Source of the DNA: an uncultured Verrucomicrobiota bacterium
GTDB lineage: Bacteria; Verrucomicrobiota; Verrucomicrobiia; Limisphaerales; UBA9464
Reading direction: 5' to 3'
DNA length: 64,000 nucleotides
NCBI GenBank assembly: GCA_903835555.1
Contig: CAILNN010000292.1
Span: 1,125 to 65,124, forward strand
Positions 1 to 64,000 of the stretch are shown here, one piece after another. The notes under the pieces are model-generated. The model saw only the letters and a program-made list of their open reading frames with translations, searched no databases and was not told where the DNA came from. The stretch's first letter is position 1; every line of letters starts with the position of its first letter. Both the position numbers and the translations under genes were made by a program.

Positions 1-2
1 CT

Positions 3-3000
3 TCCTCCGGTGCCTACAATGCTTCATGTGCAATCTACGATTTCGGCACCAACGGAATTCCCGGTGCCAGCGCTCCCACGAACCTCATCAACTTTCCCGT
101 CGTCCGCAGTAACGCCGGTCAAACCATTGCCGCTCTCAAGGCAGTCTGGCCTGCCCTCCGCGCCTTCCAATCCGGCGGCATTGATGCCTGGGATAATTTT
201 ACCGTCTACACCCCAGTCGGCCTCCCGATCATCACGTGGCCATTGGCCAATACCACCGCCACCGCTGGTGCTCCTGTCACATTTACCGTCGGGGCCGACG
301 GTCCCGGACCGCTCGCCTTTACCTGGTACACCAATGGAGTCGTGGATTCCGGAGTAACCGGAACCTCCTACCTCTTGTCCGCCCTACGGCACGGTTTCAC
401 CAACATTGCCGTCGTGGTTGCCAATGCCAACGGCTCCGTCACCAATTCCGCGGATGTCTCCATTTTCCAAGTCCATCCCCCCGCGTTAGCACTTCAACCT
501 GCCACCAAAATCGATGCCAAGAACGCCACCTTGAATGGGGCGATTACCTCCACCGGAGGTGAAGTCCCCATCGTCACCCTTTATTACGGCACATCCGATG
601 GCGGCACCAATCCTTCGGTCTGGGGTCAGTCCAATTCTCTCGGCACCCATACGGGAGCTTTTTCCCTGCCGCTGACCGGACTGAAAAGTGGTACCACTTA
701 TTATTTTTCTGCCGCTGCCCAAAACAGCGCGGGAACAACTTGGGTGACTCCATCGCTTTCGTTCGCCACTGTGACCTTGCTTCCCCCGGCACTCACGAAT
801 CAACCGCCCTCGGGTATTTTGGTGGATTCGGCTGTTCTCCAAGGTTCCGTTCTAAGCACCGGTGGCGAAGTGCCAGACGTCACCGTATTTTATGGTCCCT
901 CCGATGGCGGTAACGACCCGACCGCATGGACGAATCAAATCGATTTAGGCCTTCAGGTCGGTGGTTTTTCCCAAGTCATTTCCGGTCTCAGCTCCAATAC
1001 CACCTATTACGCGACCGCCCGCGCGGTCAATGAAGCTGGCACGAATTGGGCCAATCCGTCGGTATTCTTCACCACCCTTGTGACTAATCCGGTCGCGCCG
1101 GCGGTTGCCGTCCTGACCTACCACAACAACAATCAGCGCGACGGCGTCAATACCAACGAAACGCAACTGAAACCGTCCAACGTGGGTGGCGGCTCTTTCG
1201 GGAAACTCTTTTCTCAGCCCGTTGATGGCTATGTCTACGCTCAGCCGCTGATCGTCCCCAACGTAACCATCCCAGGCAAGGGCATCCACAATGTGGTCTA
1301 TGTCGCCACCGAACATAATTCGGTCTATGCCTTCGATGCAGACAATACCTCTGGAGCCAACATCGCCCCGTTGTGGCAGGTTAGCTTCATCAATCCCGCT
1401 GCTGGCGTAATGACCGTTGCCGCAGGCGATGTCGGTACGGGCGACATCGTTCCCGAGGTGGGCATCACCGCCACCCCCGTGATCGATCCGGTGACATCAA
1501 CCCTATACATCGAAGTCAAGACCAAGGAATCGACCACCAACGGAATCACGTTTGTGCATCGACTCCATGCCTTGGATATGACCACTGGCGCGGAGCGGAC
1601 TTCAGGCGTCGTTTCCAATAGCCCGGTCGTGATCAACATCACCAATTATCCGGGAACGGGAACTCCCGGATTCGGCGATAACGACGGTGCCGGCCACGTG
1701 ACCTTCAATACCCAACGCGAACATTCCCGTCCCGCGCTCACCCTGGTCAATGGCGTTGTCTACGTCGGCTTTGCTTCGCACGGCGACAATCAACCGTACC
1801 ATGGATGGCTGTTCGCCTATGACGCTCATTCGCTCCAGCAATTGAGCGTCTTCTGTTCAACGCCCAATGGTGGGTTGGGCGGTTTCTGGCAGGGCGGCGG
1901 AGGTGCCACCGTCGATTCCGCCGGAAACCTTTACTACGAAACCGGTAACGGTTCGTTTGATGCCACCGGTTCGACCTTCGATCAGGCGCGCAACAGCTTT
2001 GCCATGAGCGTCCTGAAATTCTCGCCGACCAATGGCATTCTCACCTTGACCGACTTTTTCTCTCCCCACGATGAGGGTCCCTTAAGCGATGCCGATAGCG
2101 ACCTGGGTTCTGGAGCCTCCCTGGTCCTTCCCGACTCGGCTGGAACGCCTGCCCATCCCCATCTCCTGGTGGCTTCTGGCAAAGGTAACCGTATCTACCT
2201 GATCGACCGCGATAAAATGGGCCATTTCAACCCCACAGACGACAGCCAGATCGTGCAGGTCGTTCCGTTTGCTTTCGATGGTGGGCAGGACGGCAGTTAC
2301 ATGACGCCAGTCTACTTCAATAACACCCTCTATTACATCGGGATGAACGATCACCTGAAGGTGTTCACGATGACCAACGGCGTGATCAATACCACTCCCG
2401 TTCAGACCAGTACCTTTTTCGGGGATAAAGGCAGCAGCTCTCCCAGCCTTTCGGCCAATGGCACCAATGACGCCATTCTCTGGGCCACGGAATCGGACGC
2501 TTACGCCAGCAGTGGTCCCGCCATCCTGCACGCCTATAACGCCGCTGACGTCACTCAGGAACTGTACAACAGCAGTCAAAATCCCGGACGCGATACCCCG
2601 GGTGGCGCCGTCAAATTCACCGTGCCCACGGTTGCCAATGGCAAGGTCTACGTCGGTAGCGAATATCTATTGTCCGTCTATGGTATCGGAACCTTTCTCG
2701 CTACACCGACCATTTCGCCACCGGGCGGCGTCTTCACCAACTCGGTTCTGGTCACCTTGAGCGACAACACTCCCGGCACCACACTTTACTACACCTTGGA
2801 CGGCACCGTTCCGTCGACGAATTCGCCGATTTATCGTGGCCCATTTGTCCTGACCAACAGCACCGGCGTCCAAGTCATCGCAGCCAAACCAGGAGCCGTT
2901 AATAGCGGTGTCGCTGCGGCTGGTTTTCTGAACAGTTCTTCCATCGGCACCGGTACCGGGTTGCTCGGGACCTATTACGCGAACCATACCTCGGCGGATC

Positions 3001-5198
3001 CGTTCAGCGGACCTTCAACCTTGTTCCGAACCGACCCAACCATTGATTTCAATTGGAATAATAGCCAACCGGACCCAACGGTGGGGCAGTTTACTTACAC
3101 CGTTCGCTGGACCGGCTCGGTTCAACCGCAGTTTACCGAGACTTACACGTTTGCTGCCACGGCCGACGACGGCGTCCGTGTCTATGTCGATGGTCAGTTG
3201 CTCATTGATGCCTGGGTGGACCAAGCCCCGACGACCTATACCGGGACCATCCCGCTGGTTGCCCAGCAGCGCTACGATCTGGTCATGGAATACTACCAAA
3301 ACGGCGGCGGCGCGGTCGCTGAACTGGCCTGGAGCAGTCCATCCACTGCATTGGAGATTATCCCCACCACCCAATTGTATCCGGTGACCAACCCGGCTCC
3401 GGTGGTGGTCCTGACCCAGCCCCAGACCAATGCCACCTTTACCGGTACGGCCAGCGTGACTTTCTCGGCTCAAGCCGCCGCTCAATTTAACACGCTTCAG
3501 GAAGTGGATTTCTATGCCGGTACCAACCAAGTCGGAGTCGCCACTTCCGTACCCTACTCCCTGACGATTCCGGGTTTCGCTCCCGGCACCTATCAACTCT
3601 CCGCCGTGGCCATCGATGGCTCGGGAAAGTCGGGTACCTCCGCACCCGTTCAAATCACGGTCACGGCTGGAAGTGGCCAACCCTACGGGCTAACCAGTCG
3701 TCAGCCCTTCCCAGCTTACGGCCAGATGCCGCAAACGCCGACAGGCCAGATTCCAGCTCACCTGTCGCAAACGGGATTTTTTGCCGATACGGCGAATCTG
3801 GTTCCGGCTGCTCCGCTGATTCCCTACGCCCCCATCGTTCCCTTTTGGTCAGATGGTGCCATCAAGTCGCGCTGGATGGCCGTTCCAAACTCCGGAGCCC
3901 CTTATACACCTGCACAACAAATCGCCTTTGCCCCCACTGGCGAATGGTCGTTCCCTGCCGGTACTGTTTTTGTCAAACACTTTGACCTGACCACCGACTA
4001 CCTTCATCCGAATGCCCCCAAGCGCCGCCTTGAAACCCGCCTCCTGGTGCGCGATCCGTTTGGTGCCGTGTATGGGGTGACTTATAAATGGCGTCCCGAC
4101 GATTCGGATGCCGATCTTATGACCAATAGTCTGTCGGAAAACATCGTCATCACCAACGCCGACGCCACCACCTGGACGCAGACCTGGTATTACCCGAGTT
4201 CAGCCGAGTGTCTCAAATGCCATACGCCCGTGGCCAACTACGTTCTCGGAGCCAGTGCGCGGCAGCTTAACTCGCTGCTGACCTATTCAACAACCGGGCA
4301 GACTGACAATCAACTGCGCACCTTGAATCGGGCCGGTCTCTTCTTCCCCGCCATCGATGAGGGAGCGATCGCCGGATGGAGCCATTTGCAGGCGCTCACC
4401 AATACCGCCGCCTCGTTGGAAGACCGCGCTCGTTCCTGGCTCGATTCCAATTGCTCCCAGTGTCATCAGCCTTCCGGCACAGGACCCAGTTTCGATGCCC
4501 GATGGGACACCCCGCTCGCCCAACAGAATTTAATCAATGCGTTGCCGCAAAAAGGGACTCTCGGTATCGATCACGCACGCGTCGTTGCTCCAAAGGACAT
4601 CTGGCGCTCGGTGCTCTACCAGCGCGCTGATTCCGTTGACCCAGCCATTAAGATGCCACCGTTGGCTCGTAATCTGGTCGATACCCAGTCGCTGGCGGTT
4701 GTGGCGGCTTGGATCAATAGCCTTGATGGGACACCGGCTCTGCAACCGCCGACCATCTCGCCAACCGGCGGAGCTTATGTCGGGAATGTCACCGTGACGT
4801 TGACCGCCGCCGACCCCAGCGAAACCGTCTACTACACGCTCGATGGAACGTTACCGTCGACTTCCTCACCGCTTTACACCGGGCCGTTCCAGGTGACTTC
4901 GGATACCACCGTCCAAGCCAAGGCCTTTGCCAACGGGTTCATCGATAGTGCCCCGTCTTCAGCGACTTATCACTTCACCTCCGGGTTGGAGCTTTCCCCG
5001 CTCGGCTTCCTAAACAACGGGGCCTTTGGTCTGCAACTCAGCGGTGCGACCGGGGCGGCGACCATTCTCGAAGTCTCGTTTGACTTGCGCCATTGGACCC
5101 CCATTAGCACTAATACGCCGACCACTAGTCCCGTTACGATCTCGGATACCGGGGCTTCCGGTTTGGCCAATCGGTATTATCGTGCCGTGCAACAATAG
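3..5198 (+). CDS. Giant secreted multidomain protein, 5'-truncated by the window edge: Ig/FN3-like repeats, PQQ-like beta-propeller, CHB_HEX_C, PA14, Ig-like, SO_2930/HNE_0200-like dihaem cytochrome c domain, CHB_HEX_C, C-terminal beta-sandwich tail
   Basis: The ORF-track entry 243..5198 begins at an in-frame TTG. The same frame has no stop back to nt 3 and already encodes an Ig-like repeat (PIITWPLANTTATAGAPVTFTV...FTWY), so the gene continues upstream. Motifs read by eye: repeated ~95-aa units ending TTYYF/TTYYA..A.N.AGT.W (FN3-like); LTYHNNNQRDGVNTNE...VDGYVYAQPLIV...VYVATEHNSVYAFDAD (beta-propeller); GLLGTYYANH...RWTG...ETYTF...DDGVRVYVDG...YYQNGGGA (PA14). Two CxxCH motifs (CLKCH 4209-4223, CSQCH 4452-4466) sit in the context LSQTGFF..PFWSDGAIKSRW..ETRLLVRD..YKWR. 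YYTLDGT.P...SP.Y.GPF appears twice (CHB_HEX_C). Confidence 0.85.
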   Translation, partial: SSGAYNASCAIYDFGTNGIPGASAPTNLINFPVVRSNAGQTIAALKAVWPALRAFQSGGIDAWDNFTVYTPVGLPIITWPLANTTATAGAPVTFTVGADGPGPLAFTWYTNGVVDSGVTGTSYLLSALRHGFTNIAVVVANANGSVTNSADVSIFQVHPPALALQPATKIDAKNATLNGAITSTGGEVPIVTLYYGTSDGGTNPSVWGQSNSLGTHTGAFSLPLTGLKSGTTYYFSAAAQNSAGTTWVTPSLSFATVTLLPPALTNQPPSGILVDSAVLQGSVLSTGGEVPDVTVFYGPSDGGNDPTAWTNQIDLGLQVGGFSQVISGLSSNTTYYATARAVNEAGTNWANPSVFFTTLVTNPVAPAVAVLTYHNNNQRDGVNTNETQLKPSNVGGGSFGKLFSQPVDGYVYAQPLIVPNVTIPGKGIHNVVYVATEHNSVYAFDADNTSGANIAPLWQVSFINPAAGVMTVAAGDVGTGDIVPEVGITATPVIDPVTSTLYIEVKTKESTTNGITFVHRLHALDMTTGAERTSGVVSNSPVVINITNYPGTGTPGFGDNDGAGHVTFNTQREHSRPALTLVNGVVYVGFASHGDNQPYHGWLFAYDAHSLQQLSVFCSTPNGGLGGFWQGGGGATVDSAGNLYYETGNGSFDATGSTFDQARNSFAMSVLKFSPTNGILTLTDFFSPHDEGPLSDADSDLGSGASLVLPDSAGTPAHPHLLVASGKGNRIYLIDRDKMGHFNPTDDSQIVQVVPFAFDGGQDGSYMTPVYFNNTLYYIGMNDHLKVFTMTNGVINTTPVQTSTFFGDKGSSSPSLSANGTNDAILWATESDAYASSGPAILHAYNAADVTQELYNSSQNPGRDTPGGAVKFTVPTVANGKVYVGSEYLLSVYGIGTFLATPTISPPGGVFTNSVLVTLSDNTPGTTLYYTLDGTVPSTNSPIYRGPFVLTNSTGVQVIAAKPGAVNSGVAAAGFLNSSSIGTGTGLLGTYYANHTSADPFSGPSTLFRTDPTIDFNWNNSQPDPTVGQFTYTVRWTGSVQPQFTETYTFAATADDGVRVYVDGQLLIDAWVDQAPTTYTGTIPLVAQQRYDLVMEYYQNGGGAVAELAWSSPSTALEIIPTTQLYPVTNPAPVVVLTQPQTNATFTGTASVTFSAQAAAQFNTLQEVDFYAGTNQVGVATSVPYSLTIPGFAPGTYQLSAVAIDGSGKSGTSAPVQITVTAGSGQPYGLTSRQPFPAYGQMPQTPTGQIPAHLSQTGFFADTANLVPAAPLIPYAPIVPFWSDGAIKSRWMAVPNSGAPYTPAQQIAFAPTGEWSFPAGTVFVKHFDLTTDYLHPNAPKRRLETRLLVRDPFGAVYGVTYKWRPDDSDADLMTNSLSENIVITNADATTWTQTWYYPSSAECLKCHTPVANYVLGASARQLNSLLTYSTTGQTDNQLRTLNRAGLFFPAIDEGAIAGWSHLQALTNTAASLEDRARSWLDSNCSQCHQPSGTGPSFDARWDTPLAQQNLINALPQKGTLGIDHARVVAPKDIWRSVLYQRADSVDPAIKMPPLARNLVDTQSLAVVAAWINSLDGTPALQPPTISPTGGAYVGNVTVTLTAADPSETVYYTLDGTLPSTSSPLYTGPFQVTSDTTVQAKAFANGFIDSAPSSATYHFTSGLELSPLGFLNNGAFGLQLSGATGAATILEVSFDLRHWTPISTNTPTTSPVTISDTGASGLANRYYRAVQQ

Positions 5199-5210
5199 GG
5201 CCTCTATTCC

Positions 5211-5759
5211 ATGTTCCGGCTTCGACGAAGCTTTCTACTCCTGGCGCTATCCGCAGCTTTACCACTGTTCGGCGAGCCGACGAATTCAAAGCCGACAGCC
5301 TTGCCGGACCGGCCTTTGACTCCCGAGGAGCGCACCAAAGCCTTGGCTCGCGCCCAGGTGGCTGAAAAGATTCGGGCCGAATGCATCGAGGCTCGCCGCT
5401 ATGTCGCCGGGCGCGTGATCGAGATTACCCCCGTCGGCTTGGTGGTGGAAAGCGGTTACAGCGCCCTCCTCCAACCGCCCTTCAACCAATCATGGGTGGT
5501 CCATGGCAATGCCACGGTTCAGGCGGATTCACCTGCTCCAGAGGAAAAACATCCCGATGCCGTTTGCCGTGGTCAGGTCTATTTGACCAATACCCCACGT
5601 CGCCCAAAGGTGAAGCCGTATGACTATGTCGTCATTCATGCCTATCCTGCCGGAGAAGAAGTTTATCGTCCGGTGCCCGGCGTCGAAAAGACCCTTCGGC
5701 GCTATTCGGCAAGTTTGGAGAATGCCGTCAAATTTGAGTTGGAACGCCGTGAAAAATAG
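5211..5759 (+). CDS. Small secreted hypothetical protein (signal peptide MFRLRRSFLLLALSAALPLFG)
   Basis: 182-aa ORF starting 12 nt after the stop of the upstream giant gene. It has an N-terminal hydrophobic signal-like segment and protein-like composition. I recognise no family. Confidence 0.5.
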   Translation: MFRLRRSFLLLALSAALPLFGEPTNSKPTALPDRPLTPEERTKALARAQVAEKIRAECIEARRYVAGRVIEITPVGLVVESGYSALLQPPFNQSWVVHGNATVQADSPAPEEKHPDAVCRGQVYLTNTPRRPKVKPYDYVVIHAYPAGEEVYRPVPGVEKTLRRYSASLENAVKFELERREK

Positions 5760-7116
5760 CTGGTGGGGCTTTATTTCTACTAAGACCGCGTTATTGCTGG
5801 CGACCCTCCTCCCAATAACGGCTAACGCCCGTTCGTTTGGATTCGAGGTTCGACCGCAATCGCCTCCATTCCTGGGCCATCCAGAAATGCAACACGGCGA
5901 ATTTCCTTCCCGGCTCTCCCAAACCGGGGCCTTCAAAGATACCGCTCGGATGGTGCCCGTCGACGGTTTGATACCGTATCGCCTGAACGTCCCTTTCTTT
6001 TCCGACGACGCCATCAAAACCCGTTGGATCAGTGTGCCATCATTCGGAACCAATAGCGCATCAACGATCTCATTTGACCCGACAGGAGAATGGAAATTCC
6101 CCACCGGGACTGTCTTTGTAAAACATTTCGACTTCGGAACGGATGAAACCAATCCCGAAGCTCGTCGGCGTCTTGAAACCCGACTGGTCGCGGTGGATGG
6201 GCATGGTGGTGTGCAGGTGGCAACCTACAAATGGCGAGCGGACAGTTCAGATGCCGATCTTCTCACGAATAGTTTGGCTGAACCGATTCTCATTCGGACT
6301 CCATCGGGTGAGCGCACCCAAGTCTGGAATTATCCCGGTTCCCATGATTGCCGGACTTGTCATACGGAATTGAACGGTGGCGTGTTGGGAGTCACGGCCC
6401 GCCAACTCAATGGGCCGTTCACCAATCCAACTGGCCGTACCGACAACCAATTGCGAACGTGGAGCCATATCGGTTTATTTGACCGCGATATAGATGAAGC
6501 AGCGTTGGCTTCCATTCCAGCGCTGGCAGCGGCGGGGGAAACCTCCCGTTCGATTGAAGACCGCGCACGTTCTTATCTCGACGCCAATTGTTCACATTGC
6601 CATCGCCCCGGAGGTACCGTCGGAAACTTTGACGCCCGTTACAATACACCGCTGGCCGCGCAACATTTGATCGATGGCCCCGTGCTCATCGACCAAGGAA
6701 TCGATCGCGCCCGGGTCATCGTGCCACGTGACATATGGAGGTCCATCCTGTACCTTCGCCCAAGCACCCTGGAAGGAATGAAGATGCCCCCGATCGCGCA
6801 CGAACGCCTGGACCAGGCGGGACTCGCTCTTTTGAGGGATTGGATTAACAGCCTCCCTGGTGTTCCGGCGCTCGCTCCCCCTGAGATTTATTCAGCGACC
6901 GGTCCGAAAGACGGACAGACAGAAGTAATCGTCCGCCATGCCGAGCCTGACGTGAAAATCCGCTACACGACCGATGGGAGCGCCCCCGGACAGTCCGACC
7001 CAATTTATCAGGGACCCATTCGAGTCACCCTGCCGACAGTCGTTCGCGCTCGCGCCTATAAATCCGGTTTTATCCGGAGCATTGCTGCCCAACAATTTTT
7101 TCAAGCATCCAATTAA
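5722..7116 (+). CDS. Stand-alone SO_2930/HNE_0200-like dihaem cytochrome c protein with C-terminal CHB_HEX_C domain
   Basis: The ORF-track entry 5620..7116 overlaps the previous gene. The in-frame ATG at 5722 (or GTG at 5749) gives a signal peptide (KNSWWGFISTKTALLLATLLPITANA). It shares LSQTGAF..PFFSDDAIKTRW..ETRLVAVD..YKWR and two CxxCH motifs (CRTCH at 6349-6363, CSHCH) with the C-terminal modules of both neighbouring giants. The tail carries RYTTDGSAPGQSDPIYQGPI. The exact start is uncertain. Confidence 0.8.
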   Translation: MPSNLSWNAVKNSWWGFISTKTALLLATLLPITANARSFGFEVRPQSPPFLGHPEMQHGEFPSRLSQTGAFKDTARMVPVDGLIPYRLNVPFFSDDAIKTRWISVPSFGTNSASTISFDPTGEWKFPTGTVFVKHFDFGTDETNPEARRRLETRLVAVDGHGGVQVATYKWRADSSDADLLTNSLAEPILIRTPSGERTQVWNYPGSHDCRTCHTELNGGVLGVTARQLNGPFTNPTGRTDNQLRTWSHIGLFDRDIDEAALASIPALAAAGETSRSIEDRARSYLDANCSHCHRPGGTVGNFDARYNTPLAAQHLIDGPVLIDQGIDRARVIVPRDIWRSILYLRPSTLEGMKMPPIAHERLDQAGLALLRDWINSLPGVPALAPPEIYSATGPKDGQTEVIVRHAEPDVKIRYTTDGSAPGQSDPIYQGPIRVTLPTVVRARAYKSGFIRSIAAQQFFQASN

Positions 7117-7134
7117 TTCCGGCCATCCCTCCCC

Positions 7135-10100
7135 ATGACCATCCCCATAACCCGTTTCTTCGCTTTTCGCCTTCATTTGGCCGCCTGGATTCTGGCCGTC
7201 CATTCGGCCTTCGCCGCTCTGCTACCCGGTAGCATCATCGGCACTCCCGGGTCCTGGCAAAATAGCGGTAACACCATCACCAACGTCTTTGATGGCGATA
7301 TTACCACCTTTTTCGATGCCCCCGACCCGGGAACCGGTGATTGGGCCGGACTCGATTTCGGACCCGGTGCAGCAAACATCATCACCTCGATTGTCTATGC
7401 ACCACGGGCTGGCTTCGGGGGACGAATGGTGGGCGGTCAGTTTCAAGGTGCCAACCAGCCGGATTTCTCAGATGCCGTCAATTTGGGGACAATCAATAAT
7501 GCGCCAGCAGATGGCACCTACATCACTGTACCGGTAACGGTTCAAACCGGTTTCCGCTATGCCCGATACCTGGCTCCAGACCCCAGTTGGGGAAATATTT
7601 CCGAACTCCAATTCTTCGGCTATGGGCCGGGTGTAAACTTGGCCTTGGCTCAACCCGCTCTGGCATCATCAGCCAGTGATGCCACTCACACACCCGCTCT
7701 TGCGGTGGATGGTAAGGTCTCGACCGGTTGGCTCTCTTCCGGAGGCGGTCCGCAATGGTTGTCCGTTGACCTCGGCTCTGGGTATTCCGTTGGCTCAATT
7801 CAAATTTCCTGGGGCTCCAATTATGCCTCCACGTTTACCGTCCAATCTTCAACGGATGGTACAACTTGGAAAGACCAGTTTACCAAGACCGGCTTTGGAG
7901 GCGGCCTTTTCCTTGCGACCTTTAAGCCGTTTGTAACCCGATATCTTCGTATCAATTGCACTCAGGCAGGCGGTGCGGGCGGTTATGGCATTCAAGAATT
8001 GTCCGTGCTTGGCGTGGTCACGGCCCCGGTCCTGAACGACCTCGCGCCGGCTCAAGTAACCAGCCACGGCGCGGTAGCAACCGGGCAGATCGTCGCTACC
8101 GGTGGGCTGGTTCCCACGGTTATCCTTTATTACGGCGCTAAGGATGGGGGTAGCCAAGCATCCGCCTGGGGGTCTTTCGTCAACTTGGGGCAGCAATCCG
8201 CCAACTTTTCCGCCCCCATTACCGGCTTGAACCCATCAACGACGTACTATTACACCTTTGCGGCTTCCAACGCCGCCGGAGTGACTTGGGCTTCACCCAG
8301 CGTCTCTTTCACGACCGCTCCTCCTCCACAATTGCCGGGCGTGGTGAATTTGGCCGCCTTGGGCGTTCAACCCAATACCGCGACCGTGGCCGGGCGTATC
8401 ACGTCGACTGGGGGCGGTGGAGAAATTCCAACGGCCTTCGTTTACTACGGCATCGCGGATGGGGGCACCTCCGCCAACGCATGGACGTTCAGCCAATCTG
8501 CGGGACCCCAGTCCACCAATTTTGTCGCCGACCTGACCGGTCTGACGCCGAATACGACCTACTTCTTTACCGTCGCGGCATCAAACTCCGCCGGGATCGT
8601 TTGGGCATCGCCCTCTCTTTCTTTTACGACTCCACTTGCACCTCCCGCCGTACCGGTTCTCACCTACCATTACGACAACACGCGTCAGGGAGCCAATCTC
8701 TCGGAGAACCTCCTTACCCCGGCCAATGTGGGCGGTGGCACCTTTGGACGTCTCTTCACCTATCCGGTCGACGGCCACGTCTACGCCCAACCGCTGATCA
8801 TGACCAATGTGGCGGTCCTTGGCAAAGGCACCCGAAATGTCCTGTTGGTCGCTTCTCAGCATGACAGCCTCTATGCCTTCGACGCCGATAACAATGGCGG
8901 CCCGGATAATGGCCTCCTTTGGAAAGTCAATTTTGGCGTTTCAGCCGCCACCCCCAATAACGACTGGGGCAACCGCTACGGTCCTTACCACGATATTGAT
9001 CCCGAAGTCGGCATCACGGCAACTCCCGTAATCGACCCGGTCACCAGCACCATTTACCTGGACGTCTTTAGTCACGAAGGCACCGTTTACCTACACCGGA
9101 TTCACGCCCTGGATATTGCCACCGGAACGGAACGACCCTTCAGCCCGGTTCCTGTAGCGGCACAAGTTCCCGGTAAAGGCGTGGGCAGTGCCGGTGGCGT
9201 CCTGAATTTCGATTCACGTCGCAGCCTGAATCGTTCTGCCTTCACTCTGGCAGGCGGTATTCTGTTTGCGACCTACACAGGCTATGCTGACACCGATCCG
9301 TACCACGGATGGGTCATCGGCTTTGATGCGGCGACCCTCAAGCCCCTTACCAACTACGTCTTCTGTACCTCCCCCAATAGCACCATTAATGCCTGGGGAC
9401 CCAACGCTGGAGAGTGCGGCATCTGGATGGCCGGTCACGGTCCTTGCGCTGACGCCAACAACAACCTGTTCTTTGAAGTCGGTAATGGCCCTTTCAACGC
9501 CAACGCCGCCAATGGCAGCGAATACGGCGACAGCTTTGTCCGCCTGTCGTCGTCGTCCGGATTATCCGTAGCTGACTATTTCACCCCCTACAATCAAGCT
9601 TCCCTAGCCGCCGCCGACGCCGATCTCGGTTCTGGTGGCCCCATAATCCTTCCCGATTCGGTCGGAAGTGCCGCTCATCCCCACTTGCTGGTCGGCTGTG
9701 GCAAGGAGGGGAAAATCTACCTCCTGGACCGCGATCAGATGGGCCACTACAACCCGGCCAATGATAACGGAGCTGTTCAGACCCTACCGGGTGCTGTCGG
9801 AGGCACCTGGAGCAGTCCAGCCTATTTCAACGGCACCATCTATTACCAAGGTTCCGGCGATGTCTTGAAAGCGTTCTCCATCGCCAACGGAGCGATCAAT
9901 CCGAATCCCGTCGGGCGCGGACCTAGCGGCGACGGTTATCCCGGTTCAACCCCGGTGATTTCCGCTAGTGGAACCCAAAATGCCATCGTTTGGACCATCC
10001 AATCCGACGCCTACGGTGGTGGTGGACCCGCCGTCCTTCACGCCTACAACGCCACCAATATTACCTACGAGTTGTACAACAGCAGCCGCAACCTAAGTCG

Positions 10101-12705
10101 TGATAATCCAGGCGGTGCGGTCAAATACACCGTTCCCGTCGTCGCCAACGGCAAGGTCTATGTCCCAGCCCAGTTCGGTGTCGCGGTTTATGGTCTCGGC
10201 ACATTCCTGGCCACACCCTCGATTTCTCCCAATGGCGGTATTTTTACCAACTCCGTCCAGGTGAGCATTTCAGATACGACTCCCGGTACCGCCATTTATT
10301 ACACCATCGATGGAACCACCCCGGGCACCAATTCGAGCCTCTATGTCGGGCCATTTACTTTGACCAACTCCGCTTCCGTTCAAGCGGTGGCTACAATTCC
10401 CGGAGCAATTAACAGTGCTGTCGCGTCAGCAGGTTTCTTAAACTTGACCGCGCTGGGCTCGGGAAAAGGGTTGCTAGGTGAATATTGGTCAACGACACCG
10501 TCGGCAAACCCATATCCGGGGCCAGCGACGCTGCTTCGACTGGATCCTACAGTCGATTTTGACTGGGGAAATGGGTCCCCCGATCCGAGTATTAGCGCCA
10601 ATCAATTCACCGCCCGCTGGACTGGATCCATCGAGGCGCAGTACTCGGAGACCTATACGTTCTATCTCGCCTCAGATGACGGTGCCCGGTTGTTCATCAA
10701 CGGACGTGAGCTGATCAATCAATGGGTCGATCAGGCCCTCACGGAAGTTTCCGGTTCCATCGCCCTCCGGGCTGGCCAGCGTTATAATATTGAAGTCGAC
10801 TATTACCAGAACACCGGTGCAGATGCCGTGCATCTCTCCTGGAGTAGCCCCTCGACTCCCAAGGCCATCATTCCCCAGTCCCAGCTTTATGCTGCTCCCA
10901 ATCCCGGCCCTGGTATCGCCTTGAACGCGCCAACCAATGCTGCCTCCTTCACCGCACCTGCCAGCGTCACCTTTTCCGCCGCCGCAGCAGCTCAAAATAA
11001 CTCCATCGATTATGTCTCGTTTTACCTGGGCACCCGGCTGATCGCCAATGTCCTGGCCAGTCCTTACACCTTTACAACAACGGGGTTGGGCGTGGGCAAT
11101 TACAGCGTCACGGCGGTCGCTGTCGATGCCACCGGACTAAAGGCGACCTCCCCTCCAGTAAACATTACCATCACGTCCGGTAGTGGTTTGCCATACGGCT
11201 TGGCCGTCCGCCCAAGCGCGAACGCCTACTTCAACCTTCCCACCACCGTTAACGGAACCCTCCCGGCTTTGCTTTCCCAGTCTGGCGTCTTCAGCGATAC
11301 CCCGTCCCGCACCGTTGCCTCCGGATTCATACCCTACCAGCCTCTGGTGCAATTCTGGTCCGATGGTGCCATCAAATCGCGATATTTTGCCGTTCCTTAC
11401 TCTGACGGCCTGGTGAAACCCGATCATCAGATTGCCTTCGCTACCGATGGCGAATGGTCTTTCCCAGCCGGTAGCGTGTTCGTCAAAAACTTTGATATCG
11501 CCACCGACGAAACCAATACCAATTCCCCACTCCGCCGCATCGAGACTCGGGTACTCGTCCGCGATTCCTTCGGGGCCGTTTACGGTGTAACCTATAAATG
11601 GCGTCCAAACAATTCCGAAGCCGATCTTCTGACGACCAGCCAGGAGGAGACCCTCCTCATTACCAATGCGTTCGGTGTCCGTTCCCAAACGTGGTATTAC
11701 CCAAGCCCCGCAGACTGTTTAACCTGCCACACTCCGGCAGCCAATTACGTCTTGGGCTTGAAGACACGCCAATTAAACCACGATTTCGGCTACAGCGGCA
11801 CGGGTGTCCACGACAATCAACTGCGGACCTTAAACCATTTGGGGCTCTTTTATCCCGCCATTGATGAATCGACCATCCCAACCTTGCCGACCCTGGTCGC
11901 GCTTTCGGATACCAATGCACCCATTCAAAGTCGGGCTCGCTCCTACATCGATGCCAACTGCGCAAATTGCCATCGACCCGACGGTGTCCGGGCCAATTTC
12001 GACGCCCGTTATGACACGCCGATAGAAAAACAAAATATGATCAACGGTATCGTTCTCGGGAATCTTGGCGTGGACCGAGCCGCCGTCGTTGTTCCTCAAG
12101 ACCTTTGGCGCTCCGTTCTCTATCAACGGGTCAATAGCCTGGAGCCGTTGATCAAAATGCCCCCGCTGGCGCGAAATCGAATTGACACCAATGGCGTTCA
12201 ACTCCTGGCCAATTGGATTAACAGCCTACCGGGGGTCCCGGCAATCGCACCGCCGACCATCCTTCCAGACGGTGGCCAGTTTGCTCTGCCGGTTACCGTT
12301 TCTCTGCAACATCCCGATGCGAATGCGCTCCTCCATTTCACCTTGGACGACACACTCCCGACCACCAATTCGCCGGTCTATAGTGGTCCCTTTCTGCTTC
12401 GGACCAACGCCATACTCCAGGCCAAGGCTTTTGAAACCGGTTTCAGCGATAGCATCGCTTCAACCGCCTTCTTTACCGTCGCCACTCCTGTCTACTTCAC
12501 CGCCAACCCGTACTTTCAATCGGGTAGTGTCCATCTACCCTTCTCCGGCGTACCGGGACGTTCCTACATCCTTCAAGGTACCGCTGATCTGAAACATTGG
12601 GTTCCCGTAAACACCAACCTCGCACCAGACGGTATCCTGATTTGGCTAGATCCCGCTTCAACCAATCTGCCCTACCAATTCTACCGCGTCATCGAAGGTC
12701 GTTGA
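7135..12705 (+). CDS. Giant secreted multidomain protein: 2x F5/8 type C (discoidin/CBM32-like), FN3-like repeats, PQQ-like beta-propeller, CHB_HEX_C, PA14, Ig-like, dihaem cytochrome c domain, CHB_HEX_C, C-terminal beta-sandwich tail
   Basis: 1856-aa ORF with a signal peptide (LHLAAWILAVHSAFA). It is colinear, module for module, with the 3..5198 protein: LTYHYDNTRQGANLSE..VDGHVYAQPLIM..LLVASQHDSLYAFDAD; PA14 GLLGEYWSTT..RWTG..ETYTF..DDGARLFING..YYQNTGA; CLTCH and CANCH. The N-terminus has two discoidin-like units (..NVFDGDITTFF.. and ..ALAVDGKVSTGWLS..YGIQELSVLG). Confidence 0.9.
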   Translation: MTIPITRFFAFRLHLAAWILAVHSAFAALLPGSIIGTPGSWQNSGNTITNVFDGDITTFFDAPDPGTGDWAGLDFGPGAANIITSIVYAPRAGFGGRMVGGQFQGANQPDFSDAVNLGTINNAPADGTYITVPVTVQTGFRYARYLAPDPSWGNISELQFFGYGPGVNLALAQPALASSASDATHTPALAVDGKVSTGWLSSGGGPQWLSVDLGSGYSVGSIQISWGSNYASTFTVQSSTDGTTWKDQFTKTGFGGGLFLATFKPFVTRYLRINCTQAGGAGGYGIQELSVLGVVTAPVLNDLAPAQVTSHGAVATGQIVATGGLVPTVILYYGAKDGGSQASAWGSFVNLGQQSANFSAPITGLNPSTTYYYTFAASNAAGVTWASPSVSFTTAPPPQLPGVVNLAALGVQPNTATVAGRITSTGGGGEIPTAFVYYGIADGGTSANAWTFSQSAGPQSTNFVADLTGLTPNTTYFFTVAASNSAGIVWASPSLSFTTPLAPPAVPVLTYHYDNTRQGANLSENLLTPANVGGGTFGRLFTYPVDGHVYAQPLIMTNVAVLGKGTRNVLLVASQHDSLYAFDADNNGGPDNGLLWKVNFGVSAATPNNDWGNRYGPYHDIDPEVGITATPVIDPVTSTIYLDVFSHEGTVYLHRIHALDIATGTERPFSPVPVAAQVPGKGVGSAGGVLNFDSRRSLNRSAFTLAGGILFATYTGYADTDPYHGWVIGFDAATLKPLTNYVFCTSPNSTINAWGPNAGECGIWMAGHGPCADANNNLFFEVGNGPFNANAANGSEYGDSFVRLSSSSGLSVADYFTPYNQASLAAADADLGSGGPIILPDSVGSAAHPHLLVGCGKEGKIYLLDRDQMGHYNPANDNGAVQTLPGAVGGTWSSPAYFNGTIYYQGSGDVLKAFSIANGAINPNPVGRGPSGDGYPGSTPVISASGTQNAIVWTIQSDAYGGGGPAVLHAYNATNITYELYNSSRNLSRDNPGGAVKYTVPVVANGKVYVPAQFGVAVYGLGTFLATPSISPNGGIFTNSVQVSISDTTPGTAIYYTIDGTTPGTNSSLYVGPFTLTNSASVQAVATIPGAINSAVASAGFLNLTALGSGKGLLGEYWSTTPSANPYPGPATLLRLDPTVDFDWGNGSPDPSISANQFTARWTGSIEAQYSETYTFYLASDDGARLFINGRELINQWVDQALTEVSGSIALRAGQRYNIEVDYYQNTGADAVHLSWSSPSTPKAIIPQSQLYAAPNPGPGIALNAPTNAASFTAPASVTFSAAAAAQNNSIDYVSFYLGTRLIANVLASPYTFTTTGLGVGNYSVTAVAVDATGLKATSPPVNITITSGSGLPYGLAVRPSANAYFNLPTTVNGTLPALLSQSGVFSDTPSRTVASGFIPYQPLVQFWSDGAIKSRYFAVPYSDGLVKPDHQIAFATDGEWSFPAGSVFVKNFDIATDETNTNSPLRRIETRVLVRDSFGAVYGVTYKWRPNNSEADLLTTSQEETLLITNAFGVRSQTWYYPSPADCLTCHTPAANYVLGLKTRQLNHDFGYSGTGVHDNQLRTLNHLGLFYPAIDESTIPTLPTLVALSDTNAPIQSRARSYIDANCANCHRPDGVRANFDARYDTPIEKQNMINGIVLGNLGVDRAAVVVPQDLWRSVLYQRVNSLEPLIKMPPLARNRIDTNGVQLLANWINSLPGVPAIAPPTILPDGGQFALPVTVSLQHPDANALLHFTLDDTLPTTNSPVYSGPFLLRTNAILQAKAFETGFSDSIASTAFFTVATPVYFTANPYFQSGSVHLPFSGVPGRSYILQGTADLKHWVPVNTNLAPDGILIWLDPASTNLPYQFYRVIEGR

Positions 12706-12873
12706 CTGGTTGGTGTTCACTTCTAATGTTGGGGACCTTGCGGAGGACGTAGGGTTCCCAACCTGTTTCCGATCAGAAACCCGTCCCAATACAGCCTCCG
12801 GAGACTTGACACCCGCAAACGCCTCTCAAAACTGCAGCTTTAGCCCATCGGACTACTCATAACCATTACGACC

Positions 12874-13245
12874 ATGAAACTCGGCAACTTTTGTATTAGT
12901 TTGACGGTGAAGGACATTGAGGCCTCTCTCGCCTTTTATGAAAAACTTGGTTTTACTGTCGTCGGGGGAAATGCCGCTCATCGATGGTTGGTTCTCAAGA
13001 ACGGCGAGACAAAGATTGGCATCTTTCAGGGAATGTTTGAACGCAACATGCTGACCTTCAACCCCGGTTGGAACAGCAACGCTGAAAAACTTGATTCATT
13101 CACCGATATCCGGGAAATCCAAAAGCAGCTCAAAGCCCTCGGCGTGAGTTTTCAAACGGAAGCAGACGAAACAACCACCGGCCCGGCCTATTTCATGGTG
13201 ACCGATCCTGACGGAAACCCGATACTGGTCGACCAACATGTTTAG
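12874..13245 (+). CDS. VOC / glyoxalase-bleomycin resistance family protein
   Basis: 123 aa. Contains LTVKDIEASLAFYEKLGF...DPDGNPILVDQH, typical of vicinal-oxygen-chelate fold proteins. Confidence 0.8.
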   Translation: MKLGNFCISLTVKDIEASLAFYEKLGFTVVGGNAAHRWLVLKNGETKIGIFQGMFERNMLTFNPGWNSNAEKLDSFTDIREIQKQLKALGVSFQTEADETTTGPAYFMVTDPDGNPILVDQHV

Positions 13246-13967
13246 GGAGCCAAGGCGTCATGAATGAGTTGGAACCCGTGATTCAAGAAATCGGCCATGG
13301 AAACACCGTGAATGTCATCTAGTGCGGCACCCAATTGCCCCCGAAGTCCCACCAAGCCGTGCGTGAAAGCCCAAAGGTTCAGGGCGATCACCGTCGCGCT
13401 GGCTCCATCTTTCCGAACTGAACCATCGCGTCGTCCCCGCTCAACTTCCGACGCTACAAGCGCAATGATGGCCCTCTTTTGTTCCAGCAATTGTGCGGTT
13501 ATCGAGCCTGCTTCCAACGCCTCTGCGACATCGCCACAAATGCGGCCCCGAATGGATTTTCCCAACCCATCCATAATCGAAGGTGAACCCTGAACCGGGG
13601 GGCAATGGGCTCCTTCCAAAAGCATCAATCGAGCCTCGTCCGGACAATCATCATGAAAATGGAGGTAGGCTCGCCCGATGCCCATCAGGGATTCGGCTCC
13701 GCTGGCGGCTTGGGCGGCTACGAAGACAAACCGTTCCTGAAGACGTTGGCACGCAGTCAGGAAGGTCTCCTGAATCAGACTCTCTTGGTCGGGAAAGTAA
13801 AAGTACACCAGCGGACGACTCAGGCCGCTGCTTTTGGCGATGTCGCCATAGGTCACATCTTCAAGTCCCCGCTCAGCAAAGAGATGTGTCGCGGCTGCGA
13901 GGATTTTTTTGCGTGCCCGCTCCCTATCTTCTGTTCGACGTCGGGGCAACGATTTCTTCATGGACAA
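13242..13967 (-). CDS. TetR/AcrR family transcriptional regulator
   Basis: N-terminal HTH RARKKILAAATHLFAERGLEDVTYGDIAKSSGLSRPLVYFYFPDQESL. Convergent with the VOC gene, with a 4-nt overlap. Confidence 0.85.
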   Translation of the reverse strand: MSMKKSLPRRRTEDRERARKKILAAATHLFAERGLEDVTYGDIAKSSGLSRPLVYFYFPDQESLIQETFLTACQRLQERFVFVAAQAASGAESLMGIGRAYLHFHDDCPDEARLMLLEGAHCPPVQGSPSIMDGLGKSIRGRICGDVAEALEAGSITAQLLEQKRAIIALVASEVERGRRDGSVRKDGASATVIALNLWAFTHGLVGLRGQLGAALDDIHGVSMADFLNHGFQLIHDALAP

Positions 13968-14106
13968 ATTTCCGTCAGCGGTGGCGGGTCGTCAATGATA
14001 GACGAAAAGCGGTACAACCCGAGATGAAGTCAATAATGGCAGATGGAGGCATTTTGAAAACACGGGCTGACAAGCGCCGGGAGAAGTTGAAACGTAAACA
14101 ATTGGA

Positions 14107-15354
<1,248 letters not shown>

Positions 15355-15368
15355 TCAACAAAGTAGAA

Positions 15369-16454
15369 CTATTCCGTCGCCGCCCGAATAGCCCAACGCA
15401 GCTTCGCCGGAGCACTGCGAGGATTCGCATGCAGTTCCTCAGGCCCGGGACGGATCACTTCCTCTGATATCCTCGAATAAACACCCTCCCGCAAACCTGT
15501 TTGGAAAGCCTTCTTGACTCGACGGTCTTCCCCCGAGTGAAAGGTCAATAAGCAGGCCTTGCCTCCCGCTTTCAAACACCACGGCAGATTCCGAAGGAGT
15601 GCGTCCAAGGCCCCAAATTCATCGTTCACCGCGATTCGAAGGGCCTGAAAAACACGTCGAATACAGGCATTGTCCGTTTCCCGGTCAACGCTTAGCCGAT
15701 GTTGCACCAGAATATTCCGGATTTCTTCCGCCAATCGTTGGGTTCGATCAATGGGGTGGCGTCCGCTGGCTTCCACCAATCCGCTTGCCAGAATTTCGGC
15801 GTTGGGCTCATCTGCATTCTCCTCCAGCAATAGCGCCAGCTTTTCCGCCGATAGCATTGCCAGTAATTGGGAGGCCGACGGAGGTCGCTGCGGGTTTAGA
15901 CGCAAGTCGAGCGGGCCGTCCGCCTTGAAGCTAAAGCCACGCTGCGGGTCGTCCAGTTGCATGGACGATACCCCGAGATCGGCAAAAATGGCATCGACTC
16001 CGTTCAAATCGAGTTCCTGAAGGACCTGGCTGATTCCGGCAAAATTTCGACGGACGGGCGTGAAGACGTCTTCGCCAAATCCGGCTTCGCTCAAGCGGGC
16101 AATGGTTCGCGGTTGTTCCACTGGATCGACGTCCAAACCGATCAATCGTCCTCCTGGAAGCAGTTTCCCGAGAAACTCCCGCGCATGGCCCCCGAACCCG
16201 AGAGTGCAATCAACCACCCGCTGCCCGGGTTGAATATCCAGGACATCAAGGACTTCCGTCACCAAAATAGGCCGGTGGCTTCCAGCCGGAGTCTTACCGC
16301 TGGCCATGACCTTTTCAATAGTGTCTGGGTAAAGGGAAGGGTTGTGTTCTTTGTACTTTTGCTCGAATCGACGCGGATTCTTTCCCGGGTAGCGAACCCG
16401 ACGTTTCGGTCGAGTCAAGGCGTCGGATGCAGGTTCGGGAGCCGATGGGTCCAT
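15369..16454 (-). CDS. rsmH: 16S rRNA (cytosine1402-N4)-methyltransferase RsmH/MraW
   Basis: HRPILVTEVLDVL, VDCTLGFGGHAREFL, DLGVSSMQLDDPQRGFSF, LRIAVNDEFGALD and FHSGEDRRVK. The ORF track extends to 16526, but the ATG at 16454 (MDPSAPEP) avoids overlap with the upstream gene. Confidence 0.9.
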   Translation of the reverse strand: MDPSAPEPASDALTRPKRRVRYPGKNPRRFEQKYKEHNPSLYPDTIEKVMASGKTPAGSHRPILVTEVLDVLDIQPGQRVVDCTLGFGGHAREFLGKLLPGGRLIGLDVDPVEQPRTIARLSEAGFGEDVFTPVRRNFAGISQVLQELDLNGVDAIFADLGVSSMQLDDPQRGFSFKADGPLDLRLNPQRPPSASQLLAMLSAEKLALLLEENADEPNAEILASGLVEASGRHPIDRTQRLAEEIRNILVQHRLSVDRETDNACIRRVFQALRIAVNDEFGALDALLRNLPWCLKAGGKACLLTFHSGEDRRVKKAFQTGLREGVYSRISEEVIRPGPEELHANPRSAPAKLRWAIRAATE

Positions 16455-16480
16455 GATGGTTCCGAGCGAATGGTATCCGA

Positions 16481-17221
16481 TTAACCAGTGCCGCGTCTTG
16501 GCGCATCGTTGATTTTTACGCCACACGGACCGATATCAGTGACCCTCCAGCCTTGCTGGCGGATGGCCTCACCCAAGATCACGTCGTCGGCGCGTTTAAT
16601 CGGGCAGTTGTCGGCAAGGCGCTTATCCGGCCAGTCTAGCTCTCGAATGGCTGCCGTTCGAATAAGCCAGCAACCCCCGGTGATAAAAAACCACCGACCG
16701 TCACCGACACCGCGGCCTTCAAAATTCCACTCTCCTTTGCCTCCTGGAATCCATGACGGCGGTGTGAGGCCTCTATACCAAGGCGAGCTCTCCACAAATG
16801 ACCCCACGTCGGCGTTGGTGCTGAAGTTGCTCTCCTCACTGAAGTAAAACTCGTGCCCCCACATCACCGTACTGCTGGGAGCCAAATTGGCCAAGCGAAG
16901 CCGCTCCGATAAGGCATTGGGCTCTAGAACATAAGAGTCGTCGTCAAACCAACAGATGTAGTCGGTATCCACGTCCGCAAACATTCGGCGCATCATGGGG
17001 CATTTGCCAAGATTCTCAGAGCTCTGGTGGAGCGTGTCGATGACACCCGTTGCGTGGAGTTCTTCCAGCCATCTCAGAGTTTCCGGTGAGACGGCGTTTG
17101 CACCAACCACCAGACGATACTCTGCGCGGCAGCAATACTTCAAAATCGAGTCGAGGCATCGCTGGGCCAGGCTGAAATAGTCTCCATAGGTCAGAACGCA
17201 AATCGTCGTGCTCGGTGTCAT
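16481..17221 (-). CDS. Glycosyltransferase (GT-A fold, family 2-like)
   Basis: ICVLTYGDYFSLAQRCLDSILKY..YRLVVGANAVSPETLRWLEEL and WFDDDSY (DxD-like) are typical of GT2-type enzymes. The family assignment is from motif memory only. Confidence 0.7.
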   Translation of the reverse strand: MTPSTTICVLTYGDYFSLAQRCLDSILKYCCRAEYRLVVGANAVSPETLRWLEELHATGVIDTLHQSSENLGKCPMMRRMFADVDTDYICWFDDDSYVLEPNALSERLRLANLAPSSTVMWGHEFYFSEESNFSTNADVGSFVESSPWYRGLTPPSWIPGGKGEWNFEGRGVGDGRWFFITGGCWLIRTAAIRELDWPDKRLADNCPIKRADDVILGEAIRQQGWRVTDIGPCGVKINDAPRRGTG

Positions 17222-17408
17222 AATCGGGCCTTCGATTGGCGACAGCTAAAACCGGTATCCATGGCGCTGATTCAAAATCGCCTGGTCTACTGGTGCCAGA
17301 CAAAACGGATGAGGCCTTCATGCTTTGGTCAAGCATCGACGAAATCGAAAACGGTCACATTTTTTCGATTCCGAACCCTGTCGTCCCTGGCCTAGTGTCG
17401 CAACATTC

Positions 17409-17729
17409 CTAACGACCGCCATGGCCAGCGGCGGCTGTGCACACAATCGATCGTCCGAGGAATATAGCCTCGGTCCTTATGACCGGGCAGACCCGTGCGA
17501 TTGCAGCGACCGGACCGCAGACCCCGCGCTGACGCTTCTCGGTGAAGCGCCGGATATAGCGAGTAAGACCCTTGTTCATTAGAGCGACGGGATTGACCTC
17601 GCGTCTGGAGCAAGCGTGGGGATGCGCAAAAAGTGGCCCACCTGATCGTAGCGCAGGCGGTTGGCCTTCCAAATAACAGCTTTTCCGCAGACTCGTATGG
17701 TTCACACGTAACATATTGACACCGAGCAA
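17409..17729 (-). pseudogene. Possible degenerate IS200/RAYT-type (Y1, HUH) transposase remnant
   Basis: Minus-frame translation: ..PLFAHPHACSRREVNPVALMNKGLTRYIRRFTEKRQRGVCGPVAAIARVCPVIRTEAIFLGRSIVCTAAAG. Its order and spacing loosely follow the Y1-transposase pattern as I remember it: (hMPNH.HLL...LS..M..L...Y.r.fN.r.gr.GPvWq..f....I.de......l.YI..NPVrAG). It sits directly beside a REP-like hairpin repeat. The match is weak. Confidence 0.25.
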
Positions 17730-17745
17730 TATCGGTCGAAAAGTT

Positions 17746-17869
17746 CCCAAGCCAGAGGAATTCCATACCACCCGAATTTTCAAGCGCCAAAGGCGCGATT
17801 TCATACCAGCCTGGGCCAGCGGCCCAGGAAACCGGTCCCAAGATTGGAAAAGGGCCGAAAGCCCGCCCC
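17746..17869 (+). repeat. REP-like hairpin repeat, family 1, copy A
   Basis: About 90% identical over ~120 nt to 28186-28308, in the same orientation. The shared core is CAAGCGCCAAAGGCGCGATTTCATACCAGCCTGGGCC..CGGCCCAGGAAACC. It holds three short hairpins: GCGCC-AAA-GGCGC, CCTGGGCC-N3-GGCCCAGG and GGGC-N4/5-GCCC. Confidence 0.75.
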
Positions 17870-18029
17870 ACGCCTACATCGCAAGTTATACCTCGCCCAA
17901 CCCGCGATCGGCTCGGGTGACACTCTGCCTCACCGCAGACGTTTAGCCTGCGTTATTTCTCGTGTCTTATAAATGCCAACCGCAACCCCACTGTCACAAG
18001 GTCGGCATCAAAAATACTTTCCAACACAA

Positions 18030-18689
18030 CTAAGCCGGACCACAACAGCCCTTTTCGCGAACGCACATGCAACCGCCGACTGCTGCGAGCGCTCCCAGAA
18101 TCGGGGCTAAAAAATAAATCCAGAGATTTTCCAGGTGCCCGGAAACCACCGCCGGAGCCAGGGACCGAACTGGATTCATCGAAGCCCCGCAAATCGGCCC
18201 GGCAAACAGAGCTTCAAGGGTGATAACGCCGCCGATCGCGACGCCCGCCATCAGGCCTTTCTCCTTTGCTCCGGTGGACACATTGAGGATGACGAACATG
18301 AGCATGGCCGTGAGGATGAATTCCATCGCCAATGACTGGAGCGCCGACCCTGAAGGCTGGGTTCCACCGAGCATGGTATTGTCCGGAAACATCAGCTTGA
18401 GCACCGCGCTGGCGAGCAATGCACCGGCAGATTGGCTGGCCAGATAAAAGGGTACCTCTCTTCCCGGCATTCTGCGGGCGGCCCAAAAGCCAAGCGTAAC
18501 CGCCGGGTTGAAATGGGCACCCGACACGTCGCCGACCGTGTAAATCATGGCCAGAACGATTAACCCGAACGTCATCGCCACCCCGACATGGGTGACCGTG
18601 CCAGCGCTGACTTGGTTGACGATGATGGCACCCGTTCCCGCGAAGACGAGGGCAAAGGTTCCGAACAATTCCGAAAGGTATTTTTGCAT
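18030..18689 (-). CDS. MIP/aquaporin family channel (NIP/AqpS-like; candidate arsenite channel)
   Basis: ELFGTFALVFAGTGA, HFNPAVTLGF (NPA box 1) and SMNPVRSLAPA (NPV box 2). It is the last gene of the ars operon, 51 nt after arsA. Confidence 0.9.
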   Translation of the reverse strand: MQKYLSELFGTFALVFAGTGAIIVNQVSAGTVTHVGVAMTFGLIVLAMIYTVGDVSGAHFNPAVTLGFWAARRMPGREVPFYLASQSAGALLASAVLKLMFPDNTMLGGTQPSGSALQSLAMEFILTAMLMFVILNVSTGAKEKGLMAGVAIGGVITLEALFAGPICGASMNPVRSLAPAVVSGHLENLWIYFLAPILGALAAVGGCMCVREKGCCGPA

Positions 18690-18740
18690 AAAGTCATCAA
18701 GGCTGCTGCCATCCCCTCCAACCCGGTGAGCAAGGTATTA

Positions 18741-20597
18741 CTAAGTCGCCTTTGTGAAGGGGCGAGGTGGTTGAGTCTCAGGAGCTAAAAAAAGCTGCCG
18801 CAGCCCGTCCGGTCCCACCGGTTCAGCCATGACCCACGGGACGATGACCGTCCTGCGGGAATGAACCTCGACGACTTCTCGGATGAACGGGAGCTCTCCG
18901 TTCGCCCGGGCAAGCAGCAATGGATCACGGAGGCTGGTCTTGGCGAAACTCTGGTTGATGACCCAAGCAAACGGCTCGATTCCCGCGCGGCGGAGATCTG
19001 CCTGCAACATGGCCGCTTCATGAACTGGCGTCGATTCCGGCAGCGTCACCACCAGGACGTGGGTAAAATGTGGATCGCGCAGTCGCGGCAGGAGTTCCCG
19101 GACCTCCTCAGGGAGGTCGCTGGCCCGCCTGGCGATTTCGCGGTGGTAAGACTCAGTAGCGTCCAGCAGCAGCAGTGTGTGGCCCGTTGGGGCGGTATCC
19201 AGCACCACGAAGCCGTCTTGTCCTTGGGCCACAGTTCTGGCGAATGCGCGAAAGACGGCAATCTCCTTCGTGCAAGGAGAGCGTAGGTCTTCTTCCAAGA
19301 GTGCCCAGCCACCGGCATCCAGGTGCCGTCCCGCCGTCGCTAAAACAAACTCCACGTACCGTTGGGTTTCCACCTGAGGATCGATCCGGTCGACTACCAG
19401 GCCTTTGATCTGGCCTGCCGCAGCTGCCACATGCGCCGCTGGGTCGGTGGTGCTAAGACAGACCTTAAATCCACGGCGGGCAAGTTCTGCGCCGATGGCA
19501 GCCGCAATCGTCGTCTTGCCTACCCCGCCTTTCCCCATCGTCATCACCACACCACGACCGGCAGTTGCAAGACCGTCCACCAGTTCAACGAGTGACACAC
19601 TATGCGGTGACTCAGGGAGCGACTTTTGTTCGCATCGGGATTGCAGTGCCACCGCGTCGGCCGTCAGCGCTCGCAAAGCGGCCAATCCGACAAGATTATT
19701 GGACCGCAAGGATACTTTAAAGACGGGCAAACCTCCGAGGAAGGTCGCGGCCCCGATAAGAGCCTCCATTCCACGTTGTTCAAGCGCTGTTGCGGCTGGA
19801 TCATCACCGGCGGCTTGAAACATGCCGTTCAGAATGACCTTCTGATTATGTATCCCTAAAGCGGCCAGTTCATGGCTGGTACGTTCCGCCTCGGCAAGCG
19901 AAGTACGCTGGGGCCGAGTCACCAGGATCAATGCCGTGAGCGACCTGTTCGCGAGGCTCGCTACCGCGTTCGAATAAACCTCCCGCTGCGATCCAAGTCC
20001 GGCCAGCGGCCCAAGGCACGAAGCTCCTGATGTATTGGAGGTGATAAAGCCCGTCCAAGCTTCCGGCAAAGACAGCAATCGCAATGTGTGTCCAGTGGGG
20101 GCGGTATCAAACAACACATGATCGAAGCCTGTGGTCGCCACCGGGTCCCCGAGCAACTTTGAGAACTCATCAAAGGCCGCAATCTCCAGGGTGCAGGCTC
20201 CCGAGAGCTGTTCCTCCATGCTTCGGAGCAGCGCCTCTGGCAGTTTGCCGCGATAGGGTCCCACGAGCCTTTCGCGATAGGCTTGGGCCGCCGCTGCCGG
20301 ATCAATGTTCAGGGCGGCCAAGCCGGGTACGCCAGGTACTTCCGTCGGGTCGCTCGACAGACGAACCCCTAGCACCTCATCCAGGTTTGAAGCCGGATCG
20401 GTACTGACCAGTAGGACCCGCTTTCCTTGGTCCGCCAGCGTGATCGCCGCCGCGCAAGCCATTGAGGTTTTGCCCACGCCTCCTTTTCCGGTGAAGAACA
20501 AAAAACGATTGGGAGACTCCAATAAGCTCAGCAGCGATGTGTTAGCGGCGATAGTCACGATTTGAGTTTTAACCTGTTGATTTTGCGGGTCTTTCAC
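18741..20597 (-). CDS. arsA: Arsenite-stimulated ATPase ArsA (two-halved)
   Basis: Two P-loops (FFTGKGGVGKTS and TMGKGGVGKTT), two DTAPTGHTL signatures, and STDPASNL/STDPAAH. Confidence 0.95.
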   Translation of the reverse strand: MKDPQNQQVKTQIVTIAANTSLLSLLESPNRFLFFTGKGGVGKTSMACAAAITLADQGKRVLLVSTDPASNLDEVLGVRLSSDPTEVPGVPGLAALNIDPAAAAQAYRERLVGPYRGKLPEALLRSMEEQLSGACTLEIAAFDEFSKLLGDPVATTGFDHVLFDTAPTGHTLRLLSLPEAWTGFITSNTSGASCLGPLAGLGSQREVYSNAVASLANRSLTALILVTRPQRTSLAEAERTSHELAALGIHNQKVILNGMFQAAGDDPAATALEQRGMEALIGAATFLGGLPVFKVSLRSNNLVGLAALRALTADAVALQSRCEQKSLPESPHSVSLVELVDGLATAGRGVVMTMGKGGVGKTTIAAAIGAELARRGFKVCLSTTDPAAHVAAAAGQIKGLVVDRIDPQVETQRYVEFVLATAGRHLDAGGWALLEEDLRSPCTKEIAVFRAFARTVAQGQDGFVVLDTAPTGHTLLLLDATESYHREIARRASDLPEEVRELLPRLRDPHFTHVLVVTLPESTPVHEAAMLQADLRRAGIEPFAWVINQSFAKTSLRDPLLLARANGELPFIREVVEVHSRRTVIVPWVMAEPVGPDGLRQLFLAPETQPPRPFTKAT

Positions 20598-20647
20598 GGA
20601 AGCCAGAGGCTTTCCAGCCTATCACCGGCGATCGATCCTCGGAAAGC

Positions 20648-21064
20648 CTAACAACACGAACTGCCGCCGCAACAACCCGACTCTTCAGTCGCCTTGGTCA
20701 CGGGAGTCGAGAATCCATACCATGCCGCCAGCTCGGCCCGCTCTGGATAGCGACCTGCTACCACAAGCTTTCCACCACTCACCAAGACGGGAAGAGCTGC
20801 TTCGCCCCGTTCAGTTAGCTTGCTCCGCACAAGTTCGCTTGCCACAAATGCCGCCGGATCTTGTGACAGGTTGTGTCGCGCCACCGGAACGCCCTTCGAC
20901 TTCAGCCAGGCAACATCCGAAGCGAATTGGACGAGCTTCGGGTCGACATCTGGACCACAAATACCGCTGGAGCAGCACATGGCTGGGTCATACACGTCCA
21001 GTCGCTTGACCGTCGATACAATCGGGATGATTGGTTTGGTGAATGGAATAGGGATTTGGTTCAT
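20648..21064 (-). CDS. arsD: ArsD arsenic metallochaperone/repressor
   Basis: [37 protein letters not shown] (Cys12/13/18-type motif). Its start overlaps the arsC stop by 4 nt. Confidence 0.9.
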
Positions 21065-21522
21065 AAGTTTGAGCGGGCCTTGGATTGATCACGGCGACCT
21101 TCCGCATAAGCCGTAAATACGCGGAGAATTTCGTCCCGCACCCGGCGAAAAACCACGAGCTTTTCCTCGTCGGTCCCGGTGGCATGCGCGGGGTCGTCGA
21201 AGCCCCAGTGATGCCGGTTCAACTGCCCGGGAAACAGGGGGCACGCCTGGTCGGCATTGCCGCACACTGTGATCACCGTTTCCACTGGCTGACTGAGAAA
21301 ATCGTTCATATGCTTCGAATGATGGCCGGAGATATCGATGCCGATCTCCGTCATCGCTTGAATGGCGAGGGGATGGACATATCCGGCGGGCTTGGAGCCA
21401 GCGCTGACCACATTCAGGAGTCCACCAGCTGCCGCTCGCAAAATGCCCTCCGCAAGGTGGCTGCGGCAGGAGTTACCAGTGCAAAGGATGAGGATAGTCG
21501 GTTTGGTGTGATTGGATTCCAC
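21061..21522 (-). CDS. arsC: Arsenate reductase, LMW-PTPase (thioredoxin-coupled) type
   Basis: [17 protein letters not shown] (CX5R P-loop), plus downstream [13 protein letters not shown]. Confidence 0.9.
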
Positions 21523-21535
21523 AACGATGATTATT

Positions 21536-21922
21536 TTAGGTTGATTTTACGACAAATCGCTTGCCATCTGACGCCTTGGCAACCCAACAGCATTCGGGAT
21601 GCAGCTCCTGGAGTTTTCGCAAATCGTCGCGAAAGACTGGATGTGTGACCAAACAGTCCTGCAGGCAGCGTAATTGCCAATCCAGCGCGGGTGACGGAGC
21701 TGCCGGGAGGGAATAGATCATCCACTGTTCGTGGCGTCGAGCCTCGACCAGTCCTCGCTTGCGTAGATAGGCCAGATGTTTGGAAACCGCCACCTGACCC
21801 AAACCTAACAAGTCCTGAAGATGACACACGCACAACGGCCCCTGAACAAGCAGGTGAACGATGCGAAGGCGGGTCTCGTCGCACAGGCAGTTGTAAACTT
21901 CGATAAGTTGTGGCGCTTGCAT
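21536..21922 (-). CDS. arsR: ArsR/SmtB family metalloregulator
   Basis: [47 protein letters not shown]. First gene of the operon. Confidence 0.9.
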
Positions 21923-21928
21923 TCCCTT

Positions 21929-21963
21929 CTTGGGAATATGCCTGTATGAGAATATTCGTCAAG
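21929..21963. promoter_or_regulatory. Imperfect inverted repeat upstream of arsR (candidate ArsR operator)
   Basis: CTTGGGAATAT (21929-21939) .. ATATTCGTCAAG (21952-21963). The arms are reverse complements apart from a 1-2 nt irregularity. It begins 7 nt upstream of the arsR start codon. Confidence 0.25.
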
Positions 21964-22251
21964 TAACCTTCGGTTGGATCGGAAACATTCAAGTGTCGTC
22001 GATCCGGTCATCGCGTTGCTGCTCGGACTACCAAGCTGCCAAGCAACATGGGGCATCGAATTTCGCCCCTATCCCGTCTTCCTTTGCGTCTCTGCGCCTT
22101 GGCGTGCCCCTATTGTTTCGCGGCGGTGACAGTGGAAAAAGGGCTTGCCCATAAACGTTGGCGGCTATCCCAGACTTATAGCGGGCCGCCCCAACTCCGT
22201 CACTCGCGAAGCGGCCCGGACGCTTCACAGAGTGTCGCCTCAAAGTCGGCT

Positions 22252-23313
22252 CTACCGAATCGACTCCAGCCATTTCCGCACCGACGGCGACAATTCCTCC
22301 ACCTGCAAGGGGATCGTTTCGTGAATGCCGTTGGTCGTTTGAAAATAGTCGCTTCCAGGGGCCAGAAACGGCCTGAGTTGCTGCACCTCGCGCATCGGGG
22401 CAATCGCGTCGCCGGTGCCTGCGGCCAGCCAGGCTCGTACCGGCTTTCTTTGAACCCACTGCACCGGGTCCAGTTGACCGGGCTCGACCCCGGTCAATTC
22501 CGGTAATCGGCGTGCCGCCGCCCGGACCCACCCTTTGGGAACCCAGGAAGCGTAGCCATCACGTATCCCCATGATCGCGGTTTCCAATCGTCCGTAAGGA
22601 GTGATCGCCACCACTCCAGCGATGCGGGAGTCTTCCGTGGCCAGCTTTAATCCCAAGGCCGCCCCAAAGGATGTGCCCAAGACGACCACCGGCGGGACCA
22701 ATACCCGTTCGCGCTCCAGTTCGTCGAGCAACTGGCTCAGATCGCGGTTTTCCACTGCGCCAAAATAGACCTTCGGCCCGCTCGATTGGCCGTGTCCGCG
22801 TAGGTCCGGTACCACACTCCGCCAACCATTGGCCCCCAGTTTAAAGGCCCACGGCAACATGGTTTCCGCCTCCACACTGTAGCCGTGCAAGACGAGTAGT
22901 GTTCCCCGCACAGTGCCCGGATACCATTCGGCAAATGGAGTGGGAACTCCATGGTAGCGAAAGTGATAGTAGGTCTTTCCACCCTTGAGTTCGGTGCTGT
23001 GGTCTTCCTTCAGTTGATAGTCGGCGGGCTCAATAACGCGATAGCTTAGATGCGCAGAGGGCGGACCCACGGCGATGGACCGGAGGGGAATCGGTCGCAC
23101 CATGGCTTCGGGCAGTGCAAATGTGACCAAGGCATCGGGGGCAACCCATTCCGGGTAGCTGTTGGGTGCCTTCATCATTTGGCGTCCGAGCATCCGGCTT
23201 GGGCTGCATCCCACGCTCAGCCAGCCCAGCAACCCGACGATCAACCATTGGATTCGCCCTTGGACCACCGAGAGCAGGCAGCCAGTAGGTAAGTGATTCG
23301 ATTGAAGCGACAT
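22252..23313 (-). CDS. Alpha/beta hydrolase (probable lipoprotein)
   Basis: LLVLHGYSVEAE..VPDLRGHGQSSG..VVVLGTSFGAALGL (nucleophile-elbow-like). The ATG at 23313 gives MSLQSN..LLGWLSVGCS (lipobox-like). The longer track ORF (to 23574) would run over the divergent gene. Confidence 0.8.
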   Translation of the reverse strand: MSLQSNHLPTGCLLSVVQGRIQWLIVGLLGWLSVGCSPSRMLGRQMMKAPNSYPEWVAPDALVTFALPEAMVRPIPLRSIAVGPPSAHLSYRVIEPADYQLKEDHSTELKGGKTYYHFRYHGVPTPFAEWYPGTVRGTLLVLHGYSVEAETMLPWAFKLGANGWRSVVPDLRGHGQSSGPKVYFGAVENRDLSQLLDELERERVLVPPVVVLGTSFGAALGLKLATEDSRIAGVVAITPYGRLETAIMGIRDGYASWVPKGWVRAAARRLPELTGVEPGQLDPVQWVQRKPVRAWLAAGTGDAIAPMREVQQLRPFLAPGSDYFQTTNGIHETIPLQVEELSPSVRKWLESIR

Positions 23314-23449
23314 GCCGCGAACCGGAGAGAACGCGAACCGCAGGCAAAGGTAAAGGACGGGGTGCCGATCCTGTGACGGTTTTTGCTGAAGGGATTGCGT
23401 GAGTTTTCGTCGAACATGTCGTAGCCTACGCACCAGCCGATTTACCTTC

Positions 23450-26400
23450 ATGTTCCGACCTTCCAACTTGTGGTCTCGAAGCCTTGGTCCGCTGATTGCG
23501 GGGTTGATGTTTTCATTTTCCGCCTTGGGAGCAGTCGACTTCGGGCGCGATGTGCTCCCGATTTTGGCGGACAAATGCTATCACTGCCACGGTCCGGATG
23601 AATCGGCCCGCAAAGCGAAGCTCCGCTTGGACACCAAAGAAGGTGCTTTCCGAGTGGTTGATGGAAAGGCGGTGATTACAGCTGGAAAAAGCGCGGAAAG
23701 TGAATTGGTGAGGCGCATTCTCAGTACCGATCCCGAGGAGATCATGCCCCCGCCGAAGGCGCATCGCGAACTATCGGCGGACCAACGCGAAACCTTGCGC
23801 CGCTGGGTCGATGAGGGCGCTCGGTGGGGCCAGCATTGGTCGTTTGAGACCATTCGTCCAGGTACCGTGCCGCCACCTTCGACCGGAACGGAGCGCAATG
23901 AGGTCGATTGCTTTGTCTTTCGTCGGCTCGCTCAGGATGGGTGGAAACCCGCCCCAGAAGCGGCACGGTCCCGGTTGATCCGTCGACTCAGCTTTGATCT
24001 CACCGGACTGCCACCGACCCCCGCCGAAGTTTCCGCTTTTGAAGGGGATCGCTCGCCCAATGCCTATGAACACTTGGTTGATCGGTTGTTGGATTCTCCC
24101 GCCTACGGCGAACGCATGGCCGCAGAGTGGCTTGACCTGGCGCGCTACGCCGACACCCACGGCTACCAAAGTGATCGCTACCGGGCGATCTGGCCCTGGC
24201 GCGACTGGGTTATTCACGCCTTCAATTCCAACCTCCCCTTTGATCAGTTTGTCACCTGGCAATTGGCTGGTGATTTGCTGCCCAATCCGACCCAAACTCA
24301 GCGTCTCGCCACGGCGTTCAATCGTATCCACCTTCAAAATGAGGAAGGTGGGATCGTGGAAGAGGAATTCCGGGTTTCCTATGTGGTCGACCGGGTCAAC
24401 ACCTTCGGCACCGCCTTTCTCGGTCTTACACTCGATTGTTGCCGATGCCACGACCACAAATACGACCCTCTGACGCAGAAGGATTATTATCAGCTTTTCT
24501 CCATCTTCCAGAACGTCGATGAGTCGGGACAAAGTGTCTACTTCGGCGACGTCATGCCGGTTCCGACGTTGTTGCTGACGACGCCCAACCAGGATGAAGT
24601 GTTGGCCAAGCTGAAGCGGGATATCGAGCACCAACGCGAGGTCGTGGCTACCACACGGGCCGAGGCGCGACCCCGCTTTGAAGAATGGCTGAAACATCGG
24701 CCCACGGAACCGGCTTTGCCCGGTCTGACCGCCTCGTACGGGTTCGACGAACAGGTCGACGGCCATTTCACCAACCGGGTGGCAGGCGGCAAGCCAGCCA
24801 ATGCTTCGGAGGGTCCCGGCCTCGTCGCGGGCGTTCACGGTCAGGCCCTGGAGCTTTCGGGGGAAAATGGCGTGAGCCTCCCGGGAGCCGGAGCCGTCAC
24901 TCGGGCCGATCCCTTCAGCTATTCCATCACTATTCAACCCACCATTCAGACGTCGCGGCTTCTCGTTTTGCACAAGAGTCGGGCGTGGATGGATGCCGGA
25001 AGCCGGGGATATGAACTCCTGCTGGAGGACGGTCGTCCCGCAGTCGGTCTCCACCACATGTGGCCGGGAAATTCGCTGAAAATACGAGCCACCCGGGCCA
25101 TCCCCACCAATGCCTGGACCCAAATCACCGTGACCTATGATGGTTCCAGTCGGGCTGCCGGTCTTCATCTCTACCTCAACGGCGAACCCGCCGAGGTGGA
25201 GGTGATTCGCGATGGTTTGTGGCGCGACTTCACCTACGGCGGAGACGAGCCGGAGTTAGCCATTGGCTACCGATTCCGTGATAATGGCTTCAAGCAGGGC
25301 AGGGTGGACGAATTGCTTTTCTTTCACCGCGAACTGACCCGACTGGAAGTGGCTGAACTGGCCGGACTTCCCCATCTCCGGGAGGCACTGATGGTCGCAG
25401 AACCCCAATTGACTCCCGTTCAGAGAAATGAGCTGGAGGACTATTACCTCCACACGATCGAAACCAATCATCAAGCGGCCCTAAAGGAACTGGCCCGCTT
25501 ACGACAGGAACAGAATCGCCTGATTGAATCGATCCCTGACCTGATGGTGATGCAGGAGATGGAGAAACCGAAAAATGCCTTTATTCTAAAACGTGGTGCT
25601 TACGATGCACCGGGTGACGAGGTCAGCGGCAATGTGCCGGGCTTTTTGCCTCCCCTGGCACCCGGCATGCCGCAAAATCGCCTGGGCCTGGCTCAATGGT
25701 TGACCGATCAAAGGAACCCGCTGTTTGCCCGCGTAACCGTCAATCGGGCGTGGCAACAAATGTTTGGCAGGGGGCTGGTGGAGACGGCTGAGAACTTTGG
25801 CACCCAAGGGGCCGTTCCGACTCACCCCGAGCTCCTCGACTGGCTCGCCCACGAATTCATGACCACCGGGTGGGATATGAAGGCGCTGCTGCGGAGAATA
25901 GCCCTTTCGGCCACGTATCGTCAGTCATCGACGGCCTCCTCCGAACTTCTGGCGCGAGACCCGGACAATCGCTGGCTCACCCGAGGTCCGGCGCGTCGGC
26001 TGGCAGCGGAAATGTTGCGCGATCAGGCGCTGTCAGTCAGCGGATTGCTTTCTCAGCATGTTGGTGGTCCCAGCGTTCGTCCCTATCAACCCGAAGGATT
26101 ATGGGAATCCGCCGCTAATTCGTCTTATAATCAAGGCCACGAAGAGGACTTGCACCGGCGAAGTCTTTACACCTACTGGAAACGGACAGTGCCCCCTCCC
26201 GCCATGATCACCTTTGATGCAGCAGAGCGAAATGTGTGCGTGGTCCGACGTCAAAGTACGAGCACCCCATTGCAGGCCCTGGTGTTACTCAATGATCCGC
26301 AACTGATAGAGGCGGCACGCTGGACCGGGCAACGGATTCTCCGGGAAGGCGGGACAACACGCGCCACTCAAGTGGACTTTGCCTTCCGTTTGGTGACCGG

Positions 26401-26611
26401 GCGAGCCCCGTCCCAGCGCGAGGTCGAAGTGCTCGAACGACTGTGGCTGGAACAGCAGCAACGTTTTGCCGCCGACCCCGGTGCCACCGCCCAATTGCTG
26501 GCAGTCGGCGAGGCCAAGGTTGACTCCAGCCTGCCCGCCCCGGATCTGGCTGCCACCACTATTCTGGCCCAAGCTCTGCTGAATCACGACGAAGCATTGA
26601 TGCGCCGCTAA
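23450..26611 (+). CDS. PSCyt1 (planctomycete cytochrome c) + DUF1549 (PSCyt2) + LamG-like + DUF1553 (PSD1) protein
   Basis: DVLPILADKCYHCHGPDESARKAKLRLD (PSCyt1); CFVFRRLAQDGWKPAPEA..LIRRLSFDLTGLPPTPAEV (DUF1549); a central LamG-like block (..LHLYLNGEP..); NRLGLAQWLTD..NPLFARVTVNRAWQQMFGRGLV..PTHPELLDWLA (DUF1553). The start is taken at ATG 23450, which gives a signal peptide. Confidence 0.9.
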   Translation: MFRPSNLWSRSLGPLIAGLMFSFSALGAVDFGRDVLPILADKCYHCHGPDESARKAKLRLDTKEGAFRVVDGKAVITAGKSAESELVRRILSTDPEEIMPPPKAHRELSADQRETLRRWVDEGARWGQHWSFETIRPGTVPPPSTGTERNEVDCFVFRRLAQDGWKPAPEAARSRLIRRLSFDLTGLPPTPAEVSAFEGDRSPNAYEHLVDRLLDSPAYGERMAAEWLDLARYADTHGYQSDRYRAIWPWRDWVIHAFNSNLPFDQFVTWQLAGDLLPNPTQTQRLATAFNRIHLQNEEGGIVEEEFRVSYVVDRVNTFGTAFLGLTLDCCRCHDHKYDPLTQKDYYQLFSIFQNVDESGQSVYFGDVMPVPTLLLTTPNQDEVLAKLKRDIEHQREVVATTRAEARPRFEEWLKHRPTEPALPGLTASYGFDEQVDGHFTNRVAGGKPANASEGPGLVAGVHGQALELSGENGVSLPGAGAVTRADPFSYSITIQPTIQTSRLLVLHKSRAWMDAGSRGYELLLEDGRPAVGLHHMWPGNSLKIRATRAIPTNAWTQITVTYDGSSRAAGLHLYLNGEPAEVEVIRDGLWRDFTYGGDEPELAIGYRFRDNGFKQGRVDELLFFHRELTRLEVAELAGLPHLREALMVAEPQLTPVQRNELEDYYLHTIETNHQAALKELARLRQEQNRLIESIPDLMVMQEMEKPKNAFILKRGAYDAPGDEVSGNVPGFLPPLAPGMPQNRLGLAQWLTDQRNPLFARVTVNRAWQQMFGRGLVETAENFGTQGAVPTHPELLDWLAHEFMTTGWDMKALLRRIALSATYRQSSTASSELLARDPDNRWLTRGPARRLAAEMLRDQALSVSGLLSQHVGGPSVRPYQPEGLWESAANSSYNQGHEEDLHRRSLYTYWKRTVPPPAMITFDAAERNVCVVRRQSTSTPLQALVLLNDPQLIEAARWTGQRILREGGTTRATQVDFAFRLVTGRAPSQREVEVLERLWLEQQQRFAADPGATAQLLAVGEAKVDSSLPAPDLAATTILAQALLNHDEALMRR

Positions 26612-26641
26612 ACCATGAACTGCACTTCTGTTAATTTTCAA

Positions 26642-28078
26642 ATGAACCGCCGCGATTTCTTTGGGCGGTTCGGTTACGGCTTGGGTGGTGCCGCCCTCTG
26701 GTCGCTCATGTCCCGCGACCGGGTGCTGGGCGCCACTGATCCGTCGATAATCGCCTCGCCGACTTCCTCAGGCCTGATCCAGCCGTTGCATTTCAGGGCA
26801 AAAGCCAAGCGGGTCATCTATTTGTTCATGAGCGGTGGGCCATCCCAGTTGGACTTGTTTGACTACAAGCCGACGCTAAACAAACACCAGGGCGAAGACC
26901 TCCCCGACAGTGTGCGTAGGGGCCAGCGTCTCACCGGGATGACCAACAATCAGGCCCGATTACCTTTGGCCGGAAGCGTCTTTAATTTTCAGCAACACGG
27001 CCATTCCGGGGCCTGGATTAGCGAGTTGCTGCCGTGGACGGCCAAGGTCGCCGATGAACTCTGTTTCATCAAATCGATGCATACCGAGGCGATCAACCAC
27101 GATCCCGCCATTACCTTTTTTCAAACCGGTTCCCAATTGGCCGGACGTCCCAGCATGGGAGCATGGGTGAGTTACGGTTTGGGCAGCGGCAATGAAAATC
27201 TCCCCGCTTTTGTGGTGCTCATCTCCAAGGAGCGCATCGATCAGCCGTTGTACTCCCGTCTCTGGGGCAATGGCTTTCTTCCCAGCACCTATCAGGGAGT
27301 CCAATTCCGGAGCGGTCGGGAACCAGTCTTATTTCTCCAGAATCCGTCCGGGGTCAGTGCGGCCGGACGACGCGACTTGCTCGATCGATTGGCGGAACTC
27401 GATGCGTTGCAATACCAGGACATCGGCGATCCCGAGATCAATTCCCGAGTGTCGCAGTACGAAATGGCCTACCGCATGCAAACCAGCGTGCCGGAAGTCA
27501 TTGATATCTCCAAGGAACCGGACTCCGTCTATGAATTGTACGGTCCAAATGCCAAGATTCCGGGAACGTTTGCCGCGAATTGTTTGTTGGCCCGTCGATT
27601 GGCCGAGCGCGATGTCCGATTCATCCAATTGTACCATCCCGGCTGGGACCATCACGGCGGTCTTCCGGGCGGAATCCGGCGGCAATGCCAGGATATCGAC
27701 CAGCCATGCTACGCCCTGTTAACCGACCTAAAGCAGCGCGGACTTTTGGATGAGACCCTCGTTGTCTGGGGCGGTGAATTTGGTCGGACCAACTATTCAC
27801 AGGGAAAATTAACCGCCACCGATTACGGTCGCGATCATCATCCTCGATGTTTCACCGCCTGGATGGCCGGAGCCGGAATTCGTCGGGGCATGTCGTATGG
27901 TTCGACCGATGATTTTGGATACAATCTCGAGGAAAATCCGGTCCACGTGCACGATTTGCAGGCCACCATCATGCAGCAACTGGGGATCGATCACACCCGC
28001 CTGACCTTCAAATTCCAAGGCCGCTACTTCCGCCTGACCGACGTGCACGGCGAAATTGTGAAGAGCATTTTAGCGTAG
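26642..28078 (+). CDS. DUF1501 (sulfatase-fold) protein with twin-arginine signal
   Basis: MNRRDFFGRFGYGLGGAALWSL, then ..VIYLFMSGGPSQLDLFDYKP.. and ..GGEFGRT..GRDHHP... The ATG at 26615 is possible, but the Tat-like N-terminus begins at 26642. Confidence 0.9.
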   Translation: MNRRDFFGRFGYGLGGAALWSLMSRDRVLGATDPSIIASPTSSGLIQPLHFRAKAKRVIYLFMSGGPSQLDLFDYKPTLNKHQGEDLPDSVRRGQRLTGMTNNQARLPLAGSVFNFQQHGHSGAWISELLPWTAKVADELCFIKSMHTEAINHDPAITFFQTGSQLAGRPSMGAWVSYGLGSGNENLPAFVVLISKERIDQPLYSRLWGNGFLPSTYQGVQFRSGREPVLFLQNPSGVSAAGRRDLLDRLAELDALQYQDIGDPEINSRVSQYEMAYRMQTSVPEVIDISKEPDSVYELYGPNAKIPGTFAANCLLARRLAERDVRFIQLYHPGWDHHGGLPGGIRRQCQDIDQPCYALLTDLKQRGLLDETLVVWGGEFGRTNYSQGKLTATDYGRDHHPRCFTAWMAGAGIRRGMSYGSTDDFGYNLEENPVHVHDLQATIMQQLGIDHTRLTFKFQGRYFRLTDVHGEIVKSILA

Positions 28079-28185
28079 CGAATAGTGTGGTGGGTACACA
28101 TTCGTATTTGGCAGCTTTTCTTCCTACGACAAAAAATCACACGTAACCTATTGATGCAAGGCAACATCGGTAGGGCGAGACTCCG

Positions 28186-28308
28186 CCAAACCGGAGGCGC
28201 TCCAAACCACCCCAATTTCCAAGCGCCAAAGGCGCGATTTCATACCAGCCTGGGCCCTCGGCCCAGGAAACCTGTCCCAAAACATCGAAAGGGCTGAAAG
28301 CCCGCCCC
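28186..28308 (+). repeat. REP-like hairpin repeat, family 1, copy B
   Basis: See copy A (17746-17869). Same orientation, ~90% identity, same three hairpins. Confidence 0.75.
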
Positions 28309-28384
28309 CCGCTAGCGATCCCTCGCCTGTTTTGGCCAGCAGATGGGCAAATGCATTTTGAAAACACGCCCTAACAAAGTAGAA

Positions 28385-29053
28385 CTAACCCGAGGCCACC
28401 CGCCAGGCCGAAGCCACCGCCATGATGAGGGAAATGATGTTAAAGATGGAAAGTTCCCCAAAGAGAATAAAAAACGATGCGCTGACCGCCAAGAAGGCTA
28501 TTACCGAGGCAACCACGCCCAAAGAATTGTCGGTACCACGTGCCATCGTGCGGGCTCCAATACCGGTCAGGTATCCGGTGATGACGCCAAAGAGGGGAAA
28601 GCGAAACCCAATGGCAATGGACAGGCCTATCAACAGTCCTGAACCCAGCATGGCACCGAGAATTCCTCCAACGATGCCACGACTCAGGCTGAACATGGGT
28701 GCGTCTGGCATCCGTTCGAGATAAGTCCCGGACTGCGCCCGCTGTGTGACTGCGGAGGAAGCAGGAGATGGCGGAGGAGCTAAAACCGCTGGGGACACCG
28801 TGACTCCCGAAGAAGAACCTGTGGCCGATTGAGGAGCGGTGGATGAAATCCGTAAGGCACCAGGCTTTGGCATTGGGGTGGTCGGAGGAGATGTTGGAGT
28901 CGGGAGATGCCGGGCAATAAAGGCATTTGCCGCCGCTGTTCCGTCCGAGCCGCAGTTTGGACATTGAACCTCCACCGCCATTTGGCCATCGACGGGCTCG
29001 ACGTCAAAGGCGTACTGCTGTCCACAGTTGCATTCTAATTTGACATCGATCAT
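28385..29053 (-). CDS. Hypothetical membrane protein: N-terminal Zn-ribbon, Pro/Ser-rich linker, glycine-zipper transmembrane region
   Basis: ECNCGQQYAFD..VQCPNCGSDG (CxC...CxxC); a low-complexity linker PTPTSPPTTPMPKPG...; then GIVGGILGAMLGSGLLIGLSIAIGF..FGVITGYLTGIG and further hydrophobic helices. Transcribed divergently from the retron-like locus. Confidence 0.6.
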   Translation of the reverse strand: MIDVKLECNCGQQYAFDVEPVDGQMAVEVQCPNCGSDGTAAANAFIARHLPTPTSPPTTPMPKPGALRISSTAPQSATGSSSGVTVSPAVLAPPPSPASSAVTQRAQSGTYLERMPDAPMFSLSRGIVGGILGAMLGSGLLIGLSIAIGFRFPLFGVITGYLTGIGARTMARGTDNSLGVVASVIAFLAVSASFFILFGELSIFNIISLIMAVASAWRVASG

Positions 29054-29253
29054 GGGTACGCGCCGAGTTGGGTTCTAGTGTCGTGTTTAAGTTCTAATTT
29101 TCCCGAGATAATTCAATGCTGTCCAAATTCTGCAAGAAGATAATGTGCAATCATCTCATGGATGACAGGGCTCCGATAATCGACAGCCACCCATGTCGGA
29201 CGCTCGGTTTTTATCTCGACACCTTCGATGTGTTGTGATAGCAAGTGAAATCG

Positions 29254-29407
29254 GACGATGCTCCAAGCAGGTGAACGCAACTGGTTTGCGCTTCATCTCT
29301 CCGGGGCTACCCCGGGGCAACTCGATACTGACACATCACACCGCGCGACGAGCCGTCCGCCAGGCGGACCCCGCGTCACGCAGGACCAGACGCGTTGGAG
29401 CATCGTC
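29254..29407 (+). ncRNA. Candidate retron msr-msd non-coding RNA (bracketed by a1/a2-type inverted repeats)
   Basis: Perfect 13-nt inverted repeat: GACGATGCTCCAA (29254-29266) / TTGGAGCATCGTC (29395-29407). Internal hairpins: 29271-29295, 29301-29315, 29355-29369, and 29372-29394 (or the alternative 29343-29381). The left arm is followed by A-G-C. The right arm ends 10 nt before the RT ATG. The boundaries are inferred, not measured. Confidence 0.55.
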
Positions 29408-29416
29408 TCGATTCCC

Positions 29417-30763
29417 ATGGAGCCCATTGATCTCGCCGCACGCAAGCTGGCAAGATTGCTACTGGCAGGACCCTTTACCGTTCGCGAAGCGACAAATCGA
29501 GTTCGCGCCAGTTTGGGGCGTTGTCCGCGCTGGTTGTCCCGGGGATTGACCCGGTGGGTGCCGGAGATCGGCGAGGGCGCTCGTCCTCGTCAACAACGTG
29601 TCCAGGCGCGCGTTCGGTCTAATGCGGGTTTTCAGACCGCTTTTCATTCACGTCAACTACGACTCCCTGCAAGTCCGCCGATGTCGGCCATGTTGCCTGC
29701 TTCAGGTGCCCCGCAGACTTGGAACCTTCCGAAACTGACTTCCACTCATGATCTCGCACACTTTCTCCATTTGACAATAGGTGAATTGGAATGGTTTGCC
29801 GATCTCAAATCAATCAATTCCAAGACGCTGAAAGCACGTCTCACTCACTATCGGTATCGCTGGCAACCGAAACGAGTTGGTAGTGCCCGATTAATTGAGT
29901 CACCCAAACGGCGCCTAAAGCAACTCCAACGGCATATCCTGCATGCGATTCTGGACCGAATCCCACCTCACGAAGCTGCCCACGGCTTTCGTTCCGGACA
30001 TTCGATTCATAGTTTTGTCGCCCCTCATGTCGGGCAGGAAATGGTCCTGCGACTCGACCTTCGGGATTTCTTTCCAACCATTTCCCGAGCACGGGTCATC
30101 GCGCTGTTTCTAACGGCGGGATATCCGGAACCCGTCGCGCTGCGGTTGGCGGGCATTTGCACCAATGGTGTACCCAGCGCTGTTCTGGACCCGGGTCCGA
30201 AGGTCGCGGCGTTGCCTTTTCCAGAGCAGTTCCGATTGCGCAAACTTTATCAGGCACCCCATCTTCCCCAAGGTTCACCCAGTTCTCCCTCTTTGGCCAA
30301 TCTAGCCGCCCATCGTCTGGATTGTCGGTTTTCTGGACTTGCCCATTCCGCTGGTGCCCACTACACCCGATATGCCGACGATTTGGTATTTTCCGGCGGT
30401 AAAGATTTCTCTCGAAGCGCCGAGCGATTTGCCGTGCTTGCCTGCGCAGTCGCGCTTGAGGAGGGTTTTGAAGTTCAAACCCGCAAGACGCGCCTGATGC
30501 GCCAATCTGTTTCCCAACACGCCGCCGGGATGATTCTCAATCAGAAGGCCAATCTTCCACGGCGTGAATACGAGTCCCTCAAAGCCATCCTTCATAACTG
30601 CGTCCGCTTTGGGCCCGCCAGTCAGAATCGAGAGGCCCACCCCTATTTCCAAGCTCACCTGCTGGGAAGGATTGCACATCTCGCGACCGTCAATCCCGGC
30701 CGCGCCAACAAACTGCGCTCCCAATTCGACTTGATTGATTGGGGAGTATCATCGTCTGAGTAG
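29417..30763 (+). CDS. Retron-type reverse transcriptase with ~100-140 aa N-terminal extension
   Basis: HYRYRWQPKRVGSARLIESPKRRLKQLQRHIL, AAHGFRSGHSIHSFVAPHVG, LRLDLRDFFPTI, LPQGSPSSPSLANL, YTRYADDLVFS (YADD at 30371-30382) and AAGMILNQK. It is colinear by eye with retron Ec86 RT. The start is taken at ATG 29417 (MEPIDLAARK). The track ORF starts at ATG 29258, inside the putative ncRNA. Confidence 0.9.
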   Translation: MEPIDLAARKLARLLLAGPFTVREATNRVRASLGRCPRWLSRGLTRWVPEIGEGARPRQQRVQARVRSNAGFQTAFHSRQLRLPASPPMSAMLPASGAPQTWNLPKLTSTHDLAHFLHLTIGELEWFADLKSINSKTLKARLTHYRYRWQPKRVGSARLIESPKRRLKQLQRHILHAILDRIPPHEAAHGFRSGHSIHSFVAPHVGQEMVLRLDLRDFFPTISRARVIALFLTAGYPEPVALRLAGICTNGVPSAVLDPGPKVAALPFPEQFRLRKLYQAPHLPQGSPSSPSLANLAAHRLDCRFSGLAHSAGAHYTRYADDLVFSGGKDFSRSAERFAVLACAVALEEGFEVQTRKTRLMRQSVSQHAAGMILNQKANLPRREYESLKAILHNCVRFGPASQNREAHPYFQAHLLGRIAHLATVNPGRANKLRSQFDLIDWGVSSSE

Positions 30764-30937
30764 TCTTGGCGGTGCCGAGCTCCGGCGAGTCCTTGAGCAA
30801 ACGCGAGACTCCTAGAATTGAGATTTGCTTTGATCGAGTAATGTCGGGTTTGGCCCCGTAGGAATGGCGTCGCCTCAGCTGGTGGCAGCAAAACTTTTCC
30901 TGTTTAATTTGCCCGCCGATGGCATAGCGGTAGTGAA

Positions 30938-31495
30938 GTGGCACTCGATTTAGAACAGGTTCGGCAAATTCTCCAGCGCATCCGGCAAGGCGATATTGAC
31001 GCCTATGCCGAATTGGTCGTGGCCTATCAATCCGATGTTTGGAAGGTTGCAGCCGCCATTCCGGGCGGTATGCGCGAAATTGAGGAATTGGTCCAGCAAA
31101 CCTTCGTCCAAGCCTATCAACAATTGGAAACCTTCGATTCGCGCCGGGACTTCGGTCCCTGGATCAAAGAAATCGCGCGCAATCAGACCCGGATGGAACT
31201 GCGGCGGGCCATGCGTGAATCGTCACGCCTGAATCGATATTATGAAGAATGGATGCGGGATCTGAACGCTGAGGAAAGCGGGAATACCGAGGCGCTGGAG
31301 GAAGCCCTCCGCACCTGTCGCCAGGAACTTTCCGAACACTTGGACCAGATCGTCGCCCAGCGGTACGAACAGGCGCTCAGTTTTGAGGACATCGCCCGCC
31401 AAATTGGACGCTCGGTCGCCGCCACCCGCCAGTTGATCTCGCGGGCCCGCGTCGCCCTGCGCGACTGTGTTGCCCGGAAGGGAGGCTTCGCGTGA
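30938..31495 (+). CDS. ECF-type sigma-70 family RNA polymerase sigma factor
   Basis: Region 2 (AYAELVVAYQSDVWKVAA..FVQAYQQLETFD..FGPWIKEIARNQ) and region 4 (LSFEDIARQIGRSVAATRQLISRARVALRDC). GTG start. Confidence 0.9.
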   Translation: MALDLEQVRQILQRIRQGDIDAYAELVVAYQSDVWKVAAAIPGGMREIEELVQQTFVQAYQQLETFDSRRDFGPWIKEIARNQTRMELRRAMRESSRLNRYYEEWMRDLNAEESGNTEALEEALRTCRQELSEHLDQIVAQRYEQALSFEDIARQIGRSVAATRQLISRARVALRDCVARKGGFA

Positions 31496-33021
31496 ATCGA
31501 CCGGAGGAATTGATGTCGAACGCAGTGGATGGCCTCCTGACCGATGCCGAGCGTCTGGAGTTGGAGAGGCTGTTGGATGCCGATCCCGAGGCCCTGGAAA
31601 AATGGCGACAACTGATCAGGATTGAAGCAGGGCTTCGTTCCGCCCGGGTTCGATTTCCCTTTGCTGTCACGGTTCCTCAAGCGATTCGCGCGGAACACGA
31701 ACGCCGTGTGGCTCAAGGGGTTCTCCAGCAGATTCGATCGCTGCCCGACACGTCCGTTTCGCGCAGTTCCTCTTGGCTTGCCCTTTGCGAGCATTGGTTC
31801 CGGCCTATTCGACGGCGGACCGTTTGGGCCACGGGTTTTGTCGCAATTGCGATCCTTTCAACGCTGATATGGCTTGGCAGCGATAACCATCCTCGCGATC
31901 TGGCGGTGGAACAAGCCCGGAACCTGGAGGTGCGTCGCGGTTGGTGGTGGCGTTCCGTGAAGGCCGGGGAACAACTTTCAAGCCGTTGGTCACTACGTAC
32001 CGGACCCCTTGGGAGTGCACGGCTTCAGATTTTATCGGATTCAACCACGGTCGTTCTGGAAGAGCAAACGAAGGCGGACTTCATTGAAAACTCCCTGGCA
32101 AAGCAGTGGTCGATCAAGCAAGGGCGCATCCAGGTTCATGCGGCCCACCAGGTGCCGGGACATCCGATAGTGGTCCGAACCCCCCATGGCCATGCCGAGG
32201 TGGTGGGTACCACCTTTTCGCTCAGTGCGCGTCCAACAACCAGTTGGCTCCGTGTGGACGATGGTGCCGTTCAGTGGTCCAGTCTGGGAGATAATAGGTC
32301 CTTGCTCGTGCCCGCAGGGCAATTTGTCGCGGCTGGACATGGGCCGATCGGGCTCTTAATGGCAGCGGACCCGGAGATGCTTCGAATTCCCTTCACCCTC
32401 GATCTTCAGCGTTCATTTCAGGATGGAGACGGCGCGTGGAATACCGACGGTTCCGCACTGGTGCAGACCAAAGTGTCGCATGTCCCCATGACCAACGCCA
32501 TTTGGGGGACCCCCGCATCGCCCGGAAGCGCGTATGTCATCGAAGCGCGGACACCCGAAAGCATCGAGATACGCTGTGACGTTGAGGTTCAAAGGACCAT
32601 CCACGACGAAGTGGCTCGCTGGATTTGGCCGCAAAACTTTGGACTGCGGTTTTACCTCGGGCGCTATGATTTTCAACTCAACGCCGAAGGAGGCGGAGTC
32701 GCTGCAACAGCATTGCTGAAGTTCGGAGGAGGCAGTCCTAAAGCCTCGGATTCACCCGTCGTCATCCATGGCCAGACGCATTCGTCTCTGCCTGCAGCGG
32801 GCGTCGGCCTCCACCATTTTCGCCTTCAGCTTTGGCGACAACCCGACGGTCACTGCCGAGCCTTGGGAAAGGTCTGGACTGGATCAGGAGAGCCGAACGA
32901 ATGGCAAATCAACGCCGAATTTAACCGGAGCGAGTCACTGACCCAGGTGGGCATGCAAACCGTTTCCTGCGCAGCCCGATTTTCCCAATTTCAAACCTTC
33001 TTGATCGAATCGTTGCAATAG
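31492..33021 (+). CDS. Anti-sigma factor, FecR-domain transmembrane protein
   Basis: GTGA overlap with the sigma gene; one TM helix (VWATGFVAIAILSTLIWLG); a FecR-like block (..LRTGPLGSARLQILSDSTTVVLEE..GRIQVHA..IVVRTPHGHAEVVGTTFSL). Confidence 0.8.
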   Translation: MNRPEELMSNAVDGLLTDAERLELERLLDADPEALEKWRQLIRIEAGLRSARVRFPFAVTVPQAIRAEHERRVAQGVLQQIRSLPDTSVSRSSSWLALCEHWFRPIRRRTVWATGFVAIAILSTLIWLGSDNHPRDLAVEQARNLEVRRGWWWRSVKAGEQLSSRWSLRTGPLGSARLQILSDSTTVVLEEQTKADFIENSLAKQWSIKQGRIQVHAAHQVPGHPIVVRTPHGHAEVVGTTFSLSARPTTSWLRVDDGAVQWSSLGDNRSLLVPAGQFVAAGHGPIGLLMAADPEMLRIPFTLDLQRSFQDGDGAWNTDGSALVQTKVSHVPMTNAIWGTPASPGSAYVIEARTPESIEIRCDVEVQRTIHDEVARWIWPQNFGLRFYLGRYDFQLNAEGGGVAATALLKFGGGSPKASDSPVVIHGQTHSSLPAAGVGLHHFRLQLWRQPDGHCRALGKVWTGSGEPNEWQINAEFNRSESLTQVGMQTVSCAARFSQFQTFLIESLQ

Positions 33022-33096
33022 CGCTCCTGCTTATCCATGAAATCACCCACTATCCTCGGTAAGAATGAATCGCATTTCCGGCAGCGCACCCATTGT

Positions 33097-36000
33097 ATGA
33101 CACATCGGTTGACTCTCGTTGGCCTGTTCTTCGCCATCCTGGTGTGGTTTGGCCCACGCCTATTCGCCGGTGTGGGCGGTGGCTTCTCTCAAGCCGGACT
33201 GCGCAGTGCCTATTACACCAATCTTCAATTCTCCGGATCCCCTGCTTTCGCGCGGCGGGAAGTACGCCTCGATTTTCGTCCCAGCCTACTCCCGCCCGGC
33301 GGTGCGGGCCAGGTGGGTGATAGTCCGTTTCGCCAGGTCCCGGCATCCAGCTTTTCCGTGGTTTGGTCCGGCAGTGTCATCCCCCGGTTTTCCGAAACCT
33401 ACCAGTTTTCGGTCCAGGCACTCGACGGAGTTCAAGTGCGACTTCGAACCTCAGGCACAACTAACTGGTTCGTGGTGATTGACCCGTCGTCATTCCACAG
33501 CGGACCGGTCGGTGGTGCCTATGCCATGACCGCCGGCACCAACTACGACATCGAGGTTCGATTGTCCCATAGCGGTGGTGCGTGGCAGGCTCAATTGTGG
33601 TGGTCAAGCCCGAGCACCCCGTTGGAGGTTATCGATCCCCTGACTCAATCGGGTCTGAACAATCCCGATTGGACCGCCGGATTCACCGATATCGTTCGGG
33701 GTGCGCGCAATAGCTGGGAGCCAGCCAACGGTGGGTCCCGTCCGGCCATGGACACCAACGGGTGGCCGATGGGTGATGGCTCCTATGTTTTTCAAGAAAG
33801 CCTGAATCAAGGTCTGGACCTCGATCCGCTCATGCAAGGGAAAATCAGCTTTACTTTTAATGGCAAGGCCAGCGTTTCCATCACTGGAAACGTCCGGGGA
33901 AATTCCCTGGTGTCGTACTATGATCAGGTCAGCAATCAGACCGCTGGCAGCTTCTCCGCCATTAAAAATGGTTGGAATGCCTCTTATTTTACCGTCACCA
34001 ACGCGCGTCGGAATGGACAGGCCAATGGTCCGCCCGGCATCACCCACCTTCGGCTGATGCGGCCAACCAGTCCGCTGGCTACCACCAGTCACAATCCAAC
34101 GAACACCCTATTCACCCCGCAACTGCTGGACGCCGTCACTCACTTCACCGTGGTGAGGCATCAATACGTGGCCAATCAGCAGCGCGATTGGTCCGAACGA
34201 ACCTTGCCTACCTACTTCAATCAAGGAGGTGGCTTCAGCAGTCCTCCGCACTATGGCAATGGCGGAAATTCGGATAATGGAATCGCTTGGGAATTCAAGG
34301 TCCTGCTCGCCAACGAAACCGGCTCTGACCTGATGATCAGCCTGCCACCGGTGGCTTCCGGCCATGATGCATCGGAAACGGAGAGCTACATCTGGAAGCT
34401 GGCCAACCTCATCCGCTTCGGCTCGGACGGAGTAGAACCGTATACCAATGTCGTTGCCAATCCGGTCTACCCGCCGCTCAACTCCAACCTCCGGGTCTAT
34501 TTGGAGTTGGGCAATGAACTTTGGAACTCGGGCGGAATATTCAATGTTGACTGGTCGAATATTAATTCATTGATGATCGCAGACTTGGTCGCCAATAACG
34601 CCGATTATCAAGCGATCAACTACGACGGCTTACCCACCAATCAGGATGCCAATGGCTACTACCCCAGCATGAATACCTGGCGGTTCCGGAAAATCGCTCT
34701 GCGCTTGATGCAAATCAGCGACATTTTCCGGGCGGTCTTCGGAGACGACTCCATGGGCAGTCGGGTACGCACCCTCTACGAATGGCAATATGCCAATCTC
34801 AATGACACCGCCGGACTTGCCCTGACCTTTGTCGATCGCTATTTCAACAACGGGGATGGTCAAGCACATGTCGCTCAACCGCATCCCGTCTCCCGCTGGC
34901 TTTGGGGCGGCGGTGGTGCGACCTATTACGGCGCGGTCAACGGCAATGGGCTTACCACGCTTTTACCCGATCCGTCCTTCGGTATTCCCAATTTTCCCGA
35001 CCCTGGCTACCACCCAGGTCCATCGGGATCGTCCTGGCAATTCACCGGCACGTCCGGTATCGCACTTAGCGGAACGGGGACAACGGACATCCCGCCGGCC
35101 TATTCCGGCCATCAGATGGCTTATCTGACCGACAAAGCCTCTATTTCTACTTCCGTCACCTTCCCAACCAACAGCATCTCCCCCTACTTTGGCATTTCGT
35201 TCAAGGCGGTGAATCGCGTGCCGTCGGGCTCTGCGACGGCTGATCAGGAAAACCTGCGCGTGTACTTGGATGGGACCAACGACATCACCGCAAGAACCTT
35301 CAGTCAGGGAAATGGATACACACCAGTCGCCTATGACGCCGGAGACCCGTGGTACGCCAACAATGTATTCTGGACCCGTTCTCAATACTATTACACCCGT
35401 TCTTTTCAAGTGACCCCGGGTTCCACCCATTCGATCACCGTTCGTGGGCTGGGCGATGTCAACCATCCGGGTGTGACCGGGCAAACCGCATTTGTCGGCG
35501 AAGTACGCGTGACCAGTGTGGACCGCATCTTTGAAGATGGCATTCCCGGAGGCGGCGAAGCCACCGGACAACCGGTGGGCGAGGGGATTCGCGACACCAT
35601 GAACGTTGAGGCCAGCTGGGCCAAGGCCTTCGGGCTTCAACAATTGTCCTACGAGGGCGGATGGTCACTGGGAGGCGACGACGGCGGTTCCTGGATTCAA
35701 CTCCAAGCCAAATATGGCGACGCCCGCACCGGGGATGCCCAGCGCCTGTTCATGGACTATTTCGCCCAGGCTGGCTCGGCAGTCAACGTATTCGGAACCT
35801 ACGCCCAGTGGCCTAGCTGGGGTGACTATTACGCTGAACAGGGTCTGCTAAACGTCGGAAAGTATCCCATCGTCCAGGGAATTGATGACGCCGCAAATCA
35901 ATTGCCACCCGAACCCGTCAATGGCGTCCTCCTCCCCGCCGTGTTGACTCCGGGACAAGCCAGTCTGGCAGACCGGGCGGATACCACGCAGGGGCGGATC

Positions 36001-37302
36001 ACGAGTCCGGGAGGCTGGTTGAATTGGAACATCATCGCGCCGGATTCCGGGATTTATGCGATCGCGCCCGTATTGGCTTCGGGAACCGGTTCAACCGTGC
36101 TGTTGGTCGATGATGCGGCGCTGGCCTCCGGTCCCGGCGTTTCAACCCCCGTGTGGCTGACCCGCGGATTGCATAGTGTGAAACTTCGAAGCGTGTCGAC
36201 GTCCCCAGTGGAGGTGACCAAACTGACGGTGTCGATTCCAGGTGCCCCAGCCAGTCCGACCTGGATTTCTGCCATCGATGGAGACGGATCGGCCAACCTG
36301 ACCTGGGAAGCGGTGTCCGGTGCCACAACGTATGAAGTACGTTACGGAATATCACCCGCAACCTATACCGTGGCGCGGTCATCGCTTTCCGTGACCAATC
36401 TCGTCATCACTGGTCTACAAAACGGCCAGCAATACTATTTCGTCGTCCTCGCCGGCAACGATCACGGATTGAGCCTGCCTTCGAGTGAACGCGGACTCAT
36501 TCCCGTCGGTATCGGCCAACCCGCGCCCCTGGCAATCTGGGAATTCAACGGAGCCATCGGGAATGAAGTGACCGCCACCGCCGCATCAGCTTCTTCGCGA
36601 GTTGTCACCACCCCTCTGGTGCGTGGCACCGGGTTGACGCCGAGCACCAGCGATTGGGCGGCTGGCATGCGGGCCGATCGTTTTGGCAGCGAGCCATCCG
36701 CAACCCAGGGACACACCTATGGGACCACCCTGAGCCAGGGATTATCCAAGCAGCAGTTCGACCAATTCTCCATCACCGCTGCACCGGGGCAGTTGATTTC
36801 CCTGAAGCAACTTTCCTTCCGCGCCTTCTTTCAAAATGGGGCTGGCGCTGCCGGTATCACCTATAGCACCGATGGCGTTCATTTCAGCCCCGGTATCTCC
36901 GCCAGCGGATCGGCTTCCACGTCGCAGGCACCCTGGGTCGTTGACCTATCAAATCAACCGAGCCTGCAATCGACCGCCGCCACCGTTACTTTTCGGATTT
37001 GTCTCTATGGCCTCGGAGGATATCAGTTCAGCGGGCTGGGTGATCAATCTGGCCCGGATATCGTCGTCACGGGCACATTGCGACCCGTGCAACTGCCACT
37101 GAAGATTTCGACCAACCATTTAAACGGTGTCCAAATCTCATGGCCCGATGTGGGACCCGGCCCCGCTCTTCAAACCAAACACAATTTAAGCTCCAGCCAA
37201 CCATGGATGTCGGTCACCAACACGCCTGCGATCTCCGATGGCGAACAGTCGGTAACTCTCCCAGTTTCTGCAGCAGATGCCTTTTTTCGACTTTTTGAAT
37301 GA
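33097..37302 (+). CDS. Giant secreted protein: PA14 + putative clan GH-A-like glycoside hydrolase region + FN3 + unknown C-terminal domains + beta-sandwich tail
   Basis: Signal peptide MTHRLTLVGLFFAILVWFG; PA14 (GLRSAYYTNLQFSG..VVWSG..ETYQF..LDGVQVRL..AQLWWSSPS); YLELGNELWNSGG (NE acid/base-like motif); FN3 (LTWEAVSGATTYEVRYG..GLQNGQQYYFVV). The hydrolase assignment is tentative. Confidence 0.85.
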   Translation: MTHRLTLVGLFFAILVWFGPRLFAGVGGGFSQAGLRSAYYTNLQFSGSPAFARREVRLDFRPSLLPPGGAGQVGDSPFRQVPASSFSVVWSGSVIPRFSETYQFSVQALDGVQVRLRTSGTTNWFVVIDPSSFHSGPVGGAYAMTAGTNYDIEVRLSHSGGAWQAQLWWSSPSTPLEVIDPLTQSGLNNPDWTAGFTDIVRGARNSWEPANGGSRPAMDTNGWPMGDGSYVFQESLNQGLDLDPLMQGKISFTFNGKASVSITGNVRGNSLVSYYDQVSNQTAGSFSAIKNGWNASYFTVTNARRNGQANGPPGITHLRLMRPTSPLATTSHNPTNTLFTPQLLDAVTHFTVVRHQYVANQQRDWSERTLPTYFNQGGGFSSPPHYGNGGNSDNGIAWEFKVLLANETGSDLMISLPPVASGHDASETESYIWKLANLIRFGSDGVEPYTNVVANPVYPPLNSNLRVYLELGNELWNSGGIFNVDWSNINSLMIADLVANNADYQAINYDGLPTNQDANGYYPSMNTWRFRKIALRLMQISDIFRAVFGDDSMGSRVRTLYEWQYANLNDTAGLALTFVDRYFNNGDGQAHVAQPHPVSRWLWGGGGATYYGAVNGNGLTTLLPDPSFGIPNFPDPGYHPGPSGSSWQFTGTSGIALSGTGTTDIPPAYSGHQMAYLTDKASISTSVTFPTNSISPYFGISFKAVNRVPSGSATADQENLRVYLDGTNDITARTFSQGNGYTPVAYDAGDPWYANNVFWTRSQYYYTRSFQVTPGSTHSITVRGLGDVNHPGVTGQTAFVGEVRVTSVDRIFEDGIPGGGEATGQPVGEGIRDTMNVEASWAKAFGLQQLSYEGGWSLGGDDGGSWIQLQAKYGDARTGDAQRLFMDYFAQAGSAVNVFGTYAQWPSWGDYYAEQGLLNVGKYPIVQGIDDAANQLPPEPVNGVLLPAVLTPGQASLADRADTTQGRITSPGGWLNWNIIAPDSGIYAIAPVLASGTGSTVLLVDDAALASGPGVSTPVWLTRGLHSVKLRSVSTSPVEVTKLTVSIPGAPASPTWISAIDGDGSANLTWEAVSGATTYEVRYGISPATYTVARSSLSVTNLVITGLQNGQQYYFVVLAGNDHGLSLPSSERGLIPVGIGQPAPLAIWEFNGAIGNEVTATAASASSRVVTTPLVRGTGLTPSTSDWAAGMRADRFGSEPSATQGHTYGTTLSQGLSKQQFDQFSITAAPGQLISLKQLSFRAFFQNGAGAAGITYSTDGVHFSPGISASGSASTSQAPWVVDLSNQPSLQSTAATVTFRICLYGLGGYQFSGLGDQSGPDIVVTGTLRPVQLPLKISTNHLNGVQISWPDVGPGPALQTKHNLSSSQPWMSVTNTPAISDGEQSVTLPVSAADAFFRLFE

Positions 37303-40300
37303 AACCACCTTTTCATCGGATATTTGCAGTCCTCCTCCTGATCATCGGCTTTACCTATACCTCCCAAGCCGCCGTCAACTTTATCTGGCTGGAAGGCGAA
37401 TCCGCACGTTCTTCGGTTCCGTTCAACACCAACAATTGGGGACGACCGGAATTCCTCTCGGGTGGCATCGGCCTGAATCTCAGTATTGAAGAGGACAAAG
37501 TCGAGAAAGCTGTCCCGGCGGAAGGAATTGTCCTGAGTTATCCGTTTGAAGTCTCCAAGAAAGCGACCTATGAAGTGTGGAACCGCGTTGGTTTTGAGTT
37601 CGTTCGCTCTCCGTTTGAGTGGCGCATCGACTCGGGTCCTTGGAAAAAAGCGTCGCCCGACGACCTGACCACCGATCTCATGGAGATCGGCTTTTGGTCC
37701 GAGGTCGCTTGGCTGAATCTGGGAACCTCGGATTTGTCTCCCGGCCATCACCAGCTCGATATCCGCCTCTCCAAAAACAAAGACGACAAAGGCAAATGGC
37801 AGCGTCTCCTCTACAGCTCGGATGCCCTCTGCCTTTTTGAAGGGACATTTCGACCGCATGGAAAATTCCGACCCGACGAACTCGGACGAACTCCCGCCGA
37901 CGAGCAAGCCGCCCAGCACGTTTTTCGCCTTCCCGAGACCGTTTCGTCGCATCGATCGACCCTCTCTCTTGCAGGCGATTGGGAAATCGCCCGCGACGAC
38001 GAACAACAACCTGGAGAGGTAGCGGAACCGATCCTTGCCCTTCCGAAAGCCCCCTATTGGCATGTCATCCCCGTGCCGTCCGATAAGAACAAATCGCGGC
38101 CCGAGCTCCTCTTCGCCCATCGCGTCTGGTACCGGACCCATGTCTTTGTTCCGGCGACAATGACGGGTCGAGCCTATTTTCTCGATTTTCCCGGCAACAA
38201 CCTAAACACCACTGTCTTTGTCAATGGCCTGTTTTGTGGGTTTGAAAAGAACCCCTTTGCGCCCTTTACCGTGGATGTAACGCCGGCAGTGGTAGCCGGT
38301 CGCACCAATGAAATCTGGGTCGGCATTCGGGACGCTTGGTATGGTCGCTCCGCCGATCCGAAACGCCCCTTGAAACTACGGAAGACCTTTAACTATCCGC
38401 TGAATCTCTTTTCCGATGGATTCCAAGACATGGATTATCCGGTTTGGAACTGTCCTCAATCGGGAATCCTGACCACTCCCACCTTCATCGCGACCGGAGG
38501 GAGCATTTACGTCTCCGATGCTTTCATCCAACCGTCGGTCCACGATCATCGATTGGCGGTCGATCTTACCCTGCGGAATACCCACCCCGTTGCCGCCACC
38601 GGAGAGATTCGATGGGAAGCGATCAATGACGAAACCGGACAGGTGGAACATGCCTTTCCCCCGCAGAGCTTCACGGTCACCTCAACCAACACCTCGGCGG
38701 TGCGATTGGATGGACCGTGGGCCGATGCCAAGCTCTGGTGGCCCGATTCGCCTCATCTCTACCACCTGCGCACCACGGTCCTCGTGAACGGTCAGCCGGG
38801 CGATGTTCAGGAGACCACCTTCGGATTCCGGGAATGGCGACGGGAGGGGACTCAATTCACCCTCAATGGCGTGGTCTGGCATCTTTGGGCCGATTTAGTC
38901 GGGGTTAGCGATTCGCCCGACCATTGGCTAGAGGCTTATCAGCGAACCGGTCAGCGGACCATGCGGCTATCCACAGCCGGGCAGGCTGGCCCGGAAACTC
39001 GTTGGCTGGGATTGGAACCGCGCGCAGCTCTCGATTTCTTCGATCGGAACGGAGTTGTGGTCCGTCGCAATACCACGCTGGATGGGGAACGGATTGGCTA
39101 TAACTTCAGTGAAAACGACCCGATCACCAAGGCGTCTCAAGGAGGGTTTGAAGGGAAATTGGCGCTGATGAGAAACTGGCGCGACCAATGCGTCGCCCAG
39201 GTGCGCGGAGAACGCAATCATCCGTCTATTCAGATTTGGTCGCTCGAAAACGAATTCTCCTTCATCAACCTGATCAATCTTCTCGGTAACTCGCCGCTAA
39301 TGGACCAATACGAGGAGCAGATCGCCCAAACCTATGAAGCGGTCATGGCGGCTGACCCCTCTCGATCAGCCATGACAGACGGCGGTGGGGCAATGAAACG
39401 CAATCTCCTGGGCGTGGCGGGTGATCACTACGTCGCCACGCTCGATTCCCGTTACCCGGACCTGGCCTATGAGCCCTTTGAAATAGGCGGTGGACGTGGC
39501 CGGTGGCAATGGGACCGGAAACGTCCCCGCTTTATCGGCGAGGACTTTTTTGCCACCGGCATCAATCCGTCCGATTACGCCACTTGGGGCGGAGAAGTGG
39601 CTTTTCAAGGCAAGGCGGCCACACGCGGTGCCGTGGGGACCTGCTACCGTATGTTGCAGGAAGGTTATCGCTGGGGCGGTTACTTCGCCGGTTGGCACTT
39701 CTGGTTGGCGGGTGAAGGTGGCACCAATCAATGGCTGGCCAATGCGCCACGCGCCGCCTTGGTGCGCGAATGGAATTGGAGCCTCGGCTCTGGGGATTTG
39801 GTGAAACGGACCTATGGTGTCTTTAATGACACTCAATACGCCGACCCCGTGAGCTTTACCCGGCGGCTGGAAGTGAACGGTCGCGAAGCCTTTTCCAAGA
39901 CCACGACACTCACCGTCGCTCCTGGGACAGCGGAAAAGTTTGAGGAGCCGTTGTCGCTACCCAAGGTGATGACCCGGACCGAAGGTCAGCTCCTGCTAAC
40001 CCTGTCAGTCGGCACTCGGGAAATATTCCACGATATCAAGTCCGTCTCCATCCTTCCTCCTGTGTCTGCCGAAAAACTGGCAACCGGAAGTCTCGGTCTA
40101 TGGGACCCATCGGGTGACACCACTGCGTTCCTCCAATCTATTGGGCAACCGTTTCTCCCGCTAACCTCGCTGGATTCGGTGCCCGCCTCGGTTCATGTCA
40201 TCGTAGTCGGACGCGATGCTATTTCCGCCGAAAACAGCACATCGACTCGATTGGCGGTCCTGGCCTCGGAAGGGCGATCCATTGTGGTGCTGGATCAGGC

Positions 40301-42389
40301 TCATCCGCTCAAGTACGGGGCCGTCCCCGCCGAACTCGAGTCGGCTCCCGCGACCCGCAAGGATGATTTTGGAAACAGCGTTCCGGCGTCCGAGGGTCAT
40401 ACCGCCTTTCTCGAAGACACCACCCATCCCGCATTGGCGGGACTCTTAGACAAAGATTTCTTTACCTGGGGTCCGGGCCAACGGGTCTTCCGCAATGCCT
40501 ACCTGAAACCAACCCGGGGAGCCAAGAGCCTGCTCCAATGTGGTCCCCGTCTCGAATACAGTGCCTTGGTGGAGATACCTGTGGGCCGGGGCGTTCTGTA
40601 TCTCACCCAGTTGGATTTCCAGGGGCAGTTGAGGGGCAATTCTGTTGCCCAACATCTGCTGATGAACCTCATTCAAGCCGCCGCCCATTACCAAATCGAA
40701 TCGGCTGCGGTTTCGGCCCTCATCACGGATGCCCCGTTGGCCCATGCCGTCGACGCCATCGGCTTGCAATATGCGAAGGCCACCGAACCCAGTGCCGTTA
40801 TCGGGGACCCGAACCGAAAAATCGCCCTGGTTTCGGCTTCATCGGCAAACTTGAAGTGGTTCGCCCAACATCCGATCGAAGTGAAGGCATTCTGGGCCCG
40901 GGGCGGCACGCTGGTGGTGTGTGGTGTGACCCCGGAAGGCATTGAGGACTTCAATGCCATCGTCGGTGTCCACCACGTCATCCGTCCGTTCAAGCGGGAA
41001 CGAGTGACCTTTCCTGCAATCAAGGAACCGCTGACCGCCGGACTGACCGTCGGCGACGTGGTCATGCTATCGGGACAGCGCATGTTTGACTGGAATGCCG
41101 ATGAATACGTCTCATCAGAGGTCTTCAGCCATATTGTTGATCTGGAAGATGTGGCCCCCTTCGCCAAGAGTGATTTCCCCGGCTTCGACAATATCGTCAA
41201 CGGATTTGTGGGCTCCGACGGTTGGCCTCTCATTATGGACTTTGAGGTTCCAAAGGATGGGTCACCCTATGAATTTCACCTCGACCTACCGCAGGAAGAA
41301 ACCTTGCTGGAGTTTATCCACGATCCATCGGTCAATTACAATCCCACCACCCGTATTGCTCTTTCGTTTGATGGCCGGGACCGAGTCGAATTCCCCCTCC
41401 AACCGAACGGAGACGCCCAGACCTTTGCCATTGATCCGCCCCGAAAGGCCAAACGGGTGACGATCCAGATTCTAAAATGGCAATCAGACCCGGCGAAGCG
41501 TCCGCTGGTCGGTATCGACAACATCTATCTCGTCGCACAACGGTCTCCGGAATGGCACGCGACCGTCAAGCCGATGCTCAATATTGGCGGGTTGGTGCAC
41601 TACGTAAAAGGGAAGGGGGGTGTCGTCCTTTGCAACCTCCGCTTTCAAGACCAGGAATCGGTCCCGATTAATTTAACCAAGAAACGCACCATCCTCGCGA
41701 CAGTCCTACGGAACCTCAAAGCTCCCTTCTCGGGCGGTAAGACGGTGATCGCAGGAGCCAAGCTGGACTTTACCCCAATCGATTTACACACGAAGGCCAC
41801 CACGTTCAAAGATGAACGCGGCTGGTTTGGCGACGCAAATCGGACCCTAAAATCCCTGCCCGCAGGCGAACATTTTTTCGCTGGGGTTCGATACAATATT
41901 TATGAATTGGCCACCTCACCCGTCCCCCAGGTCGTCATGCTGCAGGGAAGTGGAGTCCCGGGGAAACTGCCTGCCGAAGTCACTGGAATTCCCATAAACG
42001 CGCAGGCCGATGCACTATTCTTCCTGCACACCGCCCGATTGGACCGGCGTGCCGACGAACGGGAGCGCCAGGAGCAGAAACGAATCGAATTGGCTCGATA
42101 TGTCGTTCATTATGTCGATGGCCGGACGGCGGAGGTGCCTGTTTATGCCGAAATCAACATCGATCACTTCGTGCAAAAGGATCCGAAGAGTTTGCCCGGA
42201 GCTCAACTAGCCTGGAGTGCCGCCTATCCCAACAGCGACGAGAGCGCGGCAGTTTATGCCCAGCAATGGAACAACCCCCGTTCCGGTGTCCGTATTGCCA
42301 CGGTGGACCTGGTCTACGGCAAGGATAAGGAACGTGGAGTGCCGGTGCTGATTGCAATCACGGCAGCGACCGTGGGAGGCGAGCGGTAA
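37299..42389 (+). CDS. Giant glycoside hydrolase family 2-like protein (1696 aa) with large C-terminal extension
   Basis: ATGA overlap with the upstream stop. Signal peptide AVLLLIIGFTYTSQA. GH2 sugar-binding module (WYRTHVFVP..AYFLDFPGNNLNTTVFVNG..NEIWVGI). LWWPDSPHLYHL..FGFREW and the TIM-barrel acid/base ERNHPSIQIWSLENEF. Confidence 0.9.
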   Translation: MKPPFHRIFAVLLLIIGFTYTSQAAVNFIWLEGESARSSVPFNTNNWGRPEFLSGGIGLNLSIEEDKVEKAVPAEGIVLSYPFEVSKKATYEVWNRVGFEFVRSPFEWRIDSGPWKKASPDDLTTDLMEIGFWSEVAWLNLGTSDLSPGHHQLDIRLSKNKDDKGKWQRLLYSSDALCLFEGTFRPHGKFRPDELGRTPADEQAAQHVFRLPETVSSHRSTLSLAGDWEIARDDEQQPGEVAEPILALPKAPYWHVIPVPSDKNKSRPELLFAHRVWYRTHVFVPATMTGRAYFLDFPGNNLNTTVFVNGLFCGFEKNPFAPFTVDVTPAVVAGRTNEIWVGIRDAWYGRSADPKRPLKLRKTFNYPLNLFSDGFQDMDYPVWNCPQSGILTTPTFIATGGSIYVSDAFIQPSVHDHRLAVDLTLRNTHPVAATGEIRWEAINDETGQVEHAFPPQSFTVTSTNTSAVRLDGPWADAKLWWPDSPHLYHLRTTVLVNGQPGDVQETTFGFREWRREGTQFTLNGVVWHLWADLVGVSDSPDHWLEAYQRTGQRTMRLSTAGQAGPETRWLGLEPRAALDFFDRNGVVVRRNTTLDGERIGYNFSENDPITKASQGGFEGKLALMRNWRDQCVAQVRGERNHPSIQIWSLENEFSFINLINLLGNSPLMDQYEEQIAQTYEAVMAADPSRSAMTDGGGAMKRNLLGVAGDHYVATLDSRYPDLAYEPFEIGGGRGRWQWDRKRPRFIGEDFFATGINPSDYATWGGEVAFQGKAATRGAVGTCYRMLQEGYRWGGYFAGWHFWLAGEGGTNQWLANAPRAALVREWNWSLGSGDLVKRTYGVFNDTQYADPVSFTRRLEVNGREAFSKTTTLTVAPGTAEKFEEPLSLPKVMTRTEGQLLLTLSVGTREIFHDIKSVSILPPVSAEKLATGSLGLWDPSGDTTAFLQSIGQPFLPLTSLDSVPASVHVIVVGRDAISAENSTSTRLAVLASEGRSIVVLDQAHPLKYGAVPAELESAPATRKDDFGNSVPASEGHTAFLEDTTHPALAGLLDKDFFTWGPGQRVFRNAYLKPTRGAKSLLQCGPRLEYSALVEIPVGRGVLYLTQLDFQGQLRGNSVAQHLLMNLIQAAAHYQIESAAVSALITDAPLAHAVDAIGLQYAKATEPSAVIGDPNRKIALVSASSANLKWFAQHPIEVKAFWARGGTLVVCGVTPEGIEDFNAIVGVHHVIRPFKRERVTFPAIKEPLTAGLTVGDVVMLSGQRMFDWNADEYVSSEVFSHIVDLEDVAPFAKSDFPGFDNIVNGFVGSDGWPLIMDFEVPKDGSPYEFHLDLPQEETLLEFIHDPSVNYNPTTRIALSFDGRDRVEFPLQPNGDAQTFAIDPPRKAKRVTIQILKWQSDPAKRPLVGIDNIYLVAQRSPEWHATVKPMLNIGGLVHYVKGKGGVVLCNLRFQDQESVPINLTKKRTILATVLRNLKAPFSGGKTVIAGAKLDFTPIDLHTKATTFKDERGWFGDANRTLKSLPAGEHFFAGVRYNIYELATSPVPQVVMLQGSGVPGKLPAEVTGIPINAQADALFFLHTARLDRRADERERQEQKRIELARYVVHYVDGRTAEVPVYAEINIDHFVQKDPKSLPGAQLAWSAAYPNSDESAAVYAQQWNNPRSGVRIATVDLVYGKDKERGVPVLIAITAATVGGER

Positions 42390-42620
42390 ATAAGACGAAG
42401 GAGTGGCCACTGACAAGCGACGGCTGCAGTCCAATTAGCCGTCCGACGGAAGTCGACGCTGCTCGATCCGGAGACGTTCCGTAAAATCACGGGCGTTCGT
42501 TCTGCTCGGGACTCGTTGCGACACTGGGTAGGGTGGCGTGACATAATGAAAGCGCTGATCCCACTTGCCAACTGAGCCTTCTCTTCTGTAGCATTTTCCC
42601 AGAATCGACCCGTCCATCCG

Positions 42621-43034
42621 ATGCACCCTGCAGATACCAAAGTTTCTACCTGGAGCTCCATACGCATCCCGGGAGAAATCCCGTTTCTATTCCAGCGTAT
42701 CACCGCATCAGGTAGAGACGGCTTTTGGATGGGTTCCCGGGGTGGCTATTCCGATGAAGAGCCTCGCCATCGAGTGGTCCTACCCGACGAATTTTACCTC
42801 GGCACCTTTGTCGTGACTCAGGCTCAGTATGGCACCGTCACTTGGCGAGATTGGTCTACGAATCCCAATCAATTAACCAACGTAAGATCGAATGACTACC
42901 GAGTTGTGCGCGGCGGTTCGTGGGGCTGCTCCACCTGGTGGTGCCGCTCGGCGAATCGCGTCGGGCGCGGGCCGGGCGGCAGTCGGATGTATCTAGGCAT
43001 TCGCCTTTGCTTGATTCGTGGTCCGGCGAGCTAG
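42621..43034 (+). pseudogene. FGE/SUMF1-type (formylglycine-generating enzyme family) gene with internal deletion
   Basis: The N-terminal part (FQRITASGRDGFWMGS..EEPRHRVVLPDEFYLGTFVVTQAQY) jumps directly to the C-terminal part (YRVVRGGSWGCSTWWCRSANRVGRGPG..LGIRLC). About 100 aa, including the TEAEWEYACRAG block, are missing. Confidence 0.6.
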
Positions 43035-43251
43035 CGATCCAGCAGAACAAAATGAAAGAACCTCGTGCGTTGTCGCCCAAATGAGGATGGTCCGTTGACC
43101 TTTTTCAATCGGCTCCTTGGCCAGGTGCAAGCTCATCCGTTTCCATAGCGCCAGAGGGGCGGCGCACCTGGATATCGCGCGATAGCGTCTTGGACTGCGG
43201 TAGTCCTCTACCGCTTTTTGCCTCAGAATCTAGAGAGCCCGCCAGTGAATT

Positions 43252-43299
43252 CTGGCCGCCGTCCAATTCACAGCCACTTCCAAAGCGCCAGAGGGCTGG
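43252..43299 (+). repeat. Dispersed hairpin repeat, family 2, copy 1
   Basis: CTGGCCGCCGTCCAATTCACAGCCACTTCCAAAGCGCCAGAGGGCTGG matches the reverse complement of 60807-60854 at ~80%, including a 19-nt perfect core (CAAAGCGCCAGAGGGCTGG). Hairpin CGCCAG-AGGG-CTGGCG. Confidence 0.6.
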
Positions 43300-43332
43300 C
43301 GAACTCCACGACCTGGCGGACATCCCGGAAAC

Positions 43333-43728
43333 ATCCCGCTCCATTTTCGGCGCATACCGGCATCAGGTCCGGATGGTTTTTGGATGGGATCTCGGGACGG
43401 TGAAGCCGATGAAAAGCCCGTTCACCGGGTTGTTATGCCAGACTACTTCTATCTGGGCATCGATGTTGTAACCCAGAAGCAGTATGCTGCGGTCGCCCAG
43501 CGCATCGCGAAATTAAAGGAACGCGCTGATCCCAGCGAAATCAAAGGAATCCATCATCCCGTTGAAAACGTCGATTGGTGGGAAACCGATCGATTTTGCC
43601 AATGGTTGACCCAAAATATTCCGGCCAGTCAACTGCCGCCGGGTGGTTTTAACCTATTCTGTCTTCCGACCGAGGCCGAATGGGAATATGCCTGCCGGGC
43701 TGGAACGGCGACTGGAACCCCAAAGTAG
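43333..43728 (+). pseudogene. FGE/SUMF1-type gene fragment lacking both its 5' start region and its 3' third
   Basis: The in-frame translation IPLHFRRIPASGPDGFWMGSRDGEADEKPVHRVVMPDYFYLG..VTQKQY..VENVDWWETDRFCQWL..LPTEAEWEYACRAGTATG then stops. Homology extends upstream of the first ATG (43384), and an in-frame TGA lies at 43246. The RVxRGGSW...CRSA end is absent. Confidence 0.6.
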
Positions 43729-43884
43729 AAGCGGCGCCTCGCCTATAATTTCGAACTTTCGGCTGACAGCTTCATATTTCTCTTCATTCGCTTCAAACGC
43801 CTCGAAACTGACCCCGATTAGAAATCGGCGGATGGCGTTTCCAGCCAGCACGATGTCGGCAAGATACGCGCGATCACGCGACAT
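43654..43884 (-). pseudogene. HEPN (DUF86/HepT-type) toxin gene, 3'-truncated
   Basis: The first 50 aa (RDRAYLADIVLAGNAIRRFLIGVSFEAFEANEEKYEAVSRKFEIIGEA) fit the DUF86 N-terminal half. The remainder (PLLLWGSSRRSS...) is unrelated and lacks the Rx4-6H motif. The start overlaps the MNT gene by 11 nt. Confidence 0.55.
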
Positions 43885-44179
43885 AAAGCGGAGTCGCGGT
43901 GGCGAGGATGGAGTCGCGTCGATATTTGTTTCGGCTTCGGAGAATCGCGGTGCGACTCACCAGATCCACCGGACGACCAAAGATTTCTTGTAGCCCAAAT
44001 CGAATATCAGCCCAACCGAGAAGTGTGCAGTCTGAGTCTGGGACAAGCGTGCACAAGAGGTCGACATCGCTATCGGGACGAAAGTCCTCTCGCAGTGCTG
44101 AGCCGAAGATATCCAGCCTGGCGATGCCACGCTCCCGGCAAAATTGCCGAAGATTTTCCGTGTCGTACACCAGCTTCAT
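43874..44179 (-). CDS. Nucleotidyltransferase-fold antitoxin (MNT/MntA-type)
   Basis: RLDIFGSALREDFRPDSDVDLL (GS..DxD minimal nucleotidyltransferase signature) and FGRPVDLV. Confidence 0.85.
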   Translation of the reverse strand: MKLVYDTENLRQFCRERGIARLDIFGSALREDFRPDSDVDLLCTLVPDSDCTLLGWADIRFGLQEIFGRPVDLVSRTAILRSRNKYRRDSILATATPLYVA

Positions 44180-44296
44180 TGGGCAATCAGTCTCGGCACC
44201 GTCAGCGCATCGTCAAGTATGCGCTGTCTCATGAGTGGCCACGGGACCCTTAAATCACGCCGGCATCCTTCAAATCCAACGGTCGATTATCGTTCG

Positions 44297-44342
44297 ATCA
44301 AAATCAAAACGGGCAAGAGCTCTTTTCGGAACTCTTGCCCGT
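44297..44342 (-). terminator. Rho-independent terminator of nrdJ
   Basis: 11-bp perfect stem, ACGGGCAAGAG (44309-44319) / CTCTTGCCCGT (44332-44342), with a 12-nt loop. On the minus strand it is followed by TTTTGATTTT. Confidence 0.7.
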
Positions 44343-44375
44343 TTCAATCGGAGGCCTCAGCCTCTCCCAGCCTAT

Positions 44376-47300
44376 CTAGCTGCACCCCAAACTCTCGCCG
44401 CAATTCAGGCATTTGTAGCAAGCTCCATTGCGTACCGTGATGTGCCCACACTTGGGACAGCTCGGTGCATCGCCCTGATTCACAAAGGTCTGTGAAAGGA
44501 CGCTACGGTGGATGGTGCCAGCCGTGGCTGTCGCCGACCGTGTTTCCACTCGTACCACGGAAGCATGAGTCGCCGTCACCGCGAGATTGGTGACCGGTCG
44601 GTTCACATTGCGTTTGTCCGATTCTTCCAGGTCGGGCATTGGGAGCTCCGGTTGGGCCGATCCAGGTGAATGTTTCTGCCGGTAACCGTCAATAAATTGG
44701 CAGGCCATCCAGCGGAAGACATAGTCGATGATCGACGAGGCCATCCGGATATCGGGGTGACGGGTAAAGCCACTCGGCTCAAACCGTTGGTGGGCAAACT
44801 TATTGACCAATCCTTCCAGCGGCACTCCGTATTGAAGCGAGAGGCTGGTCAGAGCGCCGATGGTATCCATCAAGCCGCCGATGGTGCTGCCTTCCTTGGC
44901 CATGGTCACAAAGAGCTCACCAGGTTGACCGTCCTCAAACATGCCCACCGTCATGTAACCTTCATGCCCGGCGATCTCGAATTTGTGATTGATCGCGGGC
45001 CGCGTGTCCGGCAGGCGCTTGCGCAGCGGTTGGCTTGCCTGATGTTCCAACTGAACAATGGCAGCCTCCAGTTCCTGAATGCGGCTCTCCAAGGTAGCCG
45101 TCTTTTGGGTGGCTGCTTCTGCGGATGTCTGCCCTTCGTTAGTCTTCTTTGTGTTGAGCGGCTGGGAACGCTTGGAGCCGTCACGATAGATGGCGACACA
45201 CTTCAGTCCCATGCGCCACGCCTGGCTGTAGGCATCGCGAATATCTTGGGTGGTGGCCTCATGCGGGAGGTTCACCGTCTTGGAGATGGCTCCCGAAATA
45301 AACGGCTGTGCAGCCGCCATCATGCCGAGGTGGGCCATGTATCCGATGCTGCGCTGACCCCGATGCGCTTTAAAGGCGCAGTCAAACACCGCCAAGTGTT
45401 CCGGCTTGAGGCCGCTGGAAATCCGATCACCCACTTTGGCGGTTCCGGCCTTCACGGCGGGATCGTCGGTCACAAGGACGACATCCTCGATGGTGTCAAA
45501 CTTCTCGATATGACCGATAATCCGGGTCACGTCGGCGTCGCTGTAGCCCAAGCGCCTCAAGGCTTCGGGTACGGTCCGATTGACAATCTTCAGCATGCCG
45601 CCACCGGCCAGCAGTTTGTACTTTACCAGGGCGATGTCGGGCTCGACCCCGGTCGTATCGCAATCCATCAGGAAGGCGATCGTCCCCGTGGGGGCCAGCA
45701 CCGTCACCTGGGCATTGCGGTAGCCAAACTCACGTCCCCGGGCCAATGCCCGGTCCCAACACCCACGCGCTTCGTTCTTGAGGAAGGCGAAATCCTGCGA
45801 TGCGGCGATCCCTTCGACGGCTTCGCGGTGGAGTCGGATGACGTCGAGGGTGGACTCGACATTATCTCGCTTGGGCGGATTCGGCACCCCGGTGCAGCGG
45901 GCGTCGTGATATCCAGGGAAGGCCCCCATGATGGAAGCAATCTCGGCGCTTTGTTCATAAGCATGGCCGGTCATGACCGCCGTGATTGCTCCAGCCAGCG
46001 CCCGTCCCTCGTTGGAGTCGTAGGGCAGACCGTAGCTCATGATCAGAGAGCCCAGGTTGGCATAGCCCAAGCCCAAGGTGCGGAAAATGTGGGAATTCTC
46101 GGCGATCGCCTTGGTCGGATAGCAGGCGTTATCCACCAGGATTTCCTGAGCGGTGATGTAGATGCGGACCGCTGCCTTGAATCGCTCGATATCGAACACC
46201 CCATCTGCTCGCTTGAACTTCATCAAGTTGAGCGATGCCAAGTTGCAGGCGGTGTTGTTGAGAAACACGTATTCCGAACACGGATTGGTTGAGTGAATCG
46301 GTTCGGTCCCTTTGCAGGTGTGCCACTTCTGGATCGCCCCGTCGTATTGAAGTCCGGGATCGCCGCACGTCCAGGTGCCCTCAGCGATCAAATCCAGCAG
46401 CTTGGAAGCTTCCTTCTTCTCCAGTGGTTCACCCGTCGTGACTGACCGGGTCCACCATTCACCACCGGAAAGCGCTGCAGTCATGAAGGGATCGGAGACG
46501 CGGACCGACAGGTTCTCGTTTTGATACATGACTGATCCGTAGGCTTCGCCATTGAAGGACCCGTCGTACCCCTGTTCAATCAAAGCCCAAGCCTTCTTCT
46601 CCTCCCGCATCTTGGCGGTGATGAAATCCTCAATGTCGCCGTGCCAGTCGCGGATGGTATTCATCTTGGCCGCTCGACGTGTCTTGCCGCCCGATTTAAC
46701 CACGTTGGCGACTTGATCGTAAACCCGGAGGAAACTCATCGGTCCACTCGGTTTTCCACCACCGGAAAGCTTCTCTTTCGCACTCCGAATCGGGGTCAGA
46801 TCGGTGCCGGTTCCCGAGCCGAACTTGAAAAGCATGGCCTCACTGTAGGCCAGTTGCATGATGCTCTCCATGTTGTCGTCGACCGACTGGATAAAACAGG
46901 CGCTGCATTGGGGATACTCGTATTGTGTCGGAGCGCGCTCGGCTTCGCCTTTCTGCCGGTCAAAGTACCAGTTGCCCTTGTCGCTGCCCTTACCCACGCC
47001 GTATTCGTGATAGAGCCCCACGTTGAACCAAACTGGGGAATTGAATGCCCCGTATTGATTGGCGCAGAGCCAAGTTAGTTCGTCGTAAAAGACTTCCCCA
47101 TCGGCTTTGGAGAAATAACCGTCTTTGACTCCCCAATCGGCTATCGTGCGGGTGACCCGATGAATGAGTTGTTTGACCGAATATTCCCGCTCCTTCTTCT
47201 GCGGGTCGCCGTAGAAATACTTGGAACACACCACCTTGGTCGCCAACTGCGACCAATTCTTGGGCACTTCCACGTTGGCCTGCTTAAAGACGACTTTGCC

Positions 47301-47522
47301 TGAGTCGTCCGTGATTTCAGCGATGCGTCGTTCCCATTCGATTTGGTCGAATGGCGTGACCTTGGAGTCGCTGAACGTGCGCTGCAGGCTCAACGTGCGG
47401 GGTTGTGGACGTGCCGATGCTTTTGCACGGCGGGATGCGGTCGCGAGCGAGGAGGACCGACGGGCGGACTTCACAGGGACAGGCGACACGATTGGGGTGG
47501 GGGCGTCAATCATGGCGGACAA
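44376..47522 (-). CDS. nrdJ: Adenosylcobalamin-dependent (class II) ribonucleotide reductase
   Basis: 1048 aa. Active-site block TNPCSEYVFLNNTACNLASLNL and the C-terminal Zn-ribbon CPKCGHITVRNGACYKCLNCG. Confidence 0.95.
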   Translation of the reverse strand: MSAMIDAPTPIVSPVPVKSARRSSSLATASRRAKASARPQPRTLSLQRTFSDSKVTPFDQIEWERRIAEITDDSGKVVFKQANVEVPKNWSQLATKVVCSKYFYGDPQKKEREYSVKQLIHRVTRTIADWGVKDGYFSKADGEVFYDELTWLCANQYGAFNSPVWFNVGLYHEYGVGKGSDKGNWYFDRQKGEAERAPTQYEYPQCSACFIQSVDDNMESIMQLAYSEAMLFKFGSGTGTDLTPIRSAKEKLSGGGKPSGPMSFLRVYDQVANVVKSGGKTRRAAKMNTIRDWHGDIEDFITAKMREEKKAWALIEQGYDGSFNGEAYGSVMYQNENLSVRVSDPFMTAALSGGEWWTRSVTTGEPLEKKEASKLLDLIAEGTWTCGDPGLQYDGAIQKWHTCKGTEPIHSTNPCSEYVFLNNTACNLASLNLMKFKRADGVFDIERFKAAVRIYITAQEILVDNACYPTKAIAENSHIFRTLGLGYANLGSLIMSYGLPYDSNEGRALAGAITAVMTGHAYEQSAEIASIMGAFPGYHDARCTGVPNPPKRDNVESTLDVIRLHREAVEGIAASQDFAFLKNEARGCWDRALARGREFGYRNAQVTVLAPTGTIAFLMDCDTTGVEPDIALVKYKLLAGGGMLKIVNRTVPEALRRLGYSDADVTRIIGHIEKFDTIEDVVLVTDDPAVKAGTAKVGDRISSGLKPEHLAVFDCAFKAHRGQRSIGYMAHLGMMAAAQPFISGAISKTVNLPHEATTQDIRDAYSQAWRMGLKCVAIYRDGSKRSQPLNTKKTNEGQTSAEAATQKTATLESRIQELEAAIVQLEHQASQPLRKRLPDTRPAINHKFEIAGHEGYMTVGMFEDGQPGELFVTMAKEGSTIGGLMDTIGALTSLSLQYGVPLEGLVNKFAHQRFEPSGFTRHPDIRMASSIIDYVFRWMACQFIDGYRQKHSPGSAQPELPMPDLEESDKRNVNRPVTNLAVTATHASVVRVETRSATATAGTIHRSVLSQTFVNQGDAPSCPKCGHITVRNGACYKCLNCGESLGCS

Positions 47523-47696
47523 GAGTTTCTGGCTTCAAAAATCGGAAAACAAAGTGGACGAAAAATTGGGCTAAAAATCGGGTCAAATAGATATGTCAGC
47601 AGTTGCCCACCCAACAAACCCTCCTTGGGCTGTTGGTCGGACGACTGCAACGTCTTAAACACCTACGACGATATTCGGACCGCCGATGGTATCTCC

Positions 47697-47712
47697 ACAC
47701 CTTATTGTGTGT
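47697..47712 (-). promoter_or_regulatory. Weak NrdR-box-like palindrome in the nrdJ upstream region
   Basis: ACAC-CTTATTGT-GTGT fits the ACAC-N8-GTGT frame of the NrdR box consensus as I recall it (acaCwAtATaTwgtgt). The centre is poorly matched, and no convincing second box lies at ~31-32 bp. Confidence 0.2.
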
Positions 47713-47922
47713 GGGTGGCGAGACTACCCCCACATGTTGTGCCTTCAAGCGGATTCTTTGTGGTGTTCACAGAATCGTCACAAGGTGGAGGGCTCTCGCT
47801 TGAGGGTGGCTTGCGAGCCAGGAACTCCAGAGCAAACAGTGAAAAGCACTTACGTGGATTTTGACGCGCCAGAACACGTCGGATACGTAGGGTTTCGGGC
47901 CCCCAAAAATTTTTTTTGCGGG

Positions 47923-49452
47923 CTAGCCGCGATGATGCAGCCAACCGGTCTTGGGGGGGGCGGGGGCGGGACGATTCCAAACCGCAGGTGAACCCATGCC
48001 GCCAACCCGGCCCACGGGACGGAGCCAGACTTCATCTGGAACACCCTCTGAATTAGCCAGTTCCATGACACAACGGCGGTCTGTGCCCGGCAGGAAAGTC
48101 GCCTGCCACCGATCGCCGCGACGGTATTGAATAACCCATTGCTGCACGGCCTCGCTTCCTGAGGGCTTCCACCGCAATTCAAACGCCTTGCCACTTCGCG
48201 CGGTGGAGACACTCAAGCTAGGCTGTCCCGGTCGCTCACGATGGAGCCACGTCATTTCCGGGAGCAAGGCGGGCTCCCGAAAGAGTTCATGGCATAGGTT
48301 AGTGGTCACACCCCCCAAGTTGCTGTGCAGGCTGGTAGCATTCCAAAAAAGCTCACCGTGAGTGCCGGATTGGGCGCGTCGAAGGCGAACCTGCTGGGCA
48401 ATATCATCGGCAGACCGATCTTTACCGATGTTGGCCGTAGCCAAACCGCTGACCATCAGGCGGCCTTGCGTGTTTTCTCCCGCCCACCATTCGAGCAATC
48501 GGCCAAAGTCCTGTTCGCGCCGACCGATGGGCCAATAAAGTTGGGGAGCGAAATAGTCCGCCCAACCGCCGCGCAGCCAACGACGGGCATCTGCGTACAA
48601 AGTGGCATAGGAGTCCAAGCCGCGAATTCCGGCTGGGAATCCCGGTCGCCAGATGCCAAATGGACTGATCCCGAACTTTAGCCAAGGCTTGAGAGCGTGA
48701 AGCCGTTCGTTGAGCTGTTGCACAAACAAGTCGACACTTTCGCGCCTCCAATCTTCTCGCTCCAATCGCCCGCCTCTGGCGCGGTAGGCTTTAAAACTGG
48801 CATCATCGTTGAAGACCGCCGGCGTGGTCGTGCCAGGAACGTTTTCAGGGTAAGGATAGAAGTAGTCGTCGATATGAATGCCATCGACATCGTACCGTCG
48901 CGCCACATCCAGGATAACTTTCAACGAGTATTCCCGGACTGCCGGATTGCCCGGGTCCATCCACAAGTAGCGTCCGTATCGATGAATCCACTCTGGATGG
49001 CTGATTGAGACATGGCTGGCGCAGGTGGGGGAAATCGATTGATGATACCGGGCACGGTACGGATTGAACCATGCGTGAAGCTCCAGCCCTCGCGCATGGG
49101 CCTCAGCCACGGCAAATTTGAGCGGGTCCCAAAAGGGACGGGGAGCCTGGCCCATCCGCCCGCTCAGGTATTCACTCCATGGCTCCAGGGACGACTCATA
49201 GAGCGCATCGCATGCCGTCCGTACCTGGAAAACGACTACGTTGAAGTTCAATCGCTTGGCCGTGTCCAGCACTTGCCGAAGTTCGTCCTGCTGTTGAGCC
49301 ACCGGCAAACCGGCCTTGCTGGGCCAATCCACATTGCCAACCGTCGCAATCCACATGCCGCGAAACTCCCTTGGAATGGGCGGCGGAGCAGGAACGGCTA
49401 AAAGGCGGCAGGCCAGTACCAAGCAAATCCACCAGCCCCAAAAGCACCTCAT
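47923..49452 (-). CDS. GHL10 / YngK-like (DUF187) glycoside-hydrolase-like TIM-barrel protein
   Basis: FRGMWIATVGNVDWPSK..ELRQVLDTAKRLNFNVVVFQVR..DALYESSLEPWSEYLSG..GLELHAWFNPYR..DGIHIDDYFYPYP. The start is taken at ATG 49452 (MRCFWGWWICLVLA signal). Confidence 0.85.
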   Translation of the reverse strand: MRCFWGWWICLVLACRLLAVPAPPPIPREFRGMWIATVGNVDWPSKAGLPVAQQQDELRQVLDTAKRLNFNVVVFQVRTACDALYESSLEPWSEYLSGRMGQAPRPFWDPLKFAVAEAHARGLELHAWFNPYRARYHQSISPTCASHVSISHPEWIHRYGRYLWMDPGNPAVREYSLKVILDVARRYDVDGIHIDDYFYPYPENVPGTTTPAVFNDDASFKAYRARGGRLEREDWRRESVDLFVQQLNERLHALKPWLKFGISPFGIWRPGFPAGIRGLDSYATLYADARRWLRGGWADYFAPQLYWPIGRREQDFGRLLEWWAGENTQGRLMVSGLATANIGKDRSADDIAQQVRLRRAQSGTHGELFWNATSLHSNLGGVTTNLCHELFREPALLPEMTWLHRERPGQPSLSVSTARSGKAFELRWKPSGSEAVQQWVIQYRRGDRWQATFLPGTDRRCVMELANSEGVPDEVWLRPVGRVGGMGSPAVWNRPAPAPPKTGWLHHRG

Positions 49453-49572
49453 TGTGATAATGGTCCCTATAGTGACGCACCATGCCCCTGGAATCAAGCG
49501 GATCGAAATATAAGACGCATTGTTTGGTGATGGCAGTTTCAAAGGGAACCAAAGTATGCGACCCTCCGCTCC

Positions 49573-51057
49573 GTGCGAATCACGAACTTAAATCCCGACG
49601 CGGACATCGGTGCCAGTGCCTGGCTCGTCGAAATCGAAGGACGAAGCCTCCTCCTCGATGCCGGCACCCACCCCCGACGCGAGGCCGCCGACAGCCTGCC
49701 GCTGTTTGAGGCAGCGGCTCATTTGGACTTGGAGGCTATTGCCATTTCCCATTGCCACTTGGACCACGTGGGTGGACTTCCTGTGGCTCTCAAGCGCTTC
49801 CCCCATTCCCGGGTCTTTATGACCGACCTCAGTTACTTTCTGGTGGAACGGGTTCTCCACAATTCCGTCAACGTCATGACCCGCCAGCGGGATGAACGGG
49901 GGATTAAAGGTTACCCACTCTATACCCATGAGGAAGTCGATGACTTTGCCGCCGTCTTCGATGGACTCGGCTATCGCCGGGAGGTGGAATGGGCTCAGCC
50001 TGTCCGCGGACGCAAGTCTGGCGGTCCATATACCCTCGAATTTCATGATGCTGGACACACCATGGGTTCTGCGGGTGTCTTGGTGAAGGCAGGCCGCCGG
50101 TCGCTTTTCTATTCCGGTGATGTTTGCTTTCACGACCAGACATTGCTCCGGGCGGCCCAATTCAACGGCATCAAGGCGGAAGCCTTGATCGTTGAGACCA
50201 CCCGCGGTGCCCAACCCACCCCTCGCGGTTTTTCCCGCGCTGCCGAAATCAAACGGCTTGCCGCCTCCATTCAAGCCGTCCAGGCCCGGAAAGGCGGTGT
50301 GTTGATTCCTGCCTTTGCTCTCGGGCGCACACAGGAAATGTTGGCAACCATTGCCCTCCTCATGCGTTCTGGTCAGTTGAGGCGTCAGCCCGTTTACATT
50401 GGTGGTTTGGGCCGCGTCTTTACTGAAATCTACGACCTCCAGTCCAAGCGTACCCACCGGCATCACCCCGATCTCAAGCTCATTCGCGAACTGAATCTGG
50501 TGGTCGTGTCCGCTGATGAAATCCGCCACATGCCCTTGGCCGGGCGAATTTTCGTCCTGACCTCTGGAATGGTCGTGGAAAACACCGCCGCCTACGAAGT
50601 CGCCCTCCGGATGCTCGAAGACCAGCGGCATGGAATATTTTTTGTTGGATACAGCGATCCAGCCGCACCCGGTGGAAGGTTGCGCGCGGCCGGTACCGGC
50701 GGGCAGTGTCGGATGGGCGAAGATGGGCGGGTCTACCCGGTCAAGTGCGAGGTGGATTCCTTCGATCTGACCGCTCATGCTCAACGTCAGTCAATCCTAT
50801 CCTGGATCGGTAAAGTAAACCCACGAACGGTGATTTTGGGGCATGGAGACGCCACAGCGCGTGAGTGGTTCACCTCCGAATTGAAACGTCGTCATCCCAA
50901 AATGAACGTGGTTTCCCCTGGCCCAGGGCAAACCGTGGAAATCGCGTCTGCGACACGGTCAACATCCGTGGCAAGTCGGTCGGCGTCGCCCAAGCCCACT
51001 TCCGCCCAAGGGCATTCAGTGGAAAAACTAGTTGTCAATCCGCCGTTACCGTCCTAA
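49573..51057 (+). CDS. MBL-fold metallo-hydrolase of the beta-CASP (RNA-metabolising) type
   Basis: GASAWLVEIEGRSLLLDAG.., ISHCHLDHVGGLP, DAGHTMGSAG, and later ..LTAHAQ..ILGHGD. GTG start. Confidence 0.85.
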   Translation: MRITNLNPDADIGASAWLVEIEGRSLLLDAGTHPRREAADSLPLFEAAAHLDLEAIAISHCHLDHVGGLPVALKRFPHSRVFMTDLSYFLVERVLHNSVNVMTRQRDERGIKGYPLYTHEEVDDFAAVFDGLGYRREVEWAQPVRGRKSGGPYTLEFHDAGHTMGSAGVLVKAGRRSLFYSGDVCFHDQTLLRAAQFNGIKAEALIVETTRGAQPTPRGFSRAAEIKRLAASIQAVQARKGGVLIPAFALGRTQEMLATIALLMRSGQLRRQPVYIGGLGRVFTEIYDLQSKRTHRHHPDLKLIRELNLVVVSADEIRHMPLAGRIFVLTSGMVVENTAAYEVALRMLEDQRHGIFFVGYSDPAAPGGRLRAAGTGGQCRMGEDGRVYPVKCEVDSFDLTAHAQRQSILSWIGKVNPRTVILGHGDATAREWFTSELKRRHPKMNVVSPGPGQTVEIASATRSTSVASRSASPKPTSAQGHSVEKLVVNPPLPS

Positions 51058-51132
51058 CTATCCGGTTCGTCGCACCTATTTGGGTGCCAGGGCAGTCGGT
51101 TTACTGTCCCGTGATACAGGTTAGTGGATAGA

Positions 51133-51146
51133 ACACACACACACAC
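51133..51146. repeat. (AC)7 dinucleotide microsatellite
   Basis: ACACACACACACAC lies 25-38 nt upstream of the porin ATG, just upstream of the AAGAGGA Shine-Dalgarno-like element. Confidence 0.95.
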
Positions 51147-51170
51147 GCTAGCATATCAAGAGGAACTGCA

Positions 51171-52421
51171 ATGAAGGTTAATAAATTGACAGTCGCTTTG
51201 GCGGCCACCAGCGTGGTCGGCTTTGCCGCTCAAGCGGAAGAAAAATCATCGCCGGTCAACACGTTGTTGCCCTCCACCACATTGAGCGGATTCGTCGATA
51301 CGTCCGCCAATTGGGACGTCGGCAACAACAAGACTACGGCCAACCGCTTCCCCAATTCAGCGGCAGACCGTCAGGGTGGTTTTAACCTGAACGCCATCAA
51401 GGTCGCCCTTGAAAAACCCCTCGACGAAGGAACTTGGTCCGCCGGGTACAAGGTTGAATCCGTTGTGGGCTCGGATGCTAACCGCCTCCCGGGACGCTTC
51501 TCGTCTTCCACCAACTCCGCCATCGTCGGTGCCATTAAGCAGGCGTATGTCGCCCTGCGTGCTCCGATCGGCAACGGACTGGACTTCAAGATTGGTCAGT
51601 TCGATCCGATCATCGGCTACGAAGTGTTCGACAGCTACGCCAATCCGAACTTCAGCCGCTCGTATGGCTTCTTCCTCGAACCGCAGAGCCACACGGGTAT
51701 CCTGGCTACCTACCAGTTCAGCGAAACCGTTGGGGTCGCCGGTGGTATTGCCGACACCCACTTCGGTGGCGCAAACACCAAGACTGTCAACCGCACCATC
51801 AAGACTTACATGGGCGGCCTGACGTTGAAAGCCCCCGAAAGCTTCGGGTGGCTTGCCGGTTCGTCTTTGTACGCTGGTGCCGTTGTCGGAGCTGATTCGT
51901 CTACCTCCATTACCACTGGCGTTGACGAAAACGGTTTGCCCATCGTCGGCAACCCGGTTGAAACCACCAAGCGCCCCGTCAATCTGTACGCCGGTTCGTC
52001 GATCGCCACTCCCCTCAAGGCTTTGACCTGGGGTGTCAGCTACGACTACCTCTTCAATCCGTACAATACCGATTCCAGCCATACGTTGTTCGATATTGCC
52101 AGCACCCGTGCCGGGCTTTCATCCTACGCCAATGCCTTCGCTGCTTATATCTCCTATCAGTTGTCCGAGAAGGCCAAGCTGAATCTCCGCGGCGAATACG
52201 CGACCTCGTCTGGCGGTATCTTCATCCCGACCACAGTCGGCTTCTCCAACGACGAGAAACTCACCGGAGCCACCGTGACCCTCGACTACTCTCTCTGGGC
52301 TAACGTCCTTACTCGTCTCGAAGTCCGTTGGGACCACGTCGCTGGCGGTTCCATCGAACGTCCGTTCAACGACAACCGCAACGATGTCTCGGTCGCGGCG
52401 AATATCATCTACAAGTTCTAA
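51171..52421 (+). CDS. Outer-membrane beta-barrel porin-like protein
   Basis: Signal peptide (LTVALAATSVVGFAAQA), alternating beta-strand-like composition, and a C-terminal aromatic end (..NIIYKF). Confidence 0.7.
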   Translation: MKVNKLTVALAATSVVGFAAQAEEKSSPVNTLLPSTTLSGFVDTSANWDVGNNKTTANRFPNSAADRQGGFNLNAIKVALEKPLDEGTWSAGYKVESVVGSDANRLPGRFSSSTNSAIVGAIKQAYVALRAPIGNGLDFKIGQFDPIIGYEVFDSYANPNFSRSYGFFLEPQSHTGILATYQFSETVGVAGGIADTHFGGANTKTVNRTIKTYMGGLTLKAPESFGWLAGSSLYAGAVVGADSSTSITTGVDENGLPIVGNPVETTKRPVNLYAGSSIATPLKALTWGVSYDYLFNPYNTDSSHTLFDIASTRAGLSSYANAFAAYISYQLSEKAKLNLRGEYATSSGGIFIPTTVGFSNDEKLTGATVTLDYSLWANVLTRLEVRWDHVAGGSIERPFNDNRNDVSVAANIIYKF

Positions 52422-52440
52422 GTTAGGCCTTGCCTGACAA

Positions 52441-52470
52441 CCCTCCCGGCAATCCGGGAGGGTTTTTTAT
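52441..52470 (+). terminator. Rho-independent terminator after the porin gene
   Basis: CCCTCCCGG-CAAT-CCGGGAGGG (9-bp perfect stem) followed by TTTTTT. Confidence 0.85.
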
Positions 52471-52552
52471 TTCCGGCTCCAGGAACTCCTTTGCTCATTT
52501 TGCACCTTGGCGGGATCATTTGTGGGAAAAAGAAAGGAGAGGATAAAGCGCC

Positions 52553-53536
52553 ATGTTAGGTCCACTGACCGAGGAATATCTCGTCCACCTGCGCCATGAA
52601 CGCGGGCGTGCCGAACATACCCAAAAGACCTACGCCCATTTCTTGGGTCGATTCGTTTTGTGGGCGGAGGCCCGGGGCCGGACCAAGTGGCCGGAAGTCA
52701 CTACGACCGATCTCCTGGATTACCTGGAACTTCAACGACTCCAGTCGACGGCTCTCGGGCGCCCGCCTCGCAAGCCGCCCGCAGAAAATATTCCGGCGGA
52801 GACATCCTCCGGTGTACCTCATAACCCGCTTCGAAAACGTAGCTCTGCCAGTCTCTACCTCCAGATCGCCGCTTTGCGGGGTTTCTTCAATTTTGCCGAA
52901 GACGAAGGGGTTATCCCGCAAAATCCAGCCGTCCACCTGAGCCTCCCCCGTCGATGGCAGCGGGTACCCAAGGCGCTTTCGGAGCAGGAGATCGCCCGGA
53001 TTCTCAAACCGCCGACGGCGGCTGTCCCCAGTGTCCTATGCGACTTTGCTGTCCTTGAACTCGCCTACGCCAGCGGGTTGCGTTTGGCGGAATTGCGCGA
53101 CATTCGATTGGAGCAGTTGCACCTGGATGCAGGGTTTATAACCGTCATCGGCAAAGGCAACAAGGAACGTGTTGTGCCAGTTGGAAAATGGGCGATCGCG
53201 GCTCTACGCCGCTATTTATTGGCTGGCCGACCTGACTTGGTTCGCGCCAATTCACCCGCTACTGTCTTCCTCACCCGCCGTGGGACCGCCTTTGCATCGG
53301 TGACGCTCTGGCTGCGGATTAAACAGCACGTCCGGCGAAGCGGAATCGAGCGTCCGATCACCCCACACATGCTCCGCCACAGCTTCGCCACTCACTTGCT
53401 GCATCACGGAGCCGATCTGCGGGTCATCCAGGAGTTGCTCGGCCACGCCAGTATTAGCACGACGGAGGTCTATACCCATGTCAGCCCCCGACACCTTCGT
53501 GACGTCCATGATCGTTTTCACCCCCGGGCGAAATAG
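52553..53536 (+). CDS. Tyrosine site-specific recombinase, XerC/XerD-like
   Basis: N-terminal SAM-like domain (EEYLVHLRHERGRAEHTQKTYAHFLGRF). Catalytic residues are in context: ASGLRLAEL, HMLRHSFATHLL, LLGHASISTTEVYTHV. A ~40-aa insertion follows the first domain. Confidence 0.9.
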   Translation: MLGPLTEEYLVHLRHERGRAEHTQKTYAHFLGRFVLWAEARGRTKWPEVTTTDLLDYLELQRLQSTALGRPPRKPPAENIPAETSSGVPHNPLRKRSSASLYLQIAALRGFFNFAEDEGVIPQNPAVHLSLPRRWQRVPKALSEQEIARILKPPTAAVPSVLCDFAVLELAYASGLRLAELRDIRLEQLHLDAGFITVIGKGNKERVVPVGKWAIAALRRYLLAGRPDLVRANSPATVFLTRRGTAFASVTLWLRIKQHVRRSGIERPITPHMLRHSFATHLLHHGADLRVIQELLGHASISTTEVYTHVSPRHLRDVHDRFHPRAK

Positions 53537-53578
53537 CAGCGAATGGTCGGTTCATGTCATCCCCCGTCCAATGTCCCG

Positions 53579-54874
53579 TCAGTTCGGCAATTGTCGCAAA
53601 CGACCGCTGCCGCTGTTCCGCACCCAAACCGTGACCAATAACAATGCGGCAGCCATCAAATAAATCGCCCCACCCCACGAGATTGCCTCGCTCATATTGG
53701 CTATCGCAGTAGCCCGACGCCCATGGTCCGCTATCCACCCCACCATCCACGGACCGAGCGCCCCTCCGCCCCATCCGACCATATTCATGAGACCGACTAC
53801 CGTGCCACGCGCGCGCGGTTCAACGGTGTCGTAAAGCGTAGCGAAAATACCCGAATCGTAGAAACCCTTGCCCAGTCCAAAACAGACCATCGACGCAATC
53901 AAGGTGTTAGACTCAGTCGTATGGCCCACTTGAAAGACAAACGCCGCCCCAAAAAGCAGTCCCATCGCTTGGACCAGAACCCGCCCGCCCCGAACCCGAA
54001 GAGCCCAGTGATCGGCCATCCATCCGGCCAATGGGACGCTGACAGCGCTCGCCAGATGAATGAAAACCGTACCGCTCAGCCCGGCAATCGCCAGGTTATA
54101 ATGAAATTTTTCCTTTAGAAACGTGGGACTCCAGACCAGGAATACCCCTGCGACCGAATTGGCCAGTGCGAAAGCCAACATCAGTAAGAGAATGCTATGA
54201 TCGGCGAAAACCGCACGCAGGGTATCTGAAATGCCCAAGGGGCGCACTTTGGCACCTGTCTGCGCGGGGGATTGCTGATCCGAGGCACCCCTCACCGGTT
54301 CCTGGAGAAAGCGGTTCAGGCATAGGGCAAGGCCCACTCCAGCGAGGCCAAATACATAGAAGCCAGTCCGCCACCCATACCGCATGGCCAGCCAGGCGGT
54401 GGCCCACGAACCAAGAATCGTTCCAGCATACACACTCGACTGATGCCATGCCAATGCCCGTGAGCGTGTTCCCGCCGGATGATAGTCACTGGCAAGCGAC
54501 ATGCTGGCCGGAAAATAAAAAGTCTCCCCCAACCCCTCCAAAGCTCGCACCGTCACGAATTGTCCAACCGAGGTACACCATCCCGTCATCAGCGTGACCG
54601 TGCTCCAGAAGAGGCAACCGCCTAGGATCAAGTCCCGGCGACGAAACCGGTCGCAGATAGGCCCCGAGATTAACGAGGCCCCGGCGTACACCCACATGAA
54701 TGCAGACCCAATCAAGCCCAACTGGGATTTGCTGAAATGAAAGGCACGTTCGAGCTCGGGGAAAACCGCCGACATACCCTGCCGATCGGCATAGTTGAAA
54801 AAACAAATCCACCACAGCATAAACACGACCCACCATTTATAGCGTGAGCTCGTGGACAAATCGGCATTGGGCAA
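53579..54874 (-). CDS. MFS transporter
   Basis: YKWWVVFMLWWICFFNYADRQGMSAVFPEL..GLIGSAFMWVYAG.. followed by ~12 hydrophobic helices. The track ORF extends to a TTG at 55030, but that N-terminal stretch is Arg/Gly-rich and un-protein-like. An in-frame TTG at 54874 is used here, and the start is uncertain. Confidence 0.8.
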   Translation of the reverse strand: MPNADLSTSSRYKWWVVFMLWWICFFNYADRQGMSAVFPELERAFHFSKSQLGLIGSAFMWVYAGASLISGPICDRFRRRDLILGGCLFWSTVTLMTGWCTSVGQFVTVRALEGLGETFYFPASMSLASDYHPAGTRSRALAWHQSSVYAGTILGSWATAWLAMRYGWRTGFYVFGLAGVGLALCLNRFLQEPVRGASDQQSPAQTGAKVRPLGISDTLRAVFADHSILLLMLAFALANSVAGVFLVWSPTFLKEKFHYNLAIAGLSGTVFIHLASAVSVPLAGWMADHWALRVRGGRVLVQAMGLLFGAAFVFQVGHTTESNTLIASMVCFGLGKGFYDSGIFATLYDTVEPRARGTVVGLMNMVGWGGGALGPWMVGWIADHGRRATAIANMSEAISWGGAIYLMAAALLLVTVWVRNSGSGRLRQLPN

Positions 54875-55026
54875 GCAACAATGGAAAACTTCACCGCATA
54901 ACCGTGGCAAGCCCAAAAAGGGTGCGCCCGTAGCTCTTAAGCGCAGACCCCGAGCGCCTCGGGTGGGAAGCTGCTGCATCGCAGGTCTCCCGGCCAATCC
55001 GGGCACCGATCCTTTCCCCTTTCCCC

Positions 55027-55464
55027 TCAATCGCCATCCGACCGTGGCCCATTCGAGGATGAAGGTTGCATTTCCACCGAAGTCACCAAGTCAGCAATCT
55101 CGACAAACGAATCCAACAACGATTGGCGACGGCTCGGTTCGAGCCGCTCCAATCGCGTCGCCAACGGTACCAACCAATGCGGAACCGGTTCACTTGTTGC
55201 TTTCCGTTGGCATATTGGCCCCTCGTTCTCCAACAGTTCCTCCGGCGACACTCCCAATTCTGCGCACAATCTGCGCATGAGATTCGGACGCGGCAGATTG
55301 GTTCCGCCGCGCTCCCAAACTTGAATGGAACGAATGGAGACATGTGCGCGGGAAGCCAACTCCTGCTGGGTCAAGGCGCGAAGCAAGCGGGCGGCCATCA
55401 TCCGTTGGCCAAAAATATGCGTCTTTTCTGCACGATTCATCTTGCTTTGAAGTGTTATCTGCAC
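55027..55464 (-). CDS. XRE-family helix-turn-helix regulator
   Basis: FGQRMMAARLLRALTQQELASRAHVSIRSIQVWERGGTNLP. The start may be the ATG at 55440 (MNRAEK). Confidence 0.75.
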   Translation of the reverse strand: MQITLQSKMNRAEKTHIFGQRMMAARLLRALTQQELASRAHVSIRSIQVWERGGTNLPRPNLMRRLCAELGVSPEELLENEGPICQRKATSEPVPHWLVPLATRLERLEPSRRQSLLDSFVEIADLVTSVEMQPSSSNGPRSDGD

Positions 55465-55526
55465 TAGATATGCGTGCAGAATGACAGAATAAGTGCAGAC
55501 GTCAAACTGAACCTACTCCTTGAACC

Positions 55527-55937
55527 GTGAATACCACCAAGACCACCATTCAAACGCTGCAGGCAGGCAACAACCGACCATCGACCGCCGAAAAGGCTAT
55601 CCCTGTCGATCCAGGCCTGCAATTTCCGGGACGTACAGTCCTATATGTTCACGAATGTGCGGCTCGCCTGCGGGTGGCTCCTCAGCATATCATCGACCTC
55701 ATTGAAGAAGGTGCCTTAGCGGCATTGGATGTGGGCGGGAACGGTGGAACTGTTCGGGTTCCGCCCAACTTTCTGACCGTAGTGGCGGAGCGATGTGGGC
55801 GTCCGGAGGTACAGATTCGGGAACTATTGGAACGGGTCCGCGCCGAGAATCCGCGCAAACGAGCCAGTTGGCGGATACCGGTCGCGGGATGGACGGCCTT
55901 TCTGGAACGGCGAAACACGTTGATCCACCCCATATAG
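55527..55937 (+). CDS. Putative excisionase/MerR-type (HTH_17-like) DNA-binding protein
   Basis: LYVHECAARLRVAPQHIIDLIEEGALAALDVG...VRVP fits the short winged-HTH excisionase-family pattern. Divergent from the XRE gene. Confidence 0.5.
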   Translation: MNTTKTTIQTLQAGNNRPSTAEKAIPVDPGLQFPGRTVLYVHECAARLRVAPQHIIDLIEEGALAALDVGGNGGTVRVPPNFLTVVAERCGRPEVQIRELLERVRAENPRKRASWRIPVAGWTAFLERRNTLIHPI

Positions 55938-56204
55938 GCTTCCTCTTTCAGAAAAAGAGCGTGCCCAATCCGATGAGAGTTCGGTGTGACGTCCCCGCCC
56001 AAATTTCCAGGAAGCCTTGACGTGGGCTCCAGACGGAAATCGCGCCCCTTTGTAGGGATGCAGGAAATCGAGTGAGGTGGTCAAAAATAGCCACAAAGGG
56101 TTGACGTTCGCCCAGTGTGGATCACCAATTGATACTCTGTTGATATTTGTAAAATACTTTGATTCAATAGGTTACAACGGCTTTCTAGGGGATAGATCCA
56201 TGGG

Positions 56205-56220
56205 TGGCATCACCGTTGCT
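56205..56220 (+). promoter_or_regulatory. Candidate sigma-54 (-24/-12) promoter upstream of glnK-amtB module 1
   Basis: TGGCAT-CACCG-TTGCT versus the consensus TGGCAC-N5-TTGCW. The GG/GC spacing is correct. It lies 261 nt upstream of the glnK ATG. Confidence 0.45.
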
Positions 56221-56477
56221 AATGGGAAAGTAGTGACGATTCTGTCTCATGCTTTCGAGTCCGCCAAGCCCCCAAGAGTAACTGGTGGGATATGCGATTA
56301 TCGAGTTCGCTTTGCCGTCAGGAACTGTGCCTGGGGCGGATTTTCTTCTGGAGCGGAGTCGGCTCGTCCTCGTGAAAATAGAGCGCCCGGTCGGCCCGAA
56401 AAATCCGCCCGGCTGTTCTCAACCGTTAAATCCGGTGTCACCGGTCCTTTCGGGCCACGCCAGCGCAGGAGTCATAA

Positions 56478-56819
<342 letters not shown>

Positions 56820-56874
56820 CAGTTGGTCTTCCCCAAGTGAAGCCCAAATAACGCAGGTTCAATGACTCAATAAA

Positions 56875-58452
56875 ATGAAAAAATTTACCATAAATCGGTT
56901 TCTGGTCAAACTGCACGATCCTCGAGAGCGAACGTTTTTTCTCGCCTTGTTCGGAGGGAAAATGTTGGGCCTCCTGGCCTGCTTCGTTATTGTTTTCGGC
57001 CTCCCGGCCCTGCTGACATCGATGACGGGAAAAGCGCACGCTCAAACTGCGTCGGCGACTTCCAATACCGTTGCAAAGGCACTTGACGCTGCTACCAATG
57101 CGATTGCCGGGGCCGCTGCGGCCGCACCTGCCGCCGATGCGACTCCGCCCAATCCCCCCTACGTGAATCCATTGAATACCATGTGGGTTCTTGTGACAGC
57201 ATTTTTGGTGTTTTTCATGCAGGCGGGCTTTATGTTCCTGGAAGCCGGCTTTGCCCGCACGCGGGAAACAGTCAATGTCCTGTTGGAAGGAATTGTCGAT
57301 ACCTGCCTCTGCGGCGTCCTTTTCTGGGCGTTTGGTTTCGCCTGGATGTTCGGCTCCGGCAATGGATTCATCGGCAACCAGTACTATTTCCTGCAAGGAA
57401 TCCCTGACACCTACGGGTCAACCGGAGTCGCCACTTTGGCGTATTTCTTGTTTCAGTTCGCGTTCGCCGATACCTGCTCGACCATCACTTCTGGCGCGAT
57501 GCTCGGGCGAACCGGCTTTTGGGGTGATCTCTGGTACAGCATCGGGGTGAGCGGGTTTTTGTATCCAATCTTTGGGCATTGGGCATGGGGACCAGATGGC
57601 TGGTTGAACAACATCAAACCGGCTGCCTTTCATGATTTTGCCGGGTCGACCGTCGTCCATACCATCGGTGGCATGATTGCCCTCGCGGGTGCCATCGTCC
57701 TTGGTCCACGATTGGGCCGCAGGTTCAAGCGCGATGGCGGTGGCCCCATGCCGGGGCACAATATGACCATTGCCGCCGTCGGCGCGGTGATTCTTTGGTT
57801 TGGCTGGTATGGCTTCAACCCGGGCAGCACTTTGTCCGCCATGGACATGCAAGGGATCGCACGGGTGGCTGCCAACACAACGTTGGCGGCTTGCTCGGGC
57901 GGTTTGGCGAGCCTTTTCTTTGTCTATCCCAGATCGCGCAAATGGGACTGCGGCATGACCCTCAATGGCTTGTTAGCCGGCTTGGTGGCCATTACATGTC
58001 CCTGCTATTGGGTTTCCCCAGGCGGTTCGTTGATTATCGGTGCCGTTGCCGGTGTCTTCGTGGTCGTGGCCACTGATGTTCTTGAATATTTGAGAATCGA
58101 CGATCCCTGCGGTGCGTTTCCCGTTCATGGAGTCTGTGGTATCTGGGGGACTCTCAGTCTCGGTTTATTCGCTACCGGAGAATTCGGCGCGCCTACTCCC
58201 ACCGGAGCGGATACCTCCGCCGATGCACTGGTTAAAGGCCTCTTGTACGGCGGCGGGACCGACCAACTGGTGGCGCAAGTGATCGGAAACGGAGCCATCG
58301 GTATAGGCGTGTTTATTGTCGCCATGGCCCTAATGTATGCGGTCAAGGCGACCGGTACCTTGCGCATCTCCAAGGAGGGTGAGTTGGAAGGTCTTGATCT
58401 TCACGAGCACGGCGCAGGAGCCTACCCCGAGCAAGTGACATCCAGCATCTAG
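56875..58452 (+). CDS. amtB: Ammonium transporter (Amt family), copy 1
   Basis: AFLVFFMQAGFMFLEAGF.., ..FAGSTVVHTIGG.., ..WFGWYGFNPGS.., ..VHGVCGIWGTL... The N-terminal start may be internal (MLGLLACF). Confidence 0.95.
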   Translation: MKKFTINRFLVKLHDPRERTFFLALFGGKMLGLLACFVIVFGLPALLTSMTGKAHAQTASATSNTVAKALDAATNAIAGAAAAAPAADATPPNPPYVNPLNTMWVLVTAFLVFFMQAGFMFLEAGFARTRETVNVLLEGIVDTCLCGVLFWAFGFAWMFGSGNGFIGNQYYFLQGIPDTYGSTGVATLAYFLFQFAFADTCSTITSGAMLGRTGFWGDLWYSIGVSGFLYPIFGHWAWGPDGWLNNIKPAAFHDFAGSTVVHTIGGMIALAGAIVLGPRLGRRFKRDGGGPMPGHNMTIAAVGAVILWFGWYGFNPGSTLSAMDMQGIARVAANTTLAACSGGLASLFFVYPRSRKWDCGMTLNGLLAGLVAITCPCYWVSPGGSLIIGAVAGVFVVVATDVLEYLRIDDPCGAFPVHGVCGIWGTLSLGLFATGEFGAPTPTGADTSADALVKGLLYGGGTDQLVAQVIGNGAIGIGVFIVAMALMYAVKATGTLRISKEGELEGLDLHEHGAGAYPEQVTSSI

Positions 58453-58474
58453 CCTTCGCCGATCGACCCCAAAA

Positions 58475-58505
58475 GGGAGGGGCTTCGCGCTCCTCCCTTT
58501 CTTTT
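58475..58505 (+). terminator. Rho-independent terminator after amtB copy 1
   Basis: GGGAGGGGC-TTCGC-GCTCCTCCC (9 bp including one G-U) followed by TTTCTTTT. Confidence 0.75.
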
Positions 58506-58672
58506 CAATCCCGGTGCTCGTTCGTGTGCGGAAATCGGACCCAGCTTTCGGGGAAAATGCAATCTGGGGTGATTCGATCTGGATCGATTGAATCGAAATC
58601 CTACACGCGGGCAGCAAGTCAGTCCGTCAAGCATTACGTGCTTTTTGATTGCTTCCCACCCGTTGGCGATAG

Positions 58673-59074
<402 letters not shown>

Positions 59075-59112
59075 CACCTGATTTTTTTAAACCTCTTGCT
59101 CCTTTACATCCG

Positions 59113-60645
59113 ATGAAACGGTTCAAGCTTGCCTACTTACTGATTGCCCTCACAACCGCATTTGGACCTGTGGCCGCCCGAGCCCAAGGCACCAACGCGT
59201 CCATCCCGACGTCTGCTGCGGTCCCAGCCGCTCCTGCCGCTCCTGCCGCAAAAGCAGATCCTGACCTCGCCCAGCGGGTGGCCGACCTGGAAGCTTATAT
59301 TTCCAATGGTGCCCGTGGATCGGACGCGGCCGATGCCAAAGTCGGCTCCAAGATTGATGGCACCGCTGGTCCTGGGCACAACGCATGGATGATGACCAGC
59401 GCTGCCTTGGTCCTCTTTATGACTCTGCCCGGACTCGCCCTCTTCTATGGTGGCCTTGTCCGTCGCAAGAATGTCCTGTCCGTTTTGGCCCAATGTCTGG
59501 GCATCTCCGGTTTGGTCACCATTCTTTGGTGGGCTTTTGGGTATAGTTTCGTGTTCGCCAACGAATCCAGTCCCTATTGGGGTAATTTCACCAAATATGC
59601 CTTCTTGCATGGAGTCACTTCCAGCCCGAACGGCGATTACGCCTACTGGGTATCGCAAAATGTCTACAGCATGTATCAGTTGATGTTCGCCATCATCACT
59701 CCCGGGCTCATTATCGGTGCCATTGCAGAACGGATGAAATTTATCGCCGTCCTCCTCTTTGTGGCGGCGTGGATGGTTATCGTCTATTTCCCCTTGGCCC
59801 ACATGGTCTGGGGCATCGACGGAATGATGAATGGCGTCTGGAACCCCAAGGCCACCATTCGAGCCATCGACTTTGCCGGAGGAACGGTCGTTCACATGAG
59901 TTCGGGATGGAGCGCACTCGTCCTGTGCCTGATTCTGGGTCCCCGCAGTGGTTTCGGTAAGGAATCGATGCCGCCTCACAGCATGGTCCTTTGCATGGTC
60001 GGTACCGGCATGCTCTGGGTCGGTTGGTATGGTTTTAATGCCGGCTCAGCCGTCGCTGCCGATGGTGTGGCCGCTAATGCCTTCATGACCACCACCCTCG
60101 CCGCTGCCGTTGCCTCGTTTGTCTGGGCTCTCGCGGAATGGGTGGTTCGCGGCAAGCCCAGTGTTCTTGGTTTCTGCTCGGGTGCGGTTGCCGGCTTGGT
60201 CGTCATCACTCCCGCTTGTGGTTTTGTGGATGCCACCGGGTCAATTGTCATCGGAATCATCGCCGGAGTTGTTCCGTTCCTCGCCTGTTCCTACCTCAAA
60301 CCGTTCTTTAAATATGACGATGCCCTCGACACCTTCGGCGTTCACGCCATCGGTGGAACTCTGGGAGCTTTACTGACCGGTATTTTAGCCACCACCGCCA
60401 GTGGTAATGCCAACCTGACTGGCGACGCTGCCAAGGCCAACGGCCTCGCGAAATTGGTGACCGATGGCGGACTTTGGGTCGAGCAGCTCAAGGCCATGGG
60501 TTTGACCATCGCTTTGGCGGTGATTGGGACCATCGCAATCGCTCTGGTCGTCAAGGCTGTTGTTGGCCTTCGCCCGACGCCAGAGGTCGAACGTGAAGGT
60601 CTCGATATCTCTGAACACGGGGAAGAAGGCTACCACCACGCCTGA
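59113..60645 (+). CDS. amtB: Ammonium transporter (Amt family), copy 2
   Basis: Signal peptide, then SAALVLFMTLPGLALFYGG.., FAGGTVVHMSSG, WVGWYGFNAGS, VHAIGGTLGAL. Clearly more divergent from copy 1 than the two P-II genes are from each other. Confidence 0.95.
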   Translation: MKRFKLAYLLIALTTAFGPVAARAQGTNASIPTSAAVPAAPAAPAAKADPDLAQRVADLEAYISNGARGSDAADAKVGSKIDGTAGPGHNAWMMTSAALVLFMTLPGLALFYGGLVRRKNVLSVLAQCLGISGLVTILWWAFGYSFVFANESSPYWGNFTKYAFLHGVTSSPNGDYAYWVSQNVYSMYQLMFAIITPGLIIGAIAERMKFIAVLLFVAAWMVIVYFPLAHMVWGIDGMMNGVWNPKATIRAIDFAGGTVVHMSSGWSALVLCLILGPRSGFGKESMPPHSMVLCMVGTGMLWVGWYGFNAGSAVAADGVAANAFMTTTLAAAVASFVWALAEWVVRGKPSVLGFCSGAVAGLVVITPACGFVDATGSIVIGIIAGVVPFLACSYLKPFFKYDDALDTFGVHAIGGTLGALLTGILATTASGNANLTGDAAKANGLAKLVTDGGLWVEQLKAMGLTIALAVIGTIAIALVVKAVVGLRPTPEVEREGLDISEHGEEGYHHA

Positions 60646-60806
60646 TTCCCGCCTGGAGCCTGGCTCTGAATATCGTCGTCACGGGCGGGGTCATAAAAAA
60701 TGGCCTCGCCTATGGAACACGCCCCAAGCGGGTCGCCTCGCGCCTCGTCCTGGGGCATTTTAGATGCAACAAACTGCAAGCTATTTCGGAAACACGACAC
60801 TAGCGT

Positions 60807-60854
60807 CCAGCCCTCTGGCGCTTTGAAAACGGCCGTGAAATGGACGATCGCCAG
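60807..60854 (-). repeat. Dispersed hairpin repeat, family 2, copy 2 (inverted relative to copy 1)
   Basis: The reverse complement aligns to 43252-43299: CTGGCGATCGTCCATTTCACGGCCGTTTTCAAAGCGCCAGAGGGCTGG. Confidence 0.6.
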
Positions 60855-60936
60855 AGTTTGCTCAAGGGGGCGTTCGGTTTCGAGGCGATAGGAGGCAATA
60901 GGACGCAATAGGGTTTGAGGACAACGGCAGTTCAAA

Positions 60937-61554
60937 ATGCTGCCGCGCGTTACGGAGGTACGGAAAGTCCCCAAGGCAGTTATTTTCCTTTTCTGCGGCA
61001 ACGGCATACGCTTGGCTGTGTACCCGAGCAATTTGTTCGTTCGCTGTCCCCGTTGTGGGGGACCTCGTGCCCTTTCAAAAGCGCCCAGCCCATTCGTCTG
61101 CGCGGACTGTGGACTTCGTTATTATTTCAATCCCTCGGTCGCCGTGGCGGCATTCATCCAACGCTCGGACGGACGCTGGCTATTCATTCGACGAGCCAAG
61201 GAACCCAGCAAAGGCCTGCTCTCTGTGGCCGGCGGTTTTGTCGAGATCGGCGAAAAAGCCGAAGCCGCTTTGGCCCGTGAAGTCTTCGAGGAAATTGGGG
61301 TAGGGGTCCAAGACCTCCGATTTCTGGAGTCCCAACCCAATCAATATGATTACCTTGGCGTCACCTATCCGGTCTTGGACCTCTATTTTCTGGCACGAAC
61401 CATTGGCAATCCCCATTGTGCCCAACCCGAGGAAGTCGCCGGTATCGAGTGGAGATTGCCCTCCGAAATTCGCCTGGAAGACCTTGCTTTCCAGTCGCTC
61501 CGGGCAGCTTGGACCAATCATGACTTCACTTTCTTTACTTTCCAAGCCATTTGA
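60937..61554 (+). CDS. NUDIX hydrolase with N-terminal Zn-ribbon
   Basis: CPRCGGP..FVCADCG (Zn-ribbon) and the Nudix box GGFVEIGEKAEAALAREVFEEIGV. Confidence 0.85.
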   Translation: MLPRVTEVRKVPKAVIFLFCGNGIRLAVYPSNLFVRCPRCGGPRALSKAPSPFVCADCGLRYYFNPSVAVAAFIQRSDGRWLFIRRAKEPSKGLLSVAGGFVEIGEKAEAALAREVFEEIGVGVQDLRFLESQPNQYDYLGVTYPVLDLYFLARTIGNPHCAQPEEVAGIEWRLPSEIRLEDLAFQSLRAAWTNHDFTFFTFQAI

Positions 61555-62582
61555 AGGAGTTCAAGGCTGTAGGGCTCCACGATCGTCCGCTCGGTGGAAT
61601 ACAGATATAGGGCGCAGCGATAAACATGATTCGCCACACTCGTGATATAACTCAATGTGACGATGCCAAGGAACCAGATTAAGCCGCTTACGACAGCAAA
61701 CCAAATGCTTTGCGTAACCACCGACACCGCTAGCGCCAATCCCACAAAGACGACCGAGCCTAAGGCAACCAGCCAGCTTCCCACTTGTACGCCAACGAAG
61801 CCGATTAAAGCCTCTCCCCAGGCCTGCTTAATCGTCAGCGCTGATTTCTTCAGCATCCCAAACGGATCGACCGATTCGGTTTCCATCACCAACACGGGAA
61901 CGACAAAGATACAGGCCACGCTCCACGCCGTACCGATGAGGCTGACGACGAGTTTACCAAAAAAGCCGACCCGTTCTTCCAATTTGCGGATTAATAATCC
62001 GACCAAACCAGCAAATGTTGCCCACAGAAGCACCGCCTGCCAGCGTGTCAACGCGTAGGCCAGTCCTGTTCGAATACTGACCTCGTTCCCGCGCAACGCG
62101 GATAAAATCTGGTGGTAAAACGCGACATTGAAATAGGTCGCGAGAATCATCGAAAGAAAATAGGCCGCGCCCAAGTATACCATCCCAAAAACCGTCAGCG
62201 CCGAGTCCTCCTGCTGATCAGGATTATGATGTGGGTTGGCGGAAGAGCCGACCGATTGGGGCGATTGTTGCTCCGTCGCTACAGTCGATGGAGTATCCCT
62301 GTTCAATTCGGTCTCCCGGTGCCCTCGGGACTCCGCTGAGAGGTTGACGCGGCTTGATTCCCCATGGAAAACACTTTGGAAGACAGCCTGCCAATGGCGC
62401 GAATCGCTATACGGATAACTGGTGGGCTGAAATGCTACGGGTGTGATGAAGAACAACAGAATCACGGAGGTAAAGACAGTGGTCACCATCGGAAAAACAA
62501 GAAGCTTGGGATGATGGTGAAGTATTGATACCGAGGCCCGAAATAGATGCCAACTCCGCTTGAATGTATCGAGAATGTTCAT
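61518..62582 (-). CDS. Multi-pass membrane protein of unknown function
   Basis: 354-aa ORF with several long hydrophobic helices (LLVFPMVTTVFTSVILLFFITPV; YLGAAYFLSMILATYF; AVLLWATFAGLVGLLI; etc.) and a hydrophilic insert. Its 3' end overlaps the convergent NUDIX gene by 37 nt. Confidence 0.6.
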   Translation of the reverse strand: MNILDTFKRSWHLFRASVSILHHHPKLLVFPMVTTVFTSVILLFFITPVAFQPTSYPYSDSRHWQAVFQSVFHGESSRVNLSAESRGHRETELNRDTPSTVATEQQSPQSVGSSANPHHNPDQQEDSALTVFGMVYLGAAYFLSMILATYFNVAFYHQILSALRGNEVSIRTGLAYALTRWQAVLLWATFAGLVGLLIRKLEERVGFFGKLVVSLIGTAWSVACIFVVPVLVMETESVDPFGMLKKSALTIKQAWGEALIGFVGVQVGSWLVALGSVVFVGLALAVSVVTQSIWFAVVSGLIWFLGIVTLSYITSVANHVYRCALYLYSTERTIVEPYSLELLQMAWKVKKVKS

Positions 62583-62814
62583 ACCCTATTTGAGTTTGTT
62601 TCGGGAATTCAACGGGAAATCACCCCGGGGATAAAGTGGAAATGCAACGTTCGTTTCCAGCGTTTGTTTGTCAAAATGGCAGGGGACCTGCCCCGCGATT
62701 GGATCCCGAATGGTTCAACGGAAAACCGTTTGATTGTTTGTGGATAGTTACTTGCTATTTTGGAATGAACCGGTATCCTGGGCTTAGAGGGAGGGTATAT
62801 TTAAGTTTCTTCCT

Positions 62815-63843
62815 ATGTTAATTCAAAAGGGGTATTACCGCACAGAGAAATCCGTGTGCATTGCAGTGGCTCTGCTGAGGGCTTTGATTCTGGTTGCATT
62901 GGTCAGCGAGACCCAATTGTTGGCTCTTTCCACCAATGGGTTTACCTACGTGCTCTCGGGTGGAACGGTCACCATCACATCGTACGATTGCCGAGCCTCT
63001 GACATTGATATTCCGGCCTTGATTGAAGGATTGCCGGTAACGACCATCCAAGGCTTTTTGGATTCCCAAGGGTTTGGGCACGGCGCTTTCGAAACCTGTA
63101 CCACTGCCAATCGAGTTACCATTCCAGGTACCGTTACCCGCATTGGTGCCAACGCGTTTTTCAATTGCGGCATGACCAACGTCTTGATCCCGAATAGTGT
63201 GATTCATATCGATAACAACGCCTTTTCAGATTGTCATAGATTGACCCAAATTACAATTCCCGATGGCGTTCAAACCATTGGTTTATACGCATTTTTTGGT
63301 TGCAGCTCACTAACTTCCGCGGTGGTTCCCGATAGCGTTACAATCGTTGGCTCCGGAGCTTTTCAGTTTTGCGACGGATTGAAGAGCATCACATTTGGTG
63401 TTGGAGTTACGAACATCGGCGCAAAGCAATTCTTCAAGAGTAGTGGCTTGCTCGTCGCCAATTTCCTCGGAAATGCCCCGTCTGGATTGGACGCTTTCGA
63501 TGCAGATTCAATGGTCCAAGTCTTTTATCGCCCGGGAACGTCCGGGTGGGGAACAAATTTCTTTGGCGCACCAACTTCCTTTCTGGTCGAAGCGAGCCCT
63601 TCGATATTGAATGACAGCCTGGGCCAGTCGACAAATGGCTTTGGCTTTGTTGTTTCTTGGGCCACGAATGCCAGCGTCGTGGTGGAATCCAGTGTTCTCG
63701 AGGCTATTCCCCGGTGGTTTCCGATTTCCACGAACAATATCCGTTTTAGCCCCGCCAGCACAAACTCGACCAACGGATGGTTCCGGTTCTTGGACACCCG
63801 TGCAATCGTTGGTTCAAAACAGTATTATCGGATTAGGTGGTGA
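62815..63843 (+). CDS. BspA-type leucine-rich-repeat (LRR_5-like) surface protein with C-terminal beta-sandwich tail
   Basis: Repeating ~23-aa units (VTIPGTVTRIGANAFFNC / VLIPNSVIHIDNNAFSDC / ITIPDGVQTIGLYAFFGC / AVVPDSVTIVGSGAFQFC). The N-terminus is signal-like and the protein ends ..KQYYRIRW. The gene is much more AT-rich than its surroundings: two 60-nt lines I counted (63181-63300) are each ~38% GC. Confidence 0.8.
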   Translation: MLIQKGYYRTEKSVCIAVALLRALILVALVSETQLLALSTNGFTYVLSGGTVTITSYDCRASDIDIPALIEGLPVTTIQGFLDSQGFGHGAFETCTTANRVTIPGTVTRIGANAFFNCGMTNVLIPNSVIHIDNNAFSDCHRLTQITIPDGVQTIGLYAFFGCSSLTSAVVPDSVTIVGSGAFQFCDGLKSITFGVGVTNIGAKQFFKSSGLLVANFLGNAPSGLDAFDADSMVQVFYRPGTSGWGTNFFGAPTSFLVEASPSILNDSLGQSTNGFGFVVSWATNASVVVESSVLEAIPRWFPISTNNIRFSPASTNSTNGWFRFLDTRAIVGSKQYYRIRW

Positions 63844-63872
63844 CATTGGGTTTCACCTATTTTATCTTGCTC

Positions 63873-64000
63873 ATGAATCCTTTCCTGGCCATCAACATGG
63901 CCATGTCGGTTGACGGCAAGGTGGCGACTCCCAATCGGACGGTGACAAGCTTTGGGAGTCCGCGTGACTTGGCTCATCTCTATGAGTTGAGGGCCACCGC
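63873..64000 (+). CDS. RibD C-terminal-domain / DHFR-like reductase, 3'-truncated by the window edge
   Basis: ATG at 63873. MNPFLAINMAMSVDGKVATPNRTVTSFGSPRDLAHLYELRAT fits the start of RibD_C-type reductases (..SlDGkia.....s..i.s..dr...h.lRa). Only 42 codons are visible. Confidence 0.5.
   Translation, partial: MNPFLAINMAMSVDGKVATPNRTVTSFGSPRDLAHLYELRAT

What the first reader, a model, noticed from the sequence alone, without database searches (positions are those of the whole stretch)
29254..30763. Retron-like locus: a 13-nt perfect inverted repeat brackets a hairpin-rich 154-nt RNA directly upstream of an Ec86-like reverse transcriptase, with no recognisable effector in cis
Seen in the sequence:
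- GACGATGCTCCAA (29254-29266) is the exact reverse complement of TTGGAGCATCGTC (29395-29407).
- The 128 nt between the arms are packed with short GC hairpins: 29271-29295 TGAACGCAA/TTGCGCTTCA with one bulge; 29301-29315 CCGGGG-CTA-CCCCGG; 29355-29369 GTCCG-CCAGG-CGGAC; 29372-29394 CGCGTC-N11-GACGCG.
- The left arm is followed immediately by A-G-C. As I remember it, that is the context of the branching G in Ec86.
- The right arm ends 10 nt before ATG 29417, which opens an RT ORF colinear by eye with retron Ec86 RT (LPQGSPSSPSLANL, YTRYADDLVFS, and others).

Established knowledge: retrons consist of an a1/a2-bracketed msr-msd RNA, an RT and an effector, and they act in anti-phage defence.

Unusual here:
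- Nothing resembling a known retron effector lies on the same strand. I see no NDT, TOPRIM, ATPase, HNH or protease, and no co-directional 2TM gene. The next gene is an ECF sigma factor 175 nt downstream.
- The only nearby candidate partner is transcribed divergently (28385-29053).
- The host is a PVC-type bacterium, a group in which I know of no experimentally characterised retron.

The locus may therefore be an undescribed retron architecture, either self-contained in an RT with an N-terminal domain or using an unconventional partner.
Basis: partly seen in the sequence, partly recalled or inferred. Interest (0 to 1): 0.85.

Follow-up and report, generated by a model that had tools for sequence, protein, structure and literature searches.

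The report
Stand-alone clade 11 retron (ncRNA plus RT)
This is a real two-part retron, a conserved structured RNA plus its reverse transcriptase with no partner gene, but it belongs to the "clade 11" stand-alone retrons catalogued in 2020, so it is a new member of a known kind whose function is still unknown.

Summary
The 13-nt perfect inverted repeat (29254-29266 / 29395-29407) brackets a 154-nt structured RNA that ends 10 nt before a retron-type RT gene (29417-30763).

- **RNA conserved:** A covariance model built from relatives finds the same RNA, same strand, directly 5' of the RT, in 77 of 78 assessable homologous loci. These span Acidobacteriota, PVC, Proteobacteria, Myxococcota and Actinomycetota. 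29 of 34 base pairs show compensatory changes.
- **RNA not coding:** The segment is not translated, so the 501-aa ORF from ATG 29258 is a gene-caller artefact.
- **RT is retron-type:** PADLOC, PDB sequence search and Foldseek all place it among retron RTs.
- **No partner gene:** No neighbouring gene is conserved. The divergent Zn-ribbon/TM gene is reduced to a 12-codon remnant in the closest relative.
- **Already described:** The RNA aligns with published "clade 11" retron ncRNAs. Mestre et al. 2020 described that clade as stand-alone msr-msd/RT cassettes. Khan et al. 2024 tested it and found weak RT-DNA output; one RT-DNA was sequenced.

Function remains unknown.

The parts
29037..29253 (+). 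Upstream leader shared with the closest relative; the presumed promoter region of the cassette. It overlaps the first 17 nt of the divergent gene.
   Evidence: Nucleotide homology with L081 starts at 29037. The leader 29054-29253 is 135/200 identical. In relatives a TAnnnT -10 box lies 5-30 nt upstream of the ncRNA in 68/76 loci against ~5.8 expected. No canonical sigma-70 site was found on the + strand in the window itself.
29254..29266 (+). a1 arm of the terminal stem. It can extend to 29250 with one bulge.
   Evidence: Perfect 13-nt inverted repeat. All 12 modelled pairs of this stem show compensatory changes across 78 sequences. The extension appears in the MFE fold.
29267..29267 (+). Predicted branching (priming) guanosine.
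   Evidence: A13 and G14 of the ncRNA are invariant in A2. The position directly 3' of a1 matches the retron rule (Khan 2024). Branching itself was not tested.
29269..29298 (+). msr hairpin 1, variable in sequence and conserved in presence.
   Evidence: MFE fold. A hairpin of at least 5 bp occurs in this segment in 77/78 family members, median dG -15.3 kcal/mol, median z -2.7.
29299..29317 (+). msr hairpin 2, CUCCGGGG-CUA-CCCCGGGG: the signature element of the clade and the likely RT recognition and stop element.
   Evidence: 99% of cells are paired. Three pairs are invariant and four have compensatory changes. The hairpin is identical in published clade 11 ncRNAs. The sequenced RT-DNA of Mestre-1840 ends inside its 3' strand.
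29318..29342 (+). Single-stranded linker, part of the predicted msd template.
   Evidence: Unpaired in the consensus structure. The homologous segment is covered by the RT-DNA of Mestre-1840.
29343..29381 (+). msd stem-loop. Outer helix 29343-29350 pairs with 29374-29381 (one C-A mismatch). Apical helix 29355-29360 pairs with 29364-29369.
   Evidence: RNAalifold consensus. 13 of these 14 pairs show compensatory changes, with 93-95% of cells paired.
29382..29394 (+). Conserved single-stranded 3' segment (AGGACCAGACGCG). G29394 is the predicted first templated base.
   Evidence: G141 of the ncRNA, directly 5' of a2, is invariant. In Mestre-1840 the cDNA starts at the nucleotide just 5' of a2.
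29395..29407 (+). a2 arm of the terminal stem.
29417..30763 (+). Retron clade 11 reverse transcriptase, 448 aa. Residues 1-77 form a clade-specific five-helix N-terminal domain, ~78-100 a conserved linker, and ~140-445 the RT core (YADD at 319-322).
   Evidence: PADLOC RT_other 1.2e-143 and RT_outgroup 2.1e-136. Pfam RVT_1. PDB Ec86 RT 1.1e-30. Foldseek top 18 hits are all retron RTs. AF2 pLDDT 95.4. The start codon is supported by in-frame stops in 61/77 relatives and an ATG ~14 nt after the ncRNA. dN/dS is 0.11.

Best explanation
The locus 29254-30763 is an intact, self-contained two-component retron of RT clade 11. [quoted passage not shown] 2020.

**Shown here.**
1. A 154-nt non-coding RNA has a covarying terminal a1/a2 stem, two msr hairpins (one variable, one invariant GGGG-NUA-CCCC) and an msd stem-loop. 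It has an invariant A-G directly after a1 and an invariant G directly before a2.
2. A retron-clade RT follows, with an intact catalytic core and a clade-wide N-terminal helical domain. It is under purifying selection.
3. No gene is linked to the cassette, in any orientation, across 80 relatives.

**Inferred by homology.**
- The RT binds the invariant hairpin.
- The a1/a2 duplex presents the 2'-OH of G29267 to the active site.
- cDNA is templated from G29394 back through the msd stem-loop and stops in the 3' strand of the invariant hairpin (~29312). That would give a branched msDNA of roughly 80 nt.

**Speculative: what it is for.** The cassette is accessory: it is rare among species, has no conserved synteny, and is shared across phyla. 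It nevertheless sits among housekeeping genes and keeps its RNA sequence almost unchanged. My estimates are:
- about 45%: the RT-msr-msDNA particle works through unlinked, widely conserved host or phage factors that recognise the conserved msDNA hairpin;
- about 25%: the N-terminal domain is the output module;
- about 20%: the role is not in defence;
- about 10%: something else.
For: **ncRNA.**
- Inverted repeat and fold.
- The alignment of 20 relatives has 25/34 covarying pairs.
- The model R1 hits 77 loci plus the window at E < 1e-6. Each hit is a single copy on the + strand directly 5' of the RT.
- 94.8% of cells are paired, 29/34 pairs carry double changes, and 433 cells changed on both sides against 87 in shuffles and ~70 in slid controls.

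**Not coding.**
- An in-frame stop lies inside the element in 61/77 loci.
- Against the closest relative the ncRNA is 148/154 identical, while 52% of synonymous sites in the RT gene differ. 4 of the 6 differences fall on "codon position 2" of the ATG 29258 frame.

**RT.** all point to retron RTs.

**Clade 11 identity.** The census table labels terminals 1807-1894 as clade 11 with no subtype. Their ncRNAs align with the window's and share the signature hairpin and msd apex.

**cDNA boundaries.** 87 nt of the Mestre-1840 RT-DNA map exactly to ncRNA nt 56-142.

**No partner.**
- The largest non-RT neighbour cluster occurs in 5/81 loci.
- Neighbour strands are random: 35+/42- downstream and 38+/33- upstream.
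- No Pfam family recurs in more than 3/66 upstream or 2/68 downstream neighbours.
- No PADLOC family recurs.
- The closest relative lies between recD and moaA.

**Own promoter.**

**N-terminal domain.** It is homologous across the clade: hhalign probability 99%, E = 8.8e-18.
Against: - msDNA production was not tested for this locus.
- In E. coli, clade 11 relatives gave 0 to 0.02 times the Eco1 RT-DNA signal by PAGE, and one gave no RT-DNA at all. Production may need host factors or may be naturally low.
- The window lacks the canonical -10 box seen in most relatives.
- The covariation counts were made on an alignment fitted to the model, which favours the structure. The independent MAFFT/RNAalifold result agrees with them.
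- Clade 11 membership rests on the ncRNA alignment, PADLOC labels and shared taxa, not on a phylogeny with the Mestre reference RTs.
- The functional part of the statement has no direct evidence.
Confidence: 0.8

Rival explanations
1. It is a classical tripartite retron whose effector is the divergently transcribed Zn-ribbon / multi-TM protein (28385-29053). This would be a type IV-like membrane effector in an unusual orientation.
For: - The gene is adjacent and shares the intergenic region.
- It has an N-terminal zinc ribbon (weak Pfam hit, 18.9 bits against a cut-off of 30.3) and C-terminal hydrophobic helices.
- Nucleotide homology with the closest relative includes its first codons.
Against: - No homologue lies next to any of the 80 related cassettes.
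- In the closest relative (83% RT identity) only a 12-codon remnant, MIDVKFASHCGQ, abuts recD, while the RT (dN/dS 0.11) and the ncRNA (96% identical) stay intact.
- It has no PADLOC hit.
Confidence: 0.03
2. The 154-nt segment is the coding 5' end of a 501-aa RT that starts at ATG 29258, as public gene calls have it. The hairpins would then be incidental.
For: - The frame is open from 29258.
- Gene callers annotated 501-aa products for this protein and two close relatives: P0001, P0002 and P0004.
Against: - The frame is closed by a stop inside the element in 61/77 relatives.
- Family proteins are ~440 aa and start ~14 nt after the element.
- The substitution pattern against L081 is not codon-like, and the segment is far more conserved than synonymous sites.
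- Base-pair covariation is strong.
Confidence: 0.02
3. The RT is not a retron RT. Instead it would be another ncRNA-dependent defence RT (UG/Abi such as DRT2 or DRT9, a DGR RT, or a group II intron-like RT). A DRT2-like enzyme would make concatemeric cDNA that encodes a protein.
For: - It is a stand-alone RT plus an upstream structured ncRNA with no effector, which resembles the DRT2 layout.
- There are weak NCBIfam hits to Drt2 (31.7 bits against a cut-off of 390) and to the group II RT.
Against: - The PADLOC retron models score 450-480 bits.
- All 16 PDB sequence hits and the top 18 Foldseek hits are retron RTs. DRT2, DGR and group II RTs rank far lower.
- Stop-free concatemer frames in the template are not enriched: 27 and 33 of 78 against 28-29 in shuffles.
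- The sequenced RT-DNA of a clade member is a single unit bounded as in retrons.
Confidence: 0.03
4. It is a decaying orphan: a former tripartite retron that lost its effector and no longer functions.
For: - No effector is present.
- Clade relatives give weak RT-DNA output in E. coli.
- One relative (L084) has lost the signature hairpin.
Against: - dN/dS is 0.11 at dS 0.89, and the ncRNA is 96% identical over the same divergence.
- The catalytic motifs are intact.
- The whole clade lacks an effector yet keeps the ncRNA with compensatory changes, across at least 591 genomic loci in several phyla.
- The promoter is conserved.
Confidence: 0.04

Closest known systems
Mestre et al. 2020 RT clade 11 stand-alone retrons (e.g. 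Mestre-1840 Nakamurella multipartita, Mestre-1875 Myxococcus xanthus DZ2, Mestre-1823 Arthrobacter)
   Same: - Same ncRNA family: the signature CUCCGGGG-NUA-CCCCGGGG hairpin, the same msd apex and the same a1/a2 layout.
- Same two-component architecture with no subtype or effector.
- Relatives from the same genera (Myxococcus, Arthrobacter, Amycolatopsis) were recovered with the window RT.
- The N-terminal domain is homologous.
   Different: - The host is a PVC-type bacterium. The clade was first called "essentially restricted to Actinobacteria" and later extended to Pseudomonadota and Acidobacteriota.
- The arm sequence class (…GCUCCAA|G) is shared with Acidobacteria and PVC members and differs from the GC-rich arms of actinobacterial members.
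- It is only 41-48% identical to the actinobacterial RTs.
Retron-Eco1 (Ec86), type II-A3
   Same: - Best solved-structure relative: E = 1.1e-30, Foldseek TM 0.82-0.84.
- Shared motifs: LPQG(A/S)PSSP, YTRYADDL, the region X histidine (H204 aligned with Ec86 NATPH) and the region Y glycine (G371 aligned with Ec86 VTG).
- The ncRNA lies 5' of the RT.
   Different: - 24-25% identity.
- Ec86 has an NDT-like effector, and this locus has none.
- This RT has ~100 extra N-terminal residues and a ~30-aa insertion (about 249-282).
- Region X is FVAPH rather than NAxxH, and region Y is AAG rather than VTG.
Retron-Eco5 (Ec107)-like branch of clade 2
   Same: [quoted passage not shown]
   Different: - A different RT clade: PADLOC RT_Ec107-like scores 168 bits against 478 for RT_other.
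- A different ncRNA.
- Mostly Gammaproteobacteria and Bacillota, and host-associated.
Type XIII retrons (Mx162, Mx65, Sa163; clade 10)
   Same: - The next-best PADLOC RT model after the clade's own: RT_XIII, 294 bits.
- They also occur in Myxococcota and Planctomycetota.
   Different: - Type XIII has linked ARM/HEAT-repeat and SWIM/winged-helix genes. None is found here.
- Their ncRNAs are much longer.

Membership tests
Retron (general) | RT belongs to the retron clade of prokaryotic RTs. | tested here: met
   - PADLOC retron models score 478 and 453 bits.
- All PDB sequence hits and the top 18 Foldseek hits are retron RTs.
- The NCBIfam retron_St85_RT hit (162.8 bits) is below its 235-bit cut-off, which is expected for a different clade.
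Retron (general) | Region X (NAxxH, H most conserved) and region Y (VTG, G most conserved) in the RT. | tested here: inconclusive
   The most conserved residues are present and invariant in the family: H204 aligns with the H of Ec86 NATPH, and G371 with the G of Ec86 VTG. The full motifs differ: FVAPH and AAG.
Retron (general) | Adjacent same-strand ncRNA with terminal inverted repeats (a1/a2) enclosing msr hairpins and an msd stem-loop. | tested here: met
   It was found in 77 of 78 assessable relatives, and 29/34 pairs covary.
Retron (general) | Conserved priming G directly 3' of a1 and an opposing G directly 5' of a2. | tested here: met
   G14 (29267) and G141 (29394) are invariant in A2. 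Their role in branching is inferred.
Retron (general) | Production of 2'-5' branched msDNA. | not testable with these tools
   There is only indirect evidence from clade relatives: the Mestre-1840 RT-DNA was sequenced, and Mestre-1875 supports editing.
Retron (general, tripartite definition) | A cognate effector gene or fused effector domain. | tested here: not met
   - No conserved neighbour.
- The N-terminal domain has no catalytic-type invariant residues and no PDB fold match.
- An effector encoded in trans cannot be excluded.
Mestre RT clade 11 stand-alone retron | ncRNA of the clade 11 structural families. | tested here: met
   Direct alignment with six published clade 11 ncRNAs shows the shared invariant hairpin and msd apex. 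Which sub-family it belongs to (A or B) was not determined.
Mestre RT clade 11 stand-alone retron | RT placed in clade 11 by phylogeny with the reference set. | not tested
Support is indirect:
- the PADLOC RT_other and RT_outgroup models cover the full length, N-terminal domain included;
- relatives come from the same genera as the clade 11 references.
Mestre RT clade 11 stand-alone retron | No associated protein-coding gene. | tested here: met
UG/Abi DRT2-like (ncRNA plus RT, rolling-circle cDNA encoding a protein) | UG2-type RT, and a template giving a stop-free concatemer ORF. | tested here: not met
   Drt2 model 31.7 bits against a cut-off of 390. The DRT2 structure ranks 21st. Endless ORFs are not enriched.

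The most novel reading that the evidence does not exclude
Clade 11 retrons may be truly effector-less. In that reading the RT, with its clade-specific N-terminal five-helix domain, and its sequence-conserved ~80-nt msDNA hairpin form the whole functional unit. The msDNA itself would be the active agent, for example as a decoy or ligand for a conserved host or phage nucleic-acid enzyme. Alternatively the unit may serve a cellular role outside defence. Either way the mode of action would differ from every characterised retron, all of which guard a toxic effector.
Probability: 0.3. Interest if true: 0.7.

Novelty: new member of a known kind. Interest (0 to 1): 0.3.

Why it matters
Every mechanistically understood retron is a guard for a toxic effector. 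Clade 11 is a large chromosomal lineage: at least 591 loci among the ~186,000 species genomes scanned, spread over several phyla. It keeps the RNA and the RT under strong constraint with no linked effector, and nobody knows what it does. This locus adds no new architecture.

The comparative results here do give concrete handles for experiments on the clade:
- exact ncRNA boundaries and structure;
- the predicted priming G and the template limits;
- the correct RT start codon;
- a dedicated promoter in most relatives;
- a universal N-terminal domain of unknown fold;
- unusually high msd sequence conservation.

The results also flag a systematic annotation error, in which the ncRNA is absorbed into the RT ORF.

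Tried and rejected
- **Rfam:** no family matches the ncRNA at E ≤ 10 beyond noise, and nothing reaches gathering score anywhere in the window. The clade's ncRNA is not in Rfam 15.
- **DRT2-like concatemer ORF:** no enrichment.
- **N-terminal domain, fold:** Foldseek against the PDB gave nothing significant; the best E-value is 1.8.
- **N-terminal domain, other contexts:** a phmmer search of 1.84 billion representatives gave 8 hits. The three short hits whose sequences I read are fragments of the same RT family. One further hit, also read, is a spurious Cys-rich repeat protein. The domain was therefore not seen in any other architecture.
- **Conserved neighbours:** clustering, strand bias, Pfam and PADLOC scans of the immediate neighbours all found nothing recurrent.
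- **Mobile elements:** no clade member occurs in phage records. Among plasmid records the clear clade-level matches are on Burkholderia megareplicons and three actinobacterial plasmids.
- **Composition:** no foreign-island signal around the locus.
- **Promoter and terminator scan of the window:** no + strand promoter upstream of the ncRNA and no terminator after the RT.
- **Organism name:** cluster look-up returned no names. PVC affiliation rests on the PSCyt1/PSCyt2/PSD1 plus DUF1501 gene pair and on the nearest RT relatives.
- **Literature:** two searches for work on effector-less retrons found nothing beyond Mestre 2020, Khan 2024 and the 2026 SPIRE preprint.
- **Predicted msDNA as ssDNA:** its fold is no more stable than shuffles, z = 0.06. 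Support for the stem comes from covariation, not from energy.
Full report
**1. Observation**

GACGATGCTCCAA (29254-29266) and TTGGAGCATCGTC (29395-29407) are perfect reverse complements, 128 nt apart. This is the only perfect inverted repeat of at least 13 nt with separated arms in the 64-kb window. By my own arithmetic about 0.4 such repeats are expected by chance, so the repeat alone proves little.

The region folds far better than shuffled sequence: -81.7 kcal/mol, z = -5.1. ATG 29417 opens a 448-aa ORF with an RVT_1 domain. Downstream lie an ECF sigma factor and a FecR-type anti-sigma gene. Upstream, on the other strand, lies a Zn-ribbon/multi-TM gene.

**2. The RNA is real, conserved and non-coding**

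- A protein search found a very large family of ~440-aa RTs that cover the query end to end.
- A scan of one genome per species returned at least 591 confirmed loci, and 80 were fetched. They come from Acidobacteriota, Verrucomicrobiota, Planctomycetota, Beta-, Gamma-, Alpha- and Deltaproteobacteria, Myxococcota and Actinomycetota.
- A simple search for perfect inverted repeats already found arms at about -170 and -10 relative to the RT start in 33 loci. Many have arm sequences that differ from the window's yet remain complementary.
- A MAFFT alignment of 20 of these elements gave an RNAalifold consensus of 34 pairs, 25 of them with compensatory changes.
- A covariance model built from that alignment hits 77 of the 80 loci plus the window at E < 1e-6. 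Each hit is a single copy on the RT strand, directly 5' of the RT. Two of the three misses are contigs cut inside the RT gene. The third, L079, gives a partial hit.
- On the 78 sequences 94.8% of cells are paired and 29/34 pairs have changes on both sides. 433 cells changed on both sides, against 87 in shuffles and about 70 when partners are slid by 1-3 columns. That alignment is fitted to the model, which favours the structure, but the independent result agrees.
- A further, poorly alignable hairpin between a1 and the invariant hairpin is present in 77/78 sequences.

The resulting architecture is:
- a1/a2 stem;
- invariant A-G;
- variable hairpin 1;
- invariant hairpin 2 (CUCCGGGG-NUA-CCCCGGGG, 29299-29317);
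- a ~25-nt linker;
- a two-helix stem-loop (29343-29381);
- a conserved 13-nt single strand ending in an invariant G (29394);
- a2.

The element is not translated. The RT frame carries a stop inside it in 61 of 77 relatives, and an ATG usually follows ~14 nt after it. Against the closest relative (L081, 83% protein identity) the RT gene has dS 0.89 and dN/dS 0.11. Over the same divergence the ncRNA is 148/154 identical, and four of its six differences fall on "codon position 2" of the ATG 29258 frame. The 501-aa products in public databases (P0001, P0002, P0004) are therefore gene-caller artefacts.

Most relatives have a -10 box just upstream of the element. TAnnnT occurs in 68/76 loci against ~5.8 expected, and TGnTAnnnT in 33/76 against 0.3 expected. 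The box ends 10-14 nt before the model start. The RNA therefore has its own promoter, with transcription starting at about a1. The window itself lacks a canonical box.

**3. The RT**

- PADLOC's best models are RT_other (1.2e-143) and RT_outgroup (2.1e-136, labelled retron). Both cover the N-terminal region. RT_XIII follows at 6.4e-88.
- All 16 PDB sequence hits are retron RTs, with Ec86 best at 1.1e-30.
- The AF2 model is confident (pLDDT 95.4). Its top 18 Foldseek hits are retron RTs (Ec86 TM 0.82-0.84). Group II, DRT2 and DGR RTs rank lower.
- The catalytic YADD, the LPQG motif, the region X histidine (H204) and the region Y glycine (G371) are invariant in the family. The full region X and Y motifs read FVAPH and AAG instead of NAxxH and VTG.
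- Residues 1-77 form a five-helix bundle, followed by a conserved Pro/Gly-rich linker. The domain has no significant PDB fold match. It was not found outside this RT family. It is nonetheless homologous across the whole clade, including actinobacterial and myxococcal members (hhalign 99%, E = 8.8e-18).
- The invariant and near-invariant residues of that domain are Ala, Leu, Gly, Arg, Trp and Pro. No Asp, Glu, His, Cys or Ser is conserved there. This argues for a binding role rather than an enzymatic one.

**4. No partner gene**

- Clustering all ORFs within ±6 kb of 81 cassettes gave no non-RT cluster in more than 5 loci.
- The immediate neighbours have random orientation.
- The neighbours form a housekeeping assortment, including KARI, queuosine synthesis, Dus, SAICAR synthetase, aminotransferases, UDG and GST. 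No Pfam family recurs in more than 3 of 66-68 loci. No PADLOC family recurs.
- The closest relative sits between recD and moaA. Its homology with the window covers only 29037-30747.
- That relative retains just a 12-codon remnant of the window's divergent Zn-ribbon gene. The gene is therefore dispensable for the cassette.
- No clade member was found in phage records. The clear clade-level matches among plasmid records are on Burkholderia megareplicons and three actinobacterial plasmids.
- The local composition is unremarkable.

**5. Comparison with what is known**

Mestre et al. 2020 (PMC7736814) defined 11 retron RT clades. They found msr-msd structures in clade 11 and noted stand-alone (msr-msd)-RT cassettes in a branch of clade 2 and in clade 11. 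They called clade 11 "essentially restricted to Actinobacteria" and speculated about domestication.

A 2026 preprint (10.64898/2026.05.14.725207) used the two clade 11 covariance models (A and B). It found clade 11-A in Pseudomonadota, Actinomycetota and Acidobacteriota and rated the lineage as low novelty.

Khan et al. 2024 list terminals 1807-1894 as clade 11 without subtype and print their ncRNAs. These align with the window's RNA, sharing the same invariant hairpin and msd apex. L053 from Myxococcus matches the M. xanthus DZ2 entry closely. The window element is therefore a clade 11 retron.

The experimental data for the clade are thin:
- Mestre-1840 gave 0 by PAGE, but its RT-DNA was sequenced.
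- Mestre-1875 gave 0.022 times the Eco1 signal and 1.27% human-cell editing.
- Mestre-1856 gave nothing.

I mapped the Mestre-1840 RT-DNA. 87 nt match ncRNA nt 56-142 exactly. That span runs from the nucleotide just 5' of a2 back into the 3' strand of the invariant hairpin. The remaining 5'-terminal nucleotides match the a1 strand up to the conserved A-G, which is compatible with read-through at a branch. By homology the window's template is ~29312-29394, about 83 nt. Template length is tightly constrained in the family at 76-83 nt.

**6. Mechanism**

Shown:
- the RNA structure;
- the retron RT;
- the absence of a linked gene;
- purifying selection;
- a dedicated promoter in relatives.

Inferred by homology:
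- priming from the 2'-OH of G29267;
- templating from G29394;
- a stop at hairpin 2;
- a branched msDNA of about 80 nt with a conserved hairpin.

Function is unknown. The cassette is accessory and moves between contexts and phyla, as defence genes do. Three other features are atypical of defence systems, which usually diversify:
- it is not in defence islands;
- it has no effector;
- its RNA, including the msd apex, keeps nearly the same sequence across phyla.

I favour an RNP that acts through unlinked conserved factors which recognise the msDNA (~45%). I rate the N-terminal domain as output module at ~25% and a role outside defence at ~20%.

A DRT2-like coding concatemer is not supported.

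**7. Verdict**

The claim of an undescribed architecture is not. This is a new PVC-hosted member of the known, functionally uncharacterised clade 11 stand-alone retrons.

Noticed in passing
L081:5700-5801 (minus strand), compared with window 29020-29053: The closest relative keeps only the first ~12 codons (MIDVKFASHCGQ) of a homologue of the window's divergent Zn-ribbon/TM gene. The remnant runs straight into the 3' end of recD. The synteny breakpoint therefore lies inside that gene, while the retron cassette next to it is intact.
   Followed up: yes
L084:1622-1747 (locus of P0005, 67% identical RT): This relative has the a2 arm and the msd stem-loop, but its 5' half has diverged. The invariant GGGG-NUA-CCCC hairpin is missing, a1 is imperfect, and the model scores only 34.6 bits. 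A PIN-domain gene lies directly upstream. It may be a decaying or rearranged cassette, or an assembly artefact, because it comes from a single metagenome contig.
   Followed up: partly
window 29258-30763; P0001, P0002, P0004: Public gene calls for this protein and its two closest relatives start at the ATG inside the a1 arm. That gives 501-aa products which absorb the whole ncRNA. It looks like a systematic annotation error for this subgroup.
   Followed up: yes
L001-L080, 5-30 nt upstream of each ncRNA: A -10 box (TAnnnT in 68/76 loci, extended TGnTAnnnT in 33/76) sits at a fixed distance upstream of the ncRNA, most clearly in Acidobacteriota. The window and several other PVC loci lack a canonical box.
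   Followed up: partly
arm sequences; L001-L080: There are two classes of terminal-stem sequence. One is …GCUCCAA|G…CG|UUGGAGC…, found in Acidobacteriota, PVC and some Proteobacteria. The other has GC-rich arms such as GUGCGGC…, found in Actinomycetota, Myxococcota and other Proteobacteria. They may correspond to the published clade 11-A and 11-B ncRNA families. I did not determine which is which.
   Followed up: no
window 23399-28078: A PSCyt1/PSCyt2/PSD1 (DUF1549/DUF1553) gene is followed by a DUF1501 gene.
   Followed up: partly
window 30938-37302: An ECF sigma factor, a FecR-type anti-sigma protein and a 1421-aa secreted-type protein with an fn3 domain lie in a row on the + strand. It is an ordinary ECF regulatory cluster and is unrelated to the retron, since it is not found next to any relative.
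   Followed up: partly
plasmid records CP101281.1, NZ_CP091014.1, NZ_CP101526.1, NZ_CP091309.1: Clade members (~50% identity) sit on 0.9-1.4 Mb non-mobilizable Burkholderia replicons. In two of the four records no feature is listed under the match.
   Followed up: no
window 30050-30064/30197-30211, 30520-30531/30693-30704, 29991-30001/30121-30131: Three imperfect inverted repeats (87-92% complementary) lie inside the RT coding region. I saw no sign that they are more than chance in GC-rich coding sequence.
   Followed up: no
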